Shown in pieces: positions 1 through 64,000 of a stretch of DNA of 64,000 bases. The stretch lies in the NCBI GenBank assembly GCA_038087875.1, contig CM075994.1, positions 6,202,001-6,266,000 of the forward strand, in the 5' to 3' direction. How positions within the stretch are numbered: the first letter of the stretch is position 1; each line of letters begins with the position of its first letter. The DNA comes from Malacoraja senta (lineage: Eukaryota). The notes under the pieces were generated by a model that was not told where the DNA came from, searched no databases, and saw only the letters and a program-made list of their open reading frames with translations. The translations under genes were made by a program, and so were the position numbers.

Positions 1-320
1 GGGCCTCTTTACTTTAGTTACTTTAGAGATACAGCGTGGAAACAGGCCCTTCGGCCCACCGAGTCTTCGCCGACCAGCGATCACCCCATACATTAGCTCT
101 ATCCTACACACAGGAAACAATTTACAATTGAAGCCAGAAGCTAATATCCGACAAACCTCTACGTCTATGGAGCATGGGAAGAAACCGGTGAACCTAGAAA
201 AAACCCACGCAATCACAGGGAGAATATGTAAATTTTGTGCAGACTGCACCCATTGTCAGCATCAAACCAGGATCTCTGGCGTTGTAAGGCAACAACTCTA
301 CCGTTTTGCTACCCATGTCA
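1..320 (-). mobile_element. HE1-like V-SINE (tRNA-derived head, V-domain, CR1-like tail)
   Basis: Reverse complement of the recurrent SINE: tail '...gggcctgtttccacgctgtatctctaaa', V-domain and 'ggtagagttg' head remnant. Confidence 0.8.
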
Positions 321-1219
321 CTCTTTTGCTGGCTTTCAACAAAGACTGATCTTGGTCAGGGAACCAGTGCCAACATTATGAAGCGTGGCTTGTGCAATGC
401 ATTGCTTGTAAAAGAAGAAACATAAATAGATAGCATCATCCCACTATGATTTTGAAAAACTGGACAATTGACATAATTGCAACGCAAACCCTTACTGAGA
501 CAGTGATGGTGAACCAGTAAATGCTGGTGAAATTATAGAAACAAATTGAAGTAATCAGCAAGGCAGCTTTAAGTCAATGCCACCATTTCTTTCAGATGTA
601 CGAACAAAACATTGGGGTGGTTTGAACTCAGGAAGGCAACAGTAATCCAATATTAATGCAGCCAATAGAACAATGCAGAGACATCGGGAAGACGTACTTT
701 GTAAAATGTACACATCAGTTCTCAGTGTAAGAAAAGATAAACAACAGAGTTGCCAGCATTGCAATTTAGAATTACACTTCAGTGACGATGCCTGGTACCT
801 TCAACTTTATATACTCAGCTTCAATGTATGGATCCCAAGCTCAGATTACAATTTGACTGCATCTTGGACTTCCCTGTGTTTTCCAAGCATGAATCTACAT
901 GGAACTTGTCAGCACCTTATTTCTACATGCATATTTGTTGCTGTCAGCTGAACCAAGCATCTCTCTGTCCAGTGCCATCTATGGACAGGCAGGACTAGGA
1001 TGGCAGTCAAAGGGGAGTCATCTATAGGCTCCCTCCCAAGACGCACATCATGGTGAACTGGAAACCTGTCCCTCCTCTTCCACCTTTACTGGATCTAAAT
1101 CCTGCACTTACTTCCTCAACAGCACAAAGGGGCCACCTTCCGAAAGATTCTAGCAGTTAAAGGAAGCTCGCCACCAACATCTCAAGAGCACTTGGGGATG
1201 GCCAATAAACACTGGGTGG

Positions 1220-1560
1220 ACAAAGGCTAGAGATGAAAAGGAGACAAAAGGAGAGAAACAAGGATTGGGGGGAAGAAGAGGCCGGATAATGGGAGAAATT
1301 GGTGTGAACTGGGGTGGGAGGAAGAAAGAGAAAGGAGGGGAAACAGGATGTTATTTAAAATTAAGAGATTTCAATGTTCATGCGTTGGGTTGTAAGCTAC
1401 CCAAGTGGAATATGAGGTGCTGTTACTCCAGTTGTTTGGCCTCAATCTGGCAATAGAGGAGGTCCAGGACAGAAAGGTCAGTGTGAGAATGGGTAGGGGA
1501 GTTGAAATGGTTAGCAGCCGGGAGATCTAGCAAGCTTTGTTCGGCGAAGCGGTCTTTGCA
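1220..1560 (-). mobile_element. Penelope-like element remnant (GIY-YIG endonuclease C-terminus and 3' region)
   Basis: ORF 1423-1662 contains DRFAEQ..DLPAANHFNSPTHSHTDLSVL..CQ.EA..LE, matching the PLE endonuclease C-terminal motif also seen at 42470 and 55750. Confidence 0.8.
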
Positions 1561-1769
1561 GCTTGTACCAACCTGGTCCCTGGCCTGGTTTGCTCTCCCG
1601 ATCACAGCATACAGTGGTGGTTCACTTCTCCTTTCAGTGTTAGGAGCTTTAAATAAAAACAATTGCTATTGGAACCATGCTCCTTTTGCTGTTTACTAAA
1701 TATTTTCTCCATACGCTCATTCCCTTGTGCTCATTTCTTCCACCGGGCATGCTTTCTTAGTTCAAAAAG

Positions 1770-2090
1770 GCATAGAGTGGATGCAGAAAGGATGTTTCCA
1801 CTGGTGGGAAAGTCTTGGACCTGAGGTCATATCCTCAGAATTAAAGGAGGTGAGGAGGAACTTCTGTAGTCAAAGGGTGGTTAATCTGTGGAAGTCATTG
1901 CCACAGAGAGCTGTGGAGGCCAAGTCAGTGGATATTTTTAAGGCAGAGATAGATAATCTTTTGATTAGAATGGGTTTCAAGGGTTATGGTGAGAAGGTAG
2001 GAAAATGGGATTAGGAGGCACAGATCAGCCACGATTGAATGGCGGAGTAGTCTCGATGGGCCGAATGGCCTAATTCTACTCCTAGAACTT
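1770..2090 (+). mobile_element. CR1 LINE 3' fragment
   Basis: RRNFCSQRVVNLWKSLPQRAVEA..IFKAEID..GYG..G.W C-terminal CR1 ORF2 motif followed by the typical 3' UTR. Confidence 0.85.
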
Positions 2091-2969
2091 GTTAAAAGTC
2101 TGACTGACGAGACAGCCACAATGGGCATCCCTGCCAAGGTTCACCATATCCTCAGGCAATCATTGCCCCACCCATTGGTATTGTCATCTCGGTCCATCCG
2201 TAGACCACTAGGAGAGAGGTATCCAGTTTCTGTCATTACGATCAAAGTTGCACATTGGATATTGGACAGACAGAGAATCATTTTCTCTCAAGAGTGTTTA
2301 TTTGTCATATGAATCAGAACAACAAAATTCTTAGCTGCAGCTTGACAAACACATTAGATGTAACAACACCACAAATAAATACTGGTATACAAAAAATTAT
2401 TAGTTACTTTAAGTAAACTAGTAAAAGCCTGTCTGAAAAATATGTCTGAAGAAGGGTCTCGACTCAAAAAGTCACCTATTCCTTTTCTCTAAGGTGCTGT
2501 CTGACTGCTGAGTTACTCCAGCTTTTTGCGCCTATCTTTAGTAAAAATCAAAGTATGTAGAGGATCCATAGTAGTGCAAATTCCTGGTGTAGGGTGCTGA
2601 GGTCGGGTCATGCAAGGTGGTTCAAGAACCTGATGGTTGATGAGAAGAAGCTGTCCTTGAAACTGGAGGTAATGGTTCTCAGGACTCTGCACCTCCCATC
2701 CTCAGAAATAAGCTAAGCATGGCGGAGTTCTGTTAGTCAAGGGAAAACAAAAGTGGGATTACTCTCTGCAACAGAGTCATCTCAGGGCAACATGCCAACC
2801 CAATCTAGTGAATTGACATTTACGCCATTTTGTTTGAAACTCCCGAATCTTCGCTCCAAAGGATTTGTTCATCATCCTCAATCGCAAACTAAGCCCTCAG
2901 ATTCCACAGTTCGAAGAAAGCGCGGCTGCTGACGGGTACAAAACTGCCCAAAGTCGGGAATTATCTGTG

Positions 2970-3197
2970 ATAAGGCACAAAATGTTGGAGTAACTCAGCG
3001 GGTCAGGGAGGATCTCCAGTAAGAAGGAATAGGTGACGTTTCAGGTCGAGACCCTTCTTCACTCTGAAGAGGGATCTCGACCCAAAACGTCACCTATCTT
3101 TTCTCCAGAGATGCTGCCTGACCCGCTGAGTTACTCAAGCATTTTGTGTCCATCTCCGTTGTCAACTAGCATCTGCTGTTCCTTCCTACACACCAGT
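2970..3197. mobile_element. Palindromic Penelope-derived short element with hammerhead-like motifs and 12-bp TSD
   Basis: Imperfect inverted repeat centred near 3060, flanked by direct repeat GAATTATCTGTG at 2958-2969 and 3198-3209. Confidence 0.8.
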
Positions 3198-3704
3198 GAA
3201 TTATCTGTGCTAGACGTAGAGGAAGAGTCAAAGCAGCGTTGCAGCAAATCAACTAGATCAAGCGTCATTCCTTTCGGCTTAGACAGCAAGAAAATCAGAG
3301 AGGAAAGCGGATTTGATCAGTTGTAAAAGTTACATTCTGTTAGTGTCAACTATTGCAGAAAGAGCAGGAGAATAAACATGAAAGAGTTACTCTGAAAGTG
3401 GAAAAGAATGGTTTTACAGAATACGCGTTGAGTCTTTATACAATTTCAGCCAAGCTACCGTGAGACAATAGGCAGAAAATGCTGGAGTAACTCAACGGGA
3501 CAGGCAGCATCTCTGGACAAAAGGAACCAGTCTGAAGAAAGATCTCAACCCGAAACATCACCCATTCCTTCTCCAGAGATGCTGCCTGTCCCGCTGAGTT
3601 ACTCAAGCATTTTGTGTCTCTCTTTGGTTTAAAGCAGCAGCTGCAGTTCCTTCCTACACAAGAGAGCATCTCTGGAGAAAAAGGATAGATGACATTTCGA
3701 ACTA

Positions 3705-3740
3705 GGGTCTGAAGAAGGGTCCTGACCCGAAACGTCACCC
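3705..3740 (+). ncRNA. Minimal type I hammerhead ribozyme motif (Penelope pLTR type)
   Basis: GGGU-CUGAAGA-A-GGGU(CCUG)ACCC-GAAA-CGUC-ACCC: conserved CUGANGA and GAAA cores, 4-bp stems I and II, palindromic ACGU stem III, GUC cleavage triplet. Confidence 0.8.
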
Positions 3741-4371
3741 ATCTGTTTTCTCCAGACATGCTGCCTGACCCGCTGAGTTACTCCAGCATTTTGTGTCTAT
3801 CAGCAACAGCTTACCTGGGCTTGCATTGGGTGGTATGTAAAGGAACAATCTTTCTTCATGTCCTATCCAACACGTGGTATGTAGATTTTCCCGCTGAGTT
3901 GCTCCAGCACTTTGTAACTATCTTTAGTATAAACCTGCATCTGCAGTTCCTTTCTACATATTTAGGCTGCTGTTGATATGTGTGGAGCAGGGCATTTGGG
4001 ATCACTCAGTGGGAGAGAGGTTGTTGGGTCGGGAGATCGATGAGTAACTCAAGTAAGGTGGGGGTAGAGAGCTTGTTCAGTGTTCAGGGTTGGCACCTGG
4101 AGAATAAGGGGGGTGAGTTACAAGGTCTGAAGAAGGGGCTGAATATCAGCACCTGACAGGGGCCCCACCTGCATTTGAACCTATACAGGAAGGTATAGTT
4201 GAAGTCAATCAGAAGAAAGACAGACAGGTACTGTGAAAGCCTCTTGAAATGCAGCTGAAGTTTAACTGGTGAAGCTGAATTCTGAAGGAGATCTCAAAGA
4301 TTGCAAACCATTCTAAAGTGAATCAACATGCCAGGAATAGTGTATGTTGGACACCATAGGTATGCACATAC

Positions 4372-4584
4372 CTGGGGTTCTTTGTGCATTACATGGAAGA
4401 TCGCCTAAGGAACTGGAAGAAGCACAAACTTTGCAAAGCACCATTTTGAGGTCACAGATTATCATGAAAAACAGCACACATGATGGAACTTGTAGGCGTC
4501 TCCCTTCAAAGGCTTTCTTTGAAGATTTGTTCTGCACAGAAGGTTGGTTGGTCTCTCCGTTTGTGTTTACCAGCGGACAAGGAG
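4372..4584 (-). CDS. Possible cytoplasmic exon of the SLAM-like gene
   Basis: Acceptor ttttggctttag and donor CAG|gtatgt enclose 213 nt that are open in phase 1-1, but this needs a GC donor on the TM exon. The alternative phase-2 reading ends in ...IFKESL*. Confidence 0.3.
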
Positions 4585-4683
4585 CTAAAGCCAAAATACG
4601 ATGACTAATATGAGCCGCCTTGTTGTGAAGGGGCATTACCTGGGATTAGACTGCATGGTTTAAGAAGAAGAATAGTCGAGTAC

Positions 4684-4804
4684 CTGCCTTCATCGTGCTT
4701 TGGTTCTTTCTTCCAATACATGTAGCCAACGATAGCTACGATGATAGTTCCCACAATTCCCGCAGTAATCAAGCCAATATGGAGTGCTTGCTGTAGCTTG
4801 ACAC
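4684..4804 (-). CDS. CD2/SLAM-family receptor, transmembrane exon
   Basis: Phase-1 acceptor cctttttcag|GT. Encodes GVKLQQALHIGLITAGIVGTIIVAIVGYMYWKKEPKHDEG (hydrophobic helix plus basic stop-transfer). Donor AG|gtactc at 4683. Confidence 0.8.
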
Positions 4805-4906
4805 CTGAAAAAGGATCGACATTCAACTGTGATTCCATCAGTGTGTTAATGCAGAGAAATATAAAATGAACTTTGCTCAAAAATAAGAAATGCAGCTGCA
4901 TGCACT

Positions 4907-5600
4907 GGGGTGGCGCCGTCAGCATTGGCAGCCTCGCCAACGGTCTGTCTGTCTTTTCGTCCATTTTGGTATTTTTAGTATGTTTTAAAAGTTGTGTTAA
5001 TGTTCTCTGGTTTGTTTTATGTGGGGGGTGAGGGAGGGGGTCGGGGGAAACTTTTTTTCAATCTCTTATCTTGCCGGAGATGTGATTTTCTTCCAGATCA
5101 TATCTCTGGTCGCTCTGCGGCCTAACATCATGGAGCTGGCTTTGAGCCCCACCGCGAGGCAATGGACTTACCATCGGAGCCGGCGATCCCTTGAGTGGAG
5201 GAGCATCGAGGAGACTGATGTCGGGAAGCTCCAAATTCACAAGAGGTTCGACCAGCCCCGACCCGGGGTCCGATCGCCCGATGCGGGGGACTGAGATCCC
5301 CTCCGATGTGGGAGCTTGTCACCCCGACGCGGAGTGCCTGACCGCCAGCTACGGGAGCCAAGATCGCCCCGACAACAGAAGGCTCGAGGCCCCTGACCGC
5401 AGGAGAACAAAGGGGAAGAGATTGAACTATTTTTCGCCTTCCATTACAGTGAGGAATGTGGGGGAGTCATAGTGTTGGATGTTTATGTTAAAATGGATTT
5501 TGTGTGTTTTGTTGATTTTTATTTGTATGACTATGGCAAATCAAATTCCTCGTTTGTTGCAAAACATACTTGGCTAATAAAGTATGATTATTATCATGAA
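4907..5600 (+). mobile_element. Non-coding retroelement (conserved 5' head, GC-rich middle, LINE-like 3' end with microsatellite tail)
   Basis: Shares its 5' head and 3' block with 5689-6554 and 32858-33599. Ends in aataaa followed by a (TATGAT)-like tail. Confidence 0.6.
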
Positions 5601-5688
5601 TTTTGACGACGGAAACTGTTCTTAAGGAGATCTGCAAGATTAAGATTGCAGCCTGAAGAAGGGTCCCCAAGCTAAAGGTCACCTCATA

Positions 5689-6554
5689 GGGGGCGCTGTC
5701 CTGTGCACGGCTGCCCAGCCAGCAGCTGTCTGTCTCTTCATCTTTTTATTTTTATTTTAGTTAGTTAAGTGTTTTGTTTGGAGGTCTAGACTTTTATATG
5801 TGGGGGTTGAGGGGGGGGGGAAGGGGGAAACTACCTTTCAGGGTCCCTACCTGGTCGGACAGGCAGCTTTTCTCCGGGCTGCAGCTTCGACCCGTCCTCG
5901 CGGCCTACCAGCGGGCCTGGAGCGGCGTTTCCTGTCAGGGACCGCCCAGAACCTCGGCTTCGGCGGCGGCACAGCGCTGGAGCGCTATCGCGGAACGGGC
6001 GATGCCTTGCCCGGGTCGCCACGCTGGAGCTCCGGTGAGCTGAGGATCGCTGGGGAAAACATCGCGGAGCTGCGGGACTGTGGAGCGACCAGCTGTGGGC
6101 GGTGGTGCTGAACTTTACACCGGGAGCCTGGGATCTCTAGATGAGATCGCCAATTGTGGAGCTCCAACCGGCGCGGCCTTGTTGGCTTCGGAAGCCGCGG
6201 CCCCCAGTGCGGAAGCGGCCGTTCCAGGGTTCCCAGGCAGCTGGGAGGACTCTCCCGACGCCGGAGCAACATCACCCGGCGAGAACGGCCTGGAACATCG
6301 GGCCTCCGTAGAGGCAACTGTGGAGGCCTCAATGGGCCCGACTATGGGTGAACTGGGGTTGGGGACTGGACTTTGTGCCTTCCCTCATGGTGGGAGCCAT
6401 TGTGGGGGGATGTTCTTTGTGTTAAGACTCTTATTGGTGTTATGTCTGTATTCTCTTTTTTTTGTGTGCTGCATAATGGCAAGAAGCATTTCACTTCACT
6501 ACACCTGGGTGTATGTGAATGTGACTAATAAAATACCTTTGACCTTTGACCTTT
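5689..6554 (+). mobile_element. Non-coding retroelement of the same type, inserted in a Penelope-derived repeat
   Basis: Head gggggcgctgtc..., tail aataaa + (CCTTTGA)n. The flanks rejoin into the ctgaagaagggt...gtcacct / ...gggatgctgcctgaccc repeat. Confidence 0.6.
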
Positions 6555-6584
6555 ATGTGTTACAGGGATGCTGCCTGACCCACT

Positions 6585-6900
6585 GGGTTTAGTTTAGTTT
6601 AGAGATACAGCGGGGAAAAAGGCCCTTTGACCCATGGAGTCCGCGCCGACCAGCGATCCCCGCACACTAACGCTATCCCACACACACTCGGGACAATTTA
6701 CAATTATACCAAGCCAATTAACCTACAAATCAATGCGTCTTTGGAATGTAGGAGGAAACCGGAGATCCTGGAGAAAACTCACTCAGGTCACAGGGAGAAC
6801 ATACAAACTCCGAACAGACAAGCACCCGTAGTTAGGATCGAACCTGGGTCTCTGGTGCTGTAAGGCAGCAACTCTGCTGCTACGCCATCGTGCCGCCCAC
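6585..6900 (-). mobile_element. HE1-like V-SINE, near full length
   Basis: A/B-box-like head (ggttcgatcc), V-domain and (TAAAC)n tail. Confidence 0.85.
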
Positions 6901-8790
6901 CGTGTCGTTCCAGCACTTTGTGTCTTTCTTTGTAAACCAGAATATGCAGCCCTTTGCTTCAACATTTCGTCTGTCAGATTATAACTGGTTTAAACAGTGT
7001 AGAGCGTGTTACTGACAGCAGATCGCTCAAGAACTGGGGGTGACACATTTATAATTTGGAGCAAAGGATGAAAGTGTGGAGGGGCATAGATGCAGTATAA
7101 GGAGAATGATTGTGATCTGGAATTCAGTATCTAGGACTGGGAGTATCGGAATCCATTAGAGGTTTCAAGATGGATAGATTGGATGTGGAGAGGATGCTTC
7201 CACAAGTGTGAGAGTCTAGGACCAAAGGACACAGCCTCAGAATAAAAGGACGTACCTTGAGAAAGGAGATGAGGAGGAATTTCTTTACCAGAGGGTGGCG
7301 AATCTGTTGAATTTATTGCCACAGATGGCAGTGGAGGCCGTCATTGGGCATTTTTTAGGCGGAGATTGACAGATTCTTGATTAGTGAGGATGTCAATGGT
7401 TATGGAAAGGAGGCAGGAGAATGGGGTTAACAGGGAAAGATAGATCAGCCATGATTGAATAGCGGATTAGACCCTCTGCGGCACATGGCCTAATTCTGCT
7501 CCTATGGCTCATTAACCTGTGGGATGGAAATTAAAAGGCCTGCATTGGGAAAAAGAAATTACCAATCCCTGGGAAAGAAGTGGGGTGATTTGAACTGCCG
7601 TGATTGTTGAACGAGAATGAGAGATCAAAATGGCCTCCTTCTGTAGAACAAATAGTCTGTCATTGCAGAGAACATGAAAGTACATGAAGTGAAGAACGTG
7701 GGGAATCTGCTGTGGTGGATGTTTATGTTAACTTTTATGTAGTTGTGCATCTTGTTGCTATTTTTTAGTATGGCTGTATGGTAATCTGAATTTCTCTGTA
7801 CCTTCATTGGTATGACCATGAAACCTTGAAATCTTGAAACACCAGGTCTCAGAATATCAAATCCATGCCCTGTTCTTCACAGGAACTTGGAAGCAGGCCC
7901 TTTGGCCCATTGAGTCCATGCCATCCATTGATCGCTTGTATACTGTCCTTTTCTACAGGGATGCTGCCTGAACCGCTGAGTTACTTCAACATTTTTTGTC
8001 TATCACCCATATACTAGTTTGATGTCTTCACACCAGGGGCAATTTACAGAAGCCAATTAACCTGCAAACCTATACATTTTTGGGATACTCTGAAAGAGAA
8101 AAAAATTGCAATAGGACTGGTAACACACAACTTATCCCATATTGAATAATTCCATATCAAGGATTCAGCAAATCCGTCCAATCACTCCTTTTATTTTGAT
8201 TATTTTTACTAATTTACATCTTGCTTACAAAATCCAAAAGTTTTAATTTCATTTAGACTTTACATTAGACTAAACATACAGTGTGGAAACAGGCCCTTCG
8301 GCATGCTAAATCCGCGCCAATCAGCGATCGGCCCATACACTAGCACGATCCTACACACTAGGGGCAATTTGCTTAAGCCATTTAACCTATAAACTTGCAC
8401 ATCTTGGGAGTGTGGGAGGAAACCAGATCACCCAAAGAAAACCCATGTGGTCACAGTGAGAACGTGCAAACTCCATACAGACAGCACCGTAGTCAGGATT
8501 GATTCCGGCTCTCTGGCGCTGTAAGGCAGCAACTCTACCGCTGCGCCACTGCTGCCATCTGTGTCCTCTTAGTTAATTTCTCGTGACTAATTTTGGTCGA
8601 GTTCAAGGCAAGCGGAATTCAAATTCTGCATTTGAAGGTGCACGCATTGGAAAAAGTCAGTCGGCGGATCACAGAGATATTATTTCAACCCCAGCACTGA
8701 ACCCGGGAAATGATAAAGCCATTAATTTGAATGCATAAAGTCAGTAAAAAGCCGTTCTTGATAAGGGAAACTGTCCTGTAAACTAGCGTG

Positions 8791-9021
8791 TTAAAGAAGG
8801 AACTGCAGATGCTGGAAAATCGAAGGTACACAAAAATGCTGGAGAAACTCAGCGGGTGCAGCAGCATCTATGGAGCGAAGGAAATAGGTAACGTTTCGGG
8901 CCGAAACCCTTCTTCAGACACATAAAAAGTCTGAAGAAGGGTTTCGGCCCGAAACGTTACCTATTTCCTTCGCTCCATAGATGCTGCTGCACCCGCTGAG
9001 TTTCTCCAGCATTTTTGTGTA
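8791..9021. mobile_element. Perfect 96-bp palindromic Penelope-derived element carrying hammerheads on both strands, 16-bp TSD
   Basis: Arms 8824-8919 and 8929-9024 are exact reverse complements around a 9-nt loop. Direct repeat CCTGTAAACTAGCGTG at 8775-8790 and 9022-9037. Core is CUGAAGA-A-GGGU(UUCG)GCCC-GAAACGUU. Confidence 0.9.
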
Positions 9022-10073
9022 CCTGTAAACTAGCGTGACAGATTCTCATTACCAGATCTCTGAGTCTGATAGTGATATAGCCAATCCAGTGTCACCAACA
9101 ATTCACCCTTCTCAGAAGCAGGACCAGGTTTCGCTGGTCGGTGTTGAAGGGCCTGTTTCCATGCTGTATCTCTAAACTAAATTAAATTTAAAAGCTATTA
9201 GTTCCAAATGATAATCATTTTGTACAAAAAAATGTTCTCTTTCATCACTTGTGCCTTCTGCCCATTATCTATCCTCTAGCCCTGGAAACCTGCCAATGGA
9301 AAAATCATCTTAAAGGCTGCTGACATTTTGCCCAGTGGCATAAAATATTCAGTGCACTTCCCAACAACCCTTTGAGCTTCATATGCATTAGAGAAATTTA
9401 GTTTAGTTTAGAGATACAGCACGGAAACAAGCCCTTAGGCACACCGAGTCTGTGCCGACCAATGATCTCCGTACACTAGCACGATCCTACACTCCAGGGA
9501 CAATTTACAATTTTTACCGAAGCCAAATTATCATATACGAACAGGCTTTGCTGTGTGGGAGGAAACCAGAGCACCCGGGGAAAACACATACGTCACGGGG
9601 AGAACGTACAAACTCCGTACAGACAGTACCCGTAGTTAGGACTGAACCTGAGTCTCTAGCACTGTTAGGCAACAACTCTTTCGTTGCGCCACCAAAACCA
9701 CCCTGGTTGCACCAGGTTGTGAGAACCAGTTTAGTAAACTATTCATCAATGGTACAATCTAGAGGGAATGGTGGAAAAAAGATTTCCTCAAATATAAATA
9801 GTAATTCCAGAGTGACATCAATGTTGTTGAACTTGAATGATTCCCATCCCTTACAGCCAAGCACTGACTAATCCACAGATAGGACCAGTTGGAATGAAAT
9901 AGCAAAGTAAACATTGTAGGTTTACACTCAAGGCTTCACATTCCTGTAAACCATTGATCCATTTATGACCTGACCCGATCCATCAGAAGGAGTTTGACTT
10001 GGAAAGAAAGGAAATTAAAAGCCTTGACTATTCCTGAATAGTGTGCTTGGAGTGAAAAGATAAAGCCACAAAC

Positions 10074-10364
10074 CTTCATGGGCAGGACAGAGCTCTGTTA
10101 GATCCACGCTCCGCGTCTCCTCACTAACAGGGTTCTCCACGGTGCAGTTGTACACGCTGTTGTTGTTGGGTAGAGCTATGGATAGTGCCAGCCTTCTCCC
10201 TTCGTCAGTCAGTATGTGCGATCCATCTGCCGTGACCTTGCCATCTCCTGACCACCAAGTGTAGACTGGCTCAGTGCCGTGCTCCAATGAACATACCAAG
10301 CTAACGTTACACACCCCGTCAGTGAAGGTTTCACTGACATTTATTACTGGTAATGACACTCGTT
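10074..10364 (-). CDS. CD2/SLAM-family receptor, IgC2 domain exon
   Basis: ERVSLPVI..CNVSLVC..PVYTW..YNCTVENPVS..LCP: four-Cys SLAM-type C2 domain with the NPVS motif. Acceptor aaacag|, donor G|gtttgt, phase 1-1. Confidence 0.92.
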
Positions 10365-10979
10365 CTGTTTCAAAGAAAAGCACAAATACAAGCCATGGAA
10401 TAATAACAACCAGAAGCTGCTAGCCATGAGTTTCCCACAAGAACATTAAGAGTTGAAGACAGTTTAGTTTAGTTTAGAGATACAACGCAGAAAGAAGCCC
10501 TTCGGGCCCACCGAGTCCTCGCCGACCAGCGCACACTAGCCCTATCCTACACACACTACGGACAATTTACAAACTGTGTACAGACAAGCACCTAGTTTTA
10601 GTGCAAAATCCTTCCCGTGAGTTTACAAAAATGAATCGTCCAGGTTACACTTTGCCACCAAAACTAGATCACAAGTAAACTCGTTATTAGCAGAGAAAAA
10701 TTAATGTCTGTGGACCTATCATCTTACAGAAAAGTCAGATGGCTTGGAGACCTCCCTTCAAGAACCCAAATGCACCTCCGTTTGTATTTAAACAGCAACT
10801 ACTGAGGATGGGTTCCTAAATAAGCAAGGACTCCAACCCATGTGATGTTTCAGTATTCACCATGCCCGTATAACCCACAGACATGGGGCTCACATCGTAA
10901 GCATCTCCCCTTACATCTTTAACTTCTTAAAGGTTGTTAGATTGGAAAATGTACCGTTATTTAAATTGAAATAGATTAC

Positions 10980-11309
10980 CATAAATCGTCAGTTCTGTCA
11001 CTTGTTCATGGACAGCCAGAGTCGTCCTTAAGTTCATTTCATATAGACCTTGATCATGTTCTGTTAGGTTCTGTATTTCCAGACTACAGTCCTTCAGGTT
11101 TAACCTGATACGCTGTTTGTTATATTGTATTGGATTGTTTTGACTTTTCACGCATAATTGAACCTTTTCTGTTGTTGGAGAACTTTTGTAATCCCAAGTA
11201 AGGATCAAAATATTTTCTCCTGAGATACATCCTGGTAACGTGACTGACTGTCCCAGTGTCCCTTTCACCAAGCGACGAGTGCCTGGTTTCCCAGCAGTCT
11301 GTCCCAGAC
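10980..11309 (-). CDS. CD2/SLAM-family receptor, IgV domain exon
   Basis: GTLGQSVTL..W..RI..SLEIQNLTEHDQGLYEM..LTIY: V-set domain lacking the F-strand Cys, as in CD2/SLAM N-domains. Acceptor ttctgtttcag|, donor G|gtaatc, phase 1-1. The splice gives the junction IY-ERVS.P. Confidence 0.92.
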
Positions 11310-12008
11310 CTGAAACAGAAGGACAAGATATTAGTGCCATCACCTCTGGGGTGTTATTGTCCATAGTTTCCCAGCACAGCAGTGAATTGTCCCAACCCTA
11401 ATGGACAAGGGCAGCAGGCACATGAGTATTCCACCACCCATACAGGTGAGGCTCTGAATGAATAACAGAAACATAAAAAGTAGGTACAGGAGGAGGCCAT
11501 TCGGCCCTTCGAGCCATTCAATATGATTATGACTGATCATCCACAATCAGAACCCTGTTCTGGCTTTTTCTCCATATCCCTTTTTTCCCTTAGCCCTAAG
11601 AGCTGCATCTAACTCTCTCTTGAACACATCCATTGAATTGGACTCCACTGCCTCTGTGGCATAGAATTTCACAGATTCACAACTCTCTGGGTGAAAAGGT
11701 TTTTCCTCATCTCAGTCCTAAATGGCCTACCCCTTATTCTTAAACTGTGGCCCCTGGTTCTGGACTCCCCCAACATCAGGAACATTTTTCCTGCATCTAG
11801 CCTGTCAAATCATTTAAGAAATTTATATGTATCTTGCATTTATCTTGCATGGGTGAAAGCAGGCTGTCAATTCATGCACATTGTCGCTGAAGGGTCCGTT
11901 CCTGTTCTGCACACTTCCATGTGGAATGATGGCGCCTCTCGCATATTTACTACCCTCTGTAGCCTTTGTAACAAAACACTGCTTTATCCAGATCAGAGGC
12001 AATGAAGG

Positions 12009-15000
12009 CAGGGCTGCCAACTCTCAGCTTTGAACATGAGAATCACTCATTTGGACAAATTCTCACGCTCTCACGCTGATCACAAATTTCTCACGCTCTG
12101 TCGTGAGAAATTATGTGATCAACGAAAATTTCAAAACTCATATAAACTGCATGGGCCCGCGGGTGTTGGAGAGCCGGGGCTGGAGCAGCGGCGGGGACAG
12201 ATGCCGGGAGCGGGGCTGGCGAGTGTTTGCCGGGCTGGCGAGTGTTTGCGGGCTGGCGAGTGTTTGCCGGGCTGGCGAGTCGCTCACTGCAGCTCCAGCC
12301 ATGGAGCAGCCTCAGTGCAAGAGTCCTGGGCTGTCGGAGGCGTCGGAAGCGTTGCGCCGCTGCCGTGAGAGACTCTGTGCCAAATTCGCCCAGGTGACCG
12401 GCATGGATCAGGCTGCGGCTCGGTGCATCCTGAAGGATAACCAGTGGCTGCTGGAAGTAACTACCAAGCACTGGGTAGAAACGGTGGAAGATAGTGGACT
12501 TCAAATGGGAGTGGTTGGATAAAGCACCCTGCTTGACTGCTAGATTTTCACTTACTGTAACTGCATGTTCCCGAAGTTGGGGGAGTTCAGAACCAGGGGT
12601 CAAAGTTTAAGAATAAAGGGTAGGCCAGTTAGGACTGAGATGAGGACAAACTTTCTTCACGCAGAGAGTTATGAATCTGTGGAATTCTCTGCCACAGAAG
12701 GCATTGCAGGCCAATTCACTGGATGTTTTCAAGAGAGAATTACATTTAGTTCTTGGGGCTAATGAAATCAAGGGATATGGGGGAAAAAACAGGAAAGAGG
12801 TACTCTAAAGAATGTACATTTTAGATGAACAACCATGATCATATTGAATGGCAGTGCTGCACGTATTTTCTATGTTACTATGCTTGAGTATATGGCAATA
12901 AAACTTGATCACTTGATTTTGAAGCATTCATGCATGGTGGAGGTATAATGTAGTCATAGAGTGATACAGTGTGTAAACAGGCCCTTCGGCGAAATTGCCC
13001 ACACCCGCCAACATGTCCCAGCCACGCTACCTGCTTTTGGTCCATACCTCCAAACCTGTCCTATCCATGTATCAGTCTAACTGTTTCTTAAATGTTGGGA
13101 TGGTCCCTGCCTAAACTACCTCCTCTGGCAGCTTGTTCCAACCACCCACCACCTTTTGTGTGGAAAAAGTTACCCCTTAAAAAGTTACCTCTTAAAACTA
13201 CTTCATACAAAAAACATTGAAATCATACTTCTACAATGCACTAAAACATGATTTTAATACATCAAATTTCAAAAAGTCCCTACCCTGGGAGGGGGGACAC
13301 CCTACTTCAACATCCTCTCCCCACTCGGTTCCTCCACTACCTCACCGGGTACCCCCAAGGCCAGTGATCAGTGATCGCTCAGTCTCCCAACTTTCAAAAA
13401 CGCTCCGCGGCCCCTGGTTCAGACGGAGAACACTGCCAGATGTGAGCGGGGAACTGAGGCCAGTTGTCCGTGATGTCTGGATCCCAATGCTCAGTGCTTC
13501 ATGTTTCGGAGTTGGCTAATGTTATTGATTTGTAATTAGCCTAATTTGTAATTAGTTGACAAAAGCTTAATTTATTAATCCGGAATATCCAGGGGGATAG
13601 GATAAGTGTAATATTAAAATGACATGCAAGGTGTCGGTCTGTCTGTCACAACATACAGCCCCGATAACCCATTATTTCCTTCAGTTATATATTGGGAAGG
13701 TAGCACTATTGTCATTTGCCACTCAACTATTATGTTTGTTTAACTCACTGACAATTTCTAACCCCCCCCCCCCCTATTCCTTTGACAGGTTGAATAGAAA
13801 TGTCCCCGATCTCATTGTTTTATTAATTCAACACGTAGATGAACATCCTCAAGGAGTGTAATCGGATGGAAACTGATTCAGATGCGATATTTAAGAGCTT
13901 GTTGAAAGAAGGGGCATATTTTAAAGGAGTGATAGAGATACTTGCAGGGGAATGTGTGAGGAGATTATTATTTGTCTTTAGTTTTAACTTGAACCAGGAC
14001 ATCTGTAGATTCAAAGTTTAATATAGTAATTGTGCTGATACTGACTCTAACCAACCACGTAATGAACATCATCCATTCCGGAGGTTTTATTTTTCTGATG
14101 CCATTTAAACTTCACTTGGATTTCAATCACTTCAATGTAAAAGTAATTGGGAATGGGGAGCATTGGAACAAAATTTTGCCCTCGGTACATATTAACTGTA
14201 ATATAATAATGTATGCATGTTGATATGTGCAATCGAAACAAAGATCTTTTTACCATTGTTGTGTTATGAATACCGCTGAAATATGTTCTCTCAAGATCAC
14301 ATTAAATAGAATATTATTGCTTAAATATATAGTTATTGGACTTTGCATTTCGGAAAAGTCCCAGCTGAGAGGAAGACAGTAAAATACTGAAAATATTGGG
14401 GGTGAAAATGACTTCAGGACAGTTTGTTAGGAAAATGAAAGAAATGGTAACAGAATATTTATACAGCTGAGTGAGTATAATTTTATGGATGCGAAATCGT
14501 GTTCAACCAATTGATGACTTCTTTGACAACGTAACTAGCATGTTAGATAACAAGGAAGCCAATGGATGTAGCAAATTTTATTATACATAATTTGGTCTGT
14601 GCAGTGCCCCATAAAAGATTACCGCATTAGATAAGCACCTGTGGACTTGAACGTAATAGGTTAAGTCCAGGGAGTCAGATATGGGGCTTTATGTGTGGGC
14701 CAGATATATTGTCAGTGCAGAGGAGCTAGGAGCAAGGCCAAGTGTGCATCCAGAGTCAAGGTCTGGAATAGTACTAGGTGTGCAGTCAAAGCTGGGACAA
14801 TGGGAGTGTTCAGCACTGGGAACCTAAGCAGGTAAGCAGCTATGATCAGGGTAGAATAGGGGGCGAAGTGTAAGGCTGGACTCAGGGTCAAGAATGAGAG
14901 AAGGTATGCAACTGGAGTCAGGGTCAGGAGTAGTACCAGGTGTGCAGTGAGACCCAGGTTGGTCAACATGGGCCAAGTGTTTGATTATAATCTGATTTCC

Positions 15001-15332
15001 ATACATGAATATACTAGGATCATTCATGTGCTGCACGTGTTGATCAGAGCCTGGGCTGTACTGTGGAATGTAATTAGGAATGTAATTTAGTCTAACCTTA
15101 TTCATAGCAAATCCAAATTAAAGCATATATATTGCATTCAAGTGTAAGTTAAAAGACTCGCTATTATATGCACCATATTGCACAATTTCAAGCTGAAAAA
15201 TGCAAAAGTTCCGTACCAATGGGAGGGGGGGGGGACCCTCCTCCCACACCCTCCCCCCCGGTCAATACGCTCCCTCGGCTTGGTCTCTTGCATTTTCTCA
15301 CTCCCAACTCTCACCCAATGTTGGCAGCCCTG
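12009..15332. mobile_element. Putative non-autonomous hAT-like DNA transposon with captured host sequence
   Basis: Perfect 13-bp TIR CAGGGCTGCCAAC (12009-12021) / GTTGGCAGCCCTG (15320-15332) with subterminal TCTCAC repeats at both ends. The 8-bp flanks AATGAAGG / GGTGAGGG match at only 5/8. Confidence 0.55.
12301..12456 (+). pseudogene. TDP2: Isolated TDP2-like first coding exon (UBA-like domain)
   Basis: gccATGG start. RERLCAKFAQVTGMDQAAARCILKDNQWLLE resembles the TDP2 N-terminus as recalled (RRLLCVEFASVASCDAAVAQCFLAENDWEME). Donor GAA|gtaact. No further TDP2 exons recognised in the window. Confidence 0.65.
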
Positions 15333-15571
15333 GGTGAGGGAAACTAGAGGTTTGAAACGATACAAAGAATATATGAATGAAGGGTATGAAAAGAACAAAT
15401 TAAAGCTATCAAAGAACAAATTAAAGCCAGTGGTGCATTGTTGGCTGTGGAAAATGTAATAACGAGTGGATGCAAACAGTGAAATTAGTAAGACGACGAG
15501 GTTGGGGGAGGGACGGAAAGAGAGAGAATGCAAGCGTTATGTGAAATTGGAGATATCAATGTTTATACTGC

Positions 15572-16613
15572 TAGCAATGTTACAAAATTTTGAGATTTTA
15601 AAAATAAAGTCTGCAATTTATCCCATCAGATAAAGCATAAAAAGAAGTTTAATTTGACACTTAATTCACTTTCATATCTTCAGTATTAAAAAAGTTATGG
15701 CCATTATCATACTCAGAAATTAGCATCTAGTTCCCTATTGCTTTTCCATTGACTTAACACAAAAGCTGTGATCGAGGACAGTTAAAAGCCCATAACCTTC
15801 TTAAAAATTATGGTAACTGAAAGAAATTTTCGGGTATTATAGATTGAAGCATTCTGAAACAAATATGAAACAATCTTACTTCGAAGACATGAAAGTAAAG
15901 CATATAATTAGTTAGTTACCTAATTGTAGCTAATTACAAAATTCAATTACTAGATCTAAACATCTATCAATTTCTTAAGAATAGATTAACATTTTTAAAT
16001 AGCCTAAGTGTCCAAATAACATTCACACAATAATTCACAATATAACATAATTTTTAAATCTAATTTTCATGAATTTACAGGCCAAATGGAAGGAATTGAA
16101 TGTTTAATACCTGTAAATTAATGGGGATTTAATTCATCTTGCGAGTGAGGATTACTGGAACGCGATCTTTTGGAACGTTGATTTGCGGTGAATTTAACCC
16201 CGTATTGGCATGAAAAATTCTGCCGTTAATTCGGGGAATAAAATCACCGTGTCGCATGAGAAAATGTGAATTAAAGGCTTCTTAAGAAGCACTTTTATAC
16301 ATGTAAAGAAAGCACTTTCGTTTACCTGTCCATTGTGTGAAATCCGTCCCCGTTATCGGCGTTGACGCTTCAGGAGCTGCTTTTAAAATGACTGTAGCAC
16401 TGACATTGACGATTTAATAAAAATAAAAAATTCACAAAACGCCGGTAGGAACGATTTTGTCAGCCAAGGTTTGTACTTCAACAAAATATTTCCAGGACAA
16501 GGGAGGAGAAACCGTGTTTTAACCCCGCCCCCCCCCTTAAAGGCGCCAAAATCGCGCACACGGCCAGTGGCAGAATTACAGCACGACTGAAGGTAAGTTT
16601 TGTAACATACCTA
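15572..16613. mobile_element. Non-autonomous DNA transposon (~1.04 kb) inserted in a Penelope remnant
   Basis: TIR TAGCAATGTTACAAAA / TTTTGTAACATACCTA (14/16). Direct repeat ATACTGC(T) at 15565 and 16614. Confidence 0.8.
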
Positions 16614-17784
16614 ATACTGCTGGGATGTAAACTGCCCAAGTGAAATACAGAGTACTTTGCCCGGAAGGATGTGTGTTTTTAATCTTTATTTATTGATGAA
16701 CTGAATTTAGATTTCCCAGCAGCAGGGGCAGGCTTTGAATTCCCATCTCCAGGATGCTAATATTTGTTTTAGAATGATTAATCACACTGCACAATCATTA
16801 GCATATGTGTAGAACACAGGGAGAGTTAAAGGATAGGCTTCGTGACTTGACTTCTGTTAGCCCAAACCAGATGAAGAGGCTTTATCCAAGTTTGCTCTTG
16901 TCATCAATCCCAGATCGTGTCAGTATCTTTAGACTTTAGATAGACACAAAGCGCTGGAGTAACTCAGCGGGACAGGCAGCATCTCTTTGATCTCCATTCC
17001 CTTTGACCTGTTTTCACACCATCATGATTCCTTATCTATGTATCTCCCTCCCCTCTGACGTCAGACTGAAGGGACTCGACCCAAACTGTCACCCATTCCT
17101 TCGCTCCAGGGATGCTGCCTGTCCTGCTGAGTTACTCCAGCATTTTGTGTCTGTCTTTGGTTTAAACCAGCATCTGCAGTTCCTTCCTACATCTTTAGAC
17201 TTTACTTTAGACTTTAGGGATACAACGTCGAAACAAGCCCTATTGCCCACCGAGTTCATGCCAACCAGCAATCACCCCATACACTTGCACTATCCTACAC
17301 ACTAGGGACAATTTACAAAAGCCAATTAACCTTTGGCGTGTGGGAGGAAACTGGAGCACCCGGAGAAGATCCACAGTCACAGGAAGAACGTACAAACTCT
17401 GTACAGGGAGCACCCGGAGTCAGGATCAACATTTCTGGCATTGTGAGGCAGCAGCTCTACCGCTGTGCCACTGGTCCAAACCCTTAATCCTAAATACCAT
17501 CAGAATCACCCATCAGACAACCAAAGCCAGATTTGGTTAGACGGGGAATAACATGTGAAAAGTACAGATGGGTGCATGATGAGTCAGCGTGGAATTGGTG
17601 GGTCAAATGGCCTGTTTCCAAACTGCATGATACCATAAGGAGGAATTGCCACATTAGTTTCTTGAGTAACCACCCTCAATGAGTAGACATTGACTAATGA
17701 AGTAAAAATGCTCCAGATCCCGAAGCACTCAGCAGGGAGAGGGATAATAAGAATGTGGTCATACATTATGGAAACAGGCCTTTA

Positions 17785-18445
17785 GAAAACATAGACATAG
17801 AAAACATAGAAAATATGTGCAGGAAGACGCCATTTAGCCCTTCGAGCCTGCACCGCCATTCATTGTGATCATGGCGGATCATCCACAATCAGTAACCTGT
17901 GCCTGCCTTCTCCCCATATTCCTTGATTCCGCTAAACCCTAGCGCTTTATCTAACTCTCTTTTAAATTCATCCAGTGAATTGGGCCTCCAAGAGAATTCC
18001 CCAGATTCACAAATCTCTGAGTGAAGATTTCTCATCTCAGTTTTAAACGGCCTCTGCTTTATTCTTAGATTGTGGCCCATGGTTCTGGACTCCCCCAACA
18101 TTGGGAACATTTTTCCTGCATCTAGCTTGTCCAGTCCTTTTATAATTTTATATGTTTCTATAAGATCCCCTCTCATCCTTCTAAATTCCAGTGAATATAA
18201 GCCCAGTCTTTCCTATCTTTCCTCATATGACAGTCCCGCCATCCTGGGGATTAACCTCGTGAACCTACGCTGCACTGCCTCAATAGCAAGGATGTCCTTC
18301 CTCAAATTAGGAGACCAAAACTGCACATAATACTCCAGATGTGGTCTCACGAGGTCCCTGTACAACTGCACAAGGACCTCTTTACTCCAACATACAAATC
18401 CTCTCATTATGAAGGCCAACATGCCATTAGCTTTCTTCACTGCAA
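17785..18445 (-). mobile_element. CR1 LINE 3' fragment
   Basis: LVRPHLEY.VQFWSP..VQRRFTRLIP and MRGDLIETYKII motifs, followed by a (CTATGTTT)-like tail. Confidence 0.9.
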
Positions 18446-20449
18446 ACCTTAGGTCCAACTCGTCCATGCCGATCAAGATATCGCATCTAGTTCCCTTTGC
18501 ACATGTTTAGCCCATATCGATAGTCATAGAGTGATACAGCGTGGAAACAGGATCTTCGGGCCAACTTGCCCACACCAGCCAATGTGCCCCAGCTGCATTA
18601 GTTCCACCTGCCCACGTTTGGCCTATATACCTCCAAGTGTCTTTTAAATATTGTTAATAGTACCTGCCTCCTCTGGCAGCTCGTTCCATACATTCTCCAC
18701 CTTCTGAGTGACAATGTTGCTCGTCAAGCACCTATTAAATCTTTCCCCTCTCTCCTTAAACCTACATCCTCTGGTTCTTGATTCCCCTAGCATGGTCAGT
18801 CACAGCTTTCTACCTCCATTCACTGCACATGAAGAGGAAAGGTTTAGAGGGATATGAGCCAACCCCAATCAGGTTAGAGGGGGCATCTTGGTAGGAATTG
18901 GCTGGGTGGGCAGAAGGGCCTGCTTCCGCGCTGGATGAGAAAATGGCTCCTAGGCTCTAAGCAGTTCATGTTTCAGTTGGTAGAATGACAGACAGTATTG
19001 CAAACATTTTGTGCAACTGTCGATTTGTCCATTAGTGAAGCTTTGCAGCCAAACACTTGTTTATTTTGGTCTCAGAGGCAGAGCACATTGCACGGTGACT
19101 GGAGGGAGGAAACTGTGACTGACCAGGGGATCAAGAACCAGAGGAGAGGTTTTTGTCCACCTGCATGTGGACAATGAAGAGAGAGATTTAACTTTTTTTT
19201 GCCTTCCATCAGTGAGGAATGTGGAGGAGTCACTGTGGTGGATGTTTATGTTGAAATGTATTTTGTGTGTTCTGTTGCTTTTTATTGGTATGACTATGGC
19301 AAATCATATTCCTTGTATAATGCAAATAAAGTATGATTATGATTATGATTAATGTCAGGGGGGCATGATTTGACAGCTACCTGTACTTGACGAGCAACAT
19401 TTTCACTCAGAGACGGAGGGTGTAAGGAATTTAGATGAGAGGGTGAAACTACTGTACTGAAACTAACGTGGGAGTTAAAATCAGATTACATTTCTTGGTA
19501 TGGTTAAAGTTTGACTAACGTTGTATATTCTGTGTCCTTTTGTATAGTCCGACCTACGGGAATCAACACAAAAACAGATTGCAGGCAAAAATGTCAAGTT
19601 CTAACACAAACAGTGACTTATCTTACTTAGAGTCCAGGCATCAAGTTTAGTTTAGTTTACAGACACTGCGTGGACACAGGCCCTTCGGCCCACTGAGTCT
19701 GTGCCGACCAGTGATCACCCGTACGCTGGTTCTATCCTACACACTTGGGACAATTTTTTAACGTAAGCCAAGTAACCTACAAACATCCTCTCCACTCACT
19801 CTATCCTGGTCAAATTAGATGTCACATTAGTTGAGGGAGGCACAGTGGCGCAGCGGTAGAGTTGCTTCCTCACAGCGCCAGAGACCCGAGTTCGATCCTG
19901 ACTACGGGTGCTGTCTGTGGGGAGTTTGCACATTCTCACTGTGACTGTGTGGGTTTTCTCCGGGTGCTCTGGTTTCCTCCCACATTCCAAAGAGGTGCAG
20001 GTTTGTACGTGAATTCGCTCTATAAATTTAGAAGGATGAGAGGGCATCTTATTGAAACATATAAGATTATTAAAGGTTTCAGCACGCTAGAGGCAGGAAA
20101 CATGTTCCCGATGTTGGGGGAGTCCAGAACCAGGGGCCACAGTTTAAGGATAAGGGGTAAGGCATTTAGAACGGAGATGAGGAAACACTTTTTCACACAG
20201 AGTTGTGAGTCTGTGGAATTCTCTGCCTCAAAGGGCGGTGGAGGCTGGTTCTCTGGATACTTTCAAGTAAGAGCTTGATAGGACTCTTTAAGAGTCAGGG
20301 GTTATGGGGAGAAGGCAGGAACGGGGTATTGATTGTGGATGATCAGCCATGATCACATTGAATGGCGGTGCTGGCTCGAAGGGCAGAATGGCTTACTACT
20401 GAACCTATTGTCTATTGACTAGGGGTGCGCTCTGTACGGAGTTTGTAAA

Positions 20450-22985
20450 TTGTAAATTGTCCCTTGTGTGTGTAGGATAGTGTAAATGTATGGGGTGATG
20501 TCTGGTCGGCACAGACTTGATGGACTGAATGGCCGGTTTCCGCACTGTGTCACTAAACTAATTCCATATGTTCGTCAAAGGAGCAGAATTAGGCCAGTCG
20601 GCCCATCGAGTCTACTCTGCCATTCAATCATGGTCGATCTATCTTTCCCGCTCAACCCCATTCACCTGGGCGGCACGGTGGCCCAACGGTAGAGTTGCTG
20701 CCTTACAGCGCTTGCAGCGTTGGACTCCTGGGTTTGATCCAGACTACGGGTGCAGTCTGTACGGAGTTTGTACGATTTCCACGTGACTGCGTGGGTTTTC
20801 TCCGAGATCTTCGGTTGCGTCCCACACCCCAATGACGTGCAGATATGTAGGTAAATTGGCTTGGTAAATGTAAAAATAGTCCCTAGTGTGTGTAGGATAG
20901 TGTTAATATGCGGGGATCGCTGGTCGGTAGAGTTGCTGCCTTACAGTGCTTGCAGCGCCGGACACTCGGGTTACATCCAGACTATGGGTGCCGTCTGTTC
21001 CGGAGTTTGTACTTTCTCCCTGTGACCGCGTGGGTTTTCTCCGGGTGCTCTGGTTTCCTTCCACATTCCAAAGAGGTGCAGATTTGTCGGTGAATTGGCT
21101 TCTTTAAATTGTTCCTAGTTTGTAGCATAGCACTCATGTGAACGGGTTATTGCTGGTCGGCGTGAACTCGGAGTGCATGGAAAGAATATAAATTCTTATG
21201 CTATCAGATCATTTTCATTAGTCATTTCAAAACCTCTGCTTGTGGACCCTAGTCATATTGTAAACCATCAGATTTTCCGAAGCAGGCTCTCAGCAAGGCC
21301 GTTCTCAGGCTTGGAGCCCTGGCACTGCTAACATATCAAGCTTCTAAAATGCTGCACTTCGAATGCTGTTTTTTCTCTTCAGCTCATTACGATGGTGCTA
21401 ACCACTCTACCCATCCCACTCAAAAACACGTACCTCCACGCCCATTAATCCCAGGGACAGGACATTACTTTGCTCGGAGCTGCCTAACTACCAGAAGGAT
21501 AGGATTTCACGTTCTTTACTGGCAGGAATTAATATCAAGTTTCCTCCTGCAAATAATAGATAAGTTTGGGCAGCACAGTGGCGCAGCAGTAGAGTTGCTG
21601 CCTCACAGCACCAGAGACCCGGGTTCAATCTTGATTTGGGGTGCTGTCTGTATGGAGTTTGCTCGTTCTCCCTGTGACCGCATGGGTTTCGTCCGAGTGC
21701 TCCGGTTTCCTCCCACACTCCAAAGACGTGCGGGTTTGTAGGTTAATTGGCTCTGGTAAAATTGTAAGTTGTCCCTAGTGTGTGTTGGATAGTGTAAGTG
21801 TATGGGGTGATCACTGGTCGGCACGGACTCGATGGGCCGGTTTCCACTGTATCACTAAACTAAACTAATTTCATATGTTCATAAATCATAGGAGCAGAAT
21901 TAGGCCAGTTGGCCCATCGAGTCTACTCCGCCATTCAATCACGGTCGATCTATCTTTCCCGCTCAACCCCATTCTCCTGCCTTCTCCCCATAACCTGGGC
22001 AGCACGGTGGCGCAACGGTAAAGTTGCTGCCTTACAGCGCTTGCAGCGTTGGACACCTGGGTTCGATCCTGACTACGGGTGCTGTCTGTACGGGGTTTGT
22101 ACGATTTCCACATGACTGCGTGGGTTTTGTTCGAGATCTTCAGTTTCGTCCCGCACTCCAAAGACGTGCAGGTATGTAGGTAAATTGGCTTGGTAAATGT
22201 AAAAATTGTCCCGACTGTGTGTAGGATTTTGTTAATATGTGGGGATTGCTGGTCGGTAGAGTTGCTGCCTTCCAGCGCTTGCACCGCCGGACACCCAGGT
22301 TTGATCCAGACTACGGGTGCTGTCTGTACGGAGTTTGTACGTTCTCCCTGTGACCGCATGGGTTTTCTCCGGGCGCTCTAGTTTCCTTCCACATTCCAAA
22401 GAGGTGCAGATTTGTCAGTGAATTGGCTTCTTAAAATTGTTCCTAGTTTGTAGCACAGAACTCATGTGAACGGGTTATTGGTGGTCGGTGTGAACTCAGA
22501 GTACATGGATATTTAGTCATGCCGAAAAGAATATAAATTCTTATGCTTGCAGATCATTTTCATTAGTCATTTCAAAACCTCCGCTTGTGGACCCTAGTCA
22601 TATTGTAATCCATCAGATTTTCCTTAGCAGGCTCTCAGCAAGGCCGTTCTCAGGCTTGGAGCCCTGGCACTGCTAACATGTCAAGCTTCTAATATGCTGC
22701 ACTAGGAATGCTGTTTTTTCTCTTCAGCTCATTACGATGGTGCTAACCACTCTACCCATCCCACTCAAAAACATGTACCTCCACGCCCATTAATCCCAGG
22801 GACATTACATTACTTGGCATGCTTGATCGGAGCTGCCTAAGTCACAGAAAGATAGGGTTTCACATTCTTTACGGGCATGAGTTAATATCAAGTTTCCTGC
22901 TGGAAATGATGGGTAAGTTTGGGCGGCACGGTGGCGCAGCGATAGAGTTGCTGCCTCACGGCGCCAGAGACATGGGCTCAATTTT
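20450..22985 (+). repeat. Tandem segmental duplication, two ~1.3 kb copies
   Basis: Unique block 21180-21567 recurs at 22525-22920, with the same CR1/SINE junction (20580, 21890) and the same SINE-dimer junction (20925, 22255). Confidence 0.85.
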
Positions 22986-24242
22986 GTTCTCAATCTCAAT
23001 TTTACGTTCTCCCCGTGACTGCGTGGGTTTTCTCCGAGATCTTTGGCTTCCTCCACACTCCAGGTATGTAGGTAAATTGGCTTGGTAAATGTAAAAATTG
23101 TCCCTAGTGTGTGTAAGATAGTGTTAATATGCGGGGATCGCTGGTCGGCGCGGACCCGGTGGGCTGAAGCGCCTGTTTCCGCACTGTATCTCTTAACTAA
23201 ATTCAAAAGACACCCGTACTAATCAAGAACCTGTCAACCTCCTCCTTAAATACACCCAATTATTTGGCCTCCACAACCATTTGTGGCAAAGAATTCCACA
23301 AATTCACCACCCTCTGACTGAAGAACTTCTTCCTCATCTCCAAGTTGTGCAATCTAAAGTATGTAGTTTAAAAGGCACGGATAGAAAACGTTTAGAGGGA
23401 CATGGGCCAAATGCAGGAAATGGGACTAGCTCAGCTCGGTATTTTAGTCAGCATGAACGAGTTGGACCGAAAGGTCTGTTTCCATGCTGTATAACCCCAG
23501 GACTATGCTCTATAACTCCACACAAAAATTGCCTGGGGTCAGCATGGAACCTGGGTCTCTGGAGCTTTGAAGCAGCAGCTGTATCTGCTGTGCTGCCACT
23601 TCAGCATTAGCCACTGGTCATGAATGCAGAAGGAATGAGACAGACAGCTGCCTGGGTTGTGTTTCAGCCTGGGTTGTGAGCACGTCAAACTCTAATATCC
23701 TGGGGCCTGTTTTGCATCAAACCTGCTCTGTGCTTGATCTGCTTCCAAAGCAGGAAAGGCTTTGATGTACCTTTTAATTAAAACCAGTCTCCTGTGAAAG
23801 TGGTAGGAAGGAACTGCAGATGCTGGTTTAAACTGAATATTGACATAAAATGCTGGTGATGTTTCGGGTCGAGACCATCAATCTGAAGAAGGGTCTCGAG
23901 CCGAAACCCTCCGGAGATACTGCCTGTCCTGCTGAGTTACTCCAGCATTTTGTGTCTATCTTCGGTTTAAACCAGAATCTGCAGTTCCTTCCTACTACTT
24001 TATCAGGAGACAGGTTTCACACACTACAAACTAGAGACAAACGGGAATGTGGCTCAGATAATTTGAAATGTCTCTCAATATAGCTACTGCAATTAAAATG
24101 AGGCCCCGCAAGGGAGCCATGAGCAAAGTACAAGCACAATTGTTCTCATCAGTTTTCCATCCATCAATAATTAGAACCTCAGAAGCTAACAACACAAAAG
24201 GAGGCCCTTCGGCCCATCGTGCCACTGCGGATTATAAATGGA

Positions 24243-25260
24243 TGTTAGGTTGATCCACTTCACAGCTCTCTGTTTGCAGCCCTGTCAAAGACATGCAAAA
24301 AGTGATAAGGAGTTCTGCTCCTCTGCCTTTTTACAGATACTGCAACTCATTGAATTAATCTAGCTCTGGCAGAACTACTTGAGTTAAGATACTTAATTAG
24401 CTACAATCTAATTAAACAGTAGAACAGAGATAGGCACAAAATCAAGTCATGTCAAGAGAGTTTATTGTCATGTGTCCCAGATAGGACAATGAAATTCTTG
24501 CTTGCTGCAACACAGAATATTGCAGGCATAAATACAGAACAGATCAGTGTGTCTATATACCATAGACCATATATATACACATAAATAAACAGATAAAGTG
24601 CAATAGGCTGTTCTTGTTCAGAGTTTGTTTGATGTTGTATTTAATAGCCTGATGGCTGTGGGGAAGTAGCTGTTCCTGAACCTGGATGTATCAGATTTCA
24701 AGCTCCTGTACCTTCTACCTGATGGCCATGGAGAGATGATGTGGGTCTTTGATGATGTTGGCAGCCTTTTTGAGGCAGCGACTGCGATAGATCCCTTCGA
24801 TGGTGGGGAGGTCAGAGCCGATGATGGACTGGGCAGTGGTCACAACGTTCTGCATTCTTTTCCGCTCCTGGACGTTCAAGTTGCCGAACCAAGCACGATG
24901 CAACCGGTCAGCATGCTCTCTACTGTGCACCTGTAGAAGTTCGAGAGAGTCCTCCTTGACAAACCGACTCTCCATAATCTTCTCAGGAAGTAGAGGCGCT
25001 GATGTGCTTACTTTATAATTGCATCAGTGTGCTGAGACCAGGAAAGATCTTCGGAAATATGCACGCCCAGGAATTTGAAGTTCTTGACCCACTCCACCAT
25101 CATCCCGTTGATATAAACGGGATTGTGGGTCCCTATCCTACCCCTTCCAAAGTCCACAATTAGTTCCTTGGTTTTGCTGGTGTTGAGAGCTGGCACCATT
25201 TGGTCAATTGGTCGATCTCACTTCTATACTCTTACTCGTCACCATCAGTGATTCGTCCCA
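24243..25260 (-). repeat. Left arm of a ~1 kb inverted duplication (Rex1-like LINE 3' part plus flank)
   Basis: Reverse complement of 25673-26703, apart from a 13-bp deletion and about three substitutions noticed. Confidence 0.92.
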
Positions 25261-25555
25261 TGTTTCGGGTTGAGACCCTTCTTCAGACTCAGTCTTGATC
25301 CGAAACATCACCCATTCCTTCTCTCCAGAGGTGCTCCCTATCCCGCTGAGTTACTCCAGTATTTTGTGTTTATCTTCGATTTAAACCAGCATCTGCAGTT
25401 CCCTCCAACACACGCTGGAGAAAATAGGCGGGCCAGGCAGCATCTCTGGAGAAAATGACATTTTGGGCGGGACTGAATGTCTCAAGAAAGGTCCCCGACC
25501 CGAAATGTCACCTGTCCATTTTCTCCAGAGTTGCTGCCTGACCCGCTGAGTTACT

Positions 25556-26503
25556 TGGGAGCACCTCAAGGCTGCGTGCTCAGCCCCCTGCTGTACTCAC
25601 TCTATACTCATGACTGCGTAGCCGGACATAGTGCGAACTCCATCATCAAGTTCGCCGACGACACCACTGTTGTGGGACGAATCACTGATGGTGACGAGTA
25701 AGAGTATAGAAGTGAGATCGACCAATTGACCAAATGGTGCCAGCACAATAACCTGGCTCTCAACACCAGCAAAACCAAGGAACTAATTGTGGACTTTGGA
25801 AGGGGTAGGATAGGGACCCACAATCCCGTTTATATCAACGGGATGATGGTGGAGTGGGTCAAGAACTTCAAATTCCTGGGCGTGCATATTTCCGAAGATC
25901 TTTCCTGGTCTCAGCACACTGATGCAATTATAAAGTAAGCACATCAGCGCCTCTACTTCCTGAGAAGATTATGGAGAGTCGGTTTGTCAAGGAGGACTCT
26001 CTCGAACTTCTACAGGTGCACAGTAGAGAGCATACTGACTGGTTGCATCGTGCTTGGTTCGGCAACTTGAACGTCCAGGAGTGGAAAAGAATGCAGAACG
26101 TTGTGACCACTGCCCAGTCCATCATCGGCTCTGACCTCCCCACCATCGAAGGGATCTATCGCAGTCGCTGCCTCAAAAAGGCTGCCAACATCATCAAAGA
26201 CCCACATCATCTCTCCATGGCCATCAGGTAGAAGGTACAGGAGCTTGAAATCTGATACATCCAGGTTCAGGAACAGCTACTTCCCCACAGCCATCAGGCT
26301 ATTAAATACAACATCAAACAAACTCTGAACAAGAACAGCCTATTGCACTTTATCTGTTTATTTATGTGTATATATATGGTCTATGGTATATAGACACACT
26401 GATCTGTTCTGTATTTATGCCTGCAATATTCTGTGTTGCAGCAAGCAAGAATTTCATTGTCCTATCTGGGACACATGACAATAAACTCTCTTGACATGAC
26501 TTG
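25556..26503 (+). mobile_element. 5'-truncated Rex1/Babar-like LINE, inactivated
   Basis: [62 protein letters not shown]. Contains an in-frame stop and frameshifts, and ends in a (CTTGA)-like tail. Confidence 0.9.
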
Positions 26504-26703
26504 ATTTTGTGCCTATCTCTGTTCTACTGTTTAATTAGATTGTAGCTAATTAAGTATCTTAACTCAAGTAGTTCTGCCAGAGCTAGATTAATTCAATGAG
26601 TTGCAGTATCTGTAAAAAGGCAGAGGAGCAGAACTCCTTATCACTTTTTGCATGTCTTTGACAGGGCTGCAAACAGAGAGCTGTGAAGTGGATCAACCTA
26701 ACA
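25673..26703 (+). repeat. Right arm of the ~1 kb inverted duplication
   Basis: Pairs with 24243-25260 across a 412-bp spacer. Confidence 0.92.
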
Positions 26704-27419
26704 GCATGTTGTCGTATAAACCAGTATCTGCAGTTCCTTGTTACAGTCTTACATTAAAACAATAAAACAATAGAACAGGTTTTGTAGGCTGAATAGTTTG
26801 CTTATTTACCAAGTTCACAACATGCTAATTCCAGACTTTATCGGGAAGCTTTCTGGTATCCCCTCATTGATTACCAATCCCCTCATTGATTACCAATCCC
26901 CTCATTGATTACCAATCGAACACAGGAACAGCCTCTTCAGTACACAATGTCCATGCTGAACATGATGTCATGTTAATCTAATCTCTGCTTTCACGTGATG
27001 CATATCCCACCCACAACTTGTGGCTTCTTTAACGCATCTGACTCCACCATCATCCCCAGCAGTGTCCACAACAATTTTCAATAAGGCACCTCTCAGAAGT
27101 AAATCTATCTCGGTTCTCGATTGCAACCGTAAATCTTCTGCACTCCTTCACAAGCCAGATTGCCTTGAGCCACAATAGTTTGATTCAGTCTCAATGCAGG
27201 TTAATGTCCAAACATAAAATGCTGGAGGAACTCAGCGGGTCAGGCAGCATCTGCGAAGGAAGAGGACAGGTGACGTTTTGGATCAGGACAGCAGTGTCGC
27301 TTGGCCATTCCCTCCACAGATGTTGCCTGACTTGCTGAATTCTTCCAACATTTTGTGTTTTGCGCAAGATTTGGGTGACAGTGGTGCAGCAGTTGAATTG
27401 ATACGTTACAGCGCCAGAG

Positions 27420-27985
27420 ACATAGAAACATAGATACATAGAAAATAGGTGCAGGAGGAGGCCATTCAGCCCTTCGAGCCCGCACCGCCATTCATTGTGA
27501 TCATGGCTGATCGTTCCCAATCAATAACCCGTGCCTCCCTTCTCCCCATATCCCTTGATTCCACTAGCCCCTAGAGCTCTATCTAACTCTCTCTTAAATC
27601 CATCCATTGATTTGGCCTCCACTGCCCTCTGTGGCAGGGAATTCCACAAATTCACAACTCTCTTGGACTCGCCCAACATTGGGAACATTTTTCCTGCATC
27701 TAGCTTGTCCAGTCCTTTTATAATTTTATATGTTTCAATAAGATTCCCCCTCATCCTTCTAAACTCCAGTGAATACAAGCCAAATCTTTTCAATGTTTCA
27801 TCATATGACAGTCCCACCATCCCAGGGATCAATCTCGTGAACCTATGCTGCACTGCCTCAATCACAAGGTCCTTCCTCAAATTAGGAGACCAAAACTGGA
27901 CACAATACACCAGATATGGTCTTACCAGAGCCCTATACAATTGCAGAAGAACTTCTCCACTCCTATACTGAAATCCTCTTGTTAT
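27420..27985 (-). mobile_element. CR1 LINE 3' fragment
   Basis: YRALVRPYL.YCVQFWSP..LGLYSLE.RRMRG.LIETYKI motifs in ORF 27521-27940. Confidence 0.9.
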
Positions 27986-28331
27986 GGTCCTGTCTACAGA
28001 TGCTCTCTGTACATTGTTTACAGAATTGACTTATGTAAATTGTTCCTAGTGTGTAGGATAGAACGTGAGGATGTGTAAGGATGATTGCTGGTCGGCACGG
28101 ACATGGTTGGCCGAAGGGCCTGTTTCCATGCTGTCCCTCTAAACTAAAAAGTCCAGTATCTGCAGTTCCTTGCATCTGTAAGTGAAGGTCACTTCTGTGC
28201 AGTCACCAACCACTCCCATGCTCTTTTACCACATTACGACTACCATTCAAATCATCAGCCATTAATTTGCACATTGATTTACATTTGAGAATATAAAATG
28301 TTAGGCATTTCCTGCCGTGTATCTCCTCCTT

Positions 28332-28662
28332 TAGTTTAGTTTAGTTTAAAGATACAGCGCAGAAACAGGCCCTTCGGGGCACCGAGTCCGTGCCGACCAC
28401 GATCCCCGCACAATAACACTATCCTACACACACTAGGGACAATTAAAAATATATATTTTACCAAGCCAATTAACCTACAAATTAACTGTACGTCTTTGGA
28501 GTGTGGAATGAAACCGAAGATCTCAGAGAACACCTACGCAGGTCAAGGGGAGAACGTACAAACTCCGTACAGACAGCACCCATAGTCAGGATCGAACCCG
28601 GGTCTCCAGCGCTGCATTTGCTGTAAGGCAGCAACTCTACCGCTGCGCCACTGTGACCGCCC
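28332..28662 (-). mobile_element. HE1-like V-SINE, full length (representative of more than 20 copies or fragments in the window)
   Basis: A box TGGCGCAGCGG, B box GGTTCGATCC, V-domain, CR1-like tail and (TAAAC)n. Confidence 0.9.
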
Positions 28663-30397
28663 ATGTCCTATACAAATGAGATATGATATCTTAGCAGGTC
28701 AGGCACATTGGATTTCTGAGTGCTTGCCTATATTACATCTAAAATGGGCAACTTTAGTAGTCTCAAGAGAGGATATGGGTCACTCACTGGCAGGTGGGAA
28801 TAATGTAGATGGGCCATCTGGTTGGCATGGGCAGGTTAGGCGAAAGGGTCAGTTTCCATGCTGTAAGACTAAGTGGCTTTTTTAAGATTGAAACGATGAC
28901 GTGCTGGTACCAATAATAAAACTTGTTGCAAAACATTGACATGAATATGTATTCTGGCGGAATTATTTTACAAATAAAGCTTGTTTTTAAGTAAATAAAG
29001 GATTGGAAAACAGCTGCTGAATACTCAACCCATCTTCAGGGCTGAATCTCTACTTCCTTAGTTTGGCATCTCCCCAACAACTCTCACCAACTTCTACAGG
29101 TGCATCATCAAAAGCATTGTATCAGGATGCATCACAGTTTGGTTTGGCAACAGATCCATCCAAGACGGGCAAGAAATTGCAGCGAATTGTAGACACAGCC
29201 AGACCGTCACACAAACCAACCTCCCTTCCATTTATTGCATTTATACCTCACGCTGCCTCAGCAAAGCCAGCAGCATAATCTAGGACAAGTCACACCCTGT
29301 CCACTCCCTCCTCCCCTTTCCCATCAGGATTCAGGGACAGTTTCTTCCCAGTTGTTATCAGGCAACTGAACCATCCTATCACAACTAGAGAGCAGTCCTG
29401 AACTGGTATTTTACTCTGCTCTGGTATTATATTTAATTCACAAGTTTAATCATAATGTTTTATGGTTAATGTTTAATGTTTTATGCATCATTCCTAACTG
29501 TCACTGTATGTCACTGTCACTTGCGGGCGGAGCACTAAGGCAAATTCCTTGTATGTGAATACTTGGCCAATAAACGTATTCATTCATTCATTCAGTCCTG
29601 AACTACTATCTACCTCATTGGTGACCCTAGGACTATCCATGAGCGGACTTTGCTGGTTTTACCTTGCACTAAACGTTATTCCCTTATGTATCCATACACT
29701 ATAACTGGATCGATTGTAATCATGTATTATCATTCACTGTCTGGATAGCACCCAAAAAAAAGCTTTTCTCTGTACTTCGGTGCACGTGACAATAAACTAA
29801 ACTACATTTCTCCCCTTCCAGCACTGCCTGCTGTATACCAAATGCATTCTCTCCAGCTGGCCATTAACATCTGCCATAATGTCAATGCTGCCTTCGTGTA
29901 TCATATCCCAGTTCACCCAGGAACAAAGGAGATTGTAAAAAGTGGTGGTCACCGCTCAGACCAGAACATGGTCAGTACTGACCTCCCCACCATGGAAAGG
30001 ATCTATACGAAGTGCTGCCTCAAAACACCACCCTGGCCACGCTCTCACTTCACTCCTGCCATCACGAAGAAGGTGCATGAGTCTGAAAACCGTGACCTGC
30101 AGGTTCAAGAACAGCTACTTCCCAACAACCAATACTAATTAAACTATAAACTATGAGCTGCCTTGGTTGCTCTGAGGATTTTGGTCTTTTTGCACTAATA
30201 GTCTTTAATTTATTGATTTATTTTGTTTATTGTGTGTGAGTGGTGTGCTGCAAGAATTGCACCCATCCATTTTTGGTACTTTTGACAATTAAATAGTGTT
30301 GACTCTTTATTTAATTTTCTTTTTCACTGGACTCAGCCTCTTTGCTATTTTTGATCATTTGTTCAACTTCCGTCTAGATCTTCCAAAACGACCTTAC

Positions 30398-30442
30398 TTG
30401 GACATGAAATGTTAAGGAATGTGGCCTCCGAACATTTTCTTC
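30398..30442 (-). other. Candidate 45-nt exon within SLAM-like intron 1
   Basis: Acceptor gtctgttttgttag| and donor CAA|gtaagg. Open in phase 1-1 (GRKCSEATFLNISCP) and in phase 0-0. Confidence 0.3.
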
Positions 30443-31764
30443 CTAACAAAACAGACTTCTCCATAGTGAAGACCATTTTCTAAGTACTTTCACTGTTCTG
30501 CAAGCATTCTGAGTTTTCCTGATGGTCCATCAGTCCAGAATGGTACACCCCTCAATCCATTCTGATTTTATTCACTAAGTTTGAAATTGTTTTTGAAACC
30601 TATTGATTGCAGTGAACCTGTGATATTGGGAATGCACCGCAAAAGGATATCAAAGGGGCACCTCTCCTCATCTGCCTGTGAAGGGTCTCGACCCAAAACG
30701 TTACCCATTACTTCCATCCAGAGATGCTGCCTGTCCCGCTGAGTTACTCCAGCATTTTGTGTAAATCTTATTAGCTACTGGCTTGTATGCAGCCTTAGCA
30801 ATTCCAGGTTAGTATACTGTACAGGTGGTCTCTACAGTAAAATAACAGTTTACAGTTTAGTTTATTGTCACATGCACTCAGGTGGCTTTACCTTGCACTA
30901 AACTTTATTCCCTTATCATCTATCTATACACCAATTGGCTCAGTTGTAATCCTGTTTTGTCTTTCTAATGACTGGATAGCATGCAACAAAAGCTTTTCAC
31001 TGTGCCTTGGTACATGTGACAATAAACTAAACGGAAACTGAAACAGTGAAAAGCTTTTGTTGCGTGCTATTCAGTCAGCGGAAAGACAATACATGATTAC
31101 AATCGAGCCATTTATTGTGTATAAGGGAATAACGTTTAGTACAGGTAAGGCCAGGAAAGTCCGATCAAGGATGGTCCGAGGGTCACCAATGAAGTAGATA
31201 GCAGTTCAGGACTGCTCTCTGGTGGTTCTCAACTAGTGAATGAATAAATGAGAAAGAATACGAATGATTAATCTGAATGGTTTCATATCTGGTGCACCAA
31301 GTAATGTGTATTCTGTACCTTCTCATACCTCTAGTTTCCCCCTCCCAGGCTTTCAATCTGATGAGGGGTCTCGACCCGAAACATCACCTGTTCCTTCTCT
31401 ACAGAGATGCTGCTGAACCCGCTGAGTTACTCCAGCATTTTGTGTCTATGACCAGGTAATGTTTGGCACGCTCGCTTTGGACTCAGCTTGGCCCCGAGTT
31501 CCCGCACTCACGGGACCAGACCCTAAGGACGGATGGGTCGCAGACCCCATTCGTCTGAAGAAGGGTCTCGACATAAAACTTCACCATTCCTTCCCTACTG
31601 AGATGCTGCCTGTCCTGCTTAGATACTCCAGTTTTTTGTTTCTTTCTTCGGTTGAAACCAGCATCTGCAGTTCCTTTCAACACATTCCCTTTAAACTTTC
31701 CTGGTTCACCAAGGAGTTTATTATAACACTGTGTATCATCACAACGTCATGACATGTAAACATC

Positions 31765-32195
31765 AGGAATGAGTGGGTTAACATATGATGAGCGTTTGTC
31801 GGCACTGGGCTTGTACTCACTTGAGTTTAGAAGAATGAGGGGACACCTCATTGAAATGTGCAGAATAGTGAAAGGCTTGGATAGAGTGGATGTGGAGAGG
31901 ATGTTCCCACTAGTGGGAGAGTCTAGGACTAGAGGTCAAAGGCTCAGAATTAAAGAACGTTCTTTTAGGAAGGAGATGATGAGGAATTTCTTTAGTCAGA
32001 GGGTGGTGAATCTGCGGAATTCTTTGCAAGTGGATACATTTAAGGTAGAGAAAGGTAGATTTGTGATTAGTACAGGTCTCAGAGGTTATGGGGAGAATGC
32101 TGGATAATGGGGTTAGGAGGGAGAGATAGATCAGCCATGGCAGAGTAGACTTGAGGGGCTGAATGGCCTTTCTGCTCCTATCACTTATGATCTTA
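31765..32195 (+). mobile_element. CR1 LINE 3' fragment
   Basis: GLTYDERLSALGLYSLEFRRMRG.LIE..NFFSQRVVN motifs. Confidence 0.85.
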
Positions 32196-32857
32196 TGAAA
32201 AATGTGAGTTAATCCTGTGTTGATATTGAATAACATTCAACAGTTCAGAAAATTGACTGATCCACCACCAATGTGTCAGAACATCAGTTGTACTGTCTCA
32301 GAAATAAAAGCAAAGAAACATAATTCAGCTCCTCATTGAACAATATAGCACAAGAACAGGCCCATGGGCCCACAATGTCCATGCCGAACATGATCTCCTA
32401 ACTAATCTCTACATGCACGTGATCCATAGCAACTGAATCATCCTCTCATCTGCTCCATTGGACGCCTTTGAACTATCTTTAATCAGGCTTTACTAGATTT
32501 TATCTTGCAGTAAACATTGTTCCCTTTATCCTCTATCAGCAGACAGTGGACAGCTTGATTGTAATCATGTACAATCTTCTCTTTGACTGGATATCATTCA
32601 CTTTACATTGGTATATGTGACAACAATAATGAACAAAGGTTTGACATCATGGAAACTAACATCCGTGAGAAAAGTTAAGCAAAGCTAGATCAAATTCCTG
32701 ATGCGTGGGAAAGGAATCAAGAAACAAGCAACATTTGGCAGAGAAGATTAGGGGAGATAGATCAGTCGCGATTGAATGGCAGAGCAGACTTGATGGGCCG
32801 AATGGCTTATTTCTGCTTCTATCACTTATGACCTTTGGACTTCAAGTTCATATTTAT

Positions 32858-33599
32858 TGTCACATGCTATTTGAGTCACCATACAACCATACAAGTAAAA
32901 AGAACACAATACACAATAGAATTTAACATTAACATCCACCACAGTGGAATCAGCATTCTTCACTGTGATGTAAGGCAATAAAGTTCAGTCATCTTCTTCC
33001 TCTGTTCACCCGTGGTGGGGTCTTGAATCCTCCGCAGTCGCCGCTACAGATGTGCAGGCCCTCTCGTCGGGATGACCAAAACTCCGGCGTCGAGACGGAT
33101 CGGAACACACTCCGCGGCTTGGAGTTCCCGAATCAGCCGCTTCTTACCGGAGACCGCGGCTTCACGATGTTAAAGTCCACAGGCCCCGCGGTCGGAATCC
33201 GCGCCGCGCCTGGAAGCTCCGCAGCTGCTCCACAATGTTAAAGTCAACAAGCACCCATGGTCAGAGCTCCAACACTGGTGATCATCAGCAAAGGATCCCA
33301 GGCTCCGCGATGGTAAGTCCACTGCGCCTGCTGCTTGAAACTCTGGGCCGGTCTCCGGACTGGAAAGGCCGCACCAAACCAGTTGTTAGGCCGCGAGGGG
33401 GCCGAATATGCGACATGGAAAAAAGTCGCATCTCTGTCAAGGCAAGTGACTGAAAACGGTTTCCCCCTATTCTCCCCCACCCTCCGCATCAGACATACCG
33501 AGAAACATTAAAACATAGATTTAGACACACTAAAAATAACAAAAAATGTCGACAAAAACACATGAGCTGCTGGTGAGGCTGCCGCTTGCGGTGCCACCC
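32858..33599 (-). mobile_element. Non-coding retroelement, same type as 4907-5600
   Basis: Head gggtggcaccgc..gcagcctcaccagcag, plus the shared 3' block (cacagtga..gtggtggatgtt..gtgacaataaa). Confidence 0.6.
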
Positions 33600-34399
33600 A
33601 GTAGAATATGAGGGACCACTTCTGACCTGACTCACAGTGCCAGAGACCTGGGTTCGATCCTGACTATGGGTGCTGTGTTTATGGAGTTTGTACATTGGGG
33701 ACGGGGAGTAGGATGCAGGAAGAATGGGCAAACTGCACGCAGACAGCGTCAGATAGGAGTAGGCCATTCGGCTCATCAATTCTACTCTGCTATTCTGCTA
33801 GCCCTATTTTCCTGCCTTCTCCTCATAATCTCTTGACACCTGTACTAATCAAGATTCCATCTATCTCTGCCTTAAAAAATATCCACTGACTTGGCCCCAG
33901 TTGAACCCTAGTTCTCTGGAGCTGTGATGAAGCAACTCTTATCAACTACGCCCCTGTGCCTTCTAGTCAGTCAGGCTTGGACTGCAGCACACCTGAACTC
34001 CATCCAGCTGCATTGTTTGGGCAATGGGATGGGAGATTGCAATCTTCACGTGGTCCACCCTGTTTCGACTATTGCAATCAACCCGACATGCACAAACAGA
34101 AGATCAAATAGAATAAGTTGTCTTACAACTTTAGGCTGTGCACGCCATACGTAGGAAGCAGAAGTGGAAGAAGAGATTTGGTCAACAATTAAATTGAAAC
34201 TGGTGGAACTGCTGGGGAAGCTGGCCAGCTGGAGCTAGCATCACCTCATTGCTTTTATTGTCACATGTGCAAAGTGCCAACACAAGTGAAATTATTGTTC
34301 TTACAATAGCAGTCCCTTACAAAAGTGTACAAAAGTGTACAAAAGTTCTGGAATAACTCAGCAGGCCAGGCTGCACCTCTGGACAACATGGATAGATCT

Positions 34400-35090
34400 C
34401 TGGAGAACCGCGGACTAAGCCGAAGGCCTGTTGGACCACAGACTCCTTGTTCGGCTGGAGACATCGGACACGAGGGGCAAGGGTTGGTAGGAGGGTGAAC
34501 TTGAGTGACTTTAAGGATGACTGCAGGAGGCGCCCACGGGACACAAAGATGGCCGGCAGGGAGAGGGACGTTGGTTCGGGGGGAACAGCTCCGGTACATC
34601 GAGCACCAAAACATGGCGGGGCCCGCATGACTCGATCTGGATCGCGGCCGTATCCCAATCGCAAGCCCGGCGAGGAACCGAAAAATGGCTTGGAGGGACT
34701 TCCATCAGATCCGGCCCCTGCTCACCCTGTGGACCAGGAATCAGCGAGGAGGTTGAGGGAGAGGGCAACGGCAGTGGATGCTGGACAAAGGGCCCAGTAA
34801 GAACTGGGGGGGGGGGGGGTTCCCTGTCCCACGACTTTCTGTCTGAAGAAGGGTCTCGACCCGAAATGTCATCCATTCCTTCACTCCAGAGATGCTGCCG
34901 TTCCCGCTGAGTTGCTCCAGCTTTTTGGCTCCATCTTGGGGGGGTCTTTACTTTCTGCAACCGTGAGGTTGGCTGCGGGAGGCGCCTCCCCCCGCGGGGA
35001 ATTAGGGCTGAAGAGGGCCGGGCGAGGAGAGGGATGACGGATCGCGGGACGACGGCTGCAACGGGGCCTTTGTAGCCAACTGCAGCTGGG
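34400..35090. promoter_or_regulatory. CpG-rich island / probable promoter and first-exon region
   Basis: Locally dense CpG in sequence not recognisable as repeat. YY1-like AAGATGGC and ACATGGCG motifs. Confidence 0.5.
34549..34796 (+). CDS. Candidate exon 1 of an unrecognised small protein gene (antisense, nested)
   Basis: aagATGG start, 82 open codons, donor CCA|gtaaga (phase 2). Confidence 0.45.
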
Positions 35091-36095
35091 ATTGTAAAAT
35101 GGCACCTCTTGTATATAGACTCAGAGGGCTGTTCTGCACTTAGACACAAAATGCTGCAGTAACTCAGCGGGTGAGGCAGCATCTCTGGAGAGAAGGAATG
35201 GGTGACGTTTCGGGTCGAGACCCTTCTTCAGACTAGATGGTACACACATTCTGTACTAACCAGGAGATTGTGCTTAAGTACGGGGATATTTTTGCTGAGC
35301 TGTATGCAAAAAATGTATGCCACTGTATCTGGTACATGTGACAATAAAGAAACCATTGAACCATGTGTAATATATGAACAAAGAATTTCACTGTGCATTG
35401 GCACATGTGACAAATAAAACAACGTTGAACCATTGAGGTGACGTTTCGACTCGAGAACCTTCTTCAGACTGATTGCAGGCAGGGTGGGAGGAAGGGGGAG
35501 GGGGGGTGCGAGAGAGGAGGAAACTCTCTTTCAACAACGCTCACGTCAGCAAGCCAGGAAGTCAACGCCACCCTTACAGCAGAAACATCAACATCCCACT
35601 CACCACCCCACCTCTTTATCATCTTCCCAATCCTTTACAACAAGTCATAGAGTGATACAGTGTGGAAATTGGCCCTTCGGCCCAACTTGCCCACACCGGC
35701 CAACATGTCCCAGCTACACTAATCCCCCCCTGCCTGCATTTGGTCCATATCCTTCCAAACCTGTCCTATCCATGTACCTGTCTAACTGTTTCTTAAACAT
35801 AGGGACAGTCCCTGCCTCAACTACCTCCTCTGGCAGCTCGTTCCATACACCCACCACCCTTTGGTTGAAAAAGTTACCCCTCAGATTCCTGTTAAACCTT
35901 TTCCCCTTCACCGTAAAGCAATGTCCTCTGGTCCTCAGTTTGTTACTCTGGTGAAATGTGACTCTTACAGCTCCACCCACTGCATTATCTTTGATAGGCA
36001 ATCACCATAATTCCCACATTATCTGGCAACCATTGAGCTTCACACGCTCCACAGTCACGACACATGGGAACCATCAACTGTATTCTAGCCCACAG

Positions 36096-36207
36096 GCTTA
36101 TGAGAGTGCTGCAAAATGTGGCATGGATCAGTCAGGAAGTAACGGAGTGGAGGACAGCATTTTTGAGGGACCACAGGTGGTGGGAGGAGAGAGTGAGACG
36201 GTGTTGA
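36096..36207 (+). CDS. Candidate exon 2 of the same gene
   Basis: Acceptor ttctagcccacag|G in phase 2 continues the frame as LMRVLQNVAWISQEVTEWRTAFLRDHRWWEERVRRC*. Internal donors at 36177 or 36193 are also possible. Confidence 0.4.
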
Positions 36208-37827
36208 CTGGGTTTGTATTCAGTGGATTGGGTCGACTGGGTTTGTATTCAGTGGAATTTAGAAGGATGAGAGGGGTCCTTATAGAGACATATAAAAATT
36301 TTAAGGGATTGGACAGGCTAGATGCAGGAAAAATGTTCCCGTGGTTGGGGGAGTCCAGAACTAGGGGTCACAGCTTAAGTATAAGGAGTAGGCCATTTAG
36401 GACTGAGATGAGGTAAAACATCTTCCTGCAGAGAGTTGTGAATCTGTGGAATTCTCTGCCACAGAAGGCAGTGGAGGCTAATTCACTGGATGTTTTCAAG
36501 AGAGAGGTAGATTTAGCTCCTTCGGCTAAAGGAATCAAGGGATATGGGGAAAAGCAGGAACGGGGCACTGATTTTGGATGATCAGCCATGATCATATTGA
36601 ATGGCGGTGCTGGCTCGAATAGCCTACCCCTGCACATATGTTTGTATCTTGCAACTGGAGCAATGGAGGTGGTAAAGCCGCTGCCTCGCAGCACCAGAGA
36701 CCCCGCTTCAATCCCGATCTCATGCGCTCTCTGTTTGGAGTTTGCATGCTCCCCCTGCAACCTGTCGTTACTAGGAACTGCAGATGCCGGTTTATTAAAC
36801 AAAGACACAAAGTGCGGGAGTAACTCAATGGGTCAGGCAGCCGCTCTGGATAACAGATAACAGATCTTGAGCAGCTTACAATCCAATGGTGCGAACATTG
36901 ATTTCTCCGATTTTAGGTGCCTAATCTACAAATGCACCTCCCTACTTTCCCTCCCCTCCTCTCTTCCTTGTGCTCCACCTGGATATGCATCTATTTCTCC
37001 CTTTCCCCTTCCACCCATATTCCTTCCTCTGGCTTCACATTTCTCACATCTTCTATTCTAATCACCATACCCCACACTTTTTGTCTTTTCATCTCTGGCC
37101 TTCGATCAGTTTAGTTTAGAGATACAACGTGGAAACAGGTCCATTGGCGCACCGAGTACACGCTGACTAGCGATCCTCATGCATTAGTTCTATCCAACAT
37201 ACTAGGGACAATTTACAGAAGCTAGTAAACCTGCACATCTTTGGAATGTGGGAGGAAACCGGAGCATTCATTGACAACCTATGCGGTTACAGGGAGAGCG
37301 TTCAAACTCATTACAGATGATTCGTAGTCAGGATCGAACCTGGGTCTGGTGCTGTAAGGCAGCAGGTCTACCACTGCACCACCGTCCTGCCCCGCCACTG
37401 CCCTATGTACAACAATCTGACAGTCGATCCCCCTCCTCTTCACTTGCATCCACCTATCACTCACCAGTCTGTGTCGTGCCTCTTGCACCCTTCCAGCTTT
37501 CTGCCTCCCTCCCCAACCACAATCAGTCTCAAGAAGAATCCTGATCTGAATAGACGCCTATCCATGTTCTCCAGAAATGATGCCTGGTCTGCTGAGTTAC
37601 TCCAGCACTGTGTGTTTATGTGCTGGAGTAACTCAACGGGCCAGGCAGCATCTCTGGCAAACATGGTTAGGTGACGCATCGGGTCGGGACCTTTCTTCAG
37701 ACGAGTCTGAATTTAATTTGCATGTTGGTTTAATTCTGAGTAAGAAAGAAAGCTGCAGTAAGCAAGATTCCTGCCACTCTTGCAGTCAACGAGAAACCAG
37801 TTTGGCGATTGCAACCAAGATTACTTA

Positions 37828-38063
37828 AGGGCCTGTCCCACTTGGCGATATTTTCGACGACTGCCGGCATCATTGACTGACATATGAGGTCACCGAAAAA
37901 TTTGCGGCATGATGCGGTGTTGACGCGGCGTGATGACGTATTGACGCACGGCGTTTTTTCAAGTGTCACAACTTTTTTTGTCGCCGCTGGATTTTGAAAT
38001 GTTCAAAATCTTTTGGCGACCCTGATATGAAGCCGAAAAAAATCGCCAAGTGGGACAGGTCCT
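37828..38063. mobile_element. PIF/Harbinger-type MITE
   Basis: 22-bp TIR AGGGCCTGTCCCACTTGGCGAT / ATCGCCAAGTGGGACAGGTCCT (one mismatch), TTA target duplication on both sides. Confidence 0.9.
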
Positions 38064-41000
38064 TTAGACATTATAGATGCAAAAAGCAGGAGTAACTCAG
38101 TGGGTCAGGCAGCACTTCTAGAGATGTAATGGGTGACGTTTCGGGTCGAGACCCTTCAGTCCTTATCATTGCCCCTCTTACTACTTTGAACGAGTTTAAT
38201 TAATTTGGAGATTCTCCCCCCTTCTCCCTCTTCCCTCCCCCAGTTGCCCCAGAATTAAGATAGCGTGTGTATGCACTGAAAGACTGTGGGAAGCGCTCTG
38301 TTAAGTATGTTCGAATTACAACGATTCACTTCTGCACCTGTGCAACATTGTTCCTCGCATGCCAAAAAAGGATTCAAAATGCGAATGTATCTCAGCGAGT
38401 CAGGCAGCATCTCAGGACAACATGGATAGGTTACTTTTTGGGTCGGCTTACACTATATGAGGGTATGGAACAGACAGGAGCATGAATAAAAGACCACTCA
38501 GACCTTCATGGCTGCTCCATCATTTAGTAAGATTACTGTCGTTCTGTGTGAGGACCCTTCACGACCCGAAATGTCACCTATCCTTTTTCTCCAGAGATGC
38601 TGCCTGACCCACTGAGCCAACCTAACACCTGCTGGGCTTTGTCCTGCCCCTCCTCCCTTCTAGCTTCCTTTTCCCCACCCCTCCTCCACAATCAGCATTG
38701 GCAGTTCCTCATTTCTCTAACCCATGCAAATATAGTTTCCGTTTTGCATAAATATAGTTTGCTGATGGAAGGTCTGGGTAAAACCAAATATTCATACAGT
38801 CATACAGCATGCAAAAAGTCATACAGCATTGAAACAGGCCCTTCGGCCCAATTTACCCTTGCCGACCAACATTCCCCATCTACATTAGCCCCACCTACCT
38901 GCATTTGGACCATATCCCTCTAAACCTATCCTATCCATGCACCTGTCTAAATGTTTCTGAAACATTGTGATAGTACCTGCCTCAACTACCTCCTCCGGCA
39001 GCTCGTTCCATACACCCACCACCCTTTGTGTAAAATCATTACTCCTTAGGTTTCTATTAAATCTGGACTTTTTGGTGCCTTACCTCACAGTGGAAAGTGT
39101 TGATTCTGCTGTGGGAGGACATTCATGTTGAATCCTATAGCGCATTGTGTCTTTCTTTATTTTTTTATTTTATATGGATGTATGGTAATCTAATTTCTTC
39201 TTTGAAAACCCTTTGGCTTCAACGTGATTTGATTTAAAAGTGCTATTTAAATAAAAAATACTTATTTACTTACTAAATCTTTTCCCCCTCACCTTAAACC
39301 ATGTCCTCTGGTGCTCAATTCCCCAACTCTTGGCAAACGACTGTGCGTTTACCCAATCTATTCCTCTCCTGATTTTGTACCCCTCTATAAGATCACCCCT
39401 CGTCCTCCTGCACTCCAAGGAATAGTATCCCAGCCTACTCAGGCCCTCGAGTCCTGGCAACATCCTCGTGAATCTTCTCTGCACCTTTGTCAGTTTGACC
39501 ATAACATGGTGACCAAAACTGAAACAATACTCAAAATTTGGCCTCACCAACGTTTTATGTAACTGTAACATGACCTCCCAACTTACACATGTAAGAACAC
39601 GCTGCAGATGGTTTGCACCGTAGATAGACACAAAATGGTGGAATAAGGCAGCATCTGTGTAGAAAATGAATAGGTGATGTTTCAGGTCTGATGAAGGGTC
39701 TCGACCCGGAACGTCACCTATTCCTTTTTCTCCAGAGATGCTGCCTGACCCGCTGAGTTACTCCAGAATTTTGTGTCCATCTCCCAACTTCGATACTCAA
39801 TACTCTGACTGCCACAGAATCAAGACACTGCTTGGCAGTGCCACGACATAAGAGTTGCACAGCACGCAACAGTGCCTACTCAACAGTGTACTGCCAAAAA
39901 TTGTTTTGCATTTCCTTTGTAAAGTTGTTTTTAATCTAAGCCAATGTCTGATATTCACCATGCGTCTGGTAAAATGCAAATAGTTCAGTTTTGAAGAGGT
40001 AAAACTGTAGTAATCCAATACAAATCACAAAATGCTGCAGGAACTCAGTGGGTGAGACAACATTTGTGGAGGGAATGGTCAGACAGGATCGTTCTTCAGA
40101 TCGATTGGAATAGGAGAGAGAAAGTTGGAAAAGAGAGGTCGGGTGTAGCAAAAACTGGCACGTGATAGGTCTATGACCCGAAACACCACCCATGCTTTTT
40201 CACCAGAGAGGCTGCTTCACCCACTGAGTTATTCCAGCACTTTGTGTCTATCTGCGGTATAAAGCAGCATCTACAGTTCCTTTCCACACATGTGATAGGT
40301 GGATACAGGACTTTATTCCTTGGAGTGCAGGATGATGAGGGGTGATCTTATACAGGTGTGTAAAATCATGAGGGGAATAGATAGGGTAAATGCACAGTCT
40401 TTTACCCAGAATAGGGGAATCAAGAACCAGCGGACAAAGGTTTAAGGTGAGAAGGGAAAGATTTAACAGGAATGTGAGACAACTTTTTCACACGAAAGGT
40501 GGTGGGCGTATGGAACGAGTTGCCAGAGGAGGTAGTTGAGGCAGGTACTATCACATTTAAAAGTTCATAAGTGATAGCAGCAGTACTAGGCCACTCAGCC
40601 CATCAAGTCTATTCTGCCATTGAAGCATGGCTGATCCATCTCTCCCTCCTAACCCATTTTTCTGCCTTCTCCCCATAACCCGTGACACCCGTACTAATCA
40701 AGAATTTATCTATCTCTGCCTTAAAAATATCAAGTGACTTGGCCTCCACAGCCTTCCGTGGCAATGAATTCCACAGATTCACCACACTCTGACTAAACAA
40801 ATTCCTTACCTTTACCATGTAGGGAATTCTGAAAGTCATGCAAAAGATGAGTAGTTTGTAATACATTTAACCTAAGAGCTGACATACAGGGAAAGCATGA
40901 TATGAAAAGAGGAGAACATAACAAAGGGAAATTAAAGATGTTAGGAGAGGCAATAAATAGATATAGTTTCGACAACATAGTTTAAATAAATATTGGGTTG

Positions 41001-41374
41001 AGATGAGACTAGATGGGGTAAACAGTCTGAACCTTTTTCCAGAATGGAATCGACAAAGACATGGATGACCCAGCTTTAAGGTGAGATGGGGCAAACGTTA
41101 AAGGAGATGTGTGGGGCATGTTTTGTTTTTACACAGAGAGTAATGGGTACCTGTAAAGTGCTGCCAGGGATGGCGGTGGGGACAGATTCAATAGGGGCGT
41201 TTAAGAGGCTTTTAGATAGTCACATGGGGAATGGAGGGATTATGGATCACATGCAGGCAGAGGAGATTAGTTTAACTTGCCGTCGTGTTCAGAGCGGACA
41301 TTGTGGGCAGGACGTTCCATGTTCTACGTTCATTGAATTAAGCATTAGCCATGTTCAACTAAACAATCAATAAT

Positions 41375-41724
41375 TGATAATGAGAGGAATAGATCAGGTA
41401 GATGCACAGAATCTCTTGCCCAAAGTAGGGGAATCGAGGACCAGAGGACATAGGTTCAAGGTGAAAGGGAAAAGATTTAATAGGAATCTGACAGGTATTC
41501 TTTTCACACAAAGGGTGGTGGGTGTATGGAACAAGCTGCCAGAGGAAGTAGTTGAGGCTGGGACTATCCCAACGTTTAAGAAACAGTTGGACAGGTGCAT
41601 GGCTAGGACAGGTTTGGAAGGATATGGACCAAGCGCAGGCAGGTGGGACTAGTGTAGCTGGGACATGTTGACCAGCGTGGGCAAGTTGGGCTGAAGGGCC
41701 TGTTTCCACACTGTGTCACTGTAT
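41375..41724 (+). mobile_element. CR1 LINE 3' fragment
   Basis: RTRGHRFKVKGKRF..FTQRVVGVWNKLP..GYGPSAGRWD* followed by the 3' UTR. Confidence 0.9.
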
Positions 41725-42352
41725 GACTAGTGTAGCTGGGACATGTTGGCCAGCGTGGGCAAGTTGGGCTGAAGGGCCTGTTTTCACACTGTGTCACTCT
41801 ATGACTAATGTAGCTGGGACATGTTGGCCAGCGTGGGCAAGTTGGGCTGAAGGGCCTGTTTCCACACTGTGTTACTCTATGACTAGTGTAGCTGGGACAT
41901 GTTGGCCAGCGTGGGAAAGTTGGGCTGAAGGGCCTGTTTCCACACTATATTACTCTGTGACTAATGTAGCTGGGACATGTTGGCCAGCGTGGGCAAGTTG
42001 GGCTGAAGAGCCTGTTTCCACACTGTGTCACTCTATGACTAGTGTAGCTGGGACATGTTGGCCAGTGTGGGCAAGTTGGGCTGAAGGGCCTGTTTCCACA
42101 CTGTGTCACTCTATGACTAGTGTAGCTGGGACATGTGGGCCAGCATGGGCAAGTTGGGCTGAAGGGCCTGTTTCCACACTATATTAGTCTATGACTAGTG
42201 TAGCTGGGACATGTTGGCCAGCGTGGGCAAGTTGGGCTGAAGGGCCTGTTTCCACACTGTGTCACTCTATGACTAGTGTAGCTAAGACATGTTGGCCAGC
42301 GTGGGCAAGTTGGGCTGAAGGGCCTGTTTCCACACTATATCACTCAATGACT
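41647..42352 (+). repeat. Tandem array of nine 78-bp units made of the CR1 3' UTR
   Basis: Units start at 41647, 41725, 41803 and so on up to 42271 (gacta(g/a)tgtagct...gggcctgtttccacactgtgtcactctat). Confidence 0.95.
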
Positions 42353-42454
42353 CTAATTTCGAAAGTCAGCTTCAGAAGAGTAATTATTTTATCCCAGCAA
42401 AGCTGTTCCAATATTCAAAGGACTCTTGACATATTATTCTATATTGTCATATGT

Positions 42455-44757
42455 CATGTATATTATCATATGCGCTCAGTCCACATAAACCTACCTGATC
42501 TGCCAGCTGCTAAACACTTTAACTCCCACTCCCATTCCCACATTGTCCTTTCTGTCCTGGGCCACCTCCATTGCCAGAGTGAGGCCCAGCGCAAATTGGA
42601 AGAACAGCACCTCATTCCGATTCCGATTCCGATTCCGATTCAACTTTATTGGCATTGTGCAGTGTACAGTACAGAGACAACGAAATGCAGTTAGCATCTC
42701 CCTAGAAGAGCGACATAAATATGAGCAGTAAATAAATAAATCTAATAAATCCTGGTGGGAGGAGTGTCCGGGGGGGGGGGGGGGGTGTGATTGGCAGTCA
42801 CCGAGGTACAGTGTTGAGTAGTGTAACCGCCGCAGGGAAGAAGCTGTTCCTGGACCTGCTGGTCCGGCAACGGAGAGACCTGTAGCGCCTCCCGGATGGT
42901 AGGAGGGTAAACAGTCTGTGGTTGAGGTGAGAGCAGTCCTTGGCGATGCTGAGCGCCCTTCGCAGACAACGCTTGCTTTGGACAGACTCAATGGTGGGGA
43001 GTGAGGAACCGGTGATGCGTTGGGCAATTTTCACCACACTCTGCAGTGCTTTCCGGTCGGAGACAGAGCAGTTGCCATACCATACTGTGATGCAGTTGGT
43101 AAGGATGCTCTCGATGGTGCAGCGGTAGAAGTTCACCAGAATCCGAGGAGACAGATGGACCTTCTTTAGTCTCCTCAGGAAGAAGAGACGCTGGTGAGCC
43201 TTCTTGACCAGAGTTGAGGTATTGTTGGTCCAAGAGAGGTCATCGGAGATGTTGACCCCCAGGAACCTGAAGCTGGAAACACGTTCCACCTCCCTCCCGT
43301 TAATGTGGATGGGGGTGTGCATGCCGCCCCTAGACTTCCTGAAGTCTACAATGAGCTCCTTGGTCTTCTTGGAGTTAAGGGCCAGGTTGTTGTCAGCGCA
43401 CCATGCTGCTAGGAGCTGGACCTCCTCCCTATAGGCCGACTCATCGTTGTTGCTGATGAGGCCAATCACCATTGTATCATCTGCATACTTGATGATGGTG
43501 TTAGTACCATGTACAGGTGTGCAGTCGTAGGTGAAGAGGGAGTAGAGGAGGGGGCTCAGCACACAGCCCTGTGGAACGCCGGTGTTCAGGGTGAGGGTTG
43601 AAGAGGTGTGCTTGTCTAACCTAACAGACTGGGGTCTGTTGGTTAGAAAGTCCAGTATCCAGTTGCAGAGGGAGGGGTCGATGCCCAGGTCACCGAGTTT
43701 GGTGATCAGTTTAGAGGGTATGATGGTGTTGAATGCTGAGCTGTAATCGATGAACAGCATTCTTACGTAAGTGTCTCTGTTGTCGAGGTGGGAGAGGGCG
43801 GAGTGAAGTGCCGTTGAGATGGCATCCTCCGTACTCCTGTTCTTGCGGTAGGCAAACTGATAGGGATCCAACGTGGGGGGTAGGCAGCCTTTGAGGTGTG
43901 CCAGGACCAGCCTCTCGAAGCACTTGGCGATGATGGGAGTAAGTGCAACTGGGCGGAAGTCGTTGAGGCTTGCCGCAGTGGAGTGTTTTGGCACCGGCAC
44001 GATGGAGGTGGATTTAAGGCACGTGGGCACAACTGCTTGGGCAAGTGACAGGTTGAAGATGTCAGTCCAGACGTCTGTCAGCTGCGCAGCACAGGTCCTG
44101 AGGACGCGCCCGGGGATGCCGTCGGGGCCAGCAGCCTTACGTGCATTAGTCCTACTCAGTGCCACGTACACGTCGAAGGGGGTGAGTGAGAGGGGCTGGT
44201 GATCGGCAGGGAGCACCGCCTTGATGGCCAACTGCCGATTGTCCCTATCGAAACGGCCATAGAAGTGGTTGAGCTCCTCAAGGAAGGAGGCGTTACTGGA
44301 TGTGGGGGTCGTGTTGGTGGGTCTAAAGTCCGTGATGGCCTGGATGCCTTGCCACATGCGTCGGGGGTCGGAGCTTGGGCAGCTTACACCCCAGTGGTAT
44401 GAGCATTGACTTCTCTAACTTCAAATAACCTTTGCTTTCCCTCTCTCTGCATCCCTCCCCCTTTCCGTACTCCCTCCGACTACATTTTATCTTGGTTTGC
44501 TTTGTTGTTACCTTCTTCCAGCTAACAATGATCTATTCGACATTTTCCTTGACCATCATTCTCTTTGTCCTATTTTCATACCTTAAACTTCCTTATCTAT
44601 GTGTCTCCCTCTCCCCTGACATCAGTCTGACGAAGGGTCTTGACCTCAAACGCCACCCATTCCTTCTCTCCAGAGATGCTGCCTGTCCCGCTGAGTTAAC
44701 CCAGCATTTTGTGTGTATCTTCGGTTTAAACCAGCATCTGCAGTTCCTTCCTACACA
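42455..44757 (+). mobile_element. Penelope-like element 3' part, split by a Rex1 insertion
   Basis: MRSV..DLPAAKHFNS..SEAQRKLEEQHL stops at ~42613 and resumes at 44373 as [17 protein letters not shown]. It is followed by a pLTR with a degenerate hammerhead (~44625). Confidence 0.85.
42614..44372 (-). mobile_element. 5'-truncated Rex1/Babar-like LINE with an uninterrupted RT ORF (42798-44357)
   Basis: 519-aa ORF with [44 protein letters not shown] and FLGV motifs. (AATCGG)n tail. Confidence 0.95.
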
Positions 44758-45000
44758 TCATCATGCTGGCCTGGTTGACGGCCCCAACGATGATGAGCAC
44801 GGCTGCGGTCATCGAAGGCAGCGTTTTGTGCGTGTTGATCACAGCACTCGATTCCATGAATGATCGCCTGATGTCTTACTCAGGCGGGATGTAGACTGCA
44901 GACAAGATGACAACAGGAAACTCCCCTGGTAGATTAAACAGTCACCACTTAATCCCCAGATGCTGCGTCTGGGATTCAAGAATTGAGCAAGCCTGCCACA

Positions 45001-48000
45001 CTTTTTTATTTTTTTATTTTTTTAAGAAAGAAGTAGTGAAAAGTAAAGAAAAGTCTAGTGAGTGTGAAATAAAGAAAATAAATAAGTAAGAAAGTGAAGC
45101 AGAAAGGAGATTCTCCCTCGCCACGTCGATGCTTTTTTATGTTCTTAATCATTTTTCACCCAAACCCAGAATTTGTTAATTTTACAATACTATTGCACCA
45201 CATGAATCCACAAGGTCAATAAATGGAGACCAACTCGTTAAGAATTGGTCTTGTTTATCTATTAGGAGGAGTCTCATTTCTTCCAAGTGGGCAGTTTCCA
45301 ACATATTACCAATCCACATTTTGAGTGTTGGTAAAGTAGCATTTTCCAAAATTTAAGTATGAGTTTTTTTGATGTTTTTAAACCATAATTAAAAAATGAA
45401 ATTTGGGATATATTTAATTTGTTTCCATCTCCTATTACTCCGAAGATAATCATTTCCATATTAGGTTCCATTTTTATCTTAAATAAACTAGTAAATATAT
45501 CAAATATATCACACCAAAATCCATGAAGTTTTGTGCAAGAAACGAAAGAATGTGTGATATTGGCATTTTGAGAAAGACATTTATCACAGATGGGAAAAAT
45601 ATTTGAATAAAATTTATTCAACCTAACTTTTGAATAATATAATCTATGTAATATTGTAAATTGAATTATATTATGTCTAGCGTTAATCAAACATTTATGT
45701 ATATATATCAAATACCTCTCCCATGTTTCTTTAGGAATTTTTGTCATTAATTATTTTTCCCAGTCTTCACTAATTGCCTCTGTTGATGGCAATTCTCTAT
45801 TAAGAATACTATTATATAAATATGATATTATTTTTTGTGAGTCCGCCTTAATATTCATTGCTTCTTCCAGTGGGTCTATCATTATGCTCTGTAGTCTTGG
45901 TATATATTTTTTTATAAAGTCACATATCTGTAAATATTTAAAGTATTGGTTATTATTCAGATTAAATTTTGATTTTAATTGTTGAAATGATAATAAATTT
46001 CCCATTTCATACATGTCACCCACCTTTTTAATTCCCAATCTTTCCCATTGTCTATATGTTTTATCCATAAAAGATGGTTTAAATACCGGATTATTCACTA
46101 TTGGTGTTAATGATGATAAGTTCCTTAATTTTAAAGTTAATTTTATTTGTTTCCAAATTCGAATTATATTATGTATAATTGGATTCTTCTTATATAATGT
46201 ATTATTCAATTTTATCGGGGAGAAGAGGATCGCTCCTAAATCGTACGGAAAACAATCCTCTTTCTCCATTCTTATCCATTCCATCTGTTGAGAAGGGCCA
46301 TCCAACCAATAAATGATATTCTTAATATGCACTGCCCAATAATAATATAAAAAATTAGGCAGTGCAAGTCCCCCTACATCATTAGGTTTACACAGATGAT
46401 TTATTTTAATTCTATGTGCTTTATAGTCCCAAATAAAATTAGTAATATTAGAGTCTAGTTTTTTTAAGAAATATTTTGGTATATATATTGGTATGGATTG
46501 AAATAAATATATTATTTGTGGTAGAAATATCATTTTTATAGCATTTATTCTGCCAATTAATGATAATGGCAGCGATTTCCAAAATTTAATCAGACCATTC
46601 ACTTTATTTAATAAAGGACTAAAATTAGCATTAAATAATGATTTATATCTTCTCGTAACTTGAATACCTAAATATTTAATTTTTTCCGTTGCAATTTTAA
46701 ATGGAAATTTTAATAGATGATTCGCTTTCTGGGGCTGTAATGACATAATTTCACTTATTCCAATTTATTCTATATCCAGAAAAAGAGCCAAATTCCTCTA
46801 TTACGTTTAGTAAATTCGGGATACTCATTTCTGAATTTCTAATATATAAAAGTATATCATCAGCATATAATGACATTTTATTATTAGAGTCCTTAGTATT
46901 ATATCCCTGAATATTCGGATGTGTTCTTATCCTTTCAGCCAAAGGCTCTATCATAAGGGCAAATAGCAGGGGTGATAAAACACATCCCTGCCTATTGCCT
47001 CATGATAATTGGAATTTTGGAGACAACATATTAGGTTTATCATATAATAATTTCACCCATCTAATAAAATTATCTCCCATATTAAATTTTTGGAGTACTA
47101 AATATAAATACTGCCACTCTACCTGATCAAATGTTTTCTCTGCATCCAAAGATATAACTGATAAGTCTTCCTTTTCCACTTTATGTGAATACATTATGTT
47201 AAAAAGTCGTCTCAAATTATTAAATGATTGTCTTTTAGGTATAAACCCCGTTTGGTCCGGTTTTATCAATTTATTAATATATTTACTCAATCTTCTTGTT
47301 AAAATCTTTGCTAACATTTTTTGATCTGTATTTAAAAGTGATATAGCTCTATACGAGCCCGGATCTTCTAGATCTTTATCTTTTTTTGGTATAAGCGTAA
47401 TTGTAGATTCTGCTAAAGTTTCTGGTAATTTCTTTTCGGTAAAAGCATAAGTATATAATTTAAGTAATCGTGGGACCATTAACTCCTGAAATCTTTTATA
47501 GAATTCATTATTAAAACCATCGGGCCCTGGTGTCTTCCCGTTTTTCAGTTCTTTTATTGTTTCTCTTATTTCTTCACTTGTGATCTGAGCTCCTAATTCC
47601 TCTTGTTCTAAAATATCCAATTTTTGCAAATTACAATTATCTAAAAAATTTATGTTTATTGTCTTCTATTTTAGTTTTAGATGTATATAAATTTTGATAA
47701 AATTGAGCTAACCTTTTATTAATATCCTTAGGTAAAGTTAATAGTTCCCCGTTCTCTGATTTGATTTTAATAATTGTTTTTTCTTTTTCTTGCTTCTTCA
47801 ATTGTCGTAATAGAAGTTTATGTGGTTTATCCCCAAATTCAAACTGTACTTGTTTTGTGATCTGAAATAATCTTATTACTCTTGCCGATAATATTCGATT
47901 AAGTTTAAATTTCAATAATGTGATCTTATTATGTTTATCTATAGTTGGGTCTTTTGCGTTACCTAATTCTAATAATTTAATTTCCTTTTCTAACGTCCAT

Positions 48001-48140
48001 TGTTCTGTCCTGTTTTTTTTAATTTAGAAAACTTTGATATGAAATTATAACTCCACGGATGAATGCCTTTAAAGATTCCCATAATAGAGATGGTGAAATA
48101 CCTGGTGTCTCGTTTGTCTCAAAAAAAAATTTCATTTGCT
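45001..48140 (-). mobile_element. AT-rich L1-clade LINE ORF2, frameshifted and 5'-truncated
   Basis: KTPGPDGF, YRAISLLN, QTGFIP, SLDAEK.FD, LYADDIL, KYLGI, GGLALPN and the C-terminal CxxC..H..C across several broken ORFs. A-rich tail near 45001. Confidence 0.9.
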
Positions 48141-49180
48141 GTTTTTTTGTTTGTTTTTGTTTTTGTTTATTTTATTAGAAGTTAATACAATACAAAACAA
48201 TACAGTGGCACCTAATTTTAGGTGCCAACTATGTCATAACGTAATGCATTCTATGTACAACCTCTAGTTTTATGTTTTTGAAAAGGAGGTAAAAAATAAA
48301 AAAAAGAAAGAAAAAAATAGAGAAAAGAAAGAGGAAAAATAAATAGTAGAAAATAGAAAAACGTGAAGTGTGTATATAAGAAAAGAAAAAAATAGAAAGT
48401 AGAAATAGTAGAAAAAGACCCTTAAAAAATAAATTTTCAAATCTTTGTTTGGAGATGTAAATCTATCCACGACCTGACCTGAAATCAGTAATCTTGACGG
48501 TACTGCTGCATCACATGATTCCAAAAAGTCGATGAAAGGGGACCAACTCCTTAAGAATTGGTCATATTTATCTATTAGGCGGAGTCTCATTTCTTCAAGA
48601 TGTGCTATGTCCGTCATATTCCTAATCCACATTTTAATAGTTGGTATAGCTGTATTTTTCTAAAATTTAAGTATCAATTTCTTTCCAATTATTAACCCAT
48701 AATTAAAGAATACTTTTTGGTCTTTGTTTAAATTGATATCTTCTAATATTATTCCAAATATAATCCATTCCATATTAGGTTCTATTCTTGACTTGAAGAG
48801 CTTTGTAAATATATCAAATATATCGCTCCAAAATGTATTCAACTTTGTACATCCTACAAATGAATGTGTTATATTGGCATTTTGAAACAAACATTTATCG
48901 CATCTGGGAGAGACATTTGGGTAAAATTTATTCAACCTCGTTTTTGAATAATATAGTCTATGTAATAATTTAAATTGCATTAAATTATGTCTTGCATTAA
49001 TGGAACAATTATGTGTATTCATCAGATACTTTTCCCATCTATCTTTCGGGATCTTTACCATTAGTTCATGTTCCCAATCTTCTCTTAGTGCCTCTGTTGA
49101 GGGTAATTCTCTATTTAATATACTATTATAAAAATATGATATTAGTTTTTGTGAATCAGCCTTAATATTCATTGCTTCTT
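48141..49180 (-). mobile_element. Second L1-clade 3' fragment
   Basis: ORF 48660-49172 is paralogous to 45274-45870 (MNIKADSQK..CDKCL.QNANITHSFV.C). It has its own 3' UTR and an A-rich tail at 48141-48175. Confidence 0.88.
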
Positions 49181-52100
49181 CATGGCTCTCTGCGGGTGAA
49201 AATTATGAAAGGTTTGGCCCTGGGGGAGAGGAGGCTCCCACTAACACCACCCCCTCTTCCATCTGCACTTAAACTGTGGGTCGATGAGTGAGGTGGGCCA
49301 TCGGAGAGGAATAGTGGGGGGTGTTGAGAACGAAGGGGGGTCCTGGTGTGGGGAGGGAGGAGGGGGGCAGCAGGCAGTAGATGGGACTTTTCAGAGAATT
49401 TTGGCAACTTTTTCGGCGTCAAAACGTGGCGACCCTTGTGTGCTGCCTAGGTGTGGTCTGCTGTATGATTTTACTGGGTTGTGTGCAAAAACAAAGTATA
49501 TTGCTGCACCTAGGTATACGTGACAAGGACGTTGAAACATTGAGGTTCTGGATTGTTCACAGGAGGACAATTCTCAGGCTCATGCCCCTCCTCAGCAGCC
49601 ACTGTTGCTAGCCCAAGCATTTTAACTTCACAGGGTGTTAGGGATAAGGAGAATTGACTCCGCCGAAAGCACTGACGTTTTCAGAGTCAAGTTTTTCCAC
49701 ACCTGATCTCCCTCTGTGGCACATCATCTCCAACACAGTGTATTTGACCAGCGCACAGACAGTCAGTGCTGTCATTGATTGAATGAAGAATACAGCGTTG
49801 AAACAGGCCCTTCGGCCTTCCCGTGTCTATGCCAACCATCGATCACACACTAGTTCAACGTTAACCCACTGTCACGTACAATCCCAACACACTAGGGCAC
49901 AATTAACCTACAAACCCACACCTCTCTCTGATGAGGGTGAAACCCAGAGCACCCGGAGGAAACCCACGTGGTCACATCCTACCACAACCAGAGAGCGGTG
50001 CCGAACTACTATCTACCACTTTGATGACCCTCGGACTATCCTTGATCGGACTTTACTGGCTTTACCTTGCACTAAACGTTATTCCCTTATCATGCATCTA
50101 GACACTATAAATGGATCGATTGTAATCAAGTATTGTCTTTCTGCTGACTGGTTAGCGCACAACATAAAGCTTTTCACTGTAACTCGGTACACGTGAAAGT
50201 AAACAAAACTAACTAAACTAAAACTAAAGGGAGAATGTTGAAACTCCACACACACACAGCGTGCAAGTTCAGGATCAAACACAGGTCTCTGCCGCTGAGG
50301 CACTGAGCTGCTTCAATACCTTCGCTGGCAGGTCATGTGATTGCGTGTTTGGAAGGTAGACCGAGGCAGGAAGGAGCGGGGGCGAGAAAGACAGCCGTTT
50401 ATTTATCACTTCATCTTTTGTTGAAGATGACTGATTATAGTGTTTTAGACTTTAGAGATACCGCACGATAACAGGCCCTTCGGTCAACTGAGACCGCTCT
50501 GACCAGCGATCTCTGTACACTAGAACTATCCTACACACTACAATTTTACCAACAACAATTAACCCACAAACCTGTACGTCTTTGGAGAGTGGGAAGATGA
50601 TGAATCTGTGGAATTCATTGCCGCAGAAGGATGTGGAGGCCAAGTCAATGGATATTTTTAAGGCAGAGATAGATAGATTCTTTATTAGTACAGGTGTCAG
50701 GAGTTAAGGGGAGAAGGCAGGAGAGTGGGGTTGGGAGGGAAAGATAGATCAGTCATGATTGAATGGCAGAGTAGACATGATGGGCCGAATGGCCTAATTC
50801 TGCTCCTATCACTAATGAACATGAACCGGAGCAGCCTGAGAGACCCGGATTCAATCCTGACTGCGGCTGCTGTCTGTACGGAGTTTGTACGTTCTCCCCA
50901 TGATCATGTTGGCTTTCTGCATGTGCTCCGGCTTCCTCCAACACTCGAAAGATGTAAACAGGCTTGTTGGTTAGAAATTGAAGCCATGTCATGTTATTAC
51001 CCCTCCAACAGCGACCATTTTACTTTATCCATGTGCAGAACAGAATGACTCTTTGTTACTTGAATTTCAATGAAATGGATATCGGTTCCACTGCCTTTAG
51101 GCTGAAGTCACATGATCATTGTCAGATTCATTGAACTAAATATTTATGCTGGGGTTTCATGTGGTGCAGTCAAGAGTCTTGGCCAGTTGCCAATAGTTAA
51201 TTCAGTTACTAATGGGTGAGACCATACATTGCTCAGATATTGATGCACAGAGAAGGCACACAGGCTTCAGCCTGATTGGTACCAGACCATGAAAGTATGC
51301 AATGAAGATCCCTTACAGCGCCAGAGACCAGCATTCAATCCTGACTATGGGTCAGTGTGGAAACAGTCCCTTTGGCCCACCGAGTCTGCGCCAACCAGCA
51401 ATCATCCCGTACACTAGCACTATCCTACACACTAGGGACATTTTACAATTAACAGAAGCCAATTAACCTACAATCCCGCACGTCTTCAGAGTGTGGGAGG
51501 AAACCAGAACACCCGGAGAAAACCCAAGCAGGTCACAGGGAGAACGTACAAAATGACATACAGACAGCACCCGTAGTCAGGATCGAACCCGGGTCTCTGG
51601 AGTGGTAAGGCAGCAACTCCTACTGATGTGCCACCGGGCCGCCCCTGTAGGTGACGAGGGAGTGGGTTTGTGTAGCTGACAGGTGGAAATAAGCCAGAGA
51701 TGTAAAGAAGACAAAAGGCTGCAAGGAGAGAAGAGTGAAGCCAGAGGAAGGGATAGAGGTGGAAGGTGGAAGGGGTGGAGGAAGGGGTGGGTAGTGTGAG
51801 AAATGGGTACGGATCCAGTTGGGGCACAGTAAACAGAAGGAGTTACCTAGAATTGGAGAATTCAATGTTCATACCAATGAAGTATACGCTGCACAAGCGG
51901 AATACAAGGTGCTGCTCCTCCGTTTTGCATGTGGCCTCATCCTGGCAATCGAGGCCCAGGACAGAAATGTGATGGAAGGAACTGCAGATGCTGGTTTTCA
52001 ACCAAAGGTAGATACAAAGTGTTGGAGTAGCTAAGCGGGACAGGCAGCATGTCTGGAAGGAAGGAATGGTGATGTTTTGGTTCAAGTCCCGAAACGTCAC

Positions 52101-52883
52101 CCATTCCTTCTGTGGAGTTAATCCATTTCAGTAAATGAATTGGGGAGAAGCACTAACAGCTTATTAAAGTAGTTGTAAAGTATGGAAGCAGTGAGGGACC
52201 TTGTGAATATGTGCCTGGATATATGAAAGAGATGGATCAAATCCACAGAAGCTGCCAAAGTACATGAGATATGAGTACATGAGGTCATGTAAATGAGTAC
52301 AAGAGTACGTGAGGTCTGAAGAAGGGTGTTTGACCCGAAACGTCATCCACTCCTTCCCTCCAGAGATGCTGCCTGTCCCACTGAGTTACTCCAGCATTTT
52401 GTGTCCAGCCCAGCACAGAATGGGAATATGTAGGGTTTAAAGAGTTAAAATGGTTAGCAACAGGGAGTTCGAGCAGGCAAACACTGGCTGCTGTGTGGCC
52501 TAAAGTGCATTAGTGACTACAGTTAGAGAGTTGTGAATCACCTCCAAAGCACTCAAGGATGCTTTGAGAATCTGATTTAATCTCCATCTCTGAATCTTGC
52601 TCACTGTATGAAGTACCCTGCAGTCTGTCCCACTCAGTTACTCCAGCATTTTGTGGCTATCTTCGGTTTAAACCGGCATCTGTAGTTCCTTTCTTCGTGC
52701 ATTGATTAGTAAGGGTCTCAGGGGTTATGGGGAGAAGGCAGGAGAATGGGGTTGAGAGGGAAAGATAGATCGTGAATGATTGAATGGCGGAGTAGACCTG
52801 ATGGGCCAGACAGCCTAATTCTGCTCCTAGAACGTATGAACAAAAGACTTCTTCCAAACATCTGAATTGCTGAACGAAAGGAG

Positions 52884-53972
52884 CAGGGCCGGCCTTAAGC
52901 CGATTGGACCGATTGCTCCCAATTGGACCCCGCGAGTAAGGGGGCCCCGCACCAGAGTAATCTACTCTCGGCTCGGGTAGATCTACCACGGGTGGAGGGG
53001 GGAGAGAGGGGCAGAGAGAGAGTAGAGGGGTGGAGGGGGAAGAAAGGGGTAGACGGGGAGGGGGTGTGAGGGGGAATGGAGAAGGGGAGAGGGGGAGGTG
53101 GGTCGTTCACTCACGACAGCGCTCTCGCCCCTCCAGTCACCGTGCTTCACGCACACAGCCCCGGCTCCACCCCTCTCTCTCCCCGGGGAGACGCGGTGAA
53201 CAATGCGCAGGGGGCCGGGCTGGGGGTTAGAGCAACGTTTACAAACCTCGGCATCAGCTCACACTCGTCCGCCAGGACTCCAGCATCCGCTCCCGCCGCC
53301 GGCCCTCTCCCTCCCTTTCTCCTTCCCTTCTTCCCTCCTTCCTCTCTCTTTTCCCTTCTCTCATTCGCTCCATCCCTTCTTTCTCCCCTCCCTCCCTTCT
53401 GTCCTTCCTCCGTTCTCTCCCTCCCTCCCTCCCTTCCAAAGATCCTATAGCAATAAGATCTTTGCTCCCTCCCTCCCTTCTCTCCTTCTATCCCACACAC
53501 ACATCACGCACAGACAACTAACACACACAACTAAGTTAGGATGGGGTAGAAGCCCAAAGGGTAGGATGGGGCTGAAGCCCAAAATTTAATGCCTGGACAG
53601 GTTTTTCACCAATGGTTATCAGTTTTCCAGGATCTATTTAATTAAATTACTTTTTTTTTTCATTTTACAGTCAGTAGAACAAGTGGTATTGTAACTATGT
53701 ACTTTTCAGAGGTGATCTACACATTTTGTTTGTTACTTGTAGGCTTACATGGATGCAATTTTATATTAAAATGTAGCTTAGATCTGTTTGGTCCATTGAC
53801 ACGCAGGCACTTTTTAAGCGCACATTTTGATTACTTTCCATTCTACCATAGAGATATAAAGTCTATAATAGACTTTAATTGTATTTCTATGAATCTACAG
53901 ACCTTGGCTGGGAACCTGGGGCTCACCAAAATTGTTCCCAATTGGGCCCCGCAACTCCTAAGGCCGGCCCTG
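52884..53972. mobile_element. Non-autonomous hAT DNA transposon with GC-rich internal cargo
   Basis: 14-bp TIR CAGGGCCGGCCTTA / TAAGGCCGGCCCTG, perfect 8-bp TSD GAAAGGAG (52876-52883, 53973-53980), and subterminal CCCAATTGGRCCCCGC at both ends. Confidence 0.92.
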
Positions 53973-55529
53973 GAAAGGAGATACAGCCGGAATTACGCCA
54001 CCCTGGTAAAGCAAACACCAAACACCATCTGTTCAGTGTGCGATTACAATGTATTTGTAGAACTCTTTGTTTGTTCATAGAGGAGTAAATGACATAAAAC
54101 CGACGAAAGTCTGTGTGTCGGTTGGAAGGGAAAACATCTGCCCACAAAAGGTCAGGATGTTGAGGGAGTTTTATGATCGATTATATGACTGATTAACAAA
54201 CGTTCACCAAAGGTGTAGATGGAAGGTAGTAACGATCGGCAGTGGGTAAAAACAGGAGCACAAATGACTGAAAATGCTGGAATCTGGAATTAAAAAAGAT
54301 TTTCCTCAGTTGCCAGCCATTTTAATTCCCTTTTCAATTCTCCAGGTTAGAGTCATTCAGTGTGGAAACAGGCCCTTCGGCCCAACTCGGCCCAGGGGCC
54401 ACAGTTTAGGAATAAGGGGTAAGCCATTTAGAACGGAGGCGATGAAACACTTCTTCACACAGAGAGTTGTGAGTCTGTGGAATTCTCTGGCTCCGAGCGC
54501 GGGGGAGGCTGGTTCTCTGGATACTTTCAAGAGAGAGCTAGATAGGGCTCTTAAAGATAGTGGAGTCAGGGGATATGGGGAGAAGGCAGGAACAGGGCAC
54601 TGATTGGGGATGATCTGCCATGATCAGATTGAATGGCGGTGCAGACTCGAAGGGCCGAATGGCCTACACCTGCACCTATTGTCTATTTAGACTATAGAGA
54701 GATGCAGCACGGAAACAGGCCCTTCGGCGCACCGAGTCCACACCGACCAGTGATCACCCCGTGCACCAGCACTATCCCACACACAAGGGACAATTTTACA
54801 ACTGACCGAAGCCAATTAACCTACTAACCTGCTCGTTGTTGGAGTGTGCGAGGAAACCGGAGCAACCGGAGGAAACCCACATAGTGTCGGGGAGAACGTA
54901 CAAACTCCGTACAGACAGCACCCAAGGTCAGGAAGGTTTAGAGGTAATTTAATCTCCAAATAATCTACTGTTATTTTTCTTGCTTGGAGATCCTGAGATA
55001 TCATACAAACTGTGAACATTAGAAACTGAAGATGGTTTACAAAGAAAAGACACAAAGTGCTGGAGTAACTAGCGGGCCAGGCAGCTTCTCTGGGGAACAT
55101 GGATAGGTGATATTTAGGGTCGGGACCCTTCTTCAGACGAATTATGGCGTGGGGTGCGGGGAATCGTAAGCTAGATGGGAGGAATCATAGAGTGATACAG
55201 CATAGGAACATGCCCTTCGGCCCAACTCGCCCACACCGACCAACATGTCCCATCTAAACTAGTTCCACCTGCATGCGTTTGGCCCATATCCCTCTAAACC
55301 TGTCATATCCATGTACCTGTCTATTTCTTAAACATTGTGGTAGTATCTGCCTCAACTACCTCCTCCAACAGCTCCTTCCATACACCCACCACCCCTTGTG
55401 TAAAAAAGGTACCCTTCAGGTTCCTATTAAATGTTTCTCCCTCACCTTAAACGGAGGGGCCGGATGAAATAGGGCAGTAAATAGGTGAATGGGGGGGGGG
55501 GGTGCGTTTTGATGGGCAGATGCTTGGAC

Positions 55530-56520
55530 AAAGGCCAAACATGACAAACAGAAGATGTGAGACAAAAGGATTGAAGATTGCGAATTATGAAGCTAGAGGA
55601 GGGAATGTAGGTAGAGGGGAAGGGGAGAAATAGTTGTGAGTTCAGGTGGGGCAGAGGGGAGGTGGGGGAGTAAGGGGAGAGTGGTATCGCAGAGAAAGGG
55701 GATGAGGGTTGATAGAGGTTACCTAAGATTGGAGAATTTAGTGATCATACAGAATATGAGATGGTGTTCCTCCAGTTTGCATTTGGCCTCACTCTGGTAA
55801 TGGAGGAGGCACAGGACAGAAAGGTAGGTAGGGGAATGGGAATGGGAAAGGGAGTTAAAATGGTTAGCAATGGGAGATCCAGTAAGCCTAGCAGACTGAG
55901 CGCATTATTCAGCAAATCAGTAAACGGGTAGACGCTTGATCTCACTGATGTGGCCACAATGGGATCACCGGATGCTGCAGATGAGTTTAGAGGAGGTGCA
56001 CGTGAATCTCTGGAAGGACTGGTGGTGTCCCTGGATGAAATCAAGGGAGGAGGTATAGGGACAGGTATTACATCTCCTGTGGTTGCAGGTGTAAGTACCT
56101 GAGGAGGGGGTGGAATAGGTGGGAAGGGACGAGTGAACCAAGGAGTTGCAGGGGGAGTGGTCTCTGTGGGAGGCAGAAAGTGGTGGAGATGTAGTGGTGG
56201 TGGGATCACGTTGGTGGTGACGGAAATGTCAGAGGATGAAATGCTGGATGCGGAGGTGGTGGGGCGAAAGGCAAAAACCCAGGGGAACGCAATCCTTGGT
56301 CAATCAGGGAGAGGGGAAGGAGAGCAGAATTACGGGACACAGTGGAGATGCGGGTAAGGAATCAATCCATGCCCGCGGAAGGGAAACCTCTTTCACTACA
56401 GAAAGAAGACTTCTCAGATGGCCAAGAATGGAAAGCCTCATCTCAGGAGCAGATGGGGCAGAGACAGAGCAATTGAGAATAGGGGATTAGTGTTTTTGCA
56501 AGAGGCAGGGTGGGAAGTAG
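55530..56520 (-). mobile_element. Degenerate Penelope-like element (Cys-rich linker plus GIY-YIG remnant)
   Basis: The minus strand reads GTYTCNHRRCNTCPYTSS..RFTCTSSKLICSI with stops and frameshifts, then a HFNS..LEEHHLI-like segment. Confidence 0.8.
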
Positions 56521-56969
56521 TGCAGAAACAAAGAACTGCAGATTGTAGTTTATACCAAAGATAGACACAAAGTTCTGAACTAACACTTCAGTGCGGCCAC
56601 GGGGCGCAGCGGTAGAGTTGCTGCCTTACAACGCTTGCAGCGCCGGAGACCTGGGTTCGATCCCGTCCCTGGGTGCTGTCTGTACAGAGTTTAACGTTCT
56701 CCCCGCGACCACGTGGGTTTTCGCCGAGAACCTCGGGTTTCCTCCCACACTCCAAAGACGGCTTGATAAATGTCAAAAATTGTCCTTAGTGTGTTCAGGA
56801 CAGTGTTTATTGCGAGAATCACTGGTCGGCGCAGACCCAGTGGGCCGTGCTATATCTCTAAACTAAACAAGAGATCAAGAAAGGGAGGCGAGGTGTCAGT
56901 TAGTCCAGGTGAATATGAACGCAAGGTGTTCAATGGTGACCTGAATGCAATTATCAAGTTCTCCAATAT

Positions 56970-57520
56970 TTGAGGAGGGGAAAGAGGAGGGGGGAAAGAG
57001 GAGTGGGGTAGATAGGAGGGGGGAGTGGGGAAAGGGAGGGGGTAGAGGGGAGGGGTGGTTGGAGATGGGGAGAGGTGGGGTGGCGGAGGGGAGAGGGGTG
57101 TGGAGGAGGGTAGTGGGGAGGGGGGCAGAAGGTGGAAGGGGGAGAGTAGACAGGAGAGGGGAAAGGAGGGGGGGAGAGAGAGGGGGGTGAGAGAGGGGGA
57201 GGGAGGAGAGGGGAGAGAAGAGGTGGGAGTGGTGGAGGGGCGAGGGAGGGGAGGGGTAGAGGAGGGAAGGGCGGGAGGGGGAGAGAGAGTAGAGGGGAGA
57301 GGGAGGGGAGAGAGAGAAGGGGTGAGAGAGGGGGAGGGAGGAGAGGTTGAGAAGAGGAGGGTGGCGAGAGGTGGAGGGGAGCCGGGCGAGTAAGTGGGCC
57401 GCGAAAAGAGGGGAGAGCCCGGGAAAAAAACACAAAAAGAGAGAGAGAGAGAGAGAGAAAGAGAAAGAGAAAAAAAGAGGGGGAGGGGGGAGAGGGGGAG
57501 AGAGGCAGAGAGGGAGAGTA
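56970..57520. repeat. GA-rich low-complexity tract
   Basis: Very purine-rich + strand with many G runs. Confidence 0.9.
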
Positions 57521-60391
57521 CAGGCCCCGACTCGCTGGAAACCCGGAGCGGGTAGCAGCGGGGTGAGGGGCAGTATAGGAGCAGTTAGCAGAGGGAGGGA
57601 GGGCCGCTTCAAAAGCAAGCCGGGCAGCTCATGAGCGCCGGTGACCTCGGGATCTGCAGAACTTGCTCGTTCTTTCTGTGCCCTTTGAAGAACGGGGGGG
57701 GGGGGGAGGAGGGTGGTGACGTAACTCGTGGAAAACCGTGTCCTTGTGCGTTGACAGCAGCTGCTTTAATCCAGAGCCCGGGGGCTGGGCCACGTCATCA
57801 GCTGGCCAGCGGTTAGATTTGGGGGGGGGGGGGGGAAGTCAGATTTGTGGAACAAGTTTAGTTTTAAAAACTCAGGAAATAATTAACCAAATTTAGAGAT
57901 GTGTGGATTTTTGAAATCATGAGGTAAATCTCTACCGGAATGTGTAAAAATTTGACCGTTTCTGTTATGACAAGTAGAACATTACCCTCGCCCACGTTGC
58001 CTGTAAAACCCCTCGCCCACGTTGCCTGTAAGCTTGTGAAAGCCCCACCACCACAAAGGTCAGCACCCTGAAAGTGCTACTGAGTTCATTTCCTTGCTGA
58101 AACCTTCCTTGTCAGTGAAACAAAAATGAAGGACAGACACTGTAATCTTGAGCAATACACAAAGTGCTGGTGGAACTCAGTGGGTCAGGCAGCATCTGCA
58201 GAGAAGAAGGGGTTTCGGCCCGAAACGTTGCCTATTTCCTTCGCTCCATAGATGCTGCTGCACCCGCTGAGTTTCTCCAGCATTTTTGTGTACCTTCGAT
58301 TTTCCAGCATCTGCAGTTCCTTCTTTAACACAGCATCTGCAGAGAGATGTTTCGAATTTGGACCCGTCTTCAGTCTGATTGTAGTAGGGGGAGGGGAGGG
58401 GGGGGGGGCGAAAGGTGTATAACACAGGTGGGGCCAAGGACAAAGCCTGGAAAGTGGTTAAACACAAAATGCTGGAGCAACTGAACGGGACTGGCAGCAT
58501 CTCTGAAGAGAAGGAATGCGTCTGAAAAAGGGTCTCGATCCAAACCGTCACCCATTCTTTCTCTCCTGAGATGCTGCCTGCCCCACTGAGTTACTCCAGC
58601 ATTTTCTGTCTATCTTCAGTTTAAACCAGCATCTTCAGTTTTTTCCTACATGAGTGACAGGTGGATGCAGGTAAAAGAGAGGTTTCTGTAGGACTGCAGA
58701 TGTGTAGGAAAGAACTTCAGATGCTGGTTTAAAACGAAGGTAGACACAAAATGCTGGAGTAACTCAGTGGGTCAGGCAGCATCTCTGGAGAGAAGGAATG
58801 AGTGACATTTTGGGTCGAGACCCCTTCTTCAGACTGACACCAGGAGAACTTCAAGTCACCCTTGCTTTCCCTCTCTCTTCATTCCTCACCTTCCCAGTTC
58901 TCTGACCAGTCTTACTGTCTCTGACTATATTCCTTCTCTCCAGAGATGCTGCCTGTCCCACTGAGTTACTCAAGCATTTTGTGTCTTTCTTCAGTTTAAA
59001 CCAGCATCTGCAGTTCCTTCCTACACTAGTGATAGTGGATACAGGTGAAGGTGGGTGTTGATGGGGAGAGATTAAAAGATTAAAAGGGGGCAAAAGTCTG
59101 TTAGTTAAGGAGAGAATTGGGGGGAAATGTAAAGCCAGGGGGAGATGATTGAGGAAGAGATGTGGGGATATCAGCCATTCATTTGAGGGCGGCACGGTTA
59201 CGCAGCAATAGAGTTGCTACCTCACAGCGCCAGAGACCCGGGTCCGATCCTGACCACGGGTGCTGGCTGAACGAGTTTGTACTTTCTCCCCGTGACTTGC
59301 GTGGGTTGCCTCCGGGTGCTCCGGTTTCCTCCAGAAGTTAATTAGTTTCTGTTTTAAAAAAAAGTTAATTATCCCTTTAAGGGTTTGGACAGCTAGAGGC
59401 AGGAAACATGTCCAGAACCAGGGGGCTACAGTTTAAGAATAAGGGGTAAGCCATTTAGAACGGAGACGCGGAAACACTTATTCACACAGAGTTGTGAGTC
59501 TGTGGAATTCTCCGCCTCAGAGGGTTCTCTGGATATTTTCAAAAGAGAGCTAGATAGGGCTCTTAAAGATAGCGGAGTCAGGGGATATGGGGAGAAGGCA
59601 GGAACGGGGTACTCATTGGGGATGATCAGCTATGATCACATTGAATGGCGGTGCTGGCTCGGTTCTCTACTCCAGCACCTATTGTCTATTGTGTATGGTG
59701 TGTATGTGAGATAGCGCTGTATCTCTAAAGTTTAAAGTAATCTATGCGTTCGCTAATAATAAATGTAACAATAATCAATACACTGGTGCGTAATACGGAT
59801 TCCAAGGGCGTCTGACGAAGACTCCCGATCCCAAAGGTGGTCTATCTAAATCTCCACCACCACCCCCCCCCCCTCCCTCCCCTCCGCATATGCTTCCGCT
59901 GAGTTTCTGAAGAAGGGTCCTGACCCGAAACGTCCATTTTATTCCCAGCTTCCTTTGTCTGAATATACGACACAAAATGCTGGAGTAACTCAGCGGGTTT
60001 CCGAAGAATGTCCCGGCCCGAAACGGCACCTACCCGATTTCCCCCAGAGATTTTTCCCCAAAGTTCTCTGACCAGTCTACTGTATCTGACTACATTCCTC
60101 TCCAGAGATGCTGCCTGTCCCGCCGAGTTCATTTCGTGCCTACCTTCGTATTAAACCAACATCAGCAGTTCCTTTCTCGGCCTCCTTTGTTTGAAAGAGG
60201 GAAAAATTCTCGGCCAGCCAACAACCCAGCGAAAATCAATACGCACCTAAAACGGACATCCCTAAAGATGCGATCGGCAGATCAAAGTAAGGGGAAAGTA
60301 AAATATCTTGAAGCAGTAAGAAAAGATCCGCGATATTGCAAGTCCGGACAGAAAGCAGACAGACACCAAACAGTTCAGGGTGTGAACTAAC

Positions 60392-60458
60392 CTCCTGAGT
60401 CGCTCAACAGCCAAATAATCCCGATGCTGAAGACTATTCCCAAATCCGCCCTGATCAT
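60392..60458 (-). CDS. Signal-peptide (leader) exon, probably exon 1 of the SLAM-like gene
   Basis: gagATG start, MIRADLGIVFSIGIIWLLSDSG, strong phase-1 donor GAG|gttagt compatible with the IgV acceptor at 11309. Confidence 0.7.
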
Positions 60459-60499
60459 CTCTAAAAAGGTTGATAAGGCACTGGTGCTTTTGCAACTCT

Positions 60500-60530
60500 C
60501 CAAATGCGCATAGGAAGGGGCGGGGTTAAC
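60500..60530 (-). promoter_or_regulatory. Proximal promoter motifs upstream of the leader exon
   Basis: GC box GGGGCGGGG (60517-60525), ETS-like AGGAAG and TGCGCA, 45-70 bp upstream of the ATG. Confidence 0.45.
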
Positions 60531-61239
60531 CGAGGAAACGGGCCCTTCTACCCACCGAGTCCGTGCCGGCCAGCGATCTGGCTAACACTAACACTATCCT
60601 ACAAACACGGCACAATTTACATTTGTTTTACCTACGCCGATTAACATGCAACCCTGTACATCTTTGGAGTGTGGAAGGGAACCGGAACGCCCGCTGGAAA
60701 CCCACATGGTCACAAGGATAACGTACAAGCTCTGTACAGACAAGCACCCGAGGTCAGGATCCAACCCGGGTCCTTGGCGTTGTAAGTAGGGTTGCCAACT
60801 GTCCCGTATTAGCCGACATCCCGTATATTGGGCTAAATTGGTTTGTCCCATACAGGACAGCCCTTGTCCGTATTTGATTGCTCCTAGCAGGTGCTCCTCA
60901 ACAAGCAAGGGCATTGAGAACCTACAATCCTGCATTGACTGCACGGATTGGAATGTGTTCAGGGAAGCAAACACAAGCCTCGATGAGTATACAGACATTA
61001 TCATCATATATCAGCTTTTGTGAGGACAGTTGCATTCCAACTTGGACCAGGACCTGGTTCACCAACGACAAGCCCTGGTTTACTGCAGAACTCAGACAGC
61101 TCCGACCAGGGCCGGATTTAGATCAAGAGAGGCCCTAGGCTATTCCGCTTGTGAGGCCCCTCCCAATCCCCCACCCCCACGACGAGAGGAAGATGGAAGA
61201 GTCCACCAGAGCGTGGCCAATGAGATAAGGGCTGGAAAG

Positions 61240-62940
61240 CTGCGCTTTTATTTATTGCCAGTGCAGAGTAGCAATGGAAACTGTGAGATTCAAAGAAGAG
61301 GAGGTGCGGACACTTTTGAAAAATATGAAAACGGATAAGTCTCCAGGTCCTGACAGGATATTCCCTAGCACATTGAGGGAAGTTAGTGTAGAAATAGCAG
61401 GGGCTATGACAGAAATATTTCAAATGTCATTAGAAACGGGAATAGTGCCGGAGGATTGGCGTACTGCGCATGTTGTTCCATTGTTTAAAAAGGGTTCGAA
61501 GAGTAAACCTAGCAATTATAGACCTGTTAGTTTGACATCAGTGGTGGGCAAATTAATGGAAAGGATACTTAAAGATAATATATATAAGCATCTGGATAAG
61601 CAGGGTCTGATTAGGAACAGTCAACATGGATTTGTGCCTGGAAGGTCATGCTTGACTAATCTTCTTGAATTTTTCGAAGAGGTTACTAGGGAAATTGATG
61701 AGGGTAAAGCAGTGGATGTTGTCTATATGGACTTCAGTAAGGCCTTTGACAAGGTTCCTCATGGAAGGTTGGTTAAGAAGATTCAATTGTTGGGTATTAA
61801 TGGTGGAGTAGCAAGATGGATTCAACAGTGGCTGAATGGGAGATGCCAGAGAGTAATGGTGGATGGCTGTTTGTCAGGTTGGAGGCCGGTGACTAGTGGG
61901 GTGCCTCAGGGGTCTGTGTTGGGTCCACTGTTGTTTGTCATGTACATCAATGATCTGGATGAAGGTGTGGAAAATTGGATTAGTAAGTATGCAGATTATA
62001 CTAAGATAGGTGGTGTTGTGGATAATGAAGTAGATTTTCAAAGTCTACAGAGAGATTTAGGCCATTTGGAAGAGTGGGCTGAAAGATGGCAGATGGAGTT
62101 TAATGCTGACAAATGTGAGGTGCTACATCTCGGCAGGACAAATCAAAATAGGACGTACACGGTAAATGGTAGCGAATTGAGGAATGCAGTTGAACAGAGG
62201 GATCTAGGAATAACTGTGCATAGTTCCCTGAAGGTGGAATCTCATGTAGATAGGGTGGTAAAGAAAGCTTTTGGTGTGCTGGCCTTTATAAATCAGAGCA
62301 TTGAATATAGAAGTTGGGATGTAATGTTAAAATTGTACAAGGCATTGGTGAGGCCAATTCTGGAGTATGGAGTACAATTTTGGTCGCCTAATTATAGGAA
62401 GGATGTCAACAAAATAGAGAGAGTACAGAGGAGATTTACTAGAATGATGCCTGGGTTTCAGCAACTAAGTTACAGAGAAAGGTTGAACAAGTTAGGTCTT
62501 TATTCTTTGGAGCGCAGAAGGTTAAGAGGGGACTTGAGAGAGGTCTTTAAAATTATGAGCGGGTTAGACAGAGTGGACGTGGATAAGCTTTTCCCATTGA
62601 GAGTAGGGAAGATTCAAACAAGGGGACATGACTGGAGAATTAAGGGACAGAAGTTTAGGGGGAACTTCTTTGCTCAGAGAGTGGTAGCTGTGTGGAATGA
62701 GCTTCCAGTGGAAGTGGTGGAGGCAGGTTCAATGTTATCCTTTAAAAATAGATTGGATGGGTATATGGACGGGAAAGGAATGGAGGGTTATGGTCTGAGT
62801 GCAGGTAGATGGGACTAGGGGGAAGCATTTTATTTTTTATTTAAAAAAATAAAAATAAAAATAAAAAATTAAATGTTCGGCACGGACTTGAAGGGCCGAG
62901 ATGGCCTGTTTCCGTGCTGTTATGGTTATATGGTTATATA
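61240..62940 (+). mobile_element. 5'-truncated CR1 LINE with a 514-aa open RT ORF (61274-62818)
   Basis: KSPGPD, NYRPVSLTS, QHGF, YMDFSKAFDKVPH, GVPQGSVLGP and LVRPILEY motifs. The catalytic YADD reads YADY. (TATGGT)-like tail. Confidence 0.95.
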
Positions 62941-64000
62941 GTGTCGAGTTATCGGCTTAAAACACTATTATTCTGAAATGGAGGGCAAGGAAAATTACTG
63001 AAGTGTTGTTTAGAGACTATAGTGCATTGTGGCAGCATATGTAAGAAAGGCCTATAACAATGTGAAAAATATTATTCACCAGGCCCGTACGAAGCTTTTC
63101 GAAAAGGGGGTGGCATGGCAGGATTACAAAAGATTTATGTGAAATAAGTGCACGCAGCGCATATCACAAGCGCGAAGCTCAAAGACCCTTGCGGCCGGGA
63201 TCCAGGGCCCGCTTAAAGGGTTTTAGATGCTCTCCTGTGCATTCTGAGCCTTATTTTGGAGCATTTATGCACCAAATTTATGACCAATATTTCAGGAATA
63301 ATTTTGGTTGAGTCAAGAGTAATGATTGGTTGGAATGGGATGATTGGTGCATTGTTGTATACATTTTTTGTAAACAAGAGTTGAAGCTGTTGAAGCTGTT
63401 CATGTTTTAATAATCGGTTGTACTGTAAAATGTTATAAAGGAGCATGTAAACACTGCAAATAAAATACTGTAAGTTTTTGCAGTAAATAAAACATTTTTT
63501 CAGAAAATGTGTTGTGTGTTGATTTGACCGCCTGTTACTGTTGGACAGTATTAGTGTGTGCACATTAAAAATATGATGCAAAATGAAAGCCGCAAACTAT
63601 GGAATACATATTTTTCAGTATTGTTATCAAGGAAAAGAAAGCAGTTCCAATTGTTTGATATTAGTCATATGTAGGAGATTATATAATTACTCTAAAACCT
63701 ACCTTAATTTTGCAATCTCACTAAAGACAATCCCCCTTTCCCTCCCCCTCCTCCTTCCCCCTCCCTCTCCCTCCACCTCTCTCGCCCTCCCCATCTCTCT
63801 CTCCCTCTCCTCCCCTTCCGCTCTCTCTCTCCCTCTTCCCCCCCTCCCTCTCTCTCCCCCTCTGTCTCAACCCCCTTTCCCCCTCTCACATCCCCCTCTC
63901 TCTCCCTCCCATGCAGCGAGGCTCTGACTCCGCGCCCCTGATACCGCAGCCCCCCCCCCCCCACTGGCCCTGAGAAACGGGCACTACCGCAACGCAATAT

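Follow-up and report, generated by a model that had tools for sequence, protein, structure and literature searches.

A palindromic hammerhead-bearing insert in an intron is a young Penelope-like element stub, probably made by two-sided target priming

The DNA analysed here, a stretch of 64,000 nucleotides referred to throughout as the window, contains a minus-strand host gene (4684-11309) in which V and C2-type immunoglobulin (Ig) exons and a transmembrane exon were located, the leader and cytoplasmic exons not being located (Table 1). The three exons, all with AG/GT borders, join in frame and are predicted from the sequence to form part of an immune-type gene, and their order is presumably that of the CD2/SLAM-type layout. 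The insert that is the subject of this report lies in a 5.3-kb intron, with the second Ig exon (10074-10364) on the upstream side and the transmembrane exon (4684-4804) on the downstream side, and the flanking exons confirm the intronic position that an original prediction had assigned to it.

This insert consists of two head-to-head, 5'-truncated ends of a Penelope-like element (PLE), as established by its source element, arm ends, duplication and empty site. Its inverted-repeat arms (8824-8919 and 8929-9024) are 96 nt each, 100% complementary and 9 nt apart, and the 16-mer at 8775-8790 is repeated exactly at 9022-9037, 247 bp on, so that the perfect 96-bp inverted repeat and the 16-bp target-site duplication read from the letters at the outset are both borne out. 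In record 9 of run X2, a contig of organism B, position 8774 is followed at once by 9022 and the 16-mer is present a single time, so that the insert measures 247 bp including one duplication; the flanks of this empty-site contig differ from the locus at 20/242 and 9/119 letters, and X1 and X3 contigs also begin matching at 9022, bridging of the site being seen in the X2 contig only. Three bases at each end of the 16-mer are common to the element ends, left and right, which places the real nick offset between 10 and 16 bp. With arm positions numbered from C3 of the hammerhead core (position 0), both arms have their 5' ends exactly at -2 around a filler spacer, in a copy free of substitutions and with no ORF between the arms. 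The insert is asymmetric in that the left arm has 33 more bases (8791-8823), or 36 counting the three shared with the duplication, and its predicted fold (-198.8 kcal/mol, z -34) was equalled in stability by 0 of 200 shuffles. The locus is a young, ordinary PLE insertion stub, or scar, and not a new ribozyme element. Elsewhere in the window, a second young tail-bearing stub, 98% identical, lies inside an older, oppositely oriented copy (58203-58328, plus strand), and two similar segments about 1.3 kb apart (21174-21549 and 22502-22913) have near-identical translations in otherwise unmasked DNA.

Table 1. Features of the host gene and of the insert, in window coordinates
Feature	Position	Strand	Basis or remark
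Host exon, Ig V-set domain	10980..11309	-	PF07686, E 3.7e-9; splice sites, frame
Host exon with the second Ig domain, just upstream of the insert's intron	10074..10364	-	PF13927, E 6.1e-7
Host exon, transmembrane segment, downstream neighbour of the insert's intron	4684..4804	-	In frame with the Ig exons, AG/GT
Target-site duplication, left copy	8775..8790		16-mer; its last 3 bases also belong to the left arm's tail end
Left arm, PLE pLTR end with tail, -2 to +129	8788..8919	-	0/132 differences from L032
PLE tail, 36 nt, left arm only	8788..8823	-	3' end mapping of copies
Left copy of the minimal type I hammerhead, in sense orientation in the host pre-mRNA	8888..8919	-	Predicted cut 8890/8889; motif scan
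9-bp spacer, unique to this insertion	8920..8928		Filler between the two arm ends
Minimal type I hammerhead, right copy	8929..8960	+	Predicted cut between 8958 and 8959; motif scan
Right arm, pLTR end, -2 to +93, short 3' end	8929..9024	+	0/96 differences from L032
Target-site duplication, right copy	9022..9037		First 3 bases common to the short end of the right arm

Over their 132 and 96 bases both arms match without a difference the full-length copy L032 (G000:C1:20901000-20910999), which upholds the earlier view that the insertion is young. The open frame of L032, 1,212 codons with a long proline-rich stretch (L032:3192-6827), starts at +163, beyond the tail, and has modest Pfam scores, with an RT domain (PF00078, E 5.9e-4, below the curated cut-off) and, at the C terminus, a GIY-YIG domain (E 1.4e-4 on the last 176 aa); Atlas neighbour clusters of its protein at 0.96-0.98 carry RVT_1/GIY-YIG. 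RT motif 5 reads YIND in L032 and YIDD in five other copies, and the linker between RT and GIY-YIG holds a CX2-5CxxC motif at residue 1079 of the ORF. This linker is described as defining the Neptune clade and as shared with Nematis (PMC8557442), and by it the source element would be of Neptune type, through a motif that Nematis has too. A direct repeat of 1,841 bp, 99.1% identical, makes L032 a partial tandem, and further tandems occur in other copies. An ORF with RT and GIY-YIG, a pLTR tandem, a tail at one end, an inverted truncated copy and a duplication of variable length together identify the insertion as that of an EN+ PLE. Just before the hammerhead, in L032 (L032:2975-3028) and in older copies, that is, in all subfamilies, stands a pyrimidine tract ending in CAG, readable as a splice acceptor or as an initiator-like motif.

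The family, which presumably resembles a repeat from skates and rays, is very abundant: exact-pattern searches of the genome gave 6,504 copies of the 38-base hammerhead and 23,111 of the 29-base 3' anchor, with 0 for the reversed controls. The insert had been called a stand-alone element, a description that fails already within the window, where 30 related copies are found at E<=1e-6.

Each strand of the insert carries the hammerhead motif as originally read, directed outward from the centre. The motif has the full core (C3-A9, G12-A14, A15.1-U16.1, G10.1-C11.1 and NUH) with an extra base after A9, as in metazoan PLEs, which supports its assignment to the PLE-type minimal hammerheads; helix II has 4 bp, helix III is palindromic with two pairs, and helix I has 2 bp rather than 4-5, with a pairing probability of 0.0 in either arm's fold. 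In the Rfam check proposed at the outset, run on positions 7000-11000 at E up to 5, no hammerhead was among the 13 matches, which were only generic miRNA-like hairpins below gathering scores, and thermodynamic folding of the single arms, and cofolding of two copies, gave no hammerhead. An alignment of 144 copies with the tail, out of 579 hits, has 19 columns in which a second letter reaches 25% or more, and 0 of the 13 core columns are among them; the contrast between core and flanks is weak (Fisher P 0.21), as is that between majority frequencies of 0.955 in the core and 0.942 in invariant non-core columns. Four variable hammerhead columns are all tolerated, being changes in the loop, from U-A to U-G in helix II, between C and U at H17, and from A-U to G-U in helix I.

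Folding of the arm that has the tail predicts pairing between the core and the end of the tail (P 0.98-1.0) and between the start of the tail and +48..55, which would close -2..+129 (window 8791-8919, minus strand) as one domain; no compensatory changes were found across subfamilies. In the whole insert the core is predicted to pair with the antisense arm, with an unpaired probability of <=0.0011, in agreement with the original suggestion that the hairpin sequesters the ribozyme. By the same folding model the antisense arm, transcribed first in the host pre-mRNA, would bury the hammerhead in a 96-bp duplex.

Cleavage does not define the stubs, most of which start elsewhere than at the cut site. 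In two of the seven tandem arrays examined, nevertheless, the units begin at the predicted cut (+28) and are without the core: L166 (L166:1420-2901, 138-bp units), where the joint with its own subfamily's letter at +28 has no microhomology and the other subfamily's letter would give one of 6 bases, and L192 (L192:1031-1613, 165-bp units, with a 1-base ambiguity). Arms ending at +27..32 make up 6 of the 95 that reach the region, as compared with 1.3 expected (P 0.002), several of them at inverted junctions. These arrays and ends hint, without proving it, that some RNAs, a minority, may be cut in vivo by the hammerhead. Other arrays, head-to-tail and retrozyme-like, derive from the pLTR and ORF start of the same PLE and have units of 384 bp (L036, 13 units), 254 bp (L193), 275 bp (L194), 219 bp (L195, starting at -1/0) and 327 bp (L210). 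Head-to-tail units that each carry a hammerhead, as in a non-LTR retrozyme, are found in L036, L193, L195 and L210, and not at the locus. One near full-length copy, L208, starts at +25..28.

The ends of copies were mapped in 102 arms with an exact 3' anchor, from 96 loci around the first 100 anchor places listed (two of the 96 lie just past that list and were chosen by hammerhead pattern), mostly in the first 60 Mb of one contig. Two classes of 3' end account for nearly all arms, 67 ending at +92..95 (short) and 32 at +123..131 (tail), with 3 elsewhere. At the 5' side 39 arms end at -6..+2, a density of 0.064 per nt against a background of about 0.002 on either side, and the remainder end at +3..+12 (18), at +27..32 (6), upstream of -6 (29) or elsewhere (10). 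An inverted partner is present for 40 of the 102; among the 62 arms without one, 29 have their 5' end at -6..+2 and 42 have a callable duplication, of 13-16 bp in 26 cases. In 81 short copies of older subfamilies conservation likewise drops upstream of -2. Genome-wide, apparent 5' ends number 2,468 at -2, 1,599 at -3, 871 at -4 and 318 at +3, as counted with patterns that each omit places with C at the first position and, for +3, differ slightly at the 3' end.

A G precedes 54 of 100 listed ends at -2, scored by eye, where 30% is expected (P 5e-7), and 40 of 86 once self-duplications are removed (by eye, again against 30%, P 9e-4); before -3 the excess is weak (38 of 100 listed, by eye, P 0.011), and before -4 there is none (29 of 100 listed, by eye). 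A fixed 5' end 2 nt before the hammerhead core, often after an extra G, suggests a candidate capped RNA start, and a reverse-transcribed cap or untemplated addition could give the excess. Pieces entering from the ORF likewise stop at -1 to -5 (L195, L198, L207 and L211). Copies whose tail continues into the ORF mostly extend upstream of -6 as seamless tandems, which implies that many templates start further upstream or switch template. In the contigs of three putative RNA runs, all from other organisms, no splice-type joint was seen. Several individual junctions also deserve mention. In L207, L198 and L211, pieces with an end at -3 to -5 adjoin others that begin inside the ORF, with one run of C and one of A at the joint in L207, as though RT had jumped from an RNA 5' end to the 3' end of another RNA; at L006, L029, L086, L091 and L125 there are short duplications, at the 5' junction, of the first 10 bases of the element, which is typical of repeated annealing in end-joining; and a 2-base addition recurs before -4 ends in L256-L261, loci chosen for that motif.

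The inverted pairs follow a simple rule. In 56 distinct pairs, which represent all loci collected and include pairs chosen by junction pattern, 47 combine a short with a tail end, 1 has two short ends, 0 have two tails and 8 have an atypical end, where independent pairing of ends as found in unpaired copies (50 short and 12 tail of 62) would give 65% short+short (P 6e-23). Arms obeying the rule range from about 40 bp to 2.5 kb, so that it is not inherited from one master palindrome. Both arms have the same 5' class in 39 of the 47 short+tail pairs (permutation mean 21.8; 0/20,000), and in 25 of 29 pairs not chosen by junction pattern, as scored by hand, against about 10 expected. Microhomology at 3' junctions averages 1.47 nt over 68 junctions as compared with 0.72 in 1,500 planted controls, and reaches 2 nt or more in 46% as compared with 17%. 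Duplications of inverted pairs span 11-17 bp, none being callable in 13 of the 47. The subfamily marker at +28, read by hand, is the same in both arms of 26 of 28 pairs and differs in 2; such agreement would come from one RNA but equally from two, if subfamilies were active at different times.

We consider it probable that the insert was made at the site by two-sided target priming with run-off at the RNA 5' end. The PLE protein would nick both target strands some 13-16 bp apart, whereupon the two target 3' ends would prime on the RNA at different sites, short (+93) and tail (+129), helped in both cases by a few paired bases (3 and 3 at this locus). With priming on a pLTR copy near the RNA 5' end, the cDNAs would reach lengths of about 96 and 132 nt and then run off at a fixed RNA end, 2 nt ahead of the hammerhead core, that is most likely a capped transcription start. 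End-joining repair would then unite the two cDNA ends head to head, here with 9 filler bases and elsewhere often via a 4+4 bp micro-palindrome flanking position -1, and gap filling would produce the duplication. As the RNA has a pLTR at both ends, the 96- and 132-nt products would come from priming on the first copy, and long, randomly truncated ones from priming on the second. The insertion product is dead on arrival. A fuller version, to which we give somewhat less than even credence, would have a PLE dimer prime one RNA twice, at +93 and +129, from both strands, with strong-stop-like run-offs making up most copies, a capped start at -2, the +28 arrays as fossils of in vivo cleavage, and the tail as an anti-ribozyme switch pairing with the core.

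Four other accounts were weighed against this one. A palindrome that moves by itself as a non-autonomous unit (MITE- or retrozyme-like), transcribed and reinserted whole, as originally proposed, would explain the short+tail rule trivially through a fixed master, and the palindromic copies anticipated by that proposal do exist, 2,356 head-to-head junctions with <=13 bases between cores being found genome-wide and one 1-nt centre being shared by 25 of 49 fetched junctions. The locus's own junction, however, has 1 match in 1.94 Gb, the other 24 centres are of 22 types, and the shared centre is a natural micro-palindrome of the pLTR, present in old and young subfamilies alike. Arm lengths vary among the inverted copies, with the short+tail rule kept over the whole range given above, most arms (62/102) are without an inverted partner, and 3,600 of the 6,504 exact hammerhead copies run upstream into the autonomous element. 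Moreover, the one recurrent junction that was chased, seen 6 times (L242-L247), proved to be a single tail-bearing stub carried as a passenger inside a larger dispersed repeat and multiplied with it, the flanks being identical in 6/6, and a MITE-like unit is further contradicted by ends that differ by the tail and by duplications of 11-17 bp; we regard a mobile palindrome as extremely improbable. Fold-back, in which a cDNA self-primes and the tail stays on one side once an endonuclease has resolved the hairpin (as outlined in PMC3846280 and PMC8557442), accounts for identical arms, palindromic junctions and subfamily concordance. It requires the tail arm as template, yet in the 47 short+tail pairs the short arm reaches further 5' by more than 2 nt in 18 (once by about 600 nt, L096), the tail arm in 11 and neither in 18, which argues against fold-back copying of the tail arm; the self-priming proposed in these papers is on an antisense template. 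Filler spacers like that of the locus, moreover, sit between two complete -2 ends, and fold-back appears improbable. In a separate variant, a tail-primed short strand would anneal to the first cDNA via the predicted 5'-tail helix; the junction predicted by it was found in 1 of 100 listed +3 ends (by eye), and the variant was rejected.

It is also conceivable that a longer inverted insertion came first and lost its centre later. Long perfect inverted repeats are unstable, and symmetric loss would equalise the arm ends, but 29 of 62 unpaired copies end at the same place and, at the locus, both arms of a copy without substitutions stop exactly at -2 around filler, so that we hold this account to be very improbable. 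The remaining reading retains two-sided priming and replaces only the run-off step, taking the -2 boundary for a splice acceptor, for a point at which RT stops, or for the limit of exonuclease action at a fold bound by protein. The pyrimidine tract and CAG before the hammerhead, in old and young subfamilies, would suit it, as would the intron that ends at helix I in D. virilis and the predicted pairing of +1..+9 with the tail end in the 129-nt arm (P 0.98-1.0), which makes -2 also the edge of a folded domain. Splicing to exon ends would favour A at -3, whereas apparent ends are more numerous at -2 than at -3, and the junction from a donor-like site at the ORF start to the acceptor had 0 matches; back-splicing between these two sites was rejected on the same search. 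As the extra G fits a cap and the D. virilis Penelope pLTR has an internal promoter, a boundary other than a transcription start seems to us rather unlikely, and two-sided priming with run-off at a transcription start remains the preferred reading.

The locus itself is ordinary, and it is the class of copies that makes the copying mechanism testable through exact ends. These copies bear on the way in which inverted pLTRs with a tail on one side arise in PLEs, an open point in the portions of the literature drawn on here, and on the in vivo cutting by minimal hammerheads, 'still a mystery' in the section concerned of PMC7761336. Sharp predictions for an existing in vitro system follow from the short+tail rule, from the fixed 5' end and from the +28 arrays, and each of the at least 2,356 tight palindromes of this PLE is potentially a double-stranded RNA of about 100 bp if transcribed.

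The architecture, tail, duplication and minimal hammerhead are already published PLE features. EN+ PLE insertions (Pen2a_Av and others, PMC3846280; scheme in PMC8557442) are described, in the sections relevant here, with the same head-to-head inverted 5'-truncated pLTRs, a tail on one arm, a duplication and, at many junctions, a micro-palindrome as here; the duplication measures 8-10 bp there and 11-17 bp here, where no ORF lies between the arms, and the tail of 30-40 bp is optional there, whereas here short+tail is nearly a rule. The inverted shape is attributed in these sources to self-priming or endonuclease resolution. A literature search, with subscription journals, Repbase entries and supplements outside its coverage, found no paper stating the short+tail rule, the fixed 5' end or the cut-site arrays. 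Non-LTR retrozymes of animals, as presented in parts of bioRxiv 10.64898/2026.07.22.740005 and PMC7761336, are non-coding, pLTR-derived and hammerhead-bearing like the insert, but they are head-to-tail tandems; the head-to-head locus, unlike them, is unable to release a unit-length RNA.

The metazoan PLE minimal type I hammerheads of PMC4209133 share, in the account given there, the core, the extra base between 9 and 10.1 and the palindromic 15.2-16.2 with those described here, and occur mostly as dispersed truncated copies, with opposite-strand pairs 100-700 bp apart; the helices here (II of 4 bp, I of 2 bp) are shorter than the usual 7-8 and 4-5 bp, the D. virilis hammerhead likewise having a 2-bp helix I. 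Cutting by minimal PLE hammerheads was absent in monomers and weak in dimers, and 1/9 Xenopus retrozyme dimers cut. The anole hammerhead cuts only with protein, and the anole data in the sections used of PMC11167929 show no RNA ends at the hammerhead cut site. The anole PLE protein PAc (Poseidon) nicks and extends both strands in vitro, has two internal RT start sites whose spacing equals the tail, is a predicted dimer and has a hammerhead near the ORF start (PMC11167929, in the parts cited). The source element here differs from it in the CX2-5CxxC linker (Neptune type) and in an ORF that begins at +163, beyond the tail, and PAc primed without homology to the cut DNA, whereas microhomology at 3' junctions is modestly enriched here; the same parts of that paper do not derive inverted insertions from two-sided priming. 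The two 3' end classes of the present copies nevertheless match the two RT start sites and the both-strand extension of PAc, and these properties of the anole PLE, together with the copy data, support two-sided priming with run-off at a fixed RNA end.

What the first reader, a model, noticed from the sequence alone, without database searches (positions are those of the whole stretch)
12009..15332. hAT-like transposon carrying a TDP2-like first exon (Pack-TIR candidate)
Seen: a perfect 13-bp TIR pair encloses a CpG-rich segment with a strong Kozak ATG (12301), 52 open codons and a GT donor, with no transposase recognised. Known: the peptide pattern LC..FA.V...D.A.A.C.L..N.W..E matches the UBA-like N-terminus of TDP2, a 5'-tyrosyl-DNA phosphodiesterase (from recall). 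Inference: a DNA transposon captured the 5' end of a DNA-repair gene and moved it into an intron of an immune receptor, antisense. It could act as a mobile promoter/first-exon module. Caveats: the TSD matches only 5/8, and a second end-like motif (...CCGCGGCCCCTG) lies at ~13416, so the right boundary is uncertain.
Basis: partly seen in the sequence, partly recalled or inferred. Interest (0 to 1): 0.8.

Follow-up and report, generated by a model that had tools for sequence, protein, structure and literature searches.

The report
Nested transposons spreading TDP2's first exon
In what is likely a ray or skate genome, the start of the DNA-repair gene TDP2 sits at about a thousand places, most of them inside one jumping element nested in another; it was likely captured once and then carried along as decaying cargo rather than as a working gene switch.

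Summary
The peptide is TDP2 exon 1: 78% identical to skate TDP2, with two 7-exon host genes on contig C19. The 3.3-kb element belongs to a family with 1,026 exon-intron junction matches.

It is two transposons. An inner hAT element (5-bp TSD, autonomous parent found) swapped its transposase for about 1.2 kb of the TDP2 5' end. One copy then jumped into an unrelated-looking outer element (TIR CAGGGCTGCCAAC, 6-7-bp TSD, transposase not found), which spread it further. The "second end" at 13416 is the inner element's right TIR, and 15332 is the true boundary. The 5/8 "TSD" is not the family's TSD.

Intermediates survive: 20 copies with the undeleted exon, nested copies keeping the inner TSD, and an empty outer element. 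The exon decays neutrally (corrected dN/dS about 1.0), CpGs decay, and no splicing at the donor was seen in one polyA run of a related species.

This is a multicopy Pack-TIR, far above published TIR copy numbers and anatomically like bat HelibatN3. This scan noted similar captures of other genes in other shark and ray genomes (unchecked notes).

The parts
12009..15332 (+). Whole composite non-autonomous DNA transposon (outer element with a nested TDP2-carrying hAT)
   Evidence: colinear full-length copies with distinct flanks and TSDs
12009..12021 (+). Outer left TIR CAGGGCTGCCAAC
   Evidence: a 21-nt motif starting with it occurs 1,314 times exactly in G000
12009..12149 (+). Outer element 5' end with TCTCACGC subterminal repeats; the first ~90 bp are shared with sister elements that lack TDP2
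12150..12157 (+). CATGGGCC: remnant of the inner hAT's left TIR at a ~350-bp deletion junction; older copies keep the full left end
12160..12300 (+). Captured TDP2 5' UTR / promoter-proximal CpG island, with a 19-bp tandem expansion
   Evidence: alignment to host TDP2a and TDP2b
12301..12456 (+). Captured TDP2 coding exon 1 (52 codons, N-terminal part of the UBA domain), with a 24-bp in-frame deletion relative to the host gene
12457..13177 (+). Captured start of TDP2 intron 1, including two old retroelement fragments (about 12565-12852 and 12952-13177) that also lie, in the same order, in host intron 1
13190..13416 (+).
   Evidence: shared with stand-alone inner elements and with transposase-bearing L447 and L444
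13417..13421 (+). GTTCA: right copy of the 5-bp TSD made when the inner element inserted into the outer one
   Evidence: left copy kept in L368, L370, L383, L424, L436; single copy in the empty outer element L392
13422..14980 (+). Outer-element interior of unknown origin; holds an acceptor-like site (AG at 13787-13788) and a 55-codon ORF with no informative homologue found
14981..15332 (+). Outer element 3' end shared with sister elements; right TIR at 15320-15332
10980..11318 (-). Ig V-set exon of the neighbouring receptor gene (antisense to the element)
10072..10364 (-). Ig C2-type exon of the same gene; joined to the V exon in one contig of run X1

Best explanation
The stretch is a TDP2-carrying hAT element nested inside a second DNA transposon, and it likely arose by one gene capture, one nested insertion and then passive amplification of cargo that now decays neutrally. 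Step 1 (structure shown; repair mechanism inferred): a ~4-kb hAT element with 5-bp TSDs lost its transposase region, and the gap was filled with ~1.2 kb copied from the TDP2 5' end, most like paralogue TDP2a, probably by template switching during break repair. Step 2 (shown): this ~2-kb Pack-hAT transposed on its own, and the exon lost 24 bp in frame. Step 3 (shown): one copy inserted into a non-autonomous element with other ends (6-7-bp TSDs), leaving the TSD GTTCA. Step 4 (structures shown; order inferred): deletions removed the inner left end, so the cargo could move only with the outer ends; that composite, and later forms with an extra 5' unit, likely make up most of the ~1,000 copies. 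The outer transposase acted in trans and was not identified. The window copy is a step-4 element lying antisense, probably in the first intron of an Ig receptor gene.
For: Host genes TDP2a and TDP2b, 7 exons each, on C19. The element is colinear with host UTR, exon 1 and intron 1, including the intron's retroelement fragments. 34 of 48 paralogue-diagnostic sites side with TDP2a, 13 with TDP2b. Stand-alone inner elements: 7 of 11 with both ends have an exact 5-bp TSD. Transposase-bearing parent L447, with relatives L444 and L442, shares the inner ends; L442's ORF hits PF14291 at E 1e-13. The undeleted exon occurs at 22 places, 2 of them the host genes. Nested copies keep GTTCA on both sides, and an empty outer element exists (L392/L452). 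Class consensus distance to TDP2a rises along the proposed order: 18, 20, 22, 28, 34 of 420. Junction count 1,026, control 0. Context-corrected dN/dS 0.99 over 66 copies, p 0.9. 165 of 796 exon CpGs decayed. Read depth does not drop at the donor in X24.
Against: Only 1 of 20 sampled empty-site matches was a full outer element; 19 belong to another repeat sharing ~140 bp. Within-class divergence is ~3% in all five classes, so ages do not confirm the order. A naive dN/dS gave 0.43-0.45 (p 0.0003) before correction for mutation context and shared variants. The junction microhomologies are short (3 bp, and 4 of 5 bp) and read by eye. The outer transposase was not found. The window copy has no TSD. 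The RNA test is thin: one raw run of a related species, about 6% read. Contig depth in X1 and X11 does fall past the donor, and X24 shows an unexplained sense excess at 13827-14200. Some loci are duplicates with identical flanks, so counts include redundancy.
Confidence: 0.85

Rival explanations
1. The cargo works as a mobile promoter / first-exon module: copies start transcripts and splice the UBA exon to the element's own acceptor at 13789 or to host exons, and this is maintained by selection.
For: Kozak ATG, CpG island and GT donor survive in 13 of 39 sampled loci, some of them chosen by protein match. The commoner subfamily has the consensus donor GTAAGT where the host has GTAGGT. An acceptor-like site lies downstream, with a sense read excess behind it in X24 (26-29 vs 3-8). 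The window copy keeps 15 of 21 CpGs.
Against: Corrected dN/dS is about 1, and stops occur as expected (7 observed vs 7.5). 11 of the 24 full exons scored are broken. 21% of exon CpGs are decayed, which points to germ-line methylation (inference). X24 reads cross the donor on both strands with no drop, and no joint or loose end is listed there (11 loose-end rows were not shown). The window copy's donor has lost its +5 G.
Confidence: 0.1
2. There is one transposon family only, and the 13416 motif is incidental internal sequence or a chance neighbour.
For: All 29 other top matches to the 13190-13418 stretch lay inside the composite. Both ends start with CA and share an ~80-bp internal motif.
Against: The inner element exists alone with its own TIRs and 5-bp TSDs, with and without TDP2. 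The outer element exists without it. The TSD lengths differ (5 vs 6-7). No exact 8-bp TSD was found in 45 pairs; one dropped copy with a damaged end, L060, had one.
Confidence: 0.03
3. The copy number is an assembly or segmental-duplication effect, or the exon spread as a retrocopy.
For: Several locus pairs have identical flanks (L037/L038, L064/L066, L156/L157, L313/L314, L339/L340, L328/L329), and the assembly has 6,182 contigs.
Against: Most sampled copies have distinct flanks with TSDs, lie on the large contigs and differ by ~3% from the consensus. The intron start is retained, which a retrocopy would lack. The element's whole length is also covered in runs from related organisms.
Confidence: 0.02

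Closest known systems
Multicopy animal Pack-TIRs, e.g. Pack-hAT-N8_XT carrying the CAPSL 5' UTR in Xenopus tropicalis, and Drosophila Ssk-FB4 (Tan et al. 2021, PMC8277862; passages and section 6 read, supplements not read)
   Same: Host 5' sequence enclosed by TIR-transposon ends, dispersed with distinct TSDs, far from the parent locus; hAT vehicle in the frog case.
   Different: The passages read report only four multicopy cases in vertebrate reference genomes among 370 Pack-TIRs, the frog example at three loci and Ssk-FB4 at four copies. Here there are about 1,000 copies, and the cargo changed vehicle by nesting in a second TIR element.
HelibatN3 and other promoter-carrying bat Helitrons (Thomas et al. 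2014 by recall of authorship, PMC4224331; passages read)
   Same: Same cargo anatomy (promoter, 5' UTR, first exon, partial first intron) amplified to about a thousand copies; that paper reports 5' ends as the commonest and most amplified captures.
   Different: Those are rolling-circle Helitrons; this one uses cut-and-paste TIR elements with TSDs.
hAT5 and hAT6 groups (as described in PMC12730594; passages read)
   Same: The inner element has a hAT transposase parent and 5-bp TSDs, as hAT5. The outer element's 6-bp TSDs recall hAT6.
   Different: No tree against hAT5 references was built. The outer element gives 6 and 7 bp about equally and has no known transposase.
Plant Pack-MULEs (known from the introduction of PMC8277862 and recall)
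   Same: Non-autonomous TIR elements that carry gene fragments and often composite cargo.
   Different: Different superfamily, and each captured fragment is usually low-copy (recalled).

Membership tests
Multicopy Pack-TIR | TIR-transposon ends on both sides of the captured sequence | tested here: met
   inner TIRs flank the cargo in stand-alone copies; outer TIRs flank it in the window
Multicopy Pack-TIR | Identifiable parental host locus for the internal sequence | tested here: met
   TDP2a and TDP2b on C19, colinear over UTR, exon 1 and intron 1
Multicopy Pack-TIR | Repeated transposition shown by distinct TSDs | tested here: met
Multicopy Pack-TIR | Microhomology at the capture breakpoints | tested here: inconclusive
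   3 bp on the left and 4 of 5 bp on the right, by eye, with no chance control
hAT superfamily (inner element) | Autonomous element with the same ends encoding a hAT-type transposase | tested here: met
   L447 has both ends around a PF14291 hit; L442's 846-aa ORF hits PF14291 (E 1.2e-13) and PF05699 (E 6.6e-4, below cut-off); L447 and L442 are ~90% alike
hAT superfamily (inner element) | Usual 8-bp TSD | tested here: not met
   5 bp in 7 of 11 stand-alone copies; 5-bp hAT groups are described
hAT5 group (inner element) | Transposase falls in the hAT5 clade | not tested
   no reference hAT5 transposases were at hand; only the TSD length agrees
hAT superfamily (outer element) | 8-bp TSD | tested here: not met
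   6-7 bp; 0 of 45 pairs exact at 8
hAT superfamily (outer element) | hAT transposase between the same ends | tested here: inconclusive
   no such end within 1.5 kb of the top 30 of 150 PF05699 hits or the top 30 of 92 PF14291 hits; no transposase in 111 ORFs, 109 of them from sister elements
P-element superfamily (outer element) | P/THAP9-type transposase between the same ends | tested here: inconclusive
   2 of 150 PF21787 loci were fetched; both hold one outer-type end as an internal feature upstream of the long ORF, and their own termini were not seen
TDP2 gene | UBA-like N-terminus | tested here: met
TDP2 gene | Catalytic phosphodiesterase exons 2-7 | tested here: not met
   tblastn of skate TDP2 finds only exon 1 in the element consensus; it is a fragment, not a gene
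Exapted mobile first exon | Purifying selection on the exon copies | tested here: not met
   corrected dN/dS 0.99-1.04 for the pooled 66 copies; single selected copies would not show in this pooled test
Exapted mobile first exon | Spliced transcripts from the donor | tested here: inconclusive
   none listed in X24, a related species read at ~6%; contig runs ambiguous

The most novel reading that the evidence does not exclude
These TIR families act as repeated collectors of CpG-island gene starts in cartilaginous fish: sister elements with the outer ends carry other CpG-rich, first-exon-like segments. Handing the TDP2 start to a more active vehicle seeded about 1,000 promoter-plus-UBA-exon cassettes, some now co-opted as promoters or first exons, or feeding small RNAs that act back on TDP2 itself.
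Probability: 0.15. Interest if true: 0.72.

Novelty: new variant of a known kind. Interest (0 to 1): 0.46.

Why it matters
Published surveys describe gene capture by cut-and-paste transposons in animals as mostly single-copy and rarely re-mobilised. This case reaches about a thousand copies. It also keeps nearly every intermediate: the autonomous parent, the first capture, the deleted form, the nested insertion with its TSD, the empty outer element and later composites. That makes it a clean natural record of how captured DNA changes vehicle and amplifies, and a large neutral-versus-exapted test set for whether moved promoters get used. It is also an annotation trap: about a thousand UBA-exon look-alikes surround two real TDP2 genes. 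No new molecular function is shown.

Tried and rejected
PF03372 search for host TDP2: returned a mass of endonuclease ORFs, many of 1,271 aa and likely LINEs; useless, replaced by a search with skate TDP2.

8-bp TSD model: rejected.

Naive dN/dS of 0.43-0.45: rejected, because it ignored CpG and transition bias and counted shared subfamily variants repeatedly.

Processed copy joining exon 1 to the 13789 acceptor: 0 matches in G000; weak evidence.

Chimeric proteins in the protein database: only read-through or upstream-extended element products (P0002, P0004).

55-codon ORF at 13839: no PDB, Pfam or database homologue except the element's own ORF (P0005) and one weak 17-residue match not pursued.

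Source locus of 13422-14980 and of the sister elements' CpG-rich segments: not found; top hits were all element copies.

Outer transposase: not found; the loci could not be cut.

The look-up of sequencing runs: no RNA holder listed; X24 came in only as a same-study run.

Leader exon of the Ig gene: one unverified candidate at 32956.

Literature: no listing described a TDP2-carrying transposon in searches; one search found no paper with the TIR motifs; the mobulid genome preprint has 0 mentions of TDP2. Repbase and Dfam could not be searched, so the families may already be catalogued.

No structure or complex prediction was run; none was needed.

Full report
OBSERVATION. The TIR pair, the ATG at 12301, the 52 codons and the GT donor are as described. 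The peptide matches UBA_4 (22.7 bits, cut-off 21.8), the human TDP2 UBA chain 6q00 and Leucoraja erinacea TDP2 (78%). The host is therefore likely a skate or ray (inference). The window is G000:C18:6202001-6266000. The element lies upstream of V-set and C2 Ig exons on the minus strand, which one contig of run X1 joins. The leader exon was not located.

A HIGH-COPY FAMILY. Searches with the 5' 552 bp, the 3' 433 bp, the middle and the peptide gave 2,860, 1,936, 1,245 and 1,985 first-look candidates; these are not copy numbers. A 29-nt exon-intron junction motif with up to 2 mismatches occurs 1,026 times, reversed control 0; by their sequence the two host genes fall within that count. The motif detects 50 of 56 sampled junction-bearing copies, which suggests roughly 1,150, with some duplicates. 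Many copies align over all 3,324 bp, so 15332 is the boundary. Median divergence from the consensus is 3.0% in the middle region (62 copies).

TSD. Among 45 end pairs: exact 6 bp in 11, exact 7 bp in 9, one-mismatch 7 bp in 5, one-mismatch 6 bp in 3, exact 5 bp in 1, one-mismatch 8 bp in 1, none in 15. In 1,980 mismatched pairs 98.5% gave nothing and none gave an exact 6 or 7. Dropped before counting: duplicates L038, L066, L157; damaged or edge-cut ends L019, L039, L045, L050, L054, L060, L061, L065; tandem loci L171, L172. L060 showed an 8-bp match and L054 and L061 6-bp matches. Nine of the 15 'none' copies have a GA-rich left flank. In two of them (L072, L073) and two more (L255, L257), an extra upstream 5' unit carries the true end with an exact 6-7-bp TSD. 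The window copy has no readable TSD.

THE PARENT GENE. Skate TDP2 maps to two tandem 7-exon genes on C19: TDP2a (exon 1 at 4712516) and TDP2b (4646618). Only exon 1 is in the element. Window 12160-13177 is colinear with host UTR, exon 1 and intron 1, including two retroelement fragments in the same order; the exon lacks 24 bp. The consensus differs from TDP2a at 8 of 156 exon sites, and 34 of 48 diagnostic sites side with TDP2a, 13 with TDP2b.

TWO NESTED ELEMENTS. Hits with host-length exons led to stand-alone ~2-kb elements with their own ends, CATGGGCCGCGGA ... TCCGCGGCCCCTG, whose right end is the 13416 motif. Of 11 stand-alone copies with both ends, 7 have exact 5-bp TSDs, 2 scored 6 bp (one from an end called a base short), 1 scored 3 bp and 1 none. 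The undeleted exon motif occurs at 22 places, 2 being the host genes. The inner left end occurs 137 times exactly; 18 of 30 sampled carry TDP2 (6 nested, 12 not) and 12 do not. The parent is a hAT: L447 (C6, ~4 kb) has both inner ends around a PF14291 hit and shares the sequence directly right of the cargo; it is ~90% like L442, whose 846-aa ORF hits PF14291 and weakly PF05699. The cargo (~1.2 kb) thus replaced the transposase region. Junction microhomologies are short and read by eye. No inner-element end lies in the 136 kb around TDP2.

NESTING. All 28 sampled older outer copies carry the inner left end at one site; three keep GTTCA on both sides, as do two more. The predicted empty site matched 1,168 times, but 19 of 20 sampled matches belong to another repeat. 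One, L392/L452, is a complete outer element with a single GTTCA and no TDP2. Window-type copies have since lost ~350 bp including the inner left end. Class consensus distance to TDP2a rises 18, 20, 22, 28, 34 of 420 from undeleted stand-alone to extra-unit composites, while within-class divergence stays 2.6-3.7% (class members were hand-picked from fetched loci). The order therefore rests on structure and shared changes, not on dates.

OUTER ELEMENT. Its 5' motif occurs 1,314 times. Only 6 of 30 sampled ends (first 50 Mb of C1) run into the TDP2 cargo; the others belong to sisters sharing ~90 bp on the left and ~360 bp on the right, often with two or three nested 5' ends and 6-7-bp TSDs. No transposase was found between or beside such ends. 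Two P-type transposase loci contain one such end internally, which is inconclusive.

FUNCTION. A naive count gave dN/dS 0.43-0.45. With expected rates taken from non-coding parts of the same 66 copies, CpG context modelled and shared non-CpG variants removed, it is 0.99 (p 0.9), with 7 stops observed against 7.5 expected. Of 39 loci, 13 exons were intact, 11 broken and 15 partial or cut. 165 of 796 exon CpGs are decayed. In polyA run X24 (a related organism, ~6% read, 85 reads laid), depth is 18.5/21.2 before and 18.2/22.4 after the donor on the two strands, with no joint or loose end listed there; 11 loose-end rows were hidden. Contig depth in X1 and X11 falls past the donor, which may reflect host TDP2 mRNA or contig breaks. 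X24 shows a sense excess at 13827-14200 that I cannot explain. The cargo is best read as a passenger; exaptation of single copies is not excluded.

COMPARISON. Tan et al. (PMC8277862; passages; section 6; supplements not read, and they may list species and copy numbers that bear on this) found 370 Pack-TIRs, with four multicopy vertebrate cases. Bat HelibatN3 amplified the same kind of cargo to a thousand copies, but is a Helitron (PMC4224331; passages). hAT5 and hAT6 TSD lengths come from PMC12730594 (passages). Paper searches were seen as listings only and showed no TDP2-carrying transposon; Repbase and Dfam were not searchable. This scan holds no look-alike sequence, but has unchecked notes on Pack-hATs with TPP2, TPR, QKI, GRIN3 and DNAH10 starts in other shark or ray genomes.

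VERDICT. A real Pack-TIR with about a thousand copies, a vehicle switch and a well-preserved history; no function shown. New variant of a known kind; interest 0.46.

Noticed in passing
G000:C19:4603402-4712516 (L098-L111): TDP2 is tandemly duplicated. The paralogues differ at only 2 of 156 aligned exon-1 sites, while TDP2b's exons 2-5 are clearly more diverged (57-76% vs 81-97% to skate), suggesting a homogenised 5' end.
   Followed up: partly
L101:1337-5275 (within a TDP2a intron): A sister element with the outer TIRs, three nested 5' ends and a 6-bp TSD (TTTAGT) sits inside TDP2a itself but carries no TDP2 sequence.
   Followed up: partly
L253 (element positions ~480-760), L246, L101, L245, L251: Sister elements carry other CpG-rich segments, one with a donor-like GG|GTGAGT and one with TGACGTC; possibly further captured gene starts. 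Sources not located.
   Followed up: partly
window 13789-14200: An acceptor-like site followed by a sense-strand read excess in polyA run X24 (26-29 vs 3-8); origin unknown.
   Followed up: partly
L454:1502-3808; L455: A young P/THAP9-type transposase family (two copies 97.6% alike, at least 150 hits, ORFs up to ~790 aa) with an outer-type end inside its 5' region.
   Followed up: partly
L213, L214, L216, L217, L220, L223, L226, L228, L234 (mostly small contigs): A subfamily with a shared ~620-bp insertion at consensus position 1683, and another with a ~350-bp insertion at 2473 (L221, L224, L235, L236, L238, L239); the composite kept amplifying after gaining insertions.
   Followed up: no
window 60787: TAGGGTTGCCAAC end of another, apparently truncated, TIR element.
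   Followed up: no
window 24284-26662: An inverted duplicate: near-identical 102-aa frames at 24715-25023 (-) and 25923-26231 (+), with mirrored motifs at 24284/26662.
   Followed up: no
window 11513-11785 and 12565-12852: The 80% inverted match across the element's left end is two copies of a common retroelement fragment, one inside the cargo; not a structural feature.
   Followed up: yes
window 45001-49000: A 4-kb block with GC 27-29% against ~45% around it.
   Followed up: no
L293 (G000:C1:295.53 Mb): A first-stage TDP2 Pack-hAT is inserted into what looks by eye like a decayed transposase-like frame.
   Followed up: no
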